From the human T2T-CHM13v2.0 reference genome, Homo sapiens, in the NCBI RefSeq assembly GCF_009914755.1, contig NC_060931.1: DNA of 64,000 bases; one strand, 5' to 3'. Positions within the stretch are counted from its first letter, which is position 1, and each line of letters starts with the position of its first letter. Shown piece by piece: positions 1 to 64,000 of the stretch. A program made the position numbers and the translations under genes. The notes under the pieces were generated by a model. It saw only the letters and a program-made list of their open reading frames with translations. It had not been told where the DNA came from and ran no database searches.

Positions 1-296
<296 letters not shown>

Positions 297-468
297 CTAT
301 GGATTGCAGGTTTCTCTCCACGGCAGCTGTTTAGTTTGTACTTACACTAAGAATAAATGAATGCTCATTTCCTCATAGTCTTACCACACATTTGCCATTA
401 TCAGTCAGTCCTTAAACATTTTTTACAAGCCTCGTTGCTTTAATTTTTCACTGTTAAGATCAATTTCT

Positions 469-1132
<664 letters not shown>

Positions 1133-1454
1133 TAGGGCTTGTTCATCTATTTTTCTTATTGACTCATAAAAGCTGTAAGTCTTATTGACTAACATAGATA
1201 GTAACATTTTCTCCAGTTTGTTAGTTTTTTTTCACAGTGCCATACAGATGCTTTTGGTTTTGAATTGGTATACAGTTCAAGCTACTGATGTTCTAGAAAG
1301 TTGCAAATTGTCCTTTTAAAATAAAAATATTTCTATCATTTAAAAAAGGTTCTCTTTTATGTGATGGCCCATAAGAAAAAGGAGGAGAAAGGACAGAATG
1401 AAGCAAAAGAGGAATGAGGGCTCTATTATATTCCTCAGACTCAACGGGATTGAT

Positions 1455-1612
1455 GAGTGATTTTCGAACTTTCATTTACACAGGAATCACTTGGAGATCT
1501 TTGAAAATGCAGAGTATGAGTCAGCAGGTCCGGGACTGGGCTTGAGATTTTGCATGTCTAACAAGCTCCCAGGTGAGGTAGATGGCCCACGGGCCATACC
1601 TGGAGCAGCAGG
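1455..1612. mobile_element. MER5A-like hAT-Charlie MITE
   Basis: GAATCACTTGGAGATCTTTGAAAATGCAGA and TTTGCATGTCTAACAAGCTCCCAGGTGA resemble the MER5A consensus. Confidence 0.75.
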
Positions 1613-1772
1613 CTTTAAATCACAACAAGGGAAAGCACTGCTGGTTTCATGGATCATCCTAACGACGTGAAAATTATCATCTGTTTTGAAAACTCTTCCT
1701 TCTCTCTTTTTAATTAAGCAGGGAAAATTCTAACTTCTTATTCTGGAAAGTAGGAGATGGCCAGGGCTCATT

Positions 1773-2016
1773 GGGGGAAGGAGAAGAAGAAGGAGAAGGA
1801 GAGGAACAGGAAGAGGAAGAGGAAGAAGACAAATAAGTGGAAGAGGAGGAGGAAGAGGAAGAAGAAGAGGAAGAGGAAGAAGATGAATAAGTGGAAGAAG
1901 AGGAGGAGGAAGAGGAAGAGGAAGAAGAAGAGGAAGAGGAAGAAGACGAATAAGTGGAAGAAGAGGAGGAGGAGGAAGAGGAAGAAGGAGGAGGAGGAGA
2001 AGAAGAAGAAGGGGAA
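1773..2016 (+). repeat. Purine-rich (GAA/GAG) compound repeat with higher-order units
   Basis: Nearly pure A/G; anchor AATAAGTGGAAG recurs at 1832, 1886 and 1949. Confidence 0.95.
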
Positions 2017-2359
2017 ATAATAATAATCAGTTTTCATGGAGTAACATCCCTCCACCTCATGGCCTTTAGCGTATATGGTTACAATTTTTAATGGCAAGTA
2101 TGCAGGTATAAAATGCTCACTTCTTGAGGCCCTCTTGTAGGGCTGGGCAAAATGAAGTTGAGAGATTCACTGGCCTTAAGGGCAGAAATATTCCAGCCCC
2201 CTCCTGGCTGTCTCCCCTCCCCAGCATTATAAAGGGGTTTCTCTGTATTATTGTTTGAGAAAGAATAGCTGTAGTCTAAACACAGGCCCCAAAATGGTAA
2301 CCTAATAGGTCCTGTGAAAAGCAACATGGTCGGGGCGAGGAAAAACAAGTCTCAGAACA

Positions 2360-2495
2360 GGACTCAGGAGAGCTGGATGCTTGTTCTGGCTTTAGCACGG
2401 TTGCTTCGCATGTATTAAACTTTCTAGGCTTGGCTTCTCCAACTGTAGAATGGAGATTAGAGTAGAACCTTATTTCTCAAGGCTGATATTGGGAT
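2360..2495 (+). mobile_element. MIR fragment
   Basis: Degenerate MIR core (GGCTTCTCCAACTGTAGAATGGAGATTAGAGTAGAACCT). Confidence 0.55.
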
Positions 2496-2497
2496 AG

Positions 2498-2905
<408 letters not shown>

Positions 2906-3224
2906 TGATCTCTTATAACCTGGTGTATACTAACTTGGCTTTCCAATTTCCAAGCAAGTTTCCACAAAGCTTTCTGCTACCTGCAAAATAAGTCATGGCA
3001 AAAGAGGCTCTGGGTAATTTTGACGTGTCCTAAAGTCAAGAAGTTGCTTGAGTTATGTTCGTGCCTATGTGGACTGGAGCGGTATATGGGCACAGGTTTC
3101 TACGTGAAAGTGGTGGATATAGATCGATACTGGAGAGGAAAAGGTTAAATGTGCAGCAAACTCAAATGGCGGGGAGAGCAAGGGTAGTTTGGGACAAGGA
3201 TTGCCACGTTAGTAGAGGGAAAGG

Positions 3225-3882
<658 letters not shown>

Positions 3883-3950
3883 CACTTCTTTATGCCTCAG
3901 TTTCTCCATCTGTACCAGGGCCAGCACCTCTCACACAGCAGGTAGTGAAG

Positions 3951-3977
3951 CTGCTGCTGCTGCTGCTGCTGCTGCTG
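3951..3977 (+). repeat. (CTG)9 trinucleotide repeat
   Basis: Nine uninterrupted CTG units counted directly. Confidence 0.97.
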
Positions 3978-5255
3978 CCCTGGGCTGGCCTACAGTGAGT
4001 GCTCACTGCACAGGAGGTATTGCTTCCCCCCGCCCAGCAGGTTCTCATTATAATCTTGCAAGTTTGAAGAAACCCAGCCTTGCTACCAACAGAATATAAA
4101 AACAGACATGCCTCTCTGCCTCCAGTCTCATCCCCATGTCCTTGGGGAGCTGTCCTCTTCCGGCTCGTCCCATCTATGCGCCCTCACTATATCCTCAGAA
4201 CAGGGCACTCCGTGGCTCCTTTAACTTTTTTGCCCCTCCTAGCATGGTGTGGAAAGGGGGCAGATGGGAGGCCTCTTTCTGAAACCACCTCCTGTTCGGC
4301 GGCTGTACTTGGACCTCAGTTTCCCTGTTTTGTTCACGTGGTCATTGTTAAGTCTTAGGGGACGTGTACAGAGGCTAATATTGAGCCACCAATCAGTTAT
4401 TTGACAAATACCATAGGCGCTCTGTGAGCAGGAGCTGGCTCCTATCCCAGACCCCAGCCCTGTGACCTGCTCTCCACTCGCCCGGGGTCTTTCTTGGCTG
4501 GGACAATAAACCTACTGCATCAGGTGATTCCTGGGGAGTCAGCCCCGTGCTGGGCTCACACCCAGCCCCTCTGCGTTCATCTCTTACATGATCTCATGCG
4601 ACCATCATCACACGTCCCCAGGCTCCTCCCGGGCCAACTCCAGAGGCAGTGCGTGTCACCTCCAGCTCTCCTCCCACAAAAATGCTGGCCTTTCAGCCTC
4701 CAGTGCGCTTAGTTCACCCCATAAACTCTGCTAATGCTTACCACATGCTGAGCGTCGGCGCCCGTCCCCACCCCCAGCCCCACAGGCTCCCGGGTCCCGC
4801 CCTGGGAGACCCTCCCACTGGCCGACCCTGCCCCAAGACTCGCCCACTCCACGGTGGGAAACCTGCAATGTGTCCCTCCCTACCCCGCCCTCCTCCAGCG
4901 CCGGCCAAAAGTGACCTTGGACGCTTCTACAATGCCATATCCACTCCTCTGAACAGGAGGCGAGTTTGCACCCAGTGGTGCCTTTGGTTGCTAGAAATTA
5001 AAAACCCGATTGCGCGTGTTTGCAATTACGGTAACTTGGCGCGTCACCCCCAAGCACTGAGCTAGCTGGTGGTAGCCGGGCGCCTCTCGGGGCGCGCCCT
5101 ATTCCGCCCTCGGCCCTGGGCTGCCGCACGATCTGCGCGTCCTGCTGCACCTGAGCCCTTCCCACTCGGGCGCCCGCACCGCTGCGGGGCCGGGCGAGGA
5201 TGCACCACCCCCGCCCGCGAGCCCGCCACGGGAGCGCGTGCCGAATCGACGCCGC

Positions 5256-5288
5256 CTGCAGTCCCCACTACGGGTCCCTAGGGGGCGC
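5256..5288 (+). promoter_or_regulatory. Candidate CTCF site with upstream (ZF9-11) module
   Basis: CTGCAGTCCC-N6-GGG-TCCCTAGGGGGCGC matches the extended CTCF motif (core CCASYAGRKGGCRS with 2 mismatches). Confidence 0.6.
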
Positions 5289-5527
5289 AGCCGGCGCGGG
5301 AAGCCGCCCGAGCCAGGCGCCGCGGCCGGCACAAAATTGCAGGCGGGCGGGCGCCGCGACTTTGAAAACAAGCGAGGGCCTGGGGGGCGGGCCCTGGGAG
5401 CGGGCGCCGCCTCCCTCGGCCAATCAACGGCGGGCGGCGGGCGCGGGCGGCGCGTGCGGCCGGGCTGTGAATGGGGAGCGGCGGTCGCGGCAGCTGAGGG
5501 CGAGCGCGACCGCGACGTGCGGGCGGG

Positions 5528-5533
5528 CGCACT
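5528..5533 (+). promoter_or_regulatory. Candidate initiator element (possible TSS near A5531)
   Basis: CGCACT fits the BBCABW Inr consensus, ~110 bp downstream of the CCAAT box, followed by a pyrimidine run. Confidence 0.4.
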
Positions 5534-5554
5534 TTCTTCTCAGCGCCGGGCGGG

Positions 5555-5575
5555 GGCGGCGGCGGCGGCGGCGGC
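5555..5575 (+). repeat. (GGC)7 repeat in probable 5'UTR
   Basis: Counted directly; lies between the candidate Inr and ATG 5867. Confidence 0.9.
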
Positions 5576-5866
5576 TCCTCCGCGCCCGGCGGACCCCTCG
5601 GAGCTAGCGCGGCGGGCTCGGGACTGCGTGAGCGCCGGACGCGAATTTCCCCCGTTGACAACTTCTTCTCGCCCGGCTCGTCCCCGGCCCGCGCCGCGCC
5701 CCTCACGCGGGGACCCAGGACGCCGCCCCTCAGCGCTGGGCGGCCGCTCACCTCGGGCCGGGGGGCGCCGCGCCTCCCGCGGAGTGGCCGCGCCCGCTCG
5801 GAGCCGTCCCGCCTGTCCTGCCCGCCCGTCCGTCCGGCGCGGCGCTCGGGGTGGCGGCTGCTCGGC

Positions 5867-6164
5867 ATGGCCCGGGGCGCCCGGCCCTCGGCGGCCGGTG
5901 GCGGCGGCGGCGGCGCGGAGCCCCCTGAGCGCGCGGGCCCCGGGCGGCCGCGGGGATCCCCGCCCGGCCGCGCCCGCCCCTCGCTGGCGCCGCGCCCCGG
6001 CCCGGAGCCCTCGCGACCCCGGGCGGCGCCCGAGACCCCCGGCGGGGACACGGCGGGCGCGGGGCGGTGCGGCGGGCGGCGGGCGGCAAAGTTGGGGCCG
6101 GGCCGCCGCGGCTGGTGGGCGCTGCTGGCGCTGCAGCTGCACTTGCTCCGGGCGCTGGCGCAAG
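5867..6164 (+). CDS. SDK1: Protein sidekick-1, coding part of exon 1 (aa 1-99 plus 1 nt; long N-terminal leader/signal sequence)
   Basis: MARGARPSAAGGGGGGAEPPER...GWWALLALQLHLLRALAQ recognised as the SDK1 N-terminus; strong Kozak GGCATGG; canonical donor AAG|GTAGGT at 6164/6165 (phase 1). Confidence 0.95.
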
Positions 6165-8877
6165 GTAGGTGCGCGCGGGGTCGCGGGCCGGGGGCGTCGC
6201 CTCGGGGCGCGGAGGCGCGAACTTGAGCAGCGAGAGTGTGTCCGGGGTCCCCCCGCTTCCCGGCCCGGGTCGGGATGCGCCTTGCTGGGGGCTCTAGGGA
6301 GCCCAGGGGCTCCTCCACGCCAGACTCGGAGGAGAGGGAAACGGAGCCCCGTAGAGCCTGCACCCCGTCTGCTACTTTGCGTTTTATTTTTTTTATACCG
6401 CAGTAGCACAAACAAAAATTTTTAAGTTGAGGACCCATTTCTCAGCTCCTTAAAAGGATGCCCGAGTCCCCTTCCCATTGCATGGATGAAAAAGGGGCTG
6501 GTCTGTACCTGAGTCTTCGCACCGCAGGGTCTGGTTTCCGGTGAGTGACATCCAGAAGACTTGGAAATATCAAGTGCCAGTCGCTGTGAAAAGCCTTTTC
6601 CAGCCCCTCCCCAGGGCCTCGTCCTCTCCCCAGCCCCCGCCTGCTCCTGACTCCCCCAAGTCCCAAAGCCCGACCCCAAGTGGGTGCTGCGCGGCCGGTG
6701 GAGCAAAACTTTCAGTGCCCACAGCTTTTGCACTTGGCTTTGTTTTTCTCCCTCTATTGGCTTCTGTTTAGAATACAGTGGTGAGCTCTGAAATAGGGAA
6801 AGAGGATCTGCTGAATGGAAATGACCTTTTGAAACGAGAGATGGGATCTCTTGTGAAACGAGCTTTCCTTCCCAAATCTGGGCTTCCCTCCACCCCCTCC
6901 CCGCCCCCGACAAAACCCGTAACGTACCCCTGCCAGCTAGCATCGTTTTCTTTTGAAGTTTGCTGGTCTTTAAACCAAAACACCCCTCTCAACCCAGAAA
7001 TAACTATTTTAATACGTCCTTTGGTAACGTCTTTAAAACACATTAGTGAACTGGTTTTGCTGATGGTAGTTTTAGGAAAATTAACTTAGTTGTATTCCAA
7101 GATACAGCTAACGAACAATCATGGTAAGGAACTCGATATTCTGAGATTGGCGAAGATGAGAGCATTAAACTTAAATTAGCTGTGTTCTGTGTCCTGTGAA
7201 GATGATTTATGTGTAGTAACATGACTTAAATGTTGTAACATTTTAAAGGTCTGAGCTCAAAACTATCATCCAATAGCTTAACAACGAACTCATACTTTTT
7301 TTTATTGATGCTTATGTAACGTTATCTAAATTGTGCCCCTCCACCCCCCTCCAGCTTTCATAAATGCTCCCTCTTATGTTTTACTACATGAAAACAAATT
7401 GCCATATTTCTGGTTAATTTAACTCCTCCATTACTTGGAAAATTTTCATTTCACTTATTTGTGCTTTTTGCTTAATGACTTACTCTGGAAGAAAAGCATT
7501 TATTAAGTCATTTTGTACAGTGGGATCTGTAGATTGTTAGAGCAACCAGGTTCAAGTGAAGAAATCTAAATCACTTAGGATGACCTTTAAAATAATGTGT
7601 TTATTAAGTTTTCTTTTTTTAAACAGTGACTTGCATTTTGCACTAAGACCTGTACGTTCATACATTTGAAGATTGGTGCACAGACTGAAATGGTGGGGAA
7701 AAAATCTGCCAGTGGCTTTGTTTTGAAGTATATTACATAGATTTCAAGTTTTTATCAGTTGCACTTTGAAGGTTGTGTAAAGCATTGCATTTTAACAACT
7801 GAAATGTTAATGAAAATACATTTTAAAAATATATTAAGGCAACAACCGAACTTTGTTAGGGAGGAATATTTTATTCCTTTTTGGCAGTAAAAACATTGGT
7901 ACCTGTTTTACATTTATATGGCTTATGAAAGTGTACAGATCTTTTAGTGTAAAATTTCAGATAGGTTGTCACAAATTTTAAGTTCATTGACGGGTTTCTG
8001 TTCTCTTTGCTCTGTGAAATGTGTAATATATCCATCTTTTTTTATATCGTATTGAAAATTCATATTACAGAGGAGATGTCACCATTTGACAAAAGCTCAT
8101 GTATCTTGAAAATGAAAATTCTGGTGCTGTTATAAGAGATTTCTGATGGGATGATGAGTTGGTCATATGTGCAGGAGTGCATTCTCTTGAATCTTATCAG
8201 ATGTAACATTCTAAATGGAATAGTTACCACTACGTTGGAGCGCCTCCTAAGTACCATATTATTACATTGTAGCTAGGTGAAGCTATGACTAATTTCTCTG
8301 CACCTCATGTAAGTAGGCTAGGTCGTGTATTTTGAGAAAAAACGTGCGACATTGATCAGTAAAAGTTACATTTTTATAACCTAGGTTACAGACCCTCTGT
8401 GTAACTGATCATGATGGGAACCGCCAGGTTCAGGTCTTCCAAATGTAACTTTAATATGCCCTGGAGTTTCTTCTTTCTATGCGGTGATGAGAATTTCTGA
8501 GTTGTATGCTCTGCTTATTGCTGTGTGTTTAATTGCTTGTGACTTTCCCGGATTCCTAAAAAGCCAAGTCTTTAATTCTGGAAGGCAGGTGGCAACACAT
8601 GCTTTCTTTATGCCATCCACCAAGGAGCCAGCTGTGAGTGGTTTGGAAGGATGACTTCTGAGGCTAAATATGTATAAGCAGTCTTATGTGTGAAGTCCGT
8701 GGTGCCTTTAGCTTTACTGCTGGACTCTTTACAGGCTTACTGATTCTGGCAGTGTTCAGTAGACCTCCTAGATTCAGCTTGCATTCCTCAGGCCTAGAAA
8801 GGATAGGAATGTTCTTGTCCATGGGGCTGTTTGTTCATAGTCCTCAGTTTCTCATTTGAAATTGTCTCCACTTGGAC

Positions 8878-9015
8878 CTATGGTTCTCCAGCTTTGGTAT
8901 GTGTTAGAATCACCTGGGGAATTTGATGAGGCTGTAGAGTACCTACTCTTCCTCTTCCATGAGCCACATTTGCTTTCCATGTGATTATAATACACATTGG
9001 AATTCGAGAACTACT
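8878..9015. mobile_element. MER5-like MITE remnant
   Basis: TGGTTCTCCAGCTTTGG...AGAATCACCTGGGGAATTT...TTCGAGAACTACT. Confidence 0.55.
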
Positions 9016-9079
9016 CACTTATTACCTTGTGTTTCCCCCTATTCCAGACACCTGCTGACTTCCTGGAAACTCTCTAGCC

Positions 9080-9260
9080 CAGTGTTTCTCAAACTTGGTT
9101 GCACATTGGAATCACCTGGAGCTTTAAACTTCTGATGCCTGGATGTCACTCCTAGAATTGGTTTTAATAAACTTGAGGTTTGATCTGGGCATCAGGATGC
9201 TGAGACACCCCCTCCTCCCTCCAGGTGATTCTCATGTTTAGCCAAGTTTGAGAACCACTG
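9080..9260. mobile_element. MER5A1-like hAT MITE with intact terminal inverted repeats
   Basis: TIRs CAGTGTTTCTCAAACTT / AAGTTTGAGAACCACTG; 8-bp flanks CTCTAGCC / CTCTAATG typical of Charlie target sites. Confidence 0.85.
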
Positions 9261-9487
9261 CTCTAATGGTTTTACGTGAGACCACATGGCTTGATTTCCC
9301 TTTCATGCCTTCCTGGGCTTATTGTCCTCCCCCAACAATTGCAGTGACTTTTATGGACCTTGGGCCTGTGTTCACTTACACCTGTTCCAGGTTCATGATT
9401 TGAAACTCAACAGAGTACACTAGCTTTTCACTTATGTATCGTTTATTCCTACTGAAACTGTTGAGCCCCTGCTTTGTGCTGCCTGAG

Positions 9488-9600
9488 GTGTACATCGGAA
9501 TCACTGGTGAAAATTTAAAATACAGTTATCTGGACTCCACCTCAGACCAGTTGGTTCTCAGAAGCATGCATTTAAAAACTCCTCAAGTGATTCTTGTATG
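9488..9600. mobile_element. MER5-like MITE fragment
   Basis: GGAATCACTGGTGAAAATTTAAAATACAG...CTCCACCTCAGAC...TGCATTTAAAAACTCCTCAAGTGATTCT. Confidence 0.6.
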
Positions 9601-10104
9601 TTTGTGTTACTTTTTTTATTTTTTATTTTTAATCCTCGTGTTGGTTAATCCCATAATGTCACTCAATTTCTCTGTCATCCTTAGCCTGATTTTTCTGTGG
9701 TCTGGGTCACTTTTCTCAGGCCAATTCCCAGCCTTGGACAGGGTCTACTAATTAGGCATTTCTGCCACTTGTTTGCTAGAGTGTTGAGTTCACTACAAAT
9801 CTAGCTTCCTTTTGGGCCCATGTTGCTTTCCATTAATCCAGAAGTACTTTGCTTCCCCTCCTCCTAACCTACTCCCTTTACAACTTTGTAATTTGAGTTT
9901 CAACTGGAACTTGAGTTCTAGACTCCCTTACTTGAATATCATCTTAATAAAGAGTCTTGCTTAGTGAGTGCTCAGATAGTTAATTAAATTTTATTAGGCC
10001 ACTGGGTATTTAACAGACAACTGGTCTCTTGGTTGGTTACTGTCTTCCAAATCCAACAATAAGCAGTTATTACCCTCTATGCAGTCTGCATAGCCACCTG
10101 TAGC

Positions 10105-10305
10105 TGTCCTTTATTGAACCTTTACGTGCCAAGCACTAAGTGCTCATTTATTCTTCACAGCAGCTCCTGAGAGGTAGACAGCATTTTTGTTCTCATCTTA
10201 CCTATGGGAAAACTGAGGCATTCAGATGTTAAGTAACTTTCCTGAGGTCCCAGGACCAGGAGTGGTGATGCCAGAATGAAAAGTCTGATCCAGAGTCTGA
10301 ACATA
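10105..10305 (-). mobile_element. MIR
   Basis: GGAAAACTGAGGCATTCAGATGTTAAGTAACTTTCCTGAGGTC is the antisense MIR core. Confidence 0.8.
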
Positions 10306-11989
10306 ACTTGAGTTCATAACCCCTGGGCTGGAGCGTTTCCCATGTAGCCTCTGCCTTTATAAGGAGAGGGAAAAATGGGCAGCAATCAGATCTGTACCAA
10401 AGGGAAAGACGGTGGTTGATATTTTCTAAAAACAGTATTGAGTAATCTGACCTCAAGTTTTAGATAAACCTTATTTACGATTATGATTGCAAAATAAAAA
10501 TTACATAATTTGGAAAATAGAGATGAGGGATGTATGTAACCCCTTCCATCTACACATTCGTCTCCTCTAAGAAAATGACTATCACCATTTTGATGTATTC
10601 CCCTACCCCAATTTTTCTTTCATAACATAACATGAATTCCAGCTTCATGATGGTCTGTTGGCAGAGATTAGACCACCCCAGAATGGACTACTGGGAGTGC
10701 ACCAACTATTTATTTGAGGAACATTTGGAAAATTCTTTTATCTGCACTGAAGTGTATGAATTTGAGTCCTTTAAATAAAGGAGGTGGAGTTTGTAAGGTA
10801 CTGATCTTTTATTAGTTTGCCTTAGCACACATTTTATGTAAACAGTTAAGTTTAGGCTATACTGGGGTTTATACCTAACCAGAAGTTTCCTGGGCCCTCA
10901 AATACTGAGATAAAACAACGTGGAAGGCTGCAAGTTAAGTGGGTAATTAAGTGATATCAGGTAAGACTGTGTAGTTTAATTCTCCCTACCAGTTGCCTTT
11001 ATGTTATTTCCATCCTCAGAGCCCCTGTATTGCTTGTATTGGAATACATAGGATTTGGCGTCTAAGGTGGCAGAGGTGTGTGGCATGTAGTGTCTTTCTG
11101 CCTGCCTGCCTTACGGTGTCCCAGAGATCAGAGACTGGTAATGTCAGCTGACTGAAACTAGAGAATGGAATGGACACAAAGTGAGGATTCTGATTAGGTC
11201 ACGGCTTAAATTTCTCTAAGAAGTAAAGAAAGTGGTAGTTATGAGAGTAGACCTCCAGGTCCAAATGCGTTGAAAGTTGAATTAAGCTCAAGGTGGGGAA
11301 TGAAAATCACATTGAAAGGTGTAGTATAAAGAAAAATTAAGGTTTATTTACAAAAGAAAGCTATTGATGTTTTGTTATTTGATTAAATACTCCTGGTACC
11401 CAATTATACATTTAACCCAAAGTAACCGAGCATTTTAATTTGCATAGTTTCTAAAATTTTATTTGACTTCATTTCTGTAAGGCATTATCTTAAATTTCCC
11501 CCTAAGTATGTACACCTCTTTTTTTTAAAAAAAGGGCATAAACGTTCGTAGCCATAATCCTGAGGGAGGACATATTTTGTCAGTTGGGACAGCAAATATG
11601 GCACCTCCTGCCATCCTATGGTAGCAAGTAGAAAGAAGCTATAGGTTCTTCAGTGAATCCCTGAAATGCAAAAGTCTGTCACAGTTAGATACCTACCTGC
11701 CAGTTATTGATCCTATACCTGAGATCTGTTCTGGAGAGGTTACTACTCTTAGAGCTTCATTATGTGAACAGTGTTGCCACTAAATCCAAATACAAAAATC
11801 ATGATTATTATGGGAGCATTGCTGTAGGGAACCCTTGTTTATGTATGTGCAATTCTAGTGTTTAGGTGGTTGGCTTCCTGACAGAAAGCTCCAAAGCCAG
11901 AAACTCATTCCATCAGCCTGATACCAATCTCCTGTGGGTATTGTGGGAATGAAAGCAGTTTTTATAAAGCTTTCCTAGAAACATGGATA

Positions 11990-12165
11990 TAGTAAATGGA
12001 AAAGACATTGGGCTAAGTATCAGTAGGCCTCGTTTATACTTCATTCTGTAACTACTGTGCAATATGAGGAAGTCTATTAGTCTCTCTGAGTCTGTTTTCT
12101 CACCTATAAAAGGAGGGATTAGACTAGATGTTCAAAATTGTTCTACTCTGATTCTCTGATCTTCT
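11990..12165 (+). mobile_element. MIR (MIRc/MIR3-like)
   Basis: CTCTCTGAGTCTGTTTTCTCACCTATAAAAGGAGGGATTAGACTAGATG. Confidence 0.75.
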
Positions 12166-14174
12166 ATATGTTGTCTTCCTTTCTGCCCTTCACTAGAGTC
12201 TGCATGTGTCTCCTGTCTGGGGATTCTGTAACTCCATATGTCTTAGCTTAGAACCTAATTTTCTTCATTTTACTTTTCTCAGAGTATTTACAATGTTGAA
12301 GACAACTAAGATGCAATGTAGTATTTCTCCTTAGGTGCTGCCGTCTAACACATGATATATTTACTCTAGCCTAAAAATGGTTCATGTTCAAAATTTTAGG
12401 TTCTGTAAAACAAATTGGTGCCATAATTTATCAGTATAAGCCTGAAATTTGGAGAAATAAATTTTCTTAAAATGTGAGATGCTTATTTATATACATGGCT
12501 GGAAGAAGGGGCAAGGCTAACAAATCTGGAGGTAATTAATGCAGTGAGAAACTTAAAAAGATATGAGAAAATGGCGATGGATGAGAATGTTTATATTTAC
12601 TGTACAGTGACCATCAGTAATGAAAGAGATTAGTAGATGTCTGTTTTTGTGCTTAACATAATGTTATGTTGGTTTAATTGTCTTCATTAGGGGCTTTTAG
12701 TAAAACAAAGGGTCTTTAAAATTAACACAGTAATTTTTCACTTTAACAGGCTTAACTGGCACTTTATTGATATACAGACAATGTCTAGTGAAGATAACAG
12801 CTATCAATTAAATAGTCCAATTTCTTGAAAACAGTCAGGTAAATCTATTTCTGATTTTTGGAGATTAGGTAGATGAACATGGGTAAGACTATAGTTTCTG
12901 CAGTGTTTTTGGCTTTGGTTCATTTTCAAAAAAATTTTTTTTAAATGGATAAGGGTAGGCTTTAGAGTTGTGGGTTCAAAGAATGGGCTAGACCCTGGGG
13001 TCCATATTATTACGTAGAATTAGTCTTTGTGCAGTGTTTGGTTGCCTTTTCTCCTTTCTATAACTCTCCATGGTATTCTAGACCTAATTCTTTACCTTGA
13101 GGGGGTTGGAAGCTCTCAAGTGTGTAAGCTTAATTTTACAACGATGAATAGTCTTTCCAATGAGAAAAAAATAGAGGGAGATAACCACGTAATGACTATG
13201 GTGATTTGGGGAGGAATATGGAAACTTGGGGAGCTCTGGTAGTTGCCTTTATTAAGAATAGTTGGTAGCAGGAATTTTAGCAACCCAAGCAGGCTAATTA
13301 GAATATATTTCAGTTTTAGAGTAAGGAGGGATTTTGTATCATAAAGGTATAACCTATCATACTTAACTAAGGGTGCTGATTTCCACAGGTGGTAGTATTT
13401 GTGAGTCCCTCTCTCTGGTGTGATCCTTAATTTATTTTGTGTGTTTGTGAGCCTGTTTTCAAAGTGAAGGTCAGTTTTGTCTTCTCTCTAGGTGTTAGGC
13501 GCGATGCAAAAAGAATGAAAGAGATTTTGATAGGGTATGACCAAGCCCTTCTATACAATGGATGTCAGTGTTGATTTTTATACACAAACCACCAGATGGC
13601 AACAGAAAAAGTGTTCATATAGGATATAATCTGTGGTTTCCACAGCCAAGTTTTTTTTTTTTTTCCTTCCATGATTCACCACTTTTTAGTATGCTTAGGT
13701 AACATGTACAATTTCTGGCTAAGAGCAAGGCGAGTTTATAATACCCAGCTATGTGAAATCAAAACCAGGTAATAGAATAGTGGCAGAGTGTCACTAGAAA
13801 AAGATTTTTTTTTTTTTTTTTTTTTACATGAGTGTATAAACTGTTCCCAAAGGGAGCAAGTTTCCAGGGATGCAACTTTGATTTATATTATTGTATAGTC
13901 ATGCTTTTACTTCTGATTTTTTTTATTCAGCATTTATTCAGCTCTTACAGTAAGCTGTAATGATTTGCAGAACATAAAAGAAAACATGGCTGTTACCCTA
14001 AAGCATTTTATGTAACACCTTTAAAAGGAAGAGATACATGAGTTCACAAACATTAAGCATATTTATGTATTTGCCGGCCAAAGGTATTTTTACTCTATGT
14101 AGAATTTGTTTTATTTTTGCCTTGTAGGCATATTCCCTTTTTCTAAGCGTGCTGTCTTGGCTCTTCTAAAATGG

Positions 14175-14530
14175 TTGTCTTAGCTAAAACTCCTGGTTGC
14201 AAGCTAGAAACTCAGTCTGAACTACTTAAGAAAAAAAGGATTTTATTGTAGGAGTCCTGGGGTATCACAGTATAACTAGGAGAATTTCTTTACATTTGGC
14301 AAGTTTAGTATTCACTTCCACCTAGGGAATAACTAGAGCCACATGCTCAAAAGCTCCCGGGTACTGTCCTTTTGGCCATCATCTCTCAGTTTGCTTCTGT
14401 GTCTGTGCTGGCATCATTCTGGATTCACTGGAAATTGCTTTCTTTTTGTGGCTGAAACCCAGCTGTCACCACTCTTTGCATTCCTATTGCTTCAGACCCT
14501 CAAAGATAGACTTAAAGCTTTGGTGCTGAG
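14175..14530. mobile_element. Old MaLR (MLT1-type) LTR remnant
   Basis: GGTTGCAAGCTAGAAACTCAGTCTGAACTACTTAAGAAAAAAAGGATTTTATTG resembles an MLT1J/K terminus. Confidence 0.55.
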
Positions 14531-14544
14531 TCCAAAATCTGTGA

Positions 14545-15030
14545 AATGATCAGATTTGTATTTTAAAGTCATCTTGAGTGGGGGGAATAAACCATTATTT
14601 TTGTTGCAAAATTGAGAATGGGTTGGAAGAAACCAGAATGAATGACTGTAGATGTGTTGGACTGTAACAACAATTGAGGTGAGAGAAAGTAGCAGCTTGG
14701 GCTAGGTGGTGGTGCTGGAGATGGAGAGAGGTAGATGCACTAGAGAGGGATTTAAGAGGCAAAAAATACATGGGATTTGGTCATGGGTTGGGTATGGAAG
14801 GTGAATGAGAAAACATCAAAGGTGACGTCCAGGTTTCTGGCTTGCATGACTAGTTGGCTAGTATAACCATTCACTGAGGTTGGACCACCTCTGGGCAGCA
14901 TGATCATTAGTTTGGTTTTGAATTTATTAATGTGAGGGACCTTTGAGGCATCTAGACAGAGCTGTTAAGTTGTGTGGATAGATGAATTTTGCAACCAGAG
15001 GAGGGTCTGGGCTTTTGGTATAAATATTTG
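14545..15030 (-). mobile_element. L2 fragment
   Basis: Purine-rich antisense L2 motifs (GGAGATGGAGAGAGGTAGATG, CCAGGTTTCTGGCTTG, CCATTCACTGAG). Confidence 0.75.
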
Positions 15031-15034
15031 TGGA

Positions 15035-15295
15035 GACAGTATAGCATACTGTTTAAGAGGATAGGCTTGGCATAAAATAAAACAAAGTTAACCACTTGCT
15101 AGCTTTGCATCCTTGGGTTGGCTACTTAATCTTCATTAATCTTGACTTTTCTTATCCCTGAAGAATTGTGTAATGATTCTGCCTGCTTCCTGTAGTTGTT
15201 GTGAGGGCTGATTGATATGATTGTAGGTAAGGTGTTTTTATCGCATTACCAAGTACATAGCATGCATCCAGTAAGTGTTAGGTGGTGTTATTTAT
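15035..15295 (+). mobile_element. MIR
   Basis: CCACTTGCTAGCTTTGCATCCTTGGG...TAGTTGTTGTGAGG...CAGTAAGTGTTAG. Confidence 0.6.
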
Positions 15296-15399
15296 TCTTT
15301 TGTGTAGAGGAATCCTGCCTTATTTATCTTTTCTTTTCCTGTAATATTAGGGAGTGATGAGTCACGGTAGTAGAGTGGGGAGTATGGACAGATGACATA

Positions 15400-15770
15400 A
15401 CTGGAGAGGTATTATACTAATATTAGCCTGGCTGGGATACAACCTGGATAAATTGCAGGGCGATGGGCCTGGGGGGAGAGTAGAGTGATGGAGATGAGTT
15501 AGGGAATGGTTATGATAATATAGAAATAATATTTGAACTGCAGTAGTATTGGGATGGAAAAAATGGAATGGTCAGTCTTGCTTAGAGAGGTAAATAGATG
15601 AGAACAAAAGGCCATTGGATTTGTTGATTACATGGGTAATGGTGATCTTTTTGAGCTCAATCTCACTGGAGTTCTAGGAGTATAAAGTAGATTGAAGTTC
15701 ATTATGGAATGAATGGGTAGGGAGAAAAGAGTCAACCGGTATGTTCTTGTTCTATTGAAATTCTCAAGGA
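15400..15770 (-). mobile_element. L2 fragment(s)
   Basis: ATGAGAACAAAAGGCCATTGGATTTG...GGTGATCTTTTTGAG typical of antisense L2. Confidence 0.5.
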
Positions 15771-15949
15771 AAGAGAACTATGGAGGCATTTGAAATGCAT
15801 AGTGACAAAAATGATCTTAAAATACCTTGGGAATATTTTTTCCAAATTTGAAATCTATTATTGAGGCTGGGAAAAAAAATTGTCATTTGGCAGAATGGTA
15901 AGTAATTATCACAGTTCTCTGAAGTGATCATTTCTGTTTCATATGTTGC

Positions 15950-17846
<1,897 letters not shown>

Positions 17847-17949
17847 TTAAATTTATATGTAATTGCTTTGCAGTTTGAGAAAAGTGTCAGCAGTTTCCAC
17901 TACAAGTACTCATACTGCAGATTAACGGATTAGCGAGAGTGTAAGCAGT

Positions 17950-18222
17950 AGGGACGGGTTTGGGAGATGTTGGTCAAAGGATACAAAATTTCATTTAGAA
18001 GGAATAAATTCAAGAGATCTGTTGTACAACATGGTGACTATAATTAATGATAACTTGTTTTATTCTTGAGTTGCTAAAAGTAAATTTTAAGTATTCCTAC
18101 CACAAAAAAGTATGTGAAGTAATACATATAATTAGCTCTATTTAGCCATTTCACAATATATATGTGTCAAAACATGTCGTACACAATAAATATATACAAA
18201 TTTTTGTCAAAATTTTAAAAAT
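17950..18222 (+). mobile_element. L1MA-type 3' end
   Basis: GATGTTGGTCAAAGGATACAAAATTTCA...GAATAAATTCAAGAGATCT...ACAACATGGTGACTAT...AATAAATATATACAA. Confidence 0.85.
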
Positions 18223-19539
18223 GTATGTGAGCAGGAGTTAATTCATCTAATGCCTCAGTGAATAAAGTGCTGTGTTAAAGGTATAGTGATCAATAACAGT
18301 TGCTTCCTTCAGAGAGCTTATAGTTTATTAGGGCATACACACCAAAAAATACAGCGCCAATGTGCAGATGACCCTGGAGAGCCCTTTAAGCCATACAGGG
18401 GATTCAGCATCTGGTAGATAAGTGTTAAATAGGACCCTAGCAGGGATACATATAGGCAAGCCATGTTGGAATCTGGGGACTCAGATTGGCACGTGGAAAT
18501 ACAAAGATGAAGGATTCAGGTGGAAAGCTGCTGATCAACAGGAGTGAGGAACCCAACACCTAGATCAGAACAGGATTCTTGCCAAAGGACCAAACATCAA
18601 GACCTTCATATTTAGCCAGTACATTCCAAGTGACCTTTACATTCTGAATTAGGGTCTTATTGTCATAGCTGTAGGAAATGTGGACTTGGATCTTGGCCAG
18701 CAGAGAGTTAGATTAAATGTGCAGGGTGAAGCACTGTTCAGAGCTGAGATAAAGCATACACAAAGAGGCAAGTGGTTGAGATGGAGCAGCTCAGTGGATG
18801 AGAGTTAGTTACAGATGAGATTGTAGCCATTTGCATTTTTGTGGCAACTTGATATGATTGGTTGATGCTCATCAATTCCTGAATTTTGAAAATTACTTAT
18901 ATCTGTATCATGGAATGTTATAGTTGGAAAGACAGAGGCCATCTGCATCTCTAACTTTGCTGTCTTCTGTGGAATGAAAAGCATGAAATATAAGTTGTGT
19001 TATGCTTTTATATAGATGAATACTTCATAGCAATTAAAATATTATAATCTAGTGTTTTATTAGATGTAGAGATGCCTTAAGAGGTTTTATTTTAAACCCA
19101 CAATTGCTTTACTTCAAAAATTGCTCTTTCTTGGGTGAATAACGTGAATTTCATCATACATCCTATTGGCAACAAAAACTTTTTTTTTTTTAAAACTAAA
19201 CCTCATTTGGCCTGTGAATTGTCCCAAATCAGCCAGTGAGGAAACATTGGGAGTCCTAACCCACTCTGACTTTTTCCTTACTTTAGGGAGCAAGCTGGGT
19301 TGGCTAGAGTCCTCCATCCCTATCTGTGTTCGTCAACAGCAGGTGACCTTCACAAATGATGAGGACCTGAATGCTTCTGGTGGCTTTCACAGTGGCTGAT
19401 GTGGCACATGAGAAGACTACAATGTTAGTATTAAAAAGGATGTTTAGAAGTAGCTCTAATTGACATGGAAGGATTTCTGAATATATTAGGTGAAAAATGA
19501 GGTTAGAGTTCTTTGTAGAGTGTACTAGCTTGTTTTTAC

Positions 19540-19715
19540 GGAGTGCTTTTCTTGGCATCAGGCATTGTGCTAAGGCCTTCAAGTTATACAGTATCATACA
19601 TCCTTACAACCCTATTTTATAGTTGAGGAAATTGAGGTCCAGAGAAGTTAAGGTCACTCACTTCATAAGTGGTGGAACTGATCTTTGCACCCCTGTCTCT
19701 GGAGCCCCTGTTCCT
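19540..19715 (-). mobile_element. MIR
   Basis: CAGGCATTGTGCTAAG...CCTATTTTATAGTTGAGGAAATTGAGG...AAGGTCAC. Confidence 0.75.
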
Positions 19716-20468
19716 AGTCCTCTCCACATGAACAGCCCTTCCTGGGAGTCTCCAAGTACCAGCTTTCTCTGACATAGGGTCACGCATGCACATGCAAGTA
19801 GAAAAGGGTGTGGAAGTCGCATATTATAAAACAGGTAAGAAATTACTGTTTTATAATATGATGCAGTGAGTATGATTAAGAAATAGACCAGCCTACTTAA
19901 TGTGCTTATCTCTGTTATAGGGATTTCTCTTTTTTTCCTGAATGTTCTAAGTTTTCAAACATTCAGCATTTATAACTTTTTAAAAATTATGAAAGCAATT
20001 AGAATTATTTACCATAATGTATTATTACTGGATTTTAGGAAGAATATGGTACTAAAGTTGTTTAGTGGTTCAGACTGAGAGTGCATTAATGGGAACCTGG
20101 GATTTTGTTTGTTTGTTTCCTATTTGAGGGAACTTGAATTATTGTTTTGGGCCTTATTTTGTTCATCTGTTGGAAAAAAGCATGCCATATTTTAAGTTAC
20201 AGGCTCATTATAAGAATAAAAAACTCCTTTGAAAGATGGATTGATAAACACATTTGTACCATCGATTTCTGGTTAGTGCTGTTTAATCTTTATGATTCTA
20301 GTGTCAAATTCTCCCCACAACTCTAATATAGAGTCAATTCATACATTCAAGTTAATGGTAGATGGTAGATAGTATGCATAAAAAATTTGAGGCATGAAGT
20401 TGTAAATGAAAATTAGGACTAAATTTAAATTTAAATATACATAAATTTTGTATTTAAAACTTTCAGTA

Positions 20469-20810
20469 CAGCCATGTACCCTATAATGACATTTTGGTAA
20501 GTGACAGACTGCATATATAAGGGTCCTGAAAGATTATAATTCTGTATGTTTATGGTACCTTGTCTCAGTTCAGATTTGTTTAGACACATAAATACTTGTG
20601 GTATAGTTGGCTCCTGTGTTCAGTACAGTAACATGCTGCACAGGTTTGTAGCCTGGGAGCAATAGGCTATATATCATATAACCTAGGTGTGTAGGAGGCC
20701 ATAACATCTAGGTTTGTATAAGTGATGTCTGTGATGTTCGCACAATGACAGAATTGCCTAATAGTGCATTTCTTAGAGCTTATCCCCATCATTAAGTGAT
20801 GCATGACCTG
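20469..20810. mobile_element. Tigger3a (MER7/Golem-type) TcMar MITE
   Basis: Ends CAGCCATG...CATGACCTG with TA on both sides; internal CAGTACAGTAACATGCTGCACAGGTTTGTAGCCTGGGAGCAATAGGCTATA. Confidence 0.85.
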
Positions 20811-21148
20811 TATATTCAATATAATATAAATGTAAATTGGAGCATTATGTATGTATGCTGTAGTGTAGTAGGCAACAATTGGGTAGTGCTTGGATCACAG
20901 AAATGTGCCACTTTCTGAGAATGCCCTAGTACATGTACACAGCAGGGGCCTCACTGGCCATTTTTCTGCCATGTCATCTCTTGGCCCTTTTTTATGGAGC
21001 TCTACAAATCACTGCAGCGTGGAACTGGTTCTTGCCCATCCCGAGGTTTGGATGTTCAGTTTCTCCTGAAGTCTACAGTATTTGTTTTCAATTGTATCCC
21101 CCTTTTTTACTTAAACTAGACAGAATTGCTGTTTTTGGGCAAACACTA

Positions 21149-21514
<366 letters not shown>

Positions 21515-22529
21515 CTAGCAATTTCGAATCCTATTTTACATAAAAGATTATAGTAATTTTTAAAGTAAGGTTTTTAAGGCAAGCAAAGGAACATGTATTG
21601 ATTTCTGAGTATATTGCACATTTAATTACAACAAATGAAACTGGTCATCTTGTGTTTTTATTTTTGTTTTCATCTATCTGCTTTCCAGACTAATTGGGGA
21701 GCAAGAATTCCTTTTCCTTTCCCTGTTTCCTTTAGATGATTCTGCCCCTTCATCTTCGCTCCTCATTTCTGTAGCTTGACTTTGTTCTGTAGCTGTGTGC
21801 TGTTCCCTGGGTGCCTGCCAGGAGGGGGCTTGCTTCTGCCTATTCCTCTCTCCCATTCATTGACTATCTTTAAGTGGCGTTTTTTCCTTCCCTACCTGTA
21901 TTAAGATTTTCTACTTGCAGACTCTTCTCCCATGTTCACAGGAGCTGGTTTTTCCTTGTTGTGCATGGAAGCACCTTTGGTTCATGTTGAGGATATGAGC
22001 ATTGTTGACAGGCACTGTTAACAGGTGAAAACATCTCAAAAGGATGCTTGATTAAAATAAGTATTTTGTTGTTCATAAGCCTCTTTATTTGGCTTTGGTA
22101 AACTAGGAGCCTAAGGTAACCTTTCATTCCAGTTTTTTAAGTTTTTGTGGTTATATTATGCAGTTTTTATTATGCAGTGCTTATTTCTTATGACAAAATA
22201 TGAGTAGGTTAAATTCATACCATATCAAAATGTAGTAGTGAAAGTCTCTACTTTTCTGATCCTCAGCCCCCTAGTTCCCCCTGCTTGAGGCTATCACTGT
22301 TTCCAGTTTCATGAGTATTTGTTCGCTGATATTTTATGCATATACAACTATATATGTCTTTCCTTGCAACCCTTTGACATTATACAGATGGTAGCATACT
22401 CTTAGCTTGGAGGCTAGTCCCAGCGCATTTTTCGCCTATATTGTGTCTTAGAGATCATTTCATATTAGCACACATGGGTATACCTTGTTACAAACATGCA
22501 CACACAGAAAATAAGCTTTAAAGCCATCT

Positions 22530-22770
22530 GCTGTAGTGCATTGGCATTATAACATAGTGTCATGAGTCGTAGAGCTGGATTCAAATCCTGACCCTGCCAT
22601 TTAAGAGCTTGTGACCTTGGGCAAGTTGAATCACTTGTCTGTGTTTCAGGTGCTCATTTGTAAAGCAGAGTTAATCTCTCTCTCACAAGGTTTTTGTAAG
22701 GATTAGAGGAGATAATGTATGTAAAGTATTTAGCACAGTGTCTTGCTTAATAAATCATAGCTATTATTGT
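22530..22770 (+). mobile_element. MIR, near full length
   Basis: TTCAAATCCTGACCCTGCCATTT...GTGACCTTGGGCAAGTT...TGTAAAGTATTTAGCACAGTG...AATAAATCATAGCTATTATT. Confidence 0.85.
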
Positions 22771-24153
22771 ACTCATTAATTTATCAGATCAAATGAACCC
22801 CTAATGTGTTTCTCCTTCTCAACTGAAATACACAGAAGGCATTACTTATTACTTGTTTCGTGACCTTTTGTCTTACCTTGGTTGTCCTTTTCTTCCAATT
22901 CCATAGTTTATCTTCTCTCCCACTTACCTCCTGAACTTATCCCCAACAAATGTTACATATTTCTTTTACTTTTTGAGTTTTCTTGGCCTGTTGATGAATA
23001 TATTGACCTAGCATAGCCCTTGCCATTGCATTAGGTACCATCATTGTTGGTTTTAGTACTAGAAAAACTCAACAAAGAAGGAATATTTTCTTGGTGATGC
23101 TCCAGAGTGAATTTAATATTGACAATCAAATTTATTCAAGTCACTAGACAGGATGATTCCTTTTGTGATTGGGATTTCAGCTGGGATAGAACTGAGATTT
23201 GGATACAGATGGTACCTGGCAGACAGGAATAAATGTGGGGCTGAAATGCCACAGAAGCAGTTAGCAGTGTGGGCCTATCTGGGGGTGGCCTGAGGAAGGA
23301 CATTCATGAGGGGGGAGTAGGTGGGGATGGGAAGGACAAAAAACCGCATTGTTAAATTAATTGGCATGACAACTCCGGCAGTGGGGCCTCACGGAGAATG
23401 AATGATATGCAGGGTGTGGTGTATGTATGTGTGGAAAATAGAAAAATGTGGTGTGTAGAAACTGGAAGAACTGTCTCCCTGGGTTATTTTAACGTTCTGC
23501 TTCAGAGTACAAGCAGTTTAGCTGTGGGAAGCCCCCACCCTTTTCCACAGGAGAGGGATGGCTCTCATTTGACACAAGCTGTCATGCTTGTAGGAGTCAG
23601 GATTGTTGCACCCAGAAATGCTTGTGGAGGGTCTTGTAAGGGGTTGAGTGCCTGTAAGAGCATCTGGGGGCTTAGACCGGTGGCCCTCAAGGTATTAATT
23701 CCTTATCAGTGTGTTCCCATCTACACCCATGGCTGGTGTGGCCTAACCAAGCTGGCTTACCTTTTAGAAGTTTCTTTTTATTATCTCCTCAAGAGTACAT
23801 GCTCTGGCTTCTTGGCCTGGCAGGCTTTCATTACTTACATGATACATATATGTACTCTTTGATAATCTTATGTTTTTGTCCCTTGTAAGTTTCTGCAATT
23901 GTATACTGCATTGATGAAGGAGGGTCTGCTCTCCTCTCCCAGGGTGTCTAGTGATGGCCTGCATGTCTCTGGTCTGTTTATTGCCAACTCAAGTACCTTT
24001 TTTGCCATTCCATCGTGAAAGAAATCAAAATATAGCATTTTGAAATACATTTGAAATGTTCTGTTTAAGGATTTCACTTTAGTTATACTGTTTCTACTTT
24101 ATATTACAAATCTGGTTTCCTCTTCCATTTGCCTAAATCTAACCCATTCTTAG

Positions 24154-24155
<2 letters not shown>

Positions 24156-24196
<41 letters not shown>
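24156..24196. repeat. Poly(T)41 homopolymer
   Basis: Counted directly; no adjacent Alu or L1 body recognised. Confidence 0.9.
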
Positions 24197-24198
<2 letters not shown>

Positions 24199-25971
24199 AT
24201 TTGCTTTTCTGAAAATTTGAGCATTGAAAGGGAGGGCAGCTTGATCATGGACCAGGGCTTTCTGAGAATGCGAAAAAATGAATTTCACCTTGCCAAATAG
24301 AATTGCCTGGATGTGGTGGAGGGATATGATGAGGCAGAATCACAATTCTTCTACACTTTTGAAATTGTTCTCCCCAATTTATTCCCCCTTTCCTCATTCT
24401 CTTCTGATGTATGGGTTTAGGAAGCTCCGGATGACTGTTTCACACACGCACTCCCCTCTCATTCTCTCCTGCCCGTCCTTCCCACCGCACACATGCGCTG
24501 AAGGAGGTGAGCATTCTGGAGACCTGAGTCTCATTTCCAGATATCTTTGCCATCATTTGCAGTTACAGCTTTTTTTTTCTATTTTTTTTCCCCCTATCTC
24601 TTGTAAGTTCTCATATTATACATACTTTGAACTGTGGAGATAGCCACAAGTAAAATAAAAGTATATGTTTTTATATTCTATGGAGTAAGAACTCATGTTA
24701 CTATAGTAACATGCTGCTCTGTAGCAGTCAGAATTGTGTATTTCAGTGTCAGAGTTCCCTGTTAAAAAATTAGCCTTAATATTGATTTCCTCCTGCTCCC
24801 ACCTTGGTTGGTATATGAAAACCCTAAAGATGAAGCATTTTTAACTAATTTTTGTTCTTTACACATAATCAGAAATCAAACTAAATCCATCTGTGATGTT
24901 AGCTTATGGTCTTTCTAGATTTTAGCCAAAGATCTTGTATATTTTAAGCAGTTGCCCTGTTTTAATATTAATCATGGCCATCCCAGAATAAGTCCTGCTT
25001 GACACAGGGCATTTGTTCAACTAGTTATCTTTGTTAAAAAAGAAAATACCATAAGACCAGTCATATTTTGCTGCATCTAGAGTGAGACCAAACTTTATAA
25101 TATAGTGATAAGCTTGACCAAAAAAATGTTTAACAATTTTGGTATGTTTCAGGAATTGGAGAAATTAGTATGTTGGTACTGTAAGGAAAAATGTGGGTTA
25201 AAAAAAATCCAGCTAGGACTCAGCAGTCTTAATTTAAACCTTGTGCTTGACAAAAATTGAATGTTGCCTGTATACTCCAGACACAATCGTGAAGCTCAGT
25301 TTCTGTATTTTTCTTCTGAAATTTAACTTCTGCTAATATAACATAGGATATGTGGATGTCTTGCAATCCTAAAATTTTAAGATATTTCAGGGCTTATCAA
25401 CTGAAGGCTCTTGAAATGAAAACTACTACATGTATTCATCATACGTGAAATAAAATCTTTTTGAAACTAAAAATCCTTTAAAAAATTCACAAGCAAGATG
25501 ATACTATAGAATTTCTTTTGACAGATTTCTTAGAAACGTCAAAATCAAAGTGAAAACAAGTTGGAAAATCCTCTTTGATTTTGCTGGGTCACTTAATTTG
25601 AGTTGATTTCTTCAGAGCACATAACGTTTCTTAAAGTACAGTACTAATGACAGAGTCCCAGGTGGCCAGCCTTGTGAGCTGCGAACTTTGGCCTGTTGTA
25701 CTACCTCTGGCTCTAGAGACTCAGCCTAGGAATGTGAATTGGTGAGAATATGTCAGAACCTGGCTTCCTATTGTAGGAACTCAGTGCACTTACTTGGTTG
25801 ATACTGAGTCGCTATAAAAATCATTGACATGAATGACAAGTTGTGTTTTTTTCCCCAACAGTTAAAGACATTTTACATACAGTATGTGAAGTTACTTTCC
25901 AAAGAAACATTCTTCATGTTTTCGCAAGTTTTTTTTTAAACCTAATATTTAATGCAATGAATGTGGGTTGG

Positions 25972-26165
25972 TTTCTCTTCTTCCTTCTTCCTTCTCCTCC
26001 TCCTCCTCCCCCTCCCTCTCCCTCCCATCCCCTCCCCCCTCCTTCCCCTCCCTCCCTCCCTCCCTTCCTTCCTTCCTTCTCCTTCCTTCCTTCCTTCCTT
26101 CCTTCCTTCCTTCCTTCCTTCCTTCCTTCCTCCTTTTCTCTCTCTCTCTCTCTCTTTCTCTCTTT
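25972..26165 (+). repeat. Pyrimidine compound microsatellite (CCT)n/(CCTT)n/(CT)n
   Basis: ~190 nt almost exclusively C/T. Confidence 0.95.
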
Positions 26166-26309
26166 GTTTCCATTGTAAACATATTTGCAGGATTCAGAGG
26201 TGAAACTGTAGCGGAATGTATACACAGAAGCTCTGCTTATACCTTTGTTCCCCCAGCCTGTTTGCCCTCTCCCTCTACAGGTCATCATCTTTATTAGCTT
26301 CTTTCTAAA

Positions 26310-26950
26310 GTTTTTTTTTTTTTTTCACTTAGGTGCCACACAGCATCGAGTGAACTATTTTAAAGTGAACAGTTGAGTAGTGTTGAATACATCCAGAGTG
26401 CTGTGTGATCACCACCTCTAGTTCCGGGACAGTTTCATCCCCCACCAAAGGAAGTCCCATACGTATTAAGCAGCCCCTAATGACCATCCACCCGTGTTCT
26501 GCTTCTATGGATTTATCTATTCTGAATATTTTATATACAGGAATAAGACTTTGTGTCTGGCTGCTTTTGCCTGGTGTGATGTTTGAGGTTCATCTGGGTT
26601 GTGTTTTGTCATTACATCATATCTTTTTATGACTGAATAATATTCCATTGTATGTATGTGCCACAGTTTGTTTGTCCATTCATCTGTTAATGGATATCTG
26701 TGTTGTTTCCACCTTTTGGCTATTGTGAATAGTGTTGCTGTGAACATGTATGTGTGTTTGAACACCTGTTTTCTCTTCTTTTTGGTATATGCCTAGAAGT
26801 TGCATTACTGGGTCATATGGCAATCCTGTGTTTCACTTTTCAAGGAACCACCAAACTCTCTCCCACAGTGGAAATGGAACAATTTCCACCAACAATGTAG
26901 AAGAATTCCAGTTGGTCAGATTGTTGCCTACACTTACTTTCCTTTTTTAA
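26310..26950 (-). mobile_element. L1MB-type 3' end
   Basis: TTTTAAAGTGAACAGTTGAGT..., TTTTATGACTGAATAATATTCCATTGTATG, TTTCCACCTTTTGGCTATTGTGAATAGTG. Confidence 0.85.
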
Positions 26951-27127
26951 AAAAAATTCAGTGGCATTCAGGGATCTTCATAATCTGAGCTTTGTTTTCC
27001 TTTGCAGTGTAATCTCTTCCTGGTTTCACATGCCACTTTCAGAATACTGGATTATGGTAATTGCACTCTTTTGCTCCCTTCTCTTCACCTAATGTGTTGT
27101 CCCCACCTGCCCTTTTCCCCCACCCAT

Positions 27128-27403
<276 letters not shown>

Positions 27404-27544
27404 AGGTTTTGCCCTTTTGTTTGCAGGTCCCTTTAACTGTGATGCTGTCTCCTAGCCCCCTTCCCCCACTCGACCGAGGGCCAGGCAAATTCCAACTCAT
27501 TTGCTGAGTTTCAGTCTTCACCAAGTCTGTGAACTTCAAAAGAC

Positions 27545-27628
27545 GTTATTCATTGTTACATTCCCTGCATCCGGCACAGTACCTGATATCTGATGGGAAC
27601 CCAATACATGTTTGAGTGAATGAATATG
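27545..27628 (+). mobile_element. L2 3' end
   Basis: GCACAGTACCTG...CAATACATGTTTGAGTGAATGAAT. Confidence 0.65.
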
Positions 27629-27724
27629 TTGTATAATTCTTTTTTCTTTATCACGATTGCTGCTGGTGCCGATTGAATTTCCAGAGCTTGCTGTAAAAGA
27701 TAGGAAGAAAATATGTGGTAACAT

Positions 27725-28152
27725 TGGCCAGTGTTTGGGCCATAAGATGTGTAGAGGTTCTAAGGAAAAATACACTTCCAAACTCATTCACATTGCTGGT
27801 CATGTTCAGTTCCTGTGGCTGTAGGACTGAGGCTCCTGTTTTCTTGCTGGCAGTCAGCTGGGGCCACACACTGCTTCTAGAGGTCAACTTGAATTCCTTT
27901 TCGTGTGCCCCACTCCATCTTCAAACCAGCAATGGTGTGTCAGGTCCTTTGTATGCTTTGAGTATTTCTGACTTACGTTTTTAGTTGGAGAAACTCTGGG
28001 TTCATGTACCTAGATCAGGTCCACCTTAATTATTTCCCTGCCTTCAGGTTAAATGTGCTGTAGAATATGACATTGTCACAGAAGTGAGATCTCATCTTTA
28101 GTTACAGGTTCCAGAGTATGGGGCAGAACATTTTTGAATTCTGCCTAGCACA
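27725..28152 (-). mobile_element. MLT1-type MaLR LTR
   Basis: CAGTTCCTGTGGCTGTAGGACTGAGGCTCCTGTTTTCTTGCTGGCAGTCAGCTGGGG...CCATCTTCAAACCAGCAATGG. Confidence 0.8.
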
Positions 28153-30409
28153 GTGTTTATAGTTTATTGATCTGTAGATAGGTTGGGTAAAGGTTCTTCT
28201 TCAGCCAGTAAAATGTCATCTTCTCTGTCTTTTGATTGCAGGGTTTCTATTACCTATGTCCATTTCTTTAAGCCGTTTGGTCTCATATTCCTCTGTGTGT
28301 TACAAGAATTGTATCATGTTATCTATTTCATGTAGAAGTAAGCATGAGAGAAATGAGTGTAAATGGGCTGTTGGCCCTCACAGTAAAATCTGGTATCTAT
28401 TCTAGGGAGATACTCATGTTTTTCTCCTTTTTCACATTGCTGTCGTAGGGTCAGATTCATTTTTCATGGTCATTTTTCTGGTTCTCTTTTAGCATTTGAA
28501 ATTGAGTAGATTGTTTTGATTGTAAGAATGTTTTTTAAAAGTAAATTTTTATTAAAATGTATATATGGAAAGGAAGACAAATAGTATATTGCTTGATAAA
28601 TTTTCACAAAGAGACATGCACATGTAATTAATACCCAAATCAAAGCATTAGAATATTTACTGGTACCCTAGAAGCCTTACCTACTCAATAGCTCCCTTAA
28701 AGGCAGTTTTTTGCTTGCCTGTTAATTTGATGAACTTTCAGCCTTTGAAAAGTCGTTACAAAAAGCCGATGTGTAAAATGTTTGGAGGATAGGATAAGAA
28801 TAGGAGGTGGCTCTTGGAAGTTTGTTTGCTCCTGAGTATGGGACCTAGTGATCAAAGATGAAGTGGAACTAGATACTTTGTCTTCCCTGTAATAGGAAAT
28901 ACACTCCCATTGTATAACTGTAATTTTTACTCATAAAAATGGGTTTTGCACTCAAAGCAAAAGTAGGCTCTTACTTTTACTGTTAAAATAGAAACTGGAA
29001 AACTGTTCTTTAGAAAAGTCATCCTAATGGGTTCAATTTGAGGTAGTTGCTGGTTTTTATATTTTTATTTTTTTGACCAGTGCTTTAAGTTTTTCTCCTG
29101 TAATTTTATTAAACCTATGCCCAGGAAAAAGTAAACGGCAAGATTTCAGAATCTGAAAGTTTCTTACGTTTGAAAGAAAGTCCTCCCATGCTTCATTTTT
29201 CCTAACAGAAGGTAAACTTTCCATGCTGAACTTGTCTCTATTTTTAACAGAGGACAAGCTTTAGGAAACTGTATTCAAGCCACATATAGTGTGGTAGATT
29301 CTGGTGGTGGAGCAGCTATTAGTTATGTTTCTCTGGAACTGCATTTATCATCACTGTTACCAAAAGCATCCTAGGTTCCTTGGGAAGAAGATCTTAAAGT
29401 TCTCTACCAAACCACTTTTTTTTTTTGGTGATGCTTCAGTCTCACAGGTGATGCTTAAAACACAGATTCTGATGTGGAGATTTGAGATCTTACAACCATA
29501 GATCATATGTTAAACATTGACTACACAAGGATTCGTGATCTGAGCATTAATAGCCTGTTTTTTTCCTAATTGCATGTTTTATAGTAATCCTAACCTTTAA
29601 TATATAAGATCCTAACCTTTATATTTAACGTCTTAACCTATTGCTCTGTATTTCTTTAATGCCATGGATTATTGCTTACAGTTATAAATGAAATAAGTAA
29701 TTTTACTTTATATTTTCATTGATATTCAACGAATACCAATTTAAGGAGAGAAACATAGATATACTTTTAAAGAATTTAAGCGTGGCACTTAAGATTCTTT
29801 TTATTATAATAAGCATGTGAAGAAGCTCTTTTTCTGTAATCCTAGTTCCCAGGGGCCAAAATGATGATTAATTACAGACAATAGGTTTATAAAAGTAACC
29901 GTTTCCATCATAGAAGTGTCATAAAAGATTAAAGGGTGTATCAACAAAATGAACCAGCTTCCTGTGTAAAATTATTAATATTGCTAAATAATGTAGCCTT
30001 ATATCTGTTACAAAAGTACCAGAAAAATTGCTGGATAATGTGTTACAAATTTTTTACAAATTACATAGATAATCCTCAGTTCTGTTGAATTTCTCTGACA
30101 TTCTGCTCAACTAGTTTTTCCTGTGCAGAAAAATCTTAACAGGTTGATGTTACAGGAAAAGTGGCATGCTTTTAGAAACCATGACTAGGCTGCCTGAATC
30201 AAACATCCTCCCTTTGAGAGGCCTAGGAAAGAACCATCTCTCTTGGTTGTATCCAGGGTACACTCTCATAGGGATAAAGAGCCAACCAAATAAAAGGGCA
30301 GACATATACTTAGCTGTACCTATCTATCCTAATGTGTGTATATATAGTGAAGCTATTGTACAATATTTCTTAATGTAACTTAATAAGGTAGTTAGTTTTT
30401 TAGCCTCCT

Positions 30410-31220
30410 AATGGCTTAGTGTTTATAAAAATGATACTCGTTCACTGCAAATTGTAGAGTATATAAAAGTGTAGAGAAAGTAGAAATCAACAGAAATCCT
30501 TTTCCCTCGAGATAACCGTTGTTAACATTTTGGTGAACATGTTTCTAGAAATCTCTATGGTTATATACATATGTAAAAGTGTACATATCTAATGGGATCA
30601 AATTATATGCTGTTTTGTATTCTCTCAGTCCACAACTTGCCAGTTTTCAAATCTGTAAATGTAGATATATATTATTTTCAATGGATGTATGCTCTTCCAC
30701 TGTGAGTCATAGTTTAGTTTACTCTGATATCACTAGACATTGAAGTTGTTTTAGTTCTTCATTATAAACTATGCTATGATGAATACAGTTGTCTGGTAAT
30801 TCTGTTAGTTTAGGGTAAATACTTTGAAGTAGGATTGCTGGCTCATACAGTATGTCTTGTTTCCCGCCACAGAGCTGCCCTTTGGAAAGGTAGTGTTAGT
30901 TTACACATCCACTGAGTCCTCATTGCTACATCTTCTCACCAACACTGCTTTCTAAATTAATTATTTCAATTCATTTATTTTTTATTTAATTTTTTATCAT
31001 GGAAAATGTAAATACATGCAATGGTAGAGTATGCATCTATCACTCAGTTTAAGTAATTTCAACTCATGGCTAATTTTGGTTCATCTACATCCCACCTGTT
31101 TTCCTTCTTTTCATTTTGTGAAGCAAGAGGCTTCTCAGGCTGTCATTTAACCTGTGATACCTCACTTTTATTTACATCTGTTTATTACTGAAATGAGTAT
31201 TTTTTAAATATACTTACTGG
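30410..31220 (-). mobile_element. Degenerate L1M (ME/MC) 3' fragments
   Basis: AGATAACCGTTGTTAACATTTTGGTG, AATGGGATCA..TATGCTGTTTTG, GTAGGATTGCTGGCTCATA. Confidence 0.6.
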
Positions 31221-31394
31221 GTACAAAGTGGTTATAAACTTTAATAGTGAGTTAATTGATTTTCTTCCTGTGGGTTTACACCAATTGCAAAAGTGTAATT
31301 TAGCTCTTAGGTTGAATAATCTTAAGCTGATTTAATCTTAAGTCAGATGTAAAGATAATGTTCAGTTCCAGAAAGGTAACCAGACTCTGAGCTG

Positions 31395-31622
31395 GTTAGG
31401 TAGCAGCTGCAGCGTTTGGTCCTGGGTGTGACATCTTAAGAAGAATATTGACAAATGAGCATTTCCAGAAGAGAGTGACCAGCATGGTGATATTAGAGAA
31501 TAGTGTCACACAGGGAATGGTTGAAGGAACCAGGTGGGGATCTTCAGTTTAGAGAAGACAGAAATTTGAGGGACGAGGCTGATGAATGGAGACAGCTATC
31601 TGCAGATTTGTCATGTGGAAGG
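31395..31622 (+). mobile_element. CR1/L3 LINE fragment
   Basis: AAGAAGAATATTGACAAA...CCAGAAGAGAGTGACCAGCATGGTG...GGAATGGTTGAAGGAAC...TTCAGTTTAGAGAAGA. Confidence 0.7.
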
Positions 31623-31924
31623 TTTCAGGGATAACAAGGAAGAAGCTGCTAATTAAGTAGCAATAAATTTTATCTCCTCTCTGGCTGCTTAGCTTTTATT
31701 GATTTTATTTATATACAGCTGCTGGAAGCAAGAGACTGGTTTTGTGATTAAAATGATGCTTTTGGGTTTCTAGGAAACCCTGAGATGATCTTTGTCAGGT
31801 TTTACTTCACATACCCATCTCTCCAAACAGGGATTTAGCGTTGAGATTTAAAGCGGTTTTGCCATATAAGAAAATATTTTTCAGTAGAGAAAAATAATAT
31901 TCCAACTGAAAGCTGTCCAGTATA

Positions 31925-32200
31925 GGCCCAGAATCCCATATCTGTAGTTCCAAAATAAAAAAAAAATCCTGACAGCAGAATGTTTCCTAACTCATTTAGA
32001 AGCAAAACTTGACCTGAATGACTGTGTCTTTATTTATCCTACTTGATGTGAATATTCATACATTTCTTTGCAGAAATAGTAATGTGTTTGATTACGGTAT
32101 GCTTTTCCATACCCCAGGAATATTATGTAATGCTGTAATTACCCATCGAAAACTCATGTCTGAATTCTTAACACTTCTGGCACAGAGGGTGTGTATACCT
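31925..32200. mobile_element. Tigger-derived MITE (MER46C-like)
   Basis: GTGAATATTCATACATTTCTTTGCAGAAATAGTAATGTGTTTGATTACGG recalled as MER46C-like. Confidence 0.5.
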
Positions 32201-34002
32201 ATAGTTGTCGTTCTGTCGTATGTTGAATTATATGCGGTGTGTTTTGATACCCTATCACTATGCATGTGTAAAAAGGGAATGATAGTGCTTTTCCTGTTTG
32301 TCCCTCTGGAGGCTGTGAAAATTAGATTACTATGTGGAGCATATTCAGAATAGAACTGCCTAAAAATAACGTGTTACTGGTATGGTATTCTTATTCTGTG
32401 TGTGTTTAACTTTCTGCCCGAAGATAATTGGGAAGAATAATGTGGAAATCTGTAGTTGAAATATTATAACTGTTGAACAAAGAGATGTCTTCCAGAGGCA
32501 AAATGACAAATGATATTTAAAAAATATTTTCACTTTATCCAATCTGATTAGTATATTGTGGTGTTATTTTGAATTATTTGAAATGAAGTAATATATCATA
32601 AAACAGAATTAGGCTTATTTTAAGGTCTACACTTATGAGCTCTTACAATTTGCTTTTAGATATATATATTGAAGTTACTTGTAAATGATGATGATGATTT
32701 CATTTTAGATCATGCTAACATTCTAGTTCAGATGATCTGGGTTGCTTGTATTAGTGTGGCAAGACCCAAACTTCACACAGAAAGGAAAGGCAGTATGATT
32801 TCTAAAATATTTACTTATATATATAAAAAAACTTGGTTAAAATCAAACAGCAGAAAAATGTATTATATAAAAGTCTCCTTCCCCTAATCCTTGTACTCAA
32901 AGATAACTGGTATGATTTTTTTTGTGTATTTTTTTCATAAAATCTTTTTATGTTAGTATATATTTCAAAAATTCATACAAATAGGATGATGCGCTCTCCA
33001 TTTCATCCCTCTTTTACTTATGTGCCTTAGAAATCTTTCCATGACCACACACATAGATCTATTCTCCTTTTAGTGACTGAAGTATTCCACATGGACTATA
33101 CAGTTCAGTTAGTTCAGGTCATGGGCTGTTAGGTTGTTTGGTTGTCTTTTTTGTTTGTTTTAAAGTAAGTAGAAGTGATCATGCAGTGAACAACTTTGTG
33201 CAGTTTGACATATTTTTCTAAGAAAATCAAAAGGTAGATTCCTAGCATGGAAATGTAAGGAATCATTTAAATATACTGATAATGCTGGATTACCCAAACC
33301 AAAGGTCTCATCAATGTAGTCTTTTACGATGTTCACCGATGCCGTTTATCCCCTCTCTTGCTACTGCTAGACATTATTTAAGTAGGTACGTCTTTAAATG
33401 CATTTTTCATTTAAATTAATTTATATTTTGTTAATGACAAATTAAATTTGAAGAAAAGGTTATATATGTATGAGGCATATCATTTTACATTTTGCAGATA
33501 ATGGTTGGTACTCATTTAAGCTCCCAAAACTCTTGGTTCTAAACCACGTCCATGAGGCACTCTTTGATGACTCTGGGGAAAAGCAGATTCTTTCCTCTCT
33601 TCTCATTTTGATCTCCTTGGGAGGAAACAAGCTCCTTTTTCATATACTTTTTTGAAAACAGCTTTATTCAAGATACAATTCACCTACCATATAATTCATC
33701 TATTGAAAGTGTACAATTCAATAGTTTTTAGGATATTTAGAGTTCAGAGTTGTGCAACTCTCAGTAGTCAATTTCAGAGTATTTTCTTCTCCCTAAAAGA
33801 AGCCTCACCCTTCTTAGCTATAATCACGCCACATCTTCACACCCTACCCTAGGGGAACCATTAATCTACTTTGCGTCTCTATAGATTTGCCTTTTCTGGA
33901 CATTTCATATAAGTAGAATCATCCGGGATGTCATTTTTGACTGGCTGCTTTAACTTGGTGTGCTGTTTTCCACACTCATCCATTTTGTGGTATGTATTAC
34001 TA

Positions 34003-34327
34003 CAGTTGGTTCTCTGCATTGGTGCATTCTACATCTGGTGTTCAACCACAGATTAAGAATACTTAAAAAACTGCATCTGTACTGAACATATGCACACTTA
34101 TTTTTGTCATTATTCCCTAACCAATGCAGTATAACAACTACTTATATAGCATTTATACTTTATTAGGTATTATAAGTAATCTAGCGATGACTTAATATAT
34201 GAGAGGGTGTGCATAGCTTATATGCAAATACTATGCTGTTTTATATCAGCTACTTGAGCATTCATGGATTTTGGTATGCATAGGAGGTCCTGGAACCAAT
34301 CCGCTATGGATACCAAGTAGATGTCTA
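34003..34327. mobile_element. MER2 (Tigger-type) MITE
   Basis: GTCATTATTCCCTAACCAATGCAGTATAACAACTA...TATTAGGTATTATAAGTAATCTAG...GGTCCTGGAACCAATCC; TA flanks. Confidence 0.85.
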
Positions 34328-34991
34328 TACTTCATTCCTTTTTATGGCTAAATAGTATTTCATTGTATGTATATGTCACCTTTTTTTTCCCATTTACCAG
34401 TTGATTAACAGATATTTGGGTTATTTTCACTTTCTGGTGTCTGTGAATAATGCTGGCACATACTGATTTCATGTGGACATATGTTTTCATTTCTCTTGGG
34501 TATGTACCTACAGGTGGAATTGCTGGGTCATATAGTAACTGTTTAAGCATTTGATGAACTGCTAGTTTCCTAAGTGGCTGCATTAGTTTACATTTCCAAT
34601 ACCAATGTGTGAGGGTTCCAATTTCTAACACTTATTTTCCTTTTTTAAAATAATCATCTCCTGTGGTTTAAATGTGTTCCCTAAATTTTATGTGTTGGAA
34701 ACTTCATCCTCAAATTCATATGTTGATTGGAGGTGGGCCTGTGGGAGGTAATTAGGATTAGATAAAGGTCATCAGGGTGAGGCCTCCATGATGAGACTGT
34801 TGGCTTTGTAAGAAGAGAAAGAGATTTGCACTGACATGCATGTGTTTGCATTGTTTTGTCATGTGATGCATCTTGCCATGTCATGATACAGCAGGAAGGC
34901 CCTCACCAGATGCCAGTGCCATGGTCTTGGACTTCATAGCCTGCAGAACCATGAGCTATGTCAACTTTTCTTTATGAATTACCCAGTCTAG

Positions 34992-35284
34992 GGCTAGGCA
35001 CGGTGACTCATGCCTGCAATCTCAACACTTTGGGAGGCCAAGGCAAGAAGACTGCTTGAGAACAGGAATTCGAGACAATGTGGGCAACATAACAAAACCA
35101 TTTCGCTTAAAAAAAAAAAAAAAAAAAAAACCAGTTGTGGTGGTGTACCTGTAGTCCTATCTACTTGGAAGGCTGAGTTGGGAGGATTGCTTGAGTCCAG
35201 GAGGCTGCAGTAAACTTTGATCCTGTCATTGCACTCCAGCCTGGATGACAGAGTAAGACCCTGTCTCTTAAAAAACATAAAAAT
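34992..35284 (+). mobile_element. AluJ element
   Basis: Diverged dimer with long A linker; ACCCAGTCTA duplicated at 34981-34990 and 35590-35599. Confidence 0.9.
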
Positions 35285-35286
35285 AG

Positions 35287-35609
<323 letters not shown>

Positions 35610-38019
35610 TTACAGCAACAGAATATAGACAAGTGCATGATCCTAATAAGTGTGAAGTGGTATTTTGTGGTTTTTACTTGTACTTCCTCAATGGCTAATA
35701 ATGTTGAGCATCTTTTCATGTGCGTATTGTCCATTTGCATATCTTCTTTGGGGAAATACATATCAGATCCTTTGCCCGTTTTTTACATTAGTTGTCTTAC
35801 TGAGTTGTAATAATTCTTTTTATATTAGATATAAGTGCTTTATCAGGTATGATTTTCAATCTGTGGGTCCTCTTTTCACTTTCTTGATGGCATTCATTGA
35901 AGTGCAAAAGCGTTTAATTCTGATGTCCACTTTATCTTTTGTTGTGCTTTTGGTGTCATAGCTGAACACAAGTCTTTAAAGGATGAATTTGCTTGGTGAA
36001 ACACCTTTCCTTTGGATACCAGGTTCATAAGATTGGACACAGTCAACATTTTTTTTTTTGATCTCAATCACTTATTCCTTGAAGATAATCTCAGATGCAG
36101 CTTATTTTAAGGCAGTCCAAATTAGTTGACTTTCAGATGTGTTATTTGGAAATACTTTTAAAGGTATTTTGATAAGAAAATTTAAGTTTTACAATAAAAT
36201 GTAACCTTGCAATGTAGCTTTGCATTTTATGGTAAACATTAGTTACTGCTTAATTTACAGGTACTAAAAATCAACTACTTCAATTTCAGAATGTAACTTT
36301 CTCATGCCTTATTTTATTTCGACCAGTATTAAGCCTCTTTATGCTTAGAAGATGGTGTTGAATCTGTTTCAGGTTAAAAAATACTTTATTCAAACTATTA
36401 TTTTCTTAAAAGTTAATATGTCTAAAGTTTTTGAAAGACACTGATCACTGAGATGTTTGGAGATTTAAACTGGTTTATTTTTGGTTATCCATGGAAAACT
36501 TTAAAAAATTTCTTTATTGAATTATAGTTTTAAGTCTCCTTATTTTATTCTCGATGATTAATGTACAGGGCGTGGCTTACTTATAAGTGTGACTAAAGTT
36601 GTGCAAATTAATCCTAGCAGGGCTCCATCCTTTAATGTCAGTGCCGTCAGTTGTTCTCCCCTTATTCCTATTATTCTGGCATTATATCTTATCTGTATGT
36701 AAATTCTTATTCTGTGGGTGAAAAGGGATATGGTTCAACAGGATCCAAGAACTTAAAAATTGCCCTTTTTCACATTTCTCATAAGTAGTAAGTCTCCTAA
36801 AGCGAAGTCAGAGTCATTATAAAGGCATGATAATGGAGTCTGTTATCTATTTGGAAAAACAACTTTTATTGCCATTTATAATAAATGTAAATGGCCTGCC
36901 ATTTATTTTAGAATTACTGTGTTTCTAGGCCCTAGAAAGGCTCTGCATTTTATAATTAAAGTTAGTAGAGGCTAGAACAACTTATAGGAATGTCATAATG
37001 TGCTGTAGGGGACAGTGATACTTTTAAAGGTTCTGACATTCAGCCAGTAAGGTGCTTCTAGTTCCAGATAACTTCTTTTCCCCCCAGGAATAGATACAGA
37101 AAATATTTTTGGTAAATCTGCCAAGTTTTTTATGTGATTCTCATTATGTTAAATTTTATTATCAGTGCCTAAATAATGCTAACATTTTAAGTTAAACAGT
37201 TATTCAGCTTACCACTTTGACATTACCACTGATTAGAATTGAAGGCTAAGTTGAGCCTGGGGAACGAGCCTCTTTGTCCAGAAAAGGGCTCTTAGATTTT
37301 TCCCTGTCAGTGTATTGTAACCTTTTATAAGGGCAGCGCCAAGAAAGGAGAAGCTGCTACTTGGGGCATTGTGTTTGACTTTGGTATTCTCACAGGTATG
37401 CTGTCTAGGAAAGAGTTCAGGTCTCCTGCTTAAGAAATTGGGAACTAGGCTGCTTCCTGTGGTTCTGTTGCTTTGTCGGGGGAGGGAGGGTACCTGATTT
37501 CTACTGAAGGCCAAAATGCAGAGTCAATATGGCCGGTTATTGGCAAAAATTATGATATTTAGAAACTTTTGGAATGTCTGCAATGTTTTCTAGACATTCT
37601 AGGGAGGTCACTGGTGTTTGGAAAGTACATACAAATGGTGTATGAAAGGAGTGTGCCATTTTCTGCAGAGGTGTTCGTTACATTTCATAACCTTATGTTG
37701 CCATTTAATGAGGTCAAAGAGGTTTCTTGACTGTGACTATGGAATGCTTATCTTTTGTTCTGTCTTGATCTCCTCCTGTCTGTGTCTCTCATTATCTCTG
37801 ACTACTTGTATGTTGGCAGTGGCTTTATTTCCTTTCACACTCAGCCTGGATTCCAGGCTCATCTCTAACTCCTACATCAGAACCCTGAACTGGCTTGTCT
37901 GTTTTGTAATCTGCCCTACCATGCATACCCCTAACCTAGCACAAACGCCCTACCCTTCCCTTCTCTTGTACCCATGTGGCTCAGCACTTCTGGATAAATT
38001 AGAACAACTTTGACGATGG

Positions 38020-38520
38020 TATTGGTCAGGGTTCGATTATCGAGGACAGACTCTAATTCTTCCTACTTTAAGCAGAAAGCAGTTTATTACAGGGAATTAA
38101 ATTTCTTGGTGAATTGTTGAGGGTACTTAGAAACGCTCCTAGCAGGTTGTGCTAGAGTATAATTCCCAAGGCTGCCCTGTGGAACTGGACTGCCAGGGTG
38201 GCCAGCATCCTAGCCCAGGCATGGGGCTACTGATTTGGCTGTTGCTGCTCCACTGCTGGCCCCAGAACCACACCACCTTGGCCGCTGTCCACAAGAGTAA
38301 AGTGGCTACATCACACTTAGTTTCTCTCCCCACTTAGTTCAGTTTCATTCTTAACCCAGTTGGACCATACCATTTGTGTTTTGCATGGTTCATGTTTATC
38401 ATGATCTGACGGAACCTAAATCTAGAGCAGAACCCCAATGTGGTTTTTCAGCTTTCCAGACTCTGCAGGGCTAGAAGGTGGGAGTAGATTGAAGTGAGTC
38501 AATCTGCAGTATTTTCCACA
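38020..38520. mobile_element. Old LTR remnant (MLT1/ERVL-type)
   Basis: TATTGGTCAGGGTTC...TTTAAGCAGAAAGCAGTTTATTACAGGGAATT terminus-like motif. Confidence 0.45.
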
Positions 38521-39059
38521 TTTATGGTTTCCGAGTATAGCTGGCTCTTCAAGATTGTTTTGTAGTCCTTTCACCTTTCCTTGATAGGTTGACTTGTTTG
38601 CTGATGAAAGCAGCAGTTCTCATTCTACGCTGGCCTCTTTCATTCTCATTAGATGGTGGAGCCTACGCTTGAGAGAAGAAGCTGTCGGGTACGAACTCCA
38701 CTTAATTGTCCTCCTGTTCTTCCCTGCCGTCCCTTTCAAATGACCACAGGTAGCTGTCATAGCCCCGTAGAGAGTGTGAGAAAGCACAGGCAGGAGTCAG
38801 CAAGGTTGCTGGGAGGACTGAGGCTCTCGGAGGTGGATCCTGGAGGTGAGAGGGCCAGGTGTGAGGACAGGAGCACGTTCCAGAGGCCCCACGACAGCCT
38901 CGCCCAGCACATGGCACCATTCTTCACTTACAATCCAGGGCACTCTACTTTCCTGTCTTGCTGGTGGCAGCTCATTCTGTTTCCTTCGTTGAATCTTCCC
39001 TTCCTATCCTCAGGTTCAGTCCTTATTCTGTTCTTGACTTCTCTTTGTGGACAATCTCC

Positions 39060-39842
39060 TTAGTTTATCTCTAGCTTCAACCTTTCCCAGAAGTCTAGAG
39101 GTATATTTCCAATGGTCGGTCATCTTAGATAGCTCATAGGCTTCTCACATCTAATATGTTTGAAACCACTCTTGATTTTTCTTTTTTTTCAAATCTCTCT
39201 CACTTAGTGTCTCCCATTTTAATAAGTGGCTTTATCATTTACCCAGTAAGTCAGGCCCCAAATCTTGGAGTTATCCTTCATTTTTTTTCTTCTCTAATTT
39301 ATCACCCTGAATCCCATTAGTAAATTCTGTTTTCTCTGCTTTTAAAACATACCCTGAAACCAGTCACTTATAATCAGCCTTATTGCTGCCATTCCAGGCC
39401 ACCATCATCACTAATAAGCCTTATAAATGGTGGCCCTAACTTTTAACTTCTGTATCCAGTTGCCAGAGTGACATAAACCTAAATCATGTCTTTCCACTGC
39501 TCACTTAGATTATAAATCCTATTGCACTTAGAATACAATTTAAAGTCCTTGCTGTGGCCTACAAGGTTCTGTGTGGATGGTCCCAGTTATCTTTCTTTAT
39601 TTACCCCCTAAGCATTATCCACCTGGCTTACCAAGTTACTTCCAAGCTGTCTCCTGATTGTTCTCTATTTAAAACAACTGCTTTATTAACTTACTGGGAT
39701 AAGATACATAATGGTACTTATCTTTTTTTTTTTTTCTGTTCCCCAGTAGACTATAAGCTTCATAGGTAGGAATGTTATTTTGCTTCTTGTGTTATCTTTT
39801 CTTCACCTGGTACATAGTAGGTGCTCAAATATTTGCCAAATG
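39060..39842 (+). mobile_element. L2 3' region
   Basis: AAATCTTGGAGTTATCCTT, GCACTTAGAATACAATTTAAAGTCCTT, AGACTATAAGCTTCAT, CCTGGTACATAGTAGGTGCTCAAATATTTG. Confidence 0.85.
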
Positions 39843-42387
39843 GAAGATGGGGACAGGGAAATTATTCTACAGGTCTTGTCTTAATTGGAAGATTGAAGGA
39901 TAAGAGGGTCTTTGTGGAGAAAGTAGTCTGTAAGAAATAGTAGTAAAATATGGGACTGATCACTACTGCCAGGAAGAGGAAAGTAAGCACTAGAACTTTC
40001 AAATTCACAGAAGCAAAAATGAAATGAATAGTAATCCAACCAGACCAGTGGGAGTCAGGAAAGGAAAAGTAGAAACTGTGCAAGATAGAAAAGAAAGATG
40101 AAGAAATGGGAATGGGCCAGAGATTTACTGTCTTACCAAGGTGGAGCAGCCCCATTTCTCTCTACCCTCTTAGGACTCAAAATCCCTGGACTTCATATAA
40201 CAAAGAAGCATAGGAAGATGCTGAAAGGTGGAGAGAAGACTGTGGCCACTCTAGAGTCCTGGGGACTTGAGAAATGACAAGGGTGTCAGTTCCCCTCCTT
40301 ACTATCTCCCACATGTCTAGTACAGGGCACTGCAGAAGCCTCCATCCCTGAACCACCAGTAGGCACAGACAGCAAAACTCTGAGAAGAGCCTGTTCCCCA
40401 TAGCCAGAGGACAGGGGAAGGGAGGGTGGTCTAACAAAACAGAGCTTTTGTCAGTACTCACTCTGCTCCAGCTAAACCAAGGAAACTGCCCTCCTCCCTT
40501 CCCAGGCTTCGAGAGCAGGCAGCATGCTTCGGTTCCCCACCCAGAGGCTGAAGGCATGCCTGAGCAGAGAGTTAATCTTTTATATCCTGCCTGGCAGAAG
40601 CAGGTGGTACTTCAATTCCCCTGTCAGGTGGTGCTGACAGCGCCTAGTGGGGAGCTGATCTTCCACCCTCTGCCTGGTAGGAGCAGGTGATGCTCTGACT
40701 TCTCTGCCAGGGTAGTGTCAGCAAGGCCCAGGTTAGGGCCATTTCCAGCCCCCACCAGCCACAATGAGGTGGTGCTAGCAGGGGGCTAATTACCATTACA
40801 CTTGACCTCTTCCATCCCCATCATCCCCTGGTGGGGAGGTGTGAGCCTCCACACCCACTGGTGGCAAATGAGGTATGGAGGAGCGGAGCATGCTGGCACT
40901 CCCCACCTCCCCGCCCCTCCTTTGGTATAAATAGGGCCCCCGGGGGTCCTGAACTTCTGCTCCTGGATGCAGCAACAAACTGGCATGGCTTAGCCCTTGG
41001 CTTTCCCTTCCCTGTGGTAGCTTGGCCCAGAGGGTAGCTGATCTTACACAGAGGCAACAGAAATGGTGAGTTGGAGCCACACTTTGGCTGGGAAAGTGTC
41101 AGTGAGCTGAACTCTCACCCCATCTGTCTGCAACAAGGCAATGTGAGTCATCACCCCACTTTTGTCAGGGTGATGGTGGGGAGTGGGGGGCTAGTGGGTA
41201 GCTGAATGTGCATACCCACTCATCCCTGGTATTAATGCCTTTTTAGCAGGGAAGCTGCCCACTAAAAGATTAAATTTGATCTGGGGTCTCTTAATATCAA
41301 AAACATATAGGATACAATTCATACCAATTTATACAATTCTACAGATCACTCATACCAAGATCCAGGAATATCACCTATGAATGAGAAAGGACCATCAGCA
41401 GGTGCTAACTGATTTATCTGACAAGGATTTGAAAGCTGCTATGATAAAATGTTTCAACAAGCTATTACAAATTCTTTTGAAACAAAACATTAGAAATTCT
41501 CAGCCAAGAAATAAAAATAATTTATTAAAAACCAAAAAGAAATGATAGAACTGAAAAATAATGATAGTTTAAAAATACTGAATGGGCTCAATAGAGTGGC
41601 AATGGCAGGCTGAGAATCAGTGAACTTGAAGACAGAAAATTAGAATCTGCCCAATGTGAAAAAAATAGACTGGAAAAAAAAAGTCTCATAGACCTCTGGA
41701 GTGATGATAAAAGAGATAACACTTGTGTTGTTGCAGTTTCAGAAGGAAAGAATAGAGTGGGACCAAAAAAAAAAAATCTGAAGAAATAATCTGACTATAA
41801 TTTCTCAAATTTGGTGAAAGACAGAAAGCTGTAGATCTAAGAAGCTGAGTGAGCCCCAGACAGGATCAACCCAAAGGAATCTGTGCCAAGACACATCCTG
41901 ATTAAACTTGTGCAAGGCAGATACAGGAAAGCTACTGAAAGTAGCTGGAGTTTAACAATGTGTAATTTGTAGGGGAAAACCAGTCCAAATGAGAGGAGCC
42001 TTCTCATCTGGAATGATGGTGGCCAGAAGAAAAGCAGCACAACATTTTTCAAGTACTGAAAGAAACAACCATTAACCACCAATTCTATATGCAACAAAAA
42101 TGTCTTTCAGGAATGAGGGGAAAAGGAAAACTTTCTTGCATGAAGGAAAACAAGTTGTGGTTGGTTACCAAGCATACCCTTAAAAACTAGGTAAAAGTTC
42201 TTTAAATGAATGGAAACGAAAACATAAGGCTCTGAATTTCAGAAAGGACTGGAATGGGCAAATATAGGGGCACATGTAATAGACTTTTTATGAGTTATAT
42301 TTGGTTGAAGCAAAATTTTAATGTAATATGATGTAGTAAATATATGCCGCGGAAATATTTAAGACATGCTTAAAAAGTGGGGAAGGG

Positions 42388-42984
42388 CCTTTTGGCTGGA
42401 ACCAACCATCTTCTGTTAATTTGCCAAAATGATGAACGACAAAGAGAAAAGGGAGAGGCACCTGGTATGTTCTCTAGGCCTTTTAGAAAACATGGACTTG
42501 TTCTTTTGGCCACATACCTGCAAATCTATAAGAAAGATGATATTGGAGACATCAAGGGAATGGGTACTGTTCAGAAAGGAAGCCCCACAAGTGTTACCAT
42601 GGCAAAACTGCAAGAGTCTACGATGTTACTCAGCATGCTGTTGGCATTGTAAACAAACAAGGTCAGGGCACGACTCTTGCCAAGAGAACTAATGTGCGTG
42701 TTGAGCACATTAAGCACTCTTAAGAGCCAAGATAGCTTCCTGAAACATGTGAAGGAAAATGATCAGAAAAAGAAGGAAGCCAAAGAGAAATGTACCAGGG
42801 TTCAGCTGAAGAGCCAGCCTGTTCCCAGAGAAGCACACTTTGTGAGAAGCAGTGGAGAGGAACCTGAGCTGCTGGGGTGTCTCTCCTATGAATCCATGGC
42901 ATGATAGGTGTTAAAAACAAACAAACAAACAAACAAAAAAAACACCAAAACAAGAAAATACTCTGGACTGTGTTTAAAGAAAAA
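42388..42984 (+). pseudogene. RPL21P: Processed pseudogene of ribosomal protein L21 (eL21)
   Basis: Intronless, frameshifted peptides [25 protein letters not shown] and DSFLKHVKENDQKKKEAKEK..VQLK.QP..REAHFVR..EPELL..YE.MA; ATG 42429, stop 42902-42904; pyrimidine 5' leader, A-tail, TSD AAAAAGTGGGGA (42372-42383 / 42985-42996). Confidence 0.95.
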
Positions 42985-44491
42985 AAAAAGTGGGGAGAGT
43001 AAAGGCAACTTACATGGAATCATGGAAGCCTGTTTTTCCTATTTTGCTTGTGCTGGTAAAAATGTTGATACCGGTAGAGTGTGATAAGTTACATATGCTT
43101 ACTGTAGTCCTTAGAGCAGCCATTATGAAAACTGGTATACTCGAGCACTATGAATAAATCAAGGTGGAATTATTAAAAAATTGACATAATCCACAGGAAG
43201 AAAGGAGAAACAGAAGAAACAAAATAACAGAAATAATTAAATGGCAGGCTTAGGCTTGTCATACTAATAATTGGCTTAAATATAGTTGATCTGAATACAC
43301 CAATCAAAGGATAGAGATTGGCACAGTGGTTAAGAAAACATCCAAAACTGTGTTGTTCAAGAAATTCTCTTAAACCAATGACACAGGTAGGTTGAAAGTA
43401 AAGGATGGAAAAAGATATGCCATACAAACATGAATTTAAACAAGAGTGGCCATATTAACATTCAAAAATAATTTCAGAATAAATAAATTAATAAAGACAG
43501 AGGCATAAGGATCAAATAATGAACACATTAGGAAGACATGATGATCCTAAATATGTACACACCAAACAGAACCTCAAGATACATGAAGCAAAAACTGAGC
43601 TGAAAGGAGAAATAAATTTAACAAATACTATATACATATAAATAAATGTAATAAATAACTGAAGTCTTAAACACCATATTCTTAGCAATTAGTAAAACTA
43701 TACACCAAATCAGCAAGAATATAGGACTTACACAATTGACCAACAGAATCTGACATTTAGAACAATTTACCCGAAACAATAGAATACCCTACTTTTTAAG
43801 TGCCCATGGGACATCATAGACATTATTCTGGGCTATAAAATAAAAAACGTAAAAGGATTGAAATCCTACAGAATTTGTTCTGTGGCAATAATGGAATCAA
43901 ACTAAAAATAGTAAAGGCAACAGGAAAATTTCTAAATAACACATTTATAAATCATACGTCAGTCTCAAAGGAAAATATTAAACATAAAAATGAAAATATG
44001 TTATTAAATATGTGGGATGTAGCTTAAAGCAGTCCCAAGAGGGAAATTTATAGCACTGTTATAAATTAAGTTAAAAAGTGGAAAGGTCTCAAGTCAATTT
44101 AAGCTCCTACCTCAAGAAACTAGAAAAGAGCAAAACAAGCCTAAGCAAGCAGAACGAAGAGCAGAAGTCAGTGAAATTGAAAAGAGGAAAAAGAAAAATC
44201 ATAAAAATCATAAAAAGTTATTTCTTTGAAAAGATCAATGAAATTTAGCAAGACTGACACAGATAAAAAGGAATAAGACCCAAATCAGTGAACAGGAATG
44301 AAATAGAGGATATCACTACAGAGGCTGCAGCCATTGAAAGGATAATTAGGAAATCCCACAGATAACTTTGTGCTCATAAATTTGACAATGTAGAGGAAAT
44401 ATCTTTAGTTTTAATTAGCTTTTTATTTTAGTTTTTCTCAAAAACTAAAACTTAATAAAACTCAACCAAGACAAAATAGACAATCAGAATG

Positions 44492-45129
<638 letters not shown>

Positions 45130-45270
45130 TAATGTTAAAGCCATTAAAGAAATTGAATTCTTAATTGAAATGCTCCCTTAAAAAAGAAAAAATCTCTGGG
45201 TCCAGATGGTTTCACTGGACAATTTACCAACATTTAAAGAAGAATTAACACCACTTTTATTCAGTCTCTT

Positions 45271-45312
45271 CTAGAAAACAGGAGAGAAGACCTAGAAAAC
45301 AGGAGAGAAGAC
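45271..45312 (+). repeat. Perfect 21-bp tandem duplication
   Basis: CTAGAAAACAGGAGAGAAGAC x2. Confidence 0.95.
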
Positions 45313-46609
45313 CTACAAAGTCATTTTGTGAGTCTAGTATTACCCTGACAGCAAAATCAGAGACAGCAAAAAAGAAACTCCACAGTTCAGTATCGCTCAT
45401 GAACTTAAAGGCAATGATCCTCAAGAAAATATTAGCAAATCAAATAGAGTAATTAATAAAAAATATTTAACATGACCAAATGAGATTTATGCCAGCCATG
45501 CAAGACTGGTTCAACGTTCGAAAATCTATGCCACCCACCATATCAACAGACCAAAGAAAAATCAGTATCTATCAGTTGACCTATAAAAAGCATCTGACAA
45601 AATCCAACATTCATTCATGATTAAAAATTCAGAAAACTAGCAATAAAGAACTTTCTCAACTAAAGAGCATCTAACAAAAGCCTTCTCCAGCTAAGACCAT
45701 ACTTCATGATGAAAGATGGAATGTCTTTCCTCTCAGGTTGGGAACAAGGCCAGGATGTTCAGTCTTACCTTTGCTGTCCAAAACAGTAGTACTAAAAGAT
45801 ATCCAGACCAAAAAGGAGGAGCAAAACAGTCCCAGTTTACGGATTACATCATTGTTTATCCTAAGAAATCTAGAAAAAAAACTTCTTGAACTGAGGAGTT
45901 CAACATAGTTGCTGCATACAGGATCAACACAAAAACCATGTTTCTATACCCTAACAAAAAATATGCAGAAACTGAAATTAAAAACACAATGCCATTTATG
46001 TTCTAAAAATTGTGAAAAAGATACAAACTTCAACATGTGTAGGATATTTGTGCTGAAAATTACAAAACTGATTAAACAAATCAGAGGACCCAAATGTTGC
46101 CACAAACCATATTGACATACTGGAATATTCAACACGGTAAATGTGTCAGTTCTCCCTGAATTATCGTAGCTTTTATGCAGTTCCTATATAAAATCCCAGC
46201 AAAGATTTTTGGTAGATACATAAAAAGGTTATTGAAAAACCTGTATGGAAAGGCATAGGCCCCAGAATAACTAAAACGATCTAGTAAAAGAATAAAGCAG
46301 TTGGAATCACTCTACTGATATTAAAGCTTTCCCTTATAGTGATAGTAATCAAGATACACAGATCAATGCGGTGGAACAGAGAACTAAAAAAATACATAAA
46401 TATGCCAAATTAATTTTTGACAAAGGTGAAAAAGCAATTCACTGATAGATTATTCTTCTTAACAAATGGTGTTGGAGCAGAAATTGGACATCCATAGACG
46501 AAATGATCAACCTTGATCTAAATTTTATATTTTATACAAAATTAACTCAAAATAGATTATGGACATAAATGTAAAATTGTAAAACTCTTAGGCAAAAAAG
46601 GAGAAAGTT

Positions 46610-46910
<301 letters not shown>

Positions 46911-48036
46911 GGAAGTCTTCAGAATCCAGAACTAAGCAATAAGTTCTTAGTCTTTACACCAAAATCACAATCCATAAAAGAAAAACTTGGTAAGTTAGAA
47001 CCAGTTAAAGACTTTTTCTCCATGAAAGAGCATATTAAGAGGATGGAAAGACAAGGTACATACTAGTAGAAAATATTTTCATCTGTCTGCCAAGAGACTA
47101 ATACCTAGAATATGTAAAGAACTTTCAAAATTCAATAGGAAAAAACAATCCAGTTGGAAAATGGACAAAAGACATCAACAGACTTTTCACCAAAGAGGAT
47201 ATTTAAGTGGCAAATAATCACAGAAAAAGACATTCATTCAGTATTACTAGCCATTAGGGAAATGGAAATTAAAGCCATAGGGAGAAAACTTCTGCTAAAT
47301 GGCTGAAAAAAAAAAAAAAAGCACCAAATGTTGGTGAAGATGCAGAGAAACATTGCTCATACATTGCTAGTGGGAATGTAAAATGGTACAGCCACTCTAG
47401 AAAACAGTTTGGCGGTTTCTTATAAAACTAAACGTAGAACTATGATACAACTTGGCAAGTGTACTCTTGGATAGTTATCTCAGAGAAATGAACACATAAT
47501 CATGCAAAAACCTGTACACCAATGCTTAGAGAAGCTTTATTTATAATAAATACCCCTACACAGGAAACAGCCCAGATGTCCTTCAGTGAACGCATTATTG
47601 AACCACAGTACTTCTGTATCATGATTACTTCTCACAATAAAAAGGGCCAAAGTATTGATGCACCTACTGTGAATCTCCACATCGAGTGATAAAAAGCCTA
47701 TTCTAAAAGGTTATATGTTGTATAATTCCATTGATGTAATATTTATGAAATGACAAAATTCTAGAACTGGATTAGTGGCTTCCAGTGGCTAAAGAGCAGA
47801 AGAGAGTAGGACGGACATGGATGTGGCTAATGAAAGAGTGACATGTGGGATCCTTGTGGTGGTGGAAATACTCTATCTTGGCTGTATCGATGTCAATAAT
47901 CTGTATGTGGTATTGCACTAGCTGTTCAAAGTGTCATTGTTGTGGGAAACTTGGTCAAGGGTGAATGGGATCTCTGTAGTATTTCTTACAACTGCTTGTG
48001 AATCTGTAATTATCTCTTAATAAAAAGTTTAATTAA

Positions 48037-48540
48037 ATATGAATGGACTGACTTCTATTAGAAGACAAGATTGGAAAGTGCCTTAAAATACAGGTGATAA
48101 CAAGTAACTCTTCAATTGTTAAAGGGGAAGATGAAAGTGAAGAGATGGGCAAAAAGATACCATACAAACAAAAAACAGAATGGCAGTGTTGATATCAGAT
48201 CAGTTGAGACTAACAGTTGAAAGCAGTAAACATATTACGGACATATTATTGATAAAAGACATTTATGAAGAGGATAAACCGTGAAGGTGTACAGACACTA
48301 AACCATAGTTGCTAAACACATACAACCAAAAAAAAAAAAAAAAAAACTAGAAATGCATGTATATTTTCACTAAGTTTAGTTAGATCAAACAAAGCAATAA
48401 AAGGAATATTTTGTACCAAAGCCTATGGACACAGTGAAAACTGTGTGCAGGGGAAAAAATCTACAGAATTAAATGTCTTCAGGATTAGAGAATACAAAGT
48501 AAAAAGTGAACAATGAAACTCCCTACATGTTCAATTTTAA
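48037..48540 (+). mobile_element. Older L1M fragment (start of ORF2/endonuclease region)
   Basis: AAATATGAATGGACTGACTTCTATTAGAAGACAAGATTGG, ATGGGCAAAAAGATACCAT, TTGATATCAGA. Confidence 0.6.
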
Positions 48541-48544
48541 AAAA

Positions 48545-48690
48545 TGTTTTAAAAATGGTGGTAAAATATATCCTAATTTTTCATCTGAATCATTAAGTAT
48601 ACAGTTCAGTAGCATCAAATACGTTCACATTGTCGTGCATCTAGTCTCCACAGCTACTTTTATCTTGGAAAGCTGAAGCTCTGTACCTAG
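48545..48690 (-). mobile_element. L1MA/MB 3' terminal fragment
   Basis: TAAGTATACAGTTCAGTAGCATCAAATACGTTCACATTGT...CTGAAGCTCTGTACC. Confidence 0.7.
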
Positions 48691-50817
48691 CTCAGGATCC
48701 AATTTTTTTTCTCGTTAGTTGTATAAGAAAATTCCGACTTACTTAAGTAGTGGCAGTTATTAGCTTTTGAGAACAGTTTCTCTTGCAGTTTCAAGATGTG
48801 CTTTGCTTATGTTGATATGGAAGCTTAAAAGAAGAATTGTAGACAGTTTATTTCCAGGCTGAATAAAAATGTGACAGTTGCTCTTGTTATCATAAATAGA
48901 AGATACCCCAAAATTTGCAACAAATGTTAAAACTGCATTACCATTCTCAGAATAGGTGGATATCGTGTTCTTCTTCGTTGTTGCTGGACTGGACGTAATG
49001 GCATGCTGATAGCACGTTTCAATCAGATGGGCCTGAGCCCTGTCTAGTGTATAATTTACCTTTTCATATATACTGCAGGAGTGTCCCTGGTAGTAAGTTC
49101 TGAGAGAATGAACGTAAAAGTTCAGCAGTCCTAAATTCAGAAAATGATGAGTGGTGAGCCTTTGTAGTTAATGACATGATTACTGCCAGTCTTACTGTTG
49201 TACAGTAATAACAAGAGATGCTTCATTTCCAGGTCCACACAAGCACAAATTGACCTACCACACAGGGTAGTGCTTTGGGGACAACTTATGTAAAAATCTG
49301 AATAGTACCCATCTGATTATGACTGTTGTGCTTTATTACAGATTTTAAAACATATTGCAAGAAGTTAAGCGTTTATAGAAGTCTTTGAAGTCTTGTTGTA
49401 GAACTTCGGGTCTCCACGGAATGTGGTTTGATCACTGCTGCATTGAAGTACACAGAGGGCATGTTATTAGGAACTGCATTTTGGATTTGGAGGATTTTAT
49501 TTTCAGATAACTTATGGATTTTATAGTGAAAATGCTTATGCTGATACCTATTTCCTGGTTTCTCTGGGACCTGACTTCTTCCAGATAAATAATATCTTCA
49601 AAAGAATACATTGAAAAAAGATATTGGGACATGACATATGTTAGGAAACAAAAAGAGACTGAACTAACCTTTTAATATAAACGTAGTATGTCAGCAAACC
49701 AAAGTAGCTGTCATTAAGAGATGAGAATTTCCTGAAAAAAATTACGTAAAATCCTACTCAGTGATATTAACACATTAAATATATTTAACTTAGACATTCT
49801 TACAATAAGCATGATTTGCAATGCCATTTTATTTAAATGGCAGAGAAACCCCACCATTCAATAACATGAGTTATCTTTTTTTCCAGGAAATTATTTCTGA
49901 TTTGAAGATGGGAGTATAGTAACATATCAGGGCTTGTAACATGTTTTCAGAAACCCAAATTCCAGGATGGTGGCACGGCTGAAAAGACTCCTCAGCGTTA
50001 TCTGTTTTCCCAGGCGATGCCTTGCCGTCTCTTTCCTGTTTCAGTGCTTCTCTAGAGTATTTCCTCCTCAGTAGTAAATAATGTTGTTCCATGAAATTTG
50101 AGATTTTTCATATTGAATAGCTTCTCGCAGTAATGTTTGATCCTTTATGATGCAGGTCACCCCATCTAGATGACACAGCTTGGGCTGCCGTGACATTGGT
50201 AGTCAGGCGTTCAGTCTGTTGGAATTGCAGTGTCATCACCCACTGCAGTTATTCGGTTCTTGTTTTCTGTCTTTTAAGCATAATAATTAAAACAGTTCTT
50301 TTAGAATAACCCCATTGTTAGATGTTTCTGGCACTTGTACTCCTGGATAAAATGTTTTTGGGTCTAATTTTTAAGATTTAGAGTCTCAGTTTTTCCACAT
50401 TGCAACTTGTGATACTGCATCCTCTTCTGCTTAAAATCTTTCAGGGAGGTTCCTACTGTCTTAAGAATAAATTTCAGACTCCTGTGCATGCACAAATGCT
50501 GCTCATAATAAAGCTGATTGTGCCCTGCATGTGGGCACCAGCGAGAAGAGGAGTCCTGCCAGCTTGTCTGCAGCTCTGGGGCTGGTTTCGGTGGGTGGGG
50601 ACCTTTCCCCTTCACTGAGAGGTGTCACCTGGGCTAGTGGAGCTCCTGTGAGCCTCCGTGCAAGGCTGTTCATCTAGCTTCACTTTCTTCCTAGGCTTGT
50701 CTCTCCTTCCTGCCAGCACTACAACGTACGTATGGTCCTGATCGATGAAGCTACTTCAGATTCCACAAGTGTGCTGTGCTTTCTGGTGCCCTTGTGGTAA
50801 TAACAATAGAGTTAACA

Positions 50818-51102
50818 TTTATTTATTTTTAATTTTTTTAATAGTCAAGGTCTCACTCTGTCACCCAGGCTGGAGCTCAGTGATGTGATCATGACTCAGC
50901 TGCAGCCTCCAACTCGTGCTCAGGCAGTCCTCCTACCTTAGCCTTCTGCACCCCCACACCTGGCTAATTTAGTTTCTTTTTTTTTTTTGGTGTGTGTGTG
51001 TATGTGTGTTTGTGTGTGTGTGTATATATGTATACATATATATATATACACGTATATATATGTGTGTGTGTATATATGTATATATGTATACATATATATG
51101 TA

Positions 51103-51176
<74 letters not shown>

Positions 51177-51294
51177 GTATAGCAGTGTTTTGCTATGTTG
51201 CCCAGGCTGGTCTCGAACTCCTGGGCTCAAGTGATCCTCCTGATTCTGCCTCCCAAAGTGCTAGAATTATAGGCATGAGCTACTGTACCCAGCC
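50818..51294 (-). mobile_element. AluJ element whose linker contains a TG/TA microsatellite
   Basis: Right arm 50845-50970, left arm 51176-51294, separated by T-run, RY repeat and T-run. Confidence 0.9.
50990..51142. repeat. Compound (TG)n/(TA)n/(CA) alternating purine-pyrimidine repeat
   Basis: ~150 nt almost uninterrupted RY alternation, followed by a >30-nt T run. Confidence 0.95.
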
Positions 51295-52339
51295 CTGAGA
51301 GAATTATTTATTCTCCTCCTTCTCTGCTAAACTAATTGGAGAGAGTTTCACTTCATACACCAAAGTCTGCAGTTAAATTCTTGCTGTTCCCTGAAAGACT
51401 TTGCATCTTCGTGCTTCTGTTGGTTGCCCATGCCATTCCCTCTGCTTGCTTTCACTGCCTCTTGCATCCAGACGTTAGCCGGTTAAGTGGAGTTGTACTT
51501 GATGCCACTTCTTCCAAGAACTCTTCTCCAGTTGCACAAACCAGATTTTTTTTTATATTCTTTTAGCAATTTTGTAGTACTCTGACAACACTTGGCACAT
51601 ATCTTCTTATACTCTTTTGTATATGGAGCAGTATTTTTATAGGTGAAAGAGTCTAATTTTGCATTATTAGTGTATATATGATATGTTGGATACCAGTTGG
51701 AGATCTGGTGATGTCATAAAGCTGTTGGTCTTACTATGCGTTTCCCAGAAGTACCTGATGAAGTTGGAACAAAATAACTTTTCACCTATTCTCTGATTAC
51801 TACAGTCAAGGCTCCAGAACCCTAGCCATTGGGCTCAAATGTGCCGTTGAAGGTGATTTTCTGTTCCTAGATATTTTCAACCTCCCTGTTTCATTTCTGA
51901 CCAATTTTTAGGGCCAGAGGCTAATCCACTAGAACAATATTTCCCTGTGGCATGGTTTTTAATTTTGTTCTGAATTTAGTTTATATTCCTAAGTGGCTTT
52001 ACAAGTTTTTTCTCCCCATGCCCTCAGAGGAAGTTATGTTCTTCTGAACCTTCTGGGTACCATTTTAGTAAATTAAGAATTCAGTTCACTGAATGCTACC
52101 CCTGTGGCCTGAAAGAGTTAATACAAGTTTCTTAAGTACTTTATTAATTCTCAGGGAATAATTTATGCACTAGAGCGTGGCTTAGTATCGAGCCAGTTAC
52201 AAACACATTAAATATGTTTTTTTTTTCCTTTTGTGTAGTAAGTCTCTGAAAATAAGTGGAGGTTCACTTTAAGTGTAAGTATTTTGCTTCCTAAGTACTT
52301 AAATATGTATAATTCCACAATGAGAGAAGGAGTATTATA

Positions 52340-52669
52340 ACAGAGGATGAGGTGGATTCAGGTCCTAGCTCAGCCCTGCACTTCTGTGAGGCCTTGGTGT
52401 GTTTACCTCCCTAAATGTCTCTCACCTCTAAAGTGGGGACGATGTTTACATCACAGACAGCAAAGCTCAATGATGATGCACTTAGGTTTTAATGCATAGC
52501 CCAGGCTTACTGCTTGGGTTTGATTCTTGGCTTCACTACTTGATAACTGTGTGATCCGAGGCAATTTTATTACCCTCTCTGACTCAGCTTTTTCCACTGT
52601 AAGCTGGAATAATGCTAGTACCTGACTCACAGTTGTTACGAAGGTAAGTGTGCAGTAAATGTGAGCCAT
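52340..52669 (+). mobile_element. Two adjacent MIR fragments
   Basis: GGGTTTGATTCTTGGCTTCACTACTTGATAACTGTGTGA...CCTCTCTGACTCAGCTTTT...CTAGTACCTGACTCACAG. Confidence 0.7.
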
Positions 52670-53038
52670 TCATATACATCATGGACTACTATGCAGCCAT
52701 AAAAAGGAACAAAATCATGTCATTTGTAGCAAGGTGGGTGCAGCTGGAGGTTGTTAGTGAATTAACACAGGAGCAGAAAACCGAAAACAACATGTTCTCG
52801 TAAGGGAGAACTAAACATCGAGTGCATATGGACATAAAGATGGGAACAGTAGACACTTGAGACTACTAGAGCGGGAGGGAGGAAGATGCAGGGCAGTGAA
52901 AACCTACCTGTTGGGTACTATGCCCACTACCTGGGCTATGGGATCGTCTGCACCCCAAACCTCAGCATCATTTAGTATCCCCATGTAACCTGTGTATGTA
53001 CCCCCAAATCTGAAATAAAAGTTGAAATTGTTTTTCAA
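52670..53038 (+). mobile_element. 5'-truncated L1PB/old L1PA 3' end
   Basis: ATGGACTACTATGCAGCCATAAAAAGGAACAAAATCATGTC...CCCCAAACCTCAGCATCA...AAATAAAAGTTGAAA; degenerate TSD ATGTGAGCCATT / AAGTGAGCTGTT. Confidence 0.88.
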
Positions 53039-53856
53039 AAAGTGAGCTGTTATTTTTTTTAAATACTCATTTGGAGGACTTTCTGAGCTGATCAAGTGAA
53101 ATAAAATAAAAAGTGCCAAGTACTATGCCTGGAACATGGCAGCAAACAGTGAATAGAGGATGACTTTTGCTTTTATTAACTACTTAAGGTTTATCTATAG
53201 CAAGTTCCAGTCTTAAGATGCACATGTGAAAAGCTGCCTGTCACATGAAAGAGTTTGATGCCATGTAGCTTGTCATGTTGTCAGACTCTGTCCCTGGAGT
53301 GTGCCCCTCACGTTTTTGTGCATGTCACTGTGGCATTTATGTGACTGGTCTGCGCTTCTTTCTCCTTTTTACCCCTTTGGCTGCAGGATGTTGAAGTGCA
53401 CTTCAGTTTTGTCGTTCTCATTTCCCTTCTGGATTCTTGCTCCTCTCCTACTTCTGCTGCCTCCTTCCTCAGTCCCCCATTGCCTTCAGCTGCCCTGTGG
53501 TTGCAGTTTAAAAAAAAAACAACAAAAAAAACACAACAAAACAAACACACAACAGCCTATTTAGATGTATACCTTTGACTTTATGAGGGCTGTGGTTTTG
53601 TGGGAAGAGCAGGGTCTCACCCTTATTAGACTGTGGTTCATAATCACTTAAAGAGAACGTCATTCTTGGAGTTACTCATCTGAAAAAGAAGCCTGCTCCT
53701 CCAACTGGAAGGGGAATGGGGCTGGGGAGGGAGGGGGTTACTGTTGGATGGAACTGTGCTTGGCTATTGGACCTGAGTGACTGAACACAGTGTCCATGAA
53801 GGAGCTGGCTAGGCATGTGTTCTGCGGGGACCAGCCTTGTGAGGGCAGAGGACTAA

Positions 53857-54223
<367 letters not shown>

Positions 54224-55569
54224 TAAGAGTACATGTGTCTTAAGACCACATCCTGGATTGGTAGATACAGAAGGTTTACTCCTTGGGCAGTGCTGGACTC
54301 TTGATGAAGTAGCAGGTAGAGGATGAAGTTTGGGGACTTTGTGCCTCTCACATTTATGCCTGCTTTTTAATGTAGCCCAATAACAAAAGGTCATGCTATT
54401 GGTGATGGGTGGGTAAGGTACCTACTAACAGTAAGTTTAGCTTAGGGAGAGGTAAGCCATTTTAAGTCTATCAGTATATAATGGATCACAGAAGGAGAGA
54501 GTGGGAGACACTCAGTCTATCAGAAAACATAGGATGGATGTGCCACAGAGGAAGAAGTTGTCACTTAACAATGAGTGTGGAAAAAAACAAAGTTTATCAG
54601 TGTCTGTGTGGGCGTTATTTATTTGGGGACAGCATCCTAAGGCAGGCATATTCCCACAGTGGAAATGGATGTGGTGTGATGCCATGAACTTGTGAAGCAA
54701 GTGAGTCCCTTTGTTGTGATTCCAAATTTACTCAGCACATAACTGATTATTATCTGCTCCCCAGTGTAGTTGTAGTGGGACAGATTACATTGCCCAGAAG
54801 AGTTCAGTATTCAGTCTTCTTGGTGGTTATTTTGTTGTAAATTAATAATACTGATAGTATGTCATTTTGCTTTTTATAATTGATTGTCTTTAACTTTGCC
54901 CTGAGGCATTTTTCCTAATCAACTCTAGACCATGATAGAGCCTTTGGGCCACAAGACTAACAGTCTTACCTTGAACCACCAGTCAGTGAGGTGTTTGGGA
55001 AAACCTTTTCCTGGTGATGTCTCATCTTTTCCTTCTACAGTCACCAATGTCATATTTACTGTGTTAAGATGCTAGGCTTTGTATTGGCTTGTTTACTTCT
55101 CACGATTTATCTTGCAGTATGATAGTTTGTGTGACACTGAAAAAAATTAGTAGGACTGTTAAAATAGTTTTTTCCCCCCATTAAAAGTAGAATGACACCG
55201 TTTTGCTTCTGAAGAATTTGGCTTTAACTGGTTTATATTTTGAGCTGGGTATTAAAGGAGAATTATGGTAGGGTAAACACAATTAGTGACATCTGGTTAC
55301 CCCAAGAATCAATAATATCTGATACTACATACATAAATAGATATCTATGTTGTGATAATATATCTTAGTTTCACTGGGTAAAACTAGAAGAATAAAAAAT
55401 TTGAAAACAGCTTGGTTACTGACTAAGCTGCAGCAGTTCTGAGAGCCTACTGTTGTCATTTTTAATGGGCAGCCTTGTACTTCCATAGATTGGTTAATCT
55501 TAAAGGCCAGATGGTAGTTGTATTGTAATTTCATAAAGATTTTATGTCCTATGTTTTGCTTTCAACTAG

Positions 55570-56430
55570 AAGCATGAGAATTTAGGAAAGTTATATTGAG
55601 ACATATAAATAATAAAAATTGGTGAATCATTTTACCTAACAGTTTATTGATATTACTCAACACAAGGAGAAAAATTAGAAAATGGACCTTAACACCACTG
55701 TCTACTATGAAGACAGTATAGAGGAGGCAGGAAAAACAGAAAGCACACAATAACATGATAGCTATAAATTCAAGTGTCAGTAATTACAATAAATGTAAAT
55801 AGACTAGAGGATTCTGCTAAAAGACACGTCAGATTGGATTAAAAACATCTGAGATACTAGGTTTACAAGAAGCATATCTAAAAACAAAGATACAGAAGGC
55901 AAAATAATGGAAAATTTTATTTCAGGCTCACTTTAAGCAAAATAAAGCTGGTGTAACATGTTGATATCAGACAACATAGAAATCAAGGCAAAAGGCATTA
56001 GAGATGAAGAGGATCACTGCACAGTGGTAAAAGGTTCAGTTGAGATATACGTACATATTATATAAAGCAAAAATATACAGAAACAAGAAAAATAGCTGAA
56101 TGCACAATCCTAGTGGGAAGTTAACATACCTTTCTGAATAGTACAACTTGCAGACAGAAATCTTAGGATATGGAAGACTTAAAGAACATGATCAATGAAC
56201 AAATCTGACCTCATGGACATTCATAGAATGTTACAGTTCCTGTATAATCCATTCTTTTCAAGCACATGGAGCATCTGACATTGATTACATATAGGAATAT
56301 AAAGCAAGTATTGATAAATTTCAAATGATTGAAATCATGTAGAGTATTTTTCTTACGGAATTATAGAAGGAATCAACCAAAAGATAACAGGAAAATCCTT
56401 GTATGTCAATAAATTAAGAAGTATATTTCT
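55570..56430 (+). mobile_element. Ancient L1M fragment (ORF2 endonuclease region)
   Basis: TCAGTAATTACAATAAATGTAAATAGACTA, AAAGCTGGTGTAAC..GATATCAGACAA, CATTCTTTTCAAGCACATGGA. Confidence 0.75.
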
Positions 56431-58250
56431 TATAATGTATAATATATAATTTTATAAATATATAAATATATATTTATAAAAGTTTCATTTAAAAAGTTTT
56501 ACAAAATGGAAAAATCTGTCACTTAAATACAAAATCACTGTACTTCTGACCCTACTAAATGTAAAAATTGTCAGGATTTGGGAGGTTTTTTTTTTGATGT
56601 CCAAATACTTGATACACGTTCCAGAGATCCCCAATATTTTTGTGAATTCTTCTTAGGAGGCTAGTGATCATGTATGTGGGATTAGGAAAGTAATTGTTTG
56701 AGCTAAATGGGGGAAGAGATCATTCCTGCTGGTAGCAGGGAGGGTGTGCCACGACGAGAGGTCTGTGGATTTACTGAAAACACGAGATTTACATCCAGAG
56801 CTTAGTTCACAGGCTGTGGCTCCTGTTTTTATTCATTTAGAGGCTGATAGACCAGCTGTGCCTGTAGTTACGTGTTCTTTGGCCGGACACCTAAGGAAAT
56901 TTGAGGCTCAGACAAGCTGAAGTAGATATTTCTGTTTCCATGTTGAATAACAGAGCCACTCATGGGCTGTCACAGATACACTGTTTGGGGTTTTACCATT
57001 CCTTCCCATTTCCATTCCTGAAGGAAAAAGAGAAGAGATTTTTCTTTTTTTTTCAGATTATTACTGTGTTGGTGACCTAGGGAAACCCTTTTTTTTTCTC
57101 TTCTCTTTTCACAAAGTTCTGAGGAGCATGAAAAAATTGAGGTATTCACAGTGTCTGGGGAGGAAATGAGTTCTGTCCTGTATTTTCCGAAGAGTGGGAA
57201 TCTAAATCGGAACAGACACCAGGTTGAAGAAATAATTTGTCACATCATGGATGCAGGAACAAGCTCTACATGGGAATACTTTGTTGTAGTTAGGGTCTGT
57301 CTTGAGGGAAAACAAGACATAAAGGGTATGTGAAATGTTTTCTGGTGATCATATCCCACCGTGTCATTAGTTCTTTTAAAGTACTTTTTCTATATTATCC
57401 CAATTTAGCTTTTTTTGCACCCTGCAGCAATTCTATTTCTATTTTGTTTCCTGTTATCATTGTTCCCTTTTCTGAGTAGAGGATAGATAGGTAAGTGATG
57501 TAATGTAATGGCATGGAAAGATCCAAGAACCATTAAGTAGATTATATCCCTTTTTACTATCCTTTTCTTAAAGTGCTTGACTTAATTCTGAATAGCCACT
57601 TACAAACTTTGATGAGTATCTTTCATCTTGGGGGTTATTTTGAAAATTGATGGCATTTGGAATAAAAGTTGCTATAACCTTAGTGTACGTTTGGGTTTAT
57701 AAAATATACTGAACATAGGAACTCACATGACTCCCAATTTTTGAAGTAACCATAATTTCTAAAAAAAATTCAAATGAGCTGAGTTACATTTATACCACTC
57801 CTGGGAATTATTAGAATAGCATATGTTCTCTGTTTATGCTCTTTGTAAAATTGGAAAAGTAATGTGTAGCTCTTTTTAGTAGTGCCCTGTGTGTAGTTTC
57901 TGTAACAGTTCTGTAACTGTAACTTACCATTCCAGTCTATTTCTGAATGGTTAGTGGGGCTGCCCGTCAAAGCCAGACCTATTACAAGGGATGATATTTC
58001 CCCTGTCATGAATAGAAACTATTGATGACTCGATTAACATACAAGGATGATACAGTTCATGGTTAAAGGGAGCATGCTTCCTTTTGCTGGTGAAGGAACA
58101 TTAACTGTAGATTTCATCTAGAAGATCACTAGAAAAAGCAGCCTCCCATGTTTGAGCGTGTCCTGCATGTCAGTTTCCATGCAGATGCTTTCTGTACGTC
58201 TTCACGTCCTCCTCATCTCATGAGGTTGGAGGTGAAAGTTACGTAACTGA

Positions 58251-58608
<358 letters not shown>

Positions 58609-59646
58609 TGACCATTTTTCATTTAACCAGCATTCAGATTATTAAGTCAAACGGAAAAAAAAAACAGGGATATAAACCTATTAGAAACCAATGTGACTGT
58701 TTCATGCCTTACATTTATGTCTGGAAAGTTGAATATAAGGAAAAAGTTGTTTTTTGAAATAGTTTTTCATTGGTTCCAATGATTATTCGAGAGTTTTCCG
58801 TGAAAGAAGTATAGGTAACATAATAAAAGTTAAAGTTAACAGTCTTAACACTTCAATTGTAAGAATATTTTGTGGTGTCAGTGTATTAATAGCTCCTGAA
58901 AGAAAATTGTCAAATGTAATCAGTCTACATTTTTTTCATGTGTATCAAAGCTACCCATTTATTAAATCACAGAAGTTAATTGTGTTTCATTGGGAATTAA
59001 TATTGACTTTATAGGTCTTGGGTAGATTATTTAAATAGCCCTGCTAGCTAATATGTTAACCCCTGCCCTTATTACAAATACATCCTGACGGATAAGGGCA
59101 AAATATTATTGACTAGATTATGCTTGAATATCTCAAAATGAAAACAGAATGAAGCAGCTAACCAAGGAAACGATTGGACTTAAAGTGTACGTACTTGATC
59201 ACGTTAAAGAGGCCTCACTGCTGTGTAACAATAGATGCTTAAAATAATCCACCAGCCAACACTCACTACATGTGAAAGTGGTTTACTTTCTTGTGTCTGT
59301 GGGGAAGCTCTAATTATATGATTATAATTAAGCTACAGTTTATTTTCTCATTTTCTCTGATTAAATTGTGGTGGGAAATATCTGGCCAAATCTAGTCTTT
59401 TCTTAGTCATGTTATTTGTTAATTCCATTGACACATCTTATTAAAATTTGCAGCAAGGTGTTTTCCTGTTAAAGTAATTGAAGATTTCAGAGTATCTTAT
59501 ATCTAAAAATTGTGAATATTCTCTGAAACTAGACCTAAAGTTCTTAAAATATAAATGCGTCATTCACGTAGATTATGGAGTTACTTTTAAAATGTAGCTA
59601 TCCACTGAAGAAAATTGTGAAAATGTCCCATTAACGATTTGCAAAT

Positions 59647-59807
59647 TTATTTATTTAGAGATGGGGTCTTGCTTTGTTGCCTGGGGTGGAGTGCAATGGT
59701 GCGATCGTAGCTCGCCATGGCCTCCAACTCCTGTGCTCAAGCAGTCTTCCTGCTGCCTCAGCCTCCCATGTTGCTTGCAATTACAGGCCTGAGCCACTGG
59801 GCCTGGC
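59647..59807 (-). mobile_element. Free Alu monomer (FAM/FRAM-like)
   Basis: Single ~160-bp arm; flanks ATTTGCAAATTT (59637-59648) / ATTTGTAAATTT (59812-59823). Confidence 0.8.
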
Positions 59808-61099
59808 TGCCATTTGTAAATTTAAATCTTAACACTTATGTGGTGTTTCCAGTTAGATTTCTTCTCCGTTCTTTGCATCACCTTCTTAGATCTTCCCCAT
59901 TCTTCTCAATCCCCTGTTCCCTCCATCTTCACGGTACCTTTCATGGAGGAAATAGAAGCCATCACTGGGAATACCCTCAGCTTTCCACCGACAAATCTAT
60001 TCCTGCAGACACCCGTCATTGCAATTTATATTTTAACAAAGGCTTCTGATCCTAATTTCAGGAAATAGCCTCTAAACTCATCTATTAGTCCCAAATTCTT
60101 TACCCATTAAATCTGCTATTTTATGCCTCCTATATTCTTACCTTCAGATGTTGAGAGGTTGGGGCATAAAACTTTGCAGCATGTCTGCAGTCTTCCCTCT
60201 AGAGTGAACTTGATCCTGCTGTTTGTTCTTTTTATTCTCTTCAAAGTTAAATCATGTTCCAGCATTCATGGTATTTCTCCAGCTTGTCCTCCACGCTCAC
60301 CCCATTGTCATGAGGACTGCACTGAACAAATAGACACCTTATAGTGCTTATAGGCCATAGTTGCTGACAGATAACACGGTTTAAAAAGGAAGTTTCACAG
60401 CCTTGTAGCTTATGAATTCCCATGTCAGCCTCATTAGCTTTTACAAGCTATTTTCTTAGCTTGTAAGAATGTTGCTAGGGATTCACAGTTAATATAAATA
60501 TCTGTAGTTTTGGAAAATTGAGACAGTGCTTGCCCTTCTCTAGTCATCCTGTACCTTTTAGATTTGACCTCTTTTTTGGGGGGTGGGGGTTGGTGGTGAA
60601 ATATAACAAAGTGCATAAAGCAGATGTACAGTTCAACCAACTGTAAAATAAACATCTGGGCAGTTGCCGTGCACATCAAGAAGTAGGACGCTGCCAGCTC
60701 TCGGAAGCCCTCGTGTTTGTTACCGCTCTTTAAAGATTGAGGCAGGTGTTCCATGAACTTATCCCCAAGTCTCTGTGTTATAATTCATACGAGTTGGGAG
60801 GCTGCAGTATATTTGGATGATCTAAGACCTCCTCCTTTATTTTTGCTTACCGTTGGATTTTAGTTTTCTCTGTCCAGTGTTTATTTTCTGTGTGTATTCT
60901 GAAGATAACTTTATCTGACCAAGAAAGTAGGTATAGAACTAAGTGTGTTGTCTGTAATTGTTTGTTACAATATAATATAACTAAGGAAACTTTTTCAATT
61001 TTTGCAAACCCGATTTTATTCTGCTATTGTTTCCTGATAGGAATTTTGGGAATTTTAGAGATCCCTGCGTTCTTTTGTACAAAAAATACATCTTTCTGA

Positions 61100-61396
61100 G
61101 GCCAGGCACGGTGGCTCATGCCTGTAATCCCAGCACTTTGGGAGGCCGAGGCCGGTGGATCACGAGGTCAGGAGTTCAAGACCAGCCTGACCAACATGGT
61201 GAAACCCCATCTCTACTAAAAATATAAAATTAGCTGGGCGTGGTGGTGCGTGCTTCTAATCCCAGCTACTCAGGAGGCTGAGGCAGAAGAACCGCTTGAA
61301 CCGGGAGGCAGAGGTTGCAGTGAGCCGAGATAGTGCCACTGCACTCCAGCCTGGGTGACAGAGCGAGACTCTCTCGAAAAAAAAAAAAAAAAAAAA
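61100..61396 (+). mobile_element. AluS (Sg-like) element with TSD
   Basis: Full dimer; AAAAAATACATCTTTCTG (61081-61098) / AAAAGATACTTCTTTCTG (61393-61410). Confidence 0.95.
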
Positions 61397-61647
61397 GATA
61401 CTTCTTTCTGTTAAACATTTCCTTTAAAAATCTAAACTCATCAGAAAAATACCTGCTTGACCACATTAATTTCTTGAAGTATCTCTTTCTTTTCCTTTTG
61501 GAATCATGTGTTTGTAAAGTCACATGATTTAATCTTCTAGAGACTCTGGATGCTTCTGTTGTTGATGTATATGTGCACACTCACAGTCTTAAGGAATTTG
61601 GCATTTTATGTTTCACTGTCTTTTTACTCTTGCTCCCCTTCTTTTAG

Positions 61648-61953
61648 TTTTTTTTTTTTTTTTTTTTTTTTTTTGAGGCAGGGTCTCACTCTGTTGCCCA
61701 GGCTGGAGTGCAATGGTGCGATCACGGCTCACTGCAGCCTCAGTCTCCCTGGGCTCAGGTGATCTTCCCACCTCAATCTCCCTGGCATCTGGGTTTCAGG
61801 TGCATGCCACGATACCTGGCTTAATTTTTTTTTTTGTAGAGATGGGGTCTTGTTGTGTTGCCCAGGCTAGCCTTGAACACCTGTGCTCAAGCAATCCTCC
61901 TCCCTTGGCCTCCCGAAGTGCTGGGATGACAGGCATGAGCCGCACGCCCAGCC
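61648..61953 (-). mobile_element. AluJ element
   Basis: Poly-T then GAGGCAGGGTCTCACTCTG...GCTCACTGCAGCCTC...TTTTTGTAGAGATGGGGTCTTG. Confidence 0.93.
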
Positions 61954-62272
61954 CACTCCCCTTCCTCACCAGTCTTGAGCCTCCTGTTCTCCTTTTTCCC
62001 CTGTCTAGGCCCTCACATCCCTCCACTTTTCTCTTTTTCCCCATGACTTGGTCATGACACAGAAACAAAGTCCCCAGTGACAGTATCTTCTCAAAAACCA
62101 AACAGTAAACTCTGAACTTTCTTTGCTATTGGATTCATGATTTGTGATTAAGCGTATTTTCCCCTTTGCAGGCTCTTAGTTATGTGTGGTAGATGTACTT
62201 CTAAATTACATTTGCTTTAAAAATATAAAAAGTATAGAGTAACATAAATGATGTAGCATAATAAAACTTTAA

Positions 62273-62628
<356 letters not shown>

Positions 62629-62736
62629 CTCATTCATTTCTTGTACTAGAAGTGGTGATCTTTGACAATTTGTTTTAATATGAAGTTGTTTTAATGAGGG
62701 GCAAATATTTGGAGCAATTAGCTAATCATTACAACG

Positions 62737-62840
62737 TTTTTTTTTTTTTCTTGTTTTGTTTTTCTCTTTTCTTTTTTTCCCCCAGCTACTGCTCCTCGCA
62801 GAGCAGGGCTAACCCATAGGTAGTGTGCCCAGAGTCAGCC
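62737..62840 (-). mobile_element. Short retroposed structured RNA (~62-nt body + A-rich tail + 14-bp TSD), probably ERV-LTR derived
   Basis: Minus strand GGCTGACTCTGGGCACACTACCTATGGGTTAGCCCTGCTCTGCGAGGAGCAGTAGCTGGGGG then A-rich tail; ATCATTACAAYGTT at 62725-62738 and 62841-62854. Confidence 0.8.
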
Positions 62841-64000
62841 ATCATTACAATGTTCACGCTTACAGCATAAGTTAAGGTAGGACTCAAAAAATTTTTCTGT
62901 AAAGACAATCTCAGAATTAAGTGCTTTCAGGAATTACTATGCAGCTAGAATTTTCTGTAGGATTGAAGGTTCTAGCAGCTTTGAGCATTGATATTGATTT
63001 TGAGAATGAATCCAATTGGCAGTCATCCCCTGGAAGACTTAATTTGAGGTCTTTATACGTACTTGCGCTACAGTAAATAAGAATGTGTCCTAGATGGAGG
63101 CAAAATGGGGTGGGTTTCAAGCATTTAATAAATGTGTTAAACATTTTAACTATTATTTCCTCTTTTCAATTTCAAATAGTGTTAAATGATTGTTATGGGT
63201 AGGAATAGGGTAAACCCATTTCTAGGGCATGGTTTAGAACATTGGTGCAGTTTTTTTCCCAAGAATATCTTAATCACAGCCCTGGTTTTTAGTCTGTTTT
63301 TCTAAGAACTCCGGGAGTTATGCTGGTTTCCTCAGGGATTGTTTTTGGCATTTTCCTCATCATAGAACCTTATGGCATCACCTTGGAGACACAGCGTTAG
63401 TTTAAGGAATGGACATGTGATCACGCAGGTCAATTGGAGTCCCATTTGGTGCTTTTCTGTAGGAGTAGCAGGGAGAGACTGCCTCTTCTGGTTGGATTGC
63501 TAGTGGTGTGTGGGCTGCCAAGTGGCCCCCTTCCTGGCACCAAGCAGAATGCAGCACACACAGGGAGCAGAGCCCGGAGGCTTGAGCCTGATGGCACTTG
63601 AGGAATCTGGGTCCTGGAATGGTAGATGTCCTCCATGCTACCCACTTGCATAGTGAATACATTGCCTTTTTGTCTAAGGTTAAGTTTTCGTTGTTGTTGT
63701 TACATGCAGAATTGAGAAATATGGCCAATATCTTAGGGAAGGTGGCAAGTTAGGAACTGTACTAGCAGGCTATTAAAAGAATCACAGAGGCTAGTAGCCT
63801 TTAGTTTTTAATTTTTTGATTGTCTATTTTTGCTTGTTTGTGATGAGTATTTCTACACCTGGCCAGGGATGCATTCAGATAAACATTTTGGATACCTCCT
63901 CTAAAGTGTCTGTCCACACCACAGGATCACCGCCTGGTCCCTTAGTGCTGACATTCCACTCCAGGAGATGCTGGGCTCCCGGGTGGCGCGCTGTGAGGAT

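What the first reader, a model, noticed from the sequence alone, without database searches (positions are those of the whole stretch)
62725..62854. Retrocopy of a ~62-nt two-hairpin RNA: A-tail + 14-bp TSD, not Alu/L1/tRNA/snRNA
Seen: body 62779-62840 reads on the minus strand GGCTGACTCTGGGCACACTACCTATGGGTTAGCCCTGCTCTGCGAGGAGCAGTAGCTGGGGG, followed by a ~42-nt A-rich tail. It is flanked by ATCATTACAACGTT / ATCATTACAATGTT, whose single mismatch is a CpG transition. By hand the body folds into two abutting stems starting at nucleotide 1. Stem 1: GGCUGACUC pairs with GGGUUAGCC (two G-U), extended by UGGG/CCUA. Stem 2: CUGCUCU-GCGA-GGAGCAG, closed by a GNRA tetraloop. Established: tail + TSD is the signature of L1-mediated target-primed reverse transcription. 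Inference: the template was a discrete short structured RNA, because the 5' junction coincides with the base of the first stem rather than falling at a random truncation point. From memory the sequence resembles the post-TSS (R) region of class I ERV LTRs. That suggests TAR-like short or attenuated LTR transcripts that were polyadenylated and mobilised as a mini-SINE-like family, which annotators would label only as an LTR fragment. Caveat: the target site (TG/AAC) fits the L1 endonuclease TT/AAAA consensus poorly.
Basis: partly seen in the sequence, partly recalled or inferred. Interest (0 to 1): 0.85.

Follow-up and report, generated by a model that had tools for sequence, protein, structure and literature searches.

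The report
L1 retrocopy of short LTR-start RNA
This is an old LINE-1-made copy of a tiny two-hairpin RNA that began at the start site of an ancient retroviral LTR and stopped about 55-60 bases later, and it is one of many such copies scattered through the genome.

Summary
A 62-nt body (62779-62840, minus strand) is followed by a 40-nt A-rich tail and flanked by a 13/14 direct repeat.

The body is the first 62 nt of the R region of a gamma-like (class I) ERV LTR group. It starts 31-32 nt downstream of the LTR TATA box.

It belongs to a family. Of 100 genomic matches to hairpin 2, 42 are short copies (40 independent) and 58 sit inside LTRs. In a second sample, chosen by hairpin 1, 10 of 20 are short.

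The short copies start at one position, the predicted start site, and most carry an extra 5' G that LTR copies lack (24/34 against 2/45), as expected for a copied cap. Their A-tails begin within 10 nt after hairpin 2 in 33 of 40, upstream of the LTR's own AATAAA. Target-site duplications exceed a flank-swap control (18/40 against 3.9/40).

How that RNA got its A-tail is unresolved. My searches found no description in print. The element itself is old and probably inert.

The parts
62841..62854 (.). Target-site duplication, the copy at the element's 5' end (ATCATTACAATGTT on the + strand)
   Evidence: matches 62725-62738 at 13/14; the mismatch is at a CpG; it abuts body nt 1.
62840..62840 (-). 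Body nt 1: an extra 5' G that the LTR template lacks, read as a copied cap
   Evidence: G at this position in 24/34 callable short copies against 2/45 LTR copies (T in 37/45), Fisher p 2.5e-10. by eye: 8/10 against 0/10. A passage of PMC11702581 links an extra G at full-length L1 insertion junctions to the mRNA cap.
62807..62839 (-). Hairpin 1 of the LTR R region (body nt 2-34; nt 1 also pairs in this copy). Nt 2 is the inferred start site.
   Evidence: fold. TATAAA lies at -31/-32 from this G in 20 of the 24 LTR copies that keep an exact TATAAA; the hairpin is predicted in 47/55 LTR copies and 30/40 short copies.
62789..62806 (-). Hairpin 2 (body nt 35-52): 7-bp stem with a GCGA loop
   Evidence: 129 genomic matches to nt 29-52 at <=1 mismatch, reversed-pattern control 0; 541 at <=3 mismatches, control 0.
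62779..62788 (-). Ten nt between hairpin 2 and the tail (TAGCTGGGGG). The start is homologous to LTR copies; the G-run is of unclear origin.
   Evidence: LTR copies mostly read TAC or CAC here. The subject is among the 13/40 short copies whose A-run starts 4-10 nt after nt 52. L073 also has GGGG before its tail.
62739..62778 (-). A-rich tail, 40 nt with 6 interruptions
62725..62738 (.). Target-site duplication, the copy after the tail (ATCATTACAACGTT on the + strand)

Best explanation
The element is an L1-mediated retrocopy of a discrete RNA of about 53-62 nt. The RNA was made from the promoter of a gamma-like (class I) endogenous-retrovirus LTR.

Transcription started at the G that lies 31-32 nt downstream of the LTR's TATA box. 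The RNA was capped, and the cap was copied as one extra 5' G. It comprised the two R-region hairpins and ended a few nucleotides after hairpin 2, upstream of the LTR's own AATAAA. It carried or acquired an A-tract. L1 ORF2p then reverse-transcribed it at a nicked A-rich target, which left a tail and a 14-bp target-site duplication.

Shown here: identity with the LTR R region; a uniform 5' end at the TATA-predicted start site; the extra G; 3' ends clustered just after hairpin 2; A-tails and TSDs above a control; several LTR subfamilies as sources; an age similar to that of the LTRs.

Inferred: capping and Pol II; that the 3' end reflects promoter-proximal termination or pausing (TAR-like attenuation); and the source of the A-tail. 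The tail could come from non-canonical adenylation of the short RNA. It could also come from an early template switch by L1 reverse transcriptase, from another RNA's poly(A) onto the short RNA. I lean about 60:40 to the first.

The copy in SDK1 intron 1 is antisense to the gene, old and most likely inert.
For: Family and context; at least 324 candidate matches in the same genome; 100 of the 129 matches to nt 29-52 were examined. 58 lie inside LTRs with homologous U3 and U5 flanks. 42 are short copies with unrelated flanks (40 independent).

LTR anatomy. TATAAA lies at -31/-32 in 20 of the 24 LTR copies with an exact TATAAA (38 callable). The first AATAAA/ATTAAA lies at +60 to +89 in 22 of 38.

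5' ends. By eye, about 38 of 40 short copies start at the same position; extra G in 24/34 short against 2/45 LTR copies. Where TSDs resolve the junction, the element begins G+GCTAC or G+GCTGC (L130, L140, L143).

3' ends; the A-run starts <=3 nt after nt 52 in 20/40 short copies and 4-10 nt after in 13/40. In LTR copies the figures are 1/55 and 2/55. Tails are >=10 nt in 25/40.

TSDs; 18/40 against 3.9/40 in the flank-swap control. At >=12 nt it is 13 against 0.65. 13 of the 18 start with AA.

Independent sample chosen by hairpin 1: 10/20 are short, all 10 include hairpin 2, and by eye 8/10 have tails within 4 nt of nt 52.

Several sources; the 5'-arm type is linked to the base at nt 27 in both LTR copies (p 1e-6) and short copies (p 7e-5).

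Class I..

From papers (passages read). An extra G at full-length L1 junctions reflects the cap (PMC11702581). ORF2p binds poly(A) together with an adjacent RNA stem (PMC10830416). snRNA/poly(A) retrocopies have the same architecture (PMC4476161).
Against: No RNA data were available, so the cap, the polymerase and the 3'-end mechanism are all inferred from DNA fossils.

The subject's last 10 nt (TAGCTGGGGG) align poorly with LTR copies, and its tail starts later than in half of the family.

8 of 34 callable short copies have A, not G, before the first shared base.

TSDs were found by the strict rule in only 18 of 40. The copies are old.

A few short copies run on to or past the LTR's AATAAA or further into R (L117 and L038; L143). 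The 3' end is therefore not unique.

Eight of 40 copies have T-rich strings (TT, CTT, GTT, TTT) between body and tail that LTR copies lack; this is unexplained.

There is no clear compensatory covariation. In hairpin 1, changes that keep pairing are one-sided transitions, and hairpin 2 was the search pattern.

Both Pfam hits are below curated cut-offs. A second proviral locus gave none in 46 pieces.

Both samples are biased to well-preserved copies. 29 of 129 matches to the first pattern and 297 of 317 to the second were not examined.
Confidence: 0.8

Rival explanations
1. Template-switch origin of the tail. The short LTR RNA was never adenylated. L1 reverse transcriptase began on the poly(A) of an L1, Alu or mRNA template and jumped early onto the 3' end of the short hairpin RNA, as proposed for U6/poly(A) copies. 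This differs from the best explanation only in the tail step.
For: PMC4476161 (passages) gives this as one of two models for snRNA/poly(A) pseudogenes. L118 has a short copy joined directly to a 5'-truncated Alu right arm, which could be such a chimera. The 3' ends are ragged over about 10 nt.
Against: At most 1 possible chimera was seen among the 50 short copies viewed. U6, the RNA that does switch, leaves many L1 chimeras. In L118 I could not find a TSD spanning both parts. In the 18 copies with a TSD by rule, the tail runs straight into the TSD.
Confidence: 0.3
2. R-only transcripts with canonical processing. A solo LTR fires at its start site and the transcript is cleaved and polyadenylated at the same LTR's own poly(A) site. 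The window copy is such an RNA whose 3' part has decayed.
For: L117 runs from the start site through AATAAAAGATTGC into an A-run, and L038 keeps AATAAAAGAT. L059/L003 shows poly(A) addition after the canonical signal. So this route existed.
Against: It accounts for only about 2-3 of 40 copies. 33 of 40 have tails starting within 10 nt of nt 52, yet the hexamer lies at +60 to +89 and cleavage would be further on. The subject has no AATAAA or ATTAAA in its 62 nt.
Confidence: 0.06
3. An ordinary 5'-truncated retrocopy of a long transcript, proviral or read-through, that ended in a 3' LTR.
For: Such copies exist. L059/L003 is a U3-truncated LTR piece with a tail. L1 copies are often 5'-truncated; this is established knowledge, recalled.
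Against: Truncation would scatter the 5' ends through U3 and R, but about 38 of 40 start at one base. Copies of a 3' LTR would carry U3 upstream and would end at the canonical site; these do neither. The extra G fits a true RNA 5' end.
Confidence: 0.03
4. The short copies come from a cellular small-RNA gene that the retrovirus once captured into its R region, not from LTRs.
For: None directly. The idea arises because the unit is discrete and structured.
Against: No Rfam family matches. The short copies carry the same subfamily linkage as the LTRs, so they come from several LTR lineages. Apart from Alus and one triplicated locus, no short copy shares its upstream flank with another, as a source gene and its duplicates would.
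Confidence: 0.02

Closest known systems
snRNA/poly(A) processed pseudogenes (U1, U6, U6atac and others) made by L1 (PMC4476161; abstract and passages read)
   Same: A full-length small structured RNA is followed directly by an A-tract and flanked by variable TSDs at L1-like cleavage sites. The same two candidate routes apply: recruitment of an atypically adenylated small RNA, or an early template switch from a poly(A).
   Different: Here the template is not a cellular housekeeping RNA. It is the first ~55-60 nt of a retroviral LTR transcript, with a cap-type extra G. The sources are hundreds of dispersed LTR promoters of several subfamilies.
HERV-W processed pseudogenes (PMC5537654 and PMC5016936; search listing and abstracts only)
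   Same: ERV-derived RNA mobilised in trans by L1, with poly(A) and TSDs.
   Different: From recall, HERV-W pseudogenes are copies of full or truncated genomic transcripts (R-U5...U3-R-poly(A)). The present copies hold only the first part of R, with no U5, U3 or internal sequence. The PMC5537654 abstract calls HERV-W the sole HERV group mobilised by L1.
HIV-1 TAR short (attenuated) transcripts (recalled; no paper read here)
   Same: A hairpin that begins at +1 of a retroviral R region, and short promoter-proximal RNAs that end just after the hairpin at about +55 to +60.
   Different: No sequence relation. The virus is gamma-like, not a lentivirus. Here there are two hairpins, and the RNAs are known only from their DNA copies. 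No Tat-like activator is implied.
SINEs and mini-SINE-like retroposons
   Same: Short, tailed, TSD-flanked, L1-dependent dispersed copies.
   Different: No internal Pol III promoter or tRNA/7SL/5S-derived head. The copies lack the U3 promoter and so cannot seed further copies. The subfamily pattern points to LTRs as the repeated sources.

Membership tests
L1-mediated (target-primed) retrocopy | A-rich tail at the 3' end of the copied RNA | tested here: met
   40-nt tail in the subject. Tails are >=10 nt in 25 of 40 family members.
L1-mediated (target-primed) retrocopy | Target-site duplication flanking body plus tail | tested here: met
   13/14 over 14 nt in the subject; 18/40 against 3.9/40 in the flank-swap control.
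L1-mediated (target-primed) retrocopy | Insertion at a TT/AAAA-like site | tested here: inconclusive
   The subject reads TG/AACA, 4 of 6 positions. 13 of the 18 rule-found TSDs begin with AA. The consensus is recalled.
R region of a retroviral LTR | Lies between a TATA-type promoter about 30 nt upstream and a poly(A) signal downstream, inside a repeat with shared U3 and U5 flanks | tested here: met
   Homology among LTR copies spans about -390 to +170 around the core. TATAAA is at -31/-32 in 20/24. AATAAA is at +60 to +89 in 22/38.
Class I (gamma-like) ERV | Provirus with MLV-type gag/pol domains between two such LTRs | tested here: inconclusive
   L125 has two LTRs 80.4% identical and 8.7 kb apart. 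MLVIN_C scores E 7.7e-7 at 29.1 bits (cut-off 29.2). Gag_p30 scores E 0.0012 at 18.8 bits (cut-off 27.4). They lie in gag-then-IN order. These are 2 hits in 73 pieces scanned. L124 gave 0 of 46.
Named LTR family (MER4 group is my recalled guess) | Match to the Dfam/Repbase model | not testable with these tools
   No Dfam or RepeatMasker library was on hand. window.fa carries no soft-masking.
SINE | Internal Pol III promoter, with a head derived from tRNA, 7SL or 5S | tested here: not met
   no Rfam match to the body at E<=10. There is no T-run terminator after nt 52 in LTR copies.
HERV-W-type processed pseudogene | Contains U5 or internal sequence at the 5' side, or U3 before R at the 3' side | tested here: not met
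   the short copies share no U3 or U5 homology. The body is 62 nt of R only.
TAR-like attenuated LTR transcript | RNA 5' end at the start site and 3' end just after a start-site-proximal hairpin | tested here: met
   Met at the level of DNA copies only. For 5' ends; for 3' ends.
TAR-like attenuated LTR transcript | Such RNAs are detectable in cells, and their production depends on promoter-proximal pausing or termination | not testable with these tools
   No transcript data were available.

The most novel reading that the evidence does not exclude
Ancient gamma-like ERV LTRs produced abundant capped, TAR-like attenuated transcripts of about 55 nt. L1 then copied them back into the germline hundreds of times. 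This would be a previously unrecognised class of Pol II short-RNA retroposon. It would preserve, at single-base resolution, the start site and promoter-proximal stop of a virus that has been extinct for tens of millions of years. Hairpin 2 next to the A-tract may have made these RNAs unusually good ORF2p templates.
Probability: 0.55. Interest if true: 0.75.

Novelty: new variant of a known kind. Interest (0 to 1): 0.62.

Why it matters
If the reading holds, short capped promoter-proximal Pol II RNAs join snRNAs, Y RNAs and mRNAs as L1 templates. They did so on the scale of a small repeat family: about half of the well-preserved genomic matches to this R region are retrocopies, not LTRs.

These copies are a fossil record of where an extinct retrovirus started its transcripts and where they stopped early. 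Paleovirology normally cannot see this.

It also bears on annotation. Such pieces would be counted as LTR fragments in studies of LTR-derived regulatory DNA, although they carry no U3 promoter.

The single copy in SDK1 intron 1 has no evident function.

Tried and rejected
Rfam at E<=10 on 62600-63000 gave only three sub-threshold chance hits outside the body.

Literature. I searched for solo LTR / R region / processed pseudogene / LINE-1 / TSD, a 21-nt stretch of the body as text (0 papers), LTR short transcripts retrotransposed (0 papers), MER4 / R region / signals, retropseudogenes / LTR / R region / L1-mediated / HERV, and ERV1 / retrocopies / LTR-derived / short RNA / promoter-proximal (0 papers). 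None described this family. Subscription journals, Repbase Reports and Dfam notes were not searchable, so 'not in print' is not established.

Naming the LTR family failed. There was no repeat library, and PMC11007075 (passages) gives only hg38 coordinates of named LTRs.

A whole-frame translation of the chrX locus was not accepted because of stop codons. Stop-free pieces of that locus gave no retroviral Pfam hit in 46 pieces.

The covariation test was uninformative. A MAFFT alignment of 95 copies gave 78% paired cells against 39-52% for slid partners. However, the 5' arm was misaligned between the two arm types, hairpin 2 was the ascertainment pattern, and most variation is post-insertion decay.

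I considered and dropped a Pol III type-3 promoter reading (TATA plus a PSE-like AAAAGTG and an octamer-like ATTTGCAT). The spacing is wrong by my recalled U6 layout, and there is no T-run terminator.

I could not fetch the 30 loci asked for with the second pattern, so I examined 20 short stretches instead.

No orthologous empty-site test was possible because no other primate genome was held.

Full report
OBSERVATION. It is followed by a 40-nt A-rich run (62778->62739) with six interruptions. A 14-nt direct repeat (62725-62738 and 62841-62854, 13/14 matching, the mismatch at a CpG) abuts the tail and body nt 1. Stem 1 covers nt 1-34 with 13 bp and one bulge. Stem 2 covers nt 35-52 with 7 bp and a GCGA loop. 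Energy is -28 kcal/mol, z -1.98, and 9 of 200 shuffles fold as well. No Rfam family matches the body even at E<=10. The fold of this copy alone is only modestly unusual.

IT IS A FAMILY, AND THE BODY IS LTR R-REGION SEQUENCE. A search of the same genome with the 62-mer found at least 324 candidates, of which 40 were scored and 30 fetched. Printed in register, the copies fall into two classes.

- In one class the body is embedded in a repeat. A TATAAATA box sits about 30 nt upstream, and an AATAAA followed by a conserved stretch sits downstream. This is the U3-R-U5 layout of an LTR.
- In the other class the flanks are unrelated right up to body nt 1, and an A-rich tail follows at about nt 53-62.

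For a sample not chosen by its ends, I searched with nt 29-52 in its commonest form. This gave 129 matches at <=1 mismatch, with 0 for the reversed-pattern control, and 541 at <=3 mismatches, control 0. I examined 100 of the 129: all 30 exact matches plus the 70 listed one-mismatch matches. The other 29 were not listed and not seen. Flank homology sorted them into 58 in LTR context and 42 short copies. The short copies are 40 independent insertions, because L082, L083 and L086 are one locus present three times.

THE LTR. Homology among LTR copies spans about -390 to +170 around the core. The LTR ends in ...TGCATCA. In a few copies a TGG-containing primer-binding-like stretch follows.

In 38 LTR copies where the 5' arm could be called, 24 keep an exact TATAAA. 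In 20 of those it lies at -31 or -32 from the G that is the first base shared with the short copies. The base before that G is a pyrimidine: T in 37 of 45. The first AATAAA/ATTAAA lies at +60 to +89 in 22 of 38. One U3-truncated LTR piece (L059, which is the same locus as L003) ends in an A-run about 20 nt after that signal, which marks the canonical poly(A) site.

Two LTRs lie 8.7 kb apart in the same orientation on contig 13 and are 80.4% identical over 469 nt. With a recalled neutral rate of about 2.2e-9 per site per year, that suggests roughly 45 million years, uncorrected. Between them, an MLV-type integrase C-terminal piece scores E 7.7e-7 at 29.1 bits (cut-off 29.2). A Gag_p30 piece scores E 0.0012 at 18.8 bits (cut-off 27.4). 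They lie in gag-then-integrase order. These are 2 hits among 73 stop-free pieces scanned. A second locus on contig 23 gave no retroviral hit in 46 pieces. 'Class I / gamma-like' is therefore supported but not firmly. The family name could not be tested; MER4 group is only my recollection.

5' ENDS. By eye, about 38 of the 40 short copies begin at the same position. L084 and L100 are rearranged or possibly truncated. None begins inside U3.

At the base just 5' of the shared GC..., short copies read G in 24 of 34 callable cases, A in 8 and T in 2. LTR copies read G in 2 of 45 and T in 37 of 45 (Fisher p 2.5e-10). The G appears in copies of both 5'-arm types (GCTGAC-like and GCTAC-like). It is therefore more simply an untemplated addition than a feature of one source.

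[quoted passage not shown] Taken together, the -31/-32 TATA spacing, the pyrimidine-purine start and the extra G identify body nt 2 as the LTR start site. They also indicate that the RNA was copied to its capped end.

3' ENDS, TAILS, TSDs. In the short copies the first A-run starts <=3 nt after nt 52 in 20 of 40. It starts 4-10 nt after in 13 of 40, the subject among them at 10 nt. It starts more than 10 nt after in 6, and is absent in 1. In LTR copies the figures are 1, 2 and 52 of 55. So most copies end upstream of the LTR's own hexamer.

Only L117, and partly L038, run through AATAAA before the tail. Median tail length by my rule is 13.5 nt, and 25 of 40 tails are >=10 nt.

A strict TSD rule found repeats in 18 of 40, against a mean of 3.9 of 40 when each 5' flank was paired with another copy's 3' flank over 20 rounds. 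For repeats >=12 nt it is 13 against 0.65. Thirteen of the 18 begin with AA, as expected for L1 endonuclease sites.

INDEPENDENT SAMPLE. A pattern from hairpin 1 (nt 7-26) has 317 matches at <=1 mismatch, control 0. I could fetch only 20 of the 84 exact matches: the first 20 in list order that were not already held. By eye:

- 10 are in LTRs and 10 are short.
- All 10 short copies include hairpin 2, so none ends after hairpin 1.
- 8 of 10 have tails starting within 4 nt of nt 52. L143 runs to about +65.
- 8 of 10 have the extra G, against 0 of 10 LTR copies.
- At least 8 show flanking repeats, for example a perfect 15-mer in L130.
- Where the TSD fixes the junction (L130, L140, L143), the element begins with G followed by GCTAC or GCTGC.

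This sample also exposes a large subfamily with a different hairpin-2 top (CCACAAGG), which the first pattern missed. The family is therefore larger than the first count suggests. My estimate is of the order of one to a few hundred short copies. That is an extrapolation, not a count.

STRUCTURE. ViennaRNA predicts the two separate hairpins in 45 of 55 LTR copies and 28 of 40 short copies. Mean z is -2.5 and -2.7 against mononucleotide shuffles. In an alignment of 95 copies, 78% of cells pair, against 39-52% when partners are slid. The variation that keeps pairs is one-sided (U-G to U-A, U-A to U-G), and hairpin 2 was the search pattern. The fold is thus a conserved property of this R region, but I have no compensatory covariation for it.

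SOURCES AND AGE. The 5'-arm type is linked to the base at nt 27 in LTR copies (15/0 against 5/18, p 1e-6). The same linkage appears in short copies (12/2 against 3/17, p 7e-5). The short copies therefore descend from at least two LTR subfamilies, not from one master gene or from each other. Pairwise identity over nt 7-28 is about 0.73 among short copies, 0.71 among LTR copies and 0.72 between the classes. The copies were therefore made when the LTRs themselves were young.

MECHANISM. The steps shown and inferred are set out under the best explanation. Two points bear on the tail. PMC4476161 (passages) proposes two routes for snRNA/poly(A) pseudogenes: recruitment of an atypically adenylated small RNA, or an early template switch from an L1 poly(A). 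By that paper's logic, the near absence of chimeras here favours the first route. There is at most one, L118, where a short copy abuts a 5'-truncated Alu. The second route is not excluded. PMC10830416 (abstract and passages) shows that ORF2p grips poly(A) together with an adjacent RNA stem. A hairpin directly before the A-tract may thus have helped these RNAs as templates; this is inference.

COMPARISON WITH WHAT IS KNOWN. In architecture this is an snRNA/poly(A)-type retrocopy. In origin it is ERV RNA, like HERV-W processed pseudogenes, but it holds only the first 53-62 nt of R. The abstract of PMC5537654 calls HERV-W the sole HERV group mobilised by L1. In shape the RNA recalls HIV-1 TAR short transcripts; that comparison is recalled and no paper was read. 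It is not a SINE. It has no Pol III-type head, and the copies lack a promoter. Six literature searches found no description. Repbase, Dfam notes and subscription journals could not be searched.

LIMITS. There are no RNA data, no repeat library and no other primate genome. Both samples favour well-preserved copies. Several tallies were made by eye. The subject's last 10 nt and its G-run before the tail are not explained. The T-rich strings between body and tail in 8 of 40 copies are not explained either.

VERDICT. The window element is an old, inert member of a real family that appears not to have been described. These are L1 retrocopies of a discrete start-site-proximal LTR RNA.

Noticed in passing
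L082, L083, L086 (contig 6 at about 26.56, 26.68 and 57.69 Mb): The same short copy with near-identical flanks occurs three times. This is a segmental duplication, not three insertions, so I counted it once. Its tail is replaced by a TA / CA microsatellite.
   Followed up: partly
L118 (contig 12, about 121.73 Mb): A short copy ends at nt 53 and is joined directly to an Alu that starts in its middle A-rich linker and runs to its own poly(A). It may be a template-switch chimera. I could not find a clear TSD spanning both parts.
   Followed up: partly
Short copies L057, L072, L116, L122 (TT), L043, L084 (CTT), L091 (GTT), L107 (TTT): Eight of 40 short copies have one to three T's between the body and the A-tail, where LTR copies read TAC or CAC. 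This is too frequent for A-to-T decay. It might reflect 3' uridylation of the RNA before adenylation; this was not tested.
   Followed up: no
window 62779-62783 and L073: A run of 4-5 G's sits directly before the A-tail in the subject and in one other short copy. It has no counterpart in LTR copies.
   Followed up: no
LTR copies, about 45-55 nt upstream of the start site (e.g. L010, L022, L035): Most LTR copies carry TTAATTTGCAT, an octamer-like ATTTGCAT, followed by AAAAGTGGG just before the TATA box. I considered a resemblance to snRNA-type promoter elements, from recall, and dropped it on spacing.
   Followed up: partly
L059 = L003 (contig 23, about 119.22 Mb): An LTR piece starts inside U3, next to an Alu tail, and ends in an A-run about 20 nt after the LTR's poly(A) signal. 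This is an ordinary 5'-truncated retrocopy of an LTR-terminated transcript and marks the canonical poly(A) site.
   Followed up: partly
L114 (contig 11, about 63.52 Mb): The LTR is interrupted in U5 by another repeat that begins tgtggggaaaagcaagagagatcag.... From recall, this looks like the start of a younger HERV-K-type LTR.
   Followed up: no
L127-L144, several copies: A second large subfamily has hairpin 2 reading ...CTCCACAAGGAG... This turns the closing U-G pair into C-G and the loop into ACAA. It occurs in both LTR and short copies, and the first search pattern missed it.
   Followed up: partly
window 62311-62635: An antisense Alu with its T-run head lies about 90 nt from the element. 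It matches a stretch the hub listed as masked. I saw no relation to the finding.
   Followed up: no
L058 and L060 (contigs 23 and 24): Near-identical LTRs with a primer-binding-like site and internal sequence occur on both sex chromosomes, so this is an X-Y shared locus. The internal region (L124) has short tandem GGTGA-rich repeats and no recognisable retroviral domains.
   Followed up: partly
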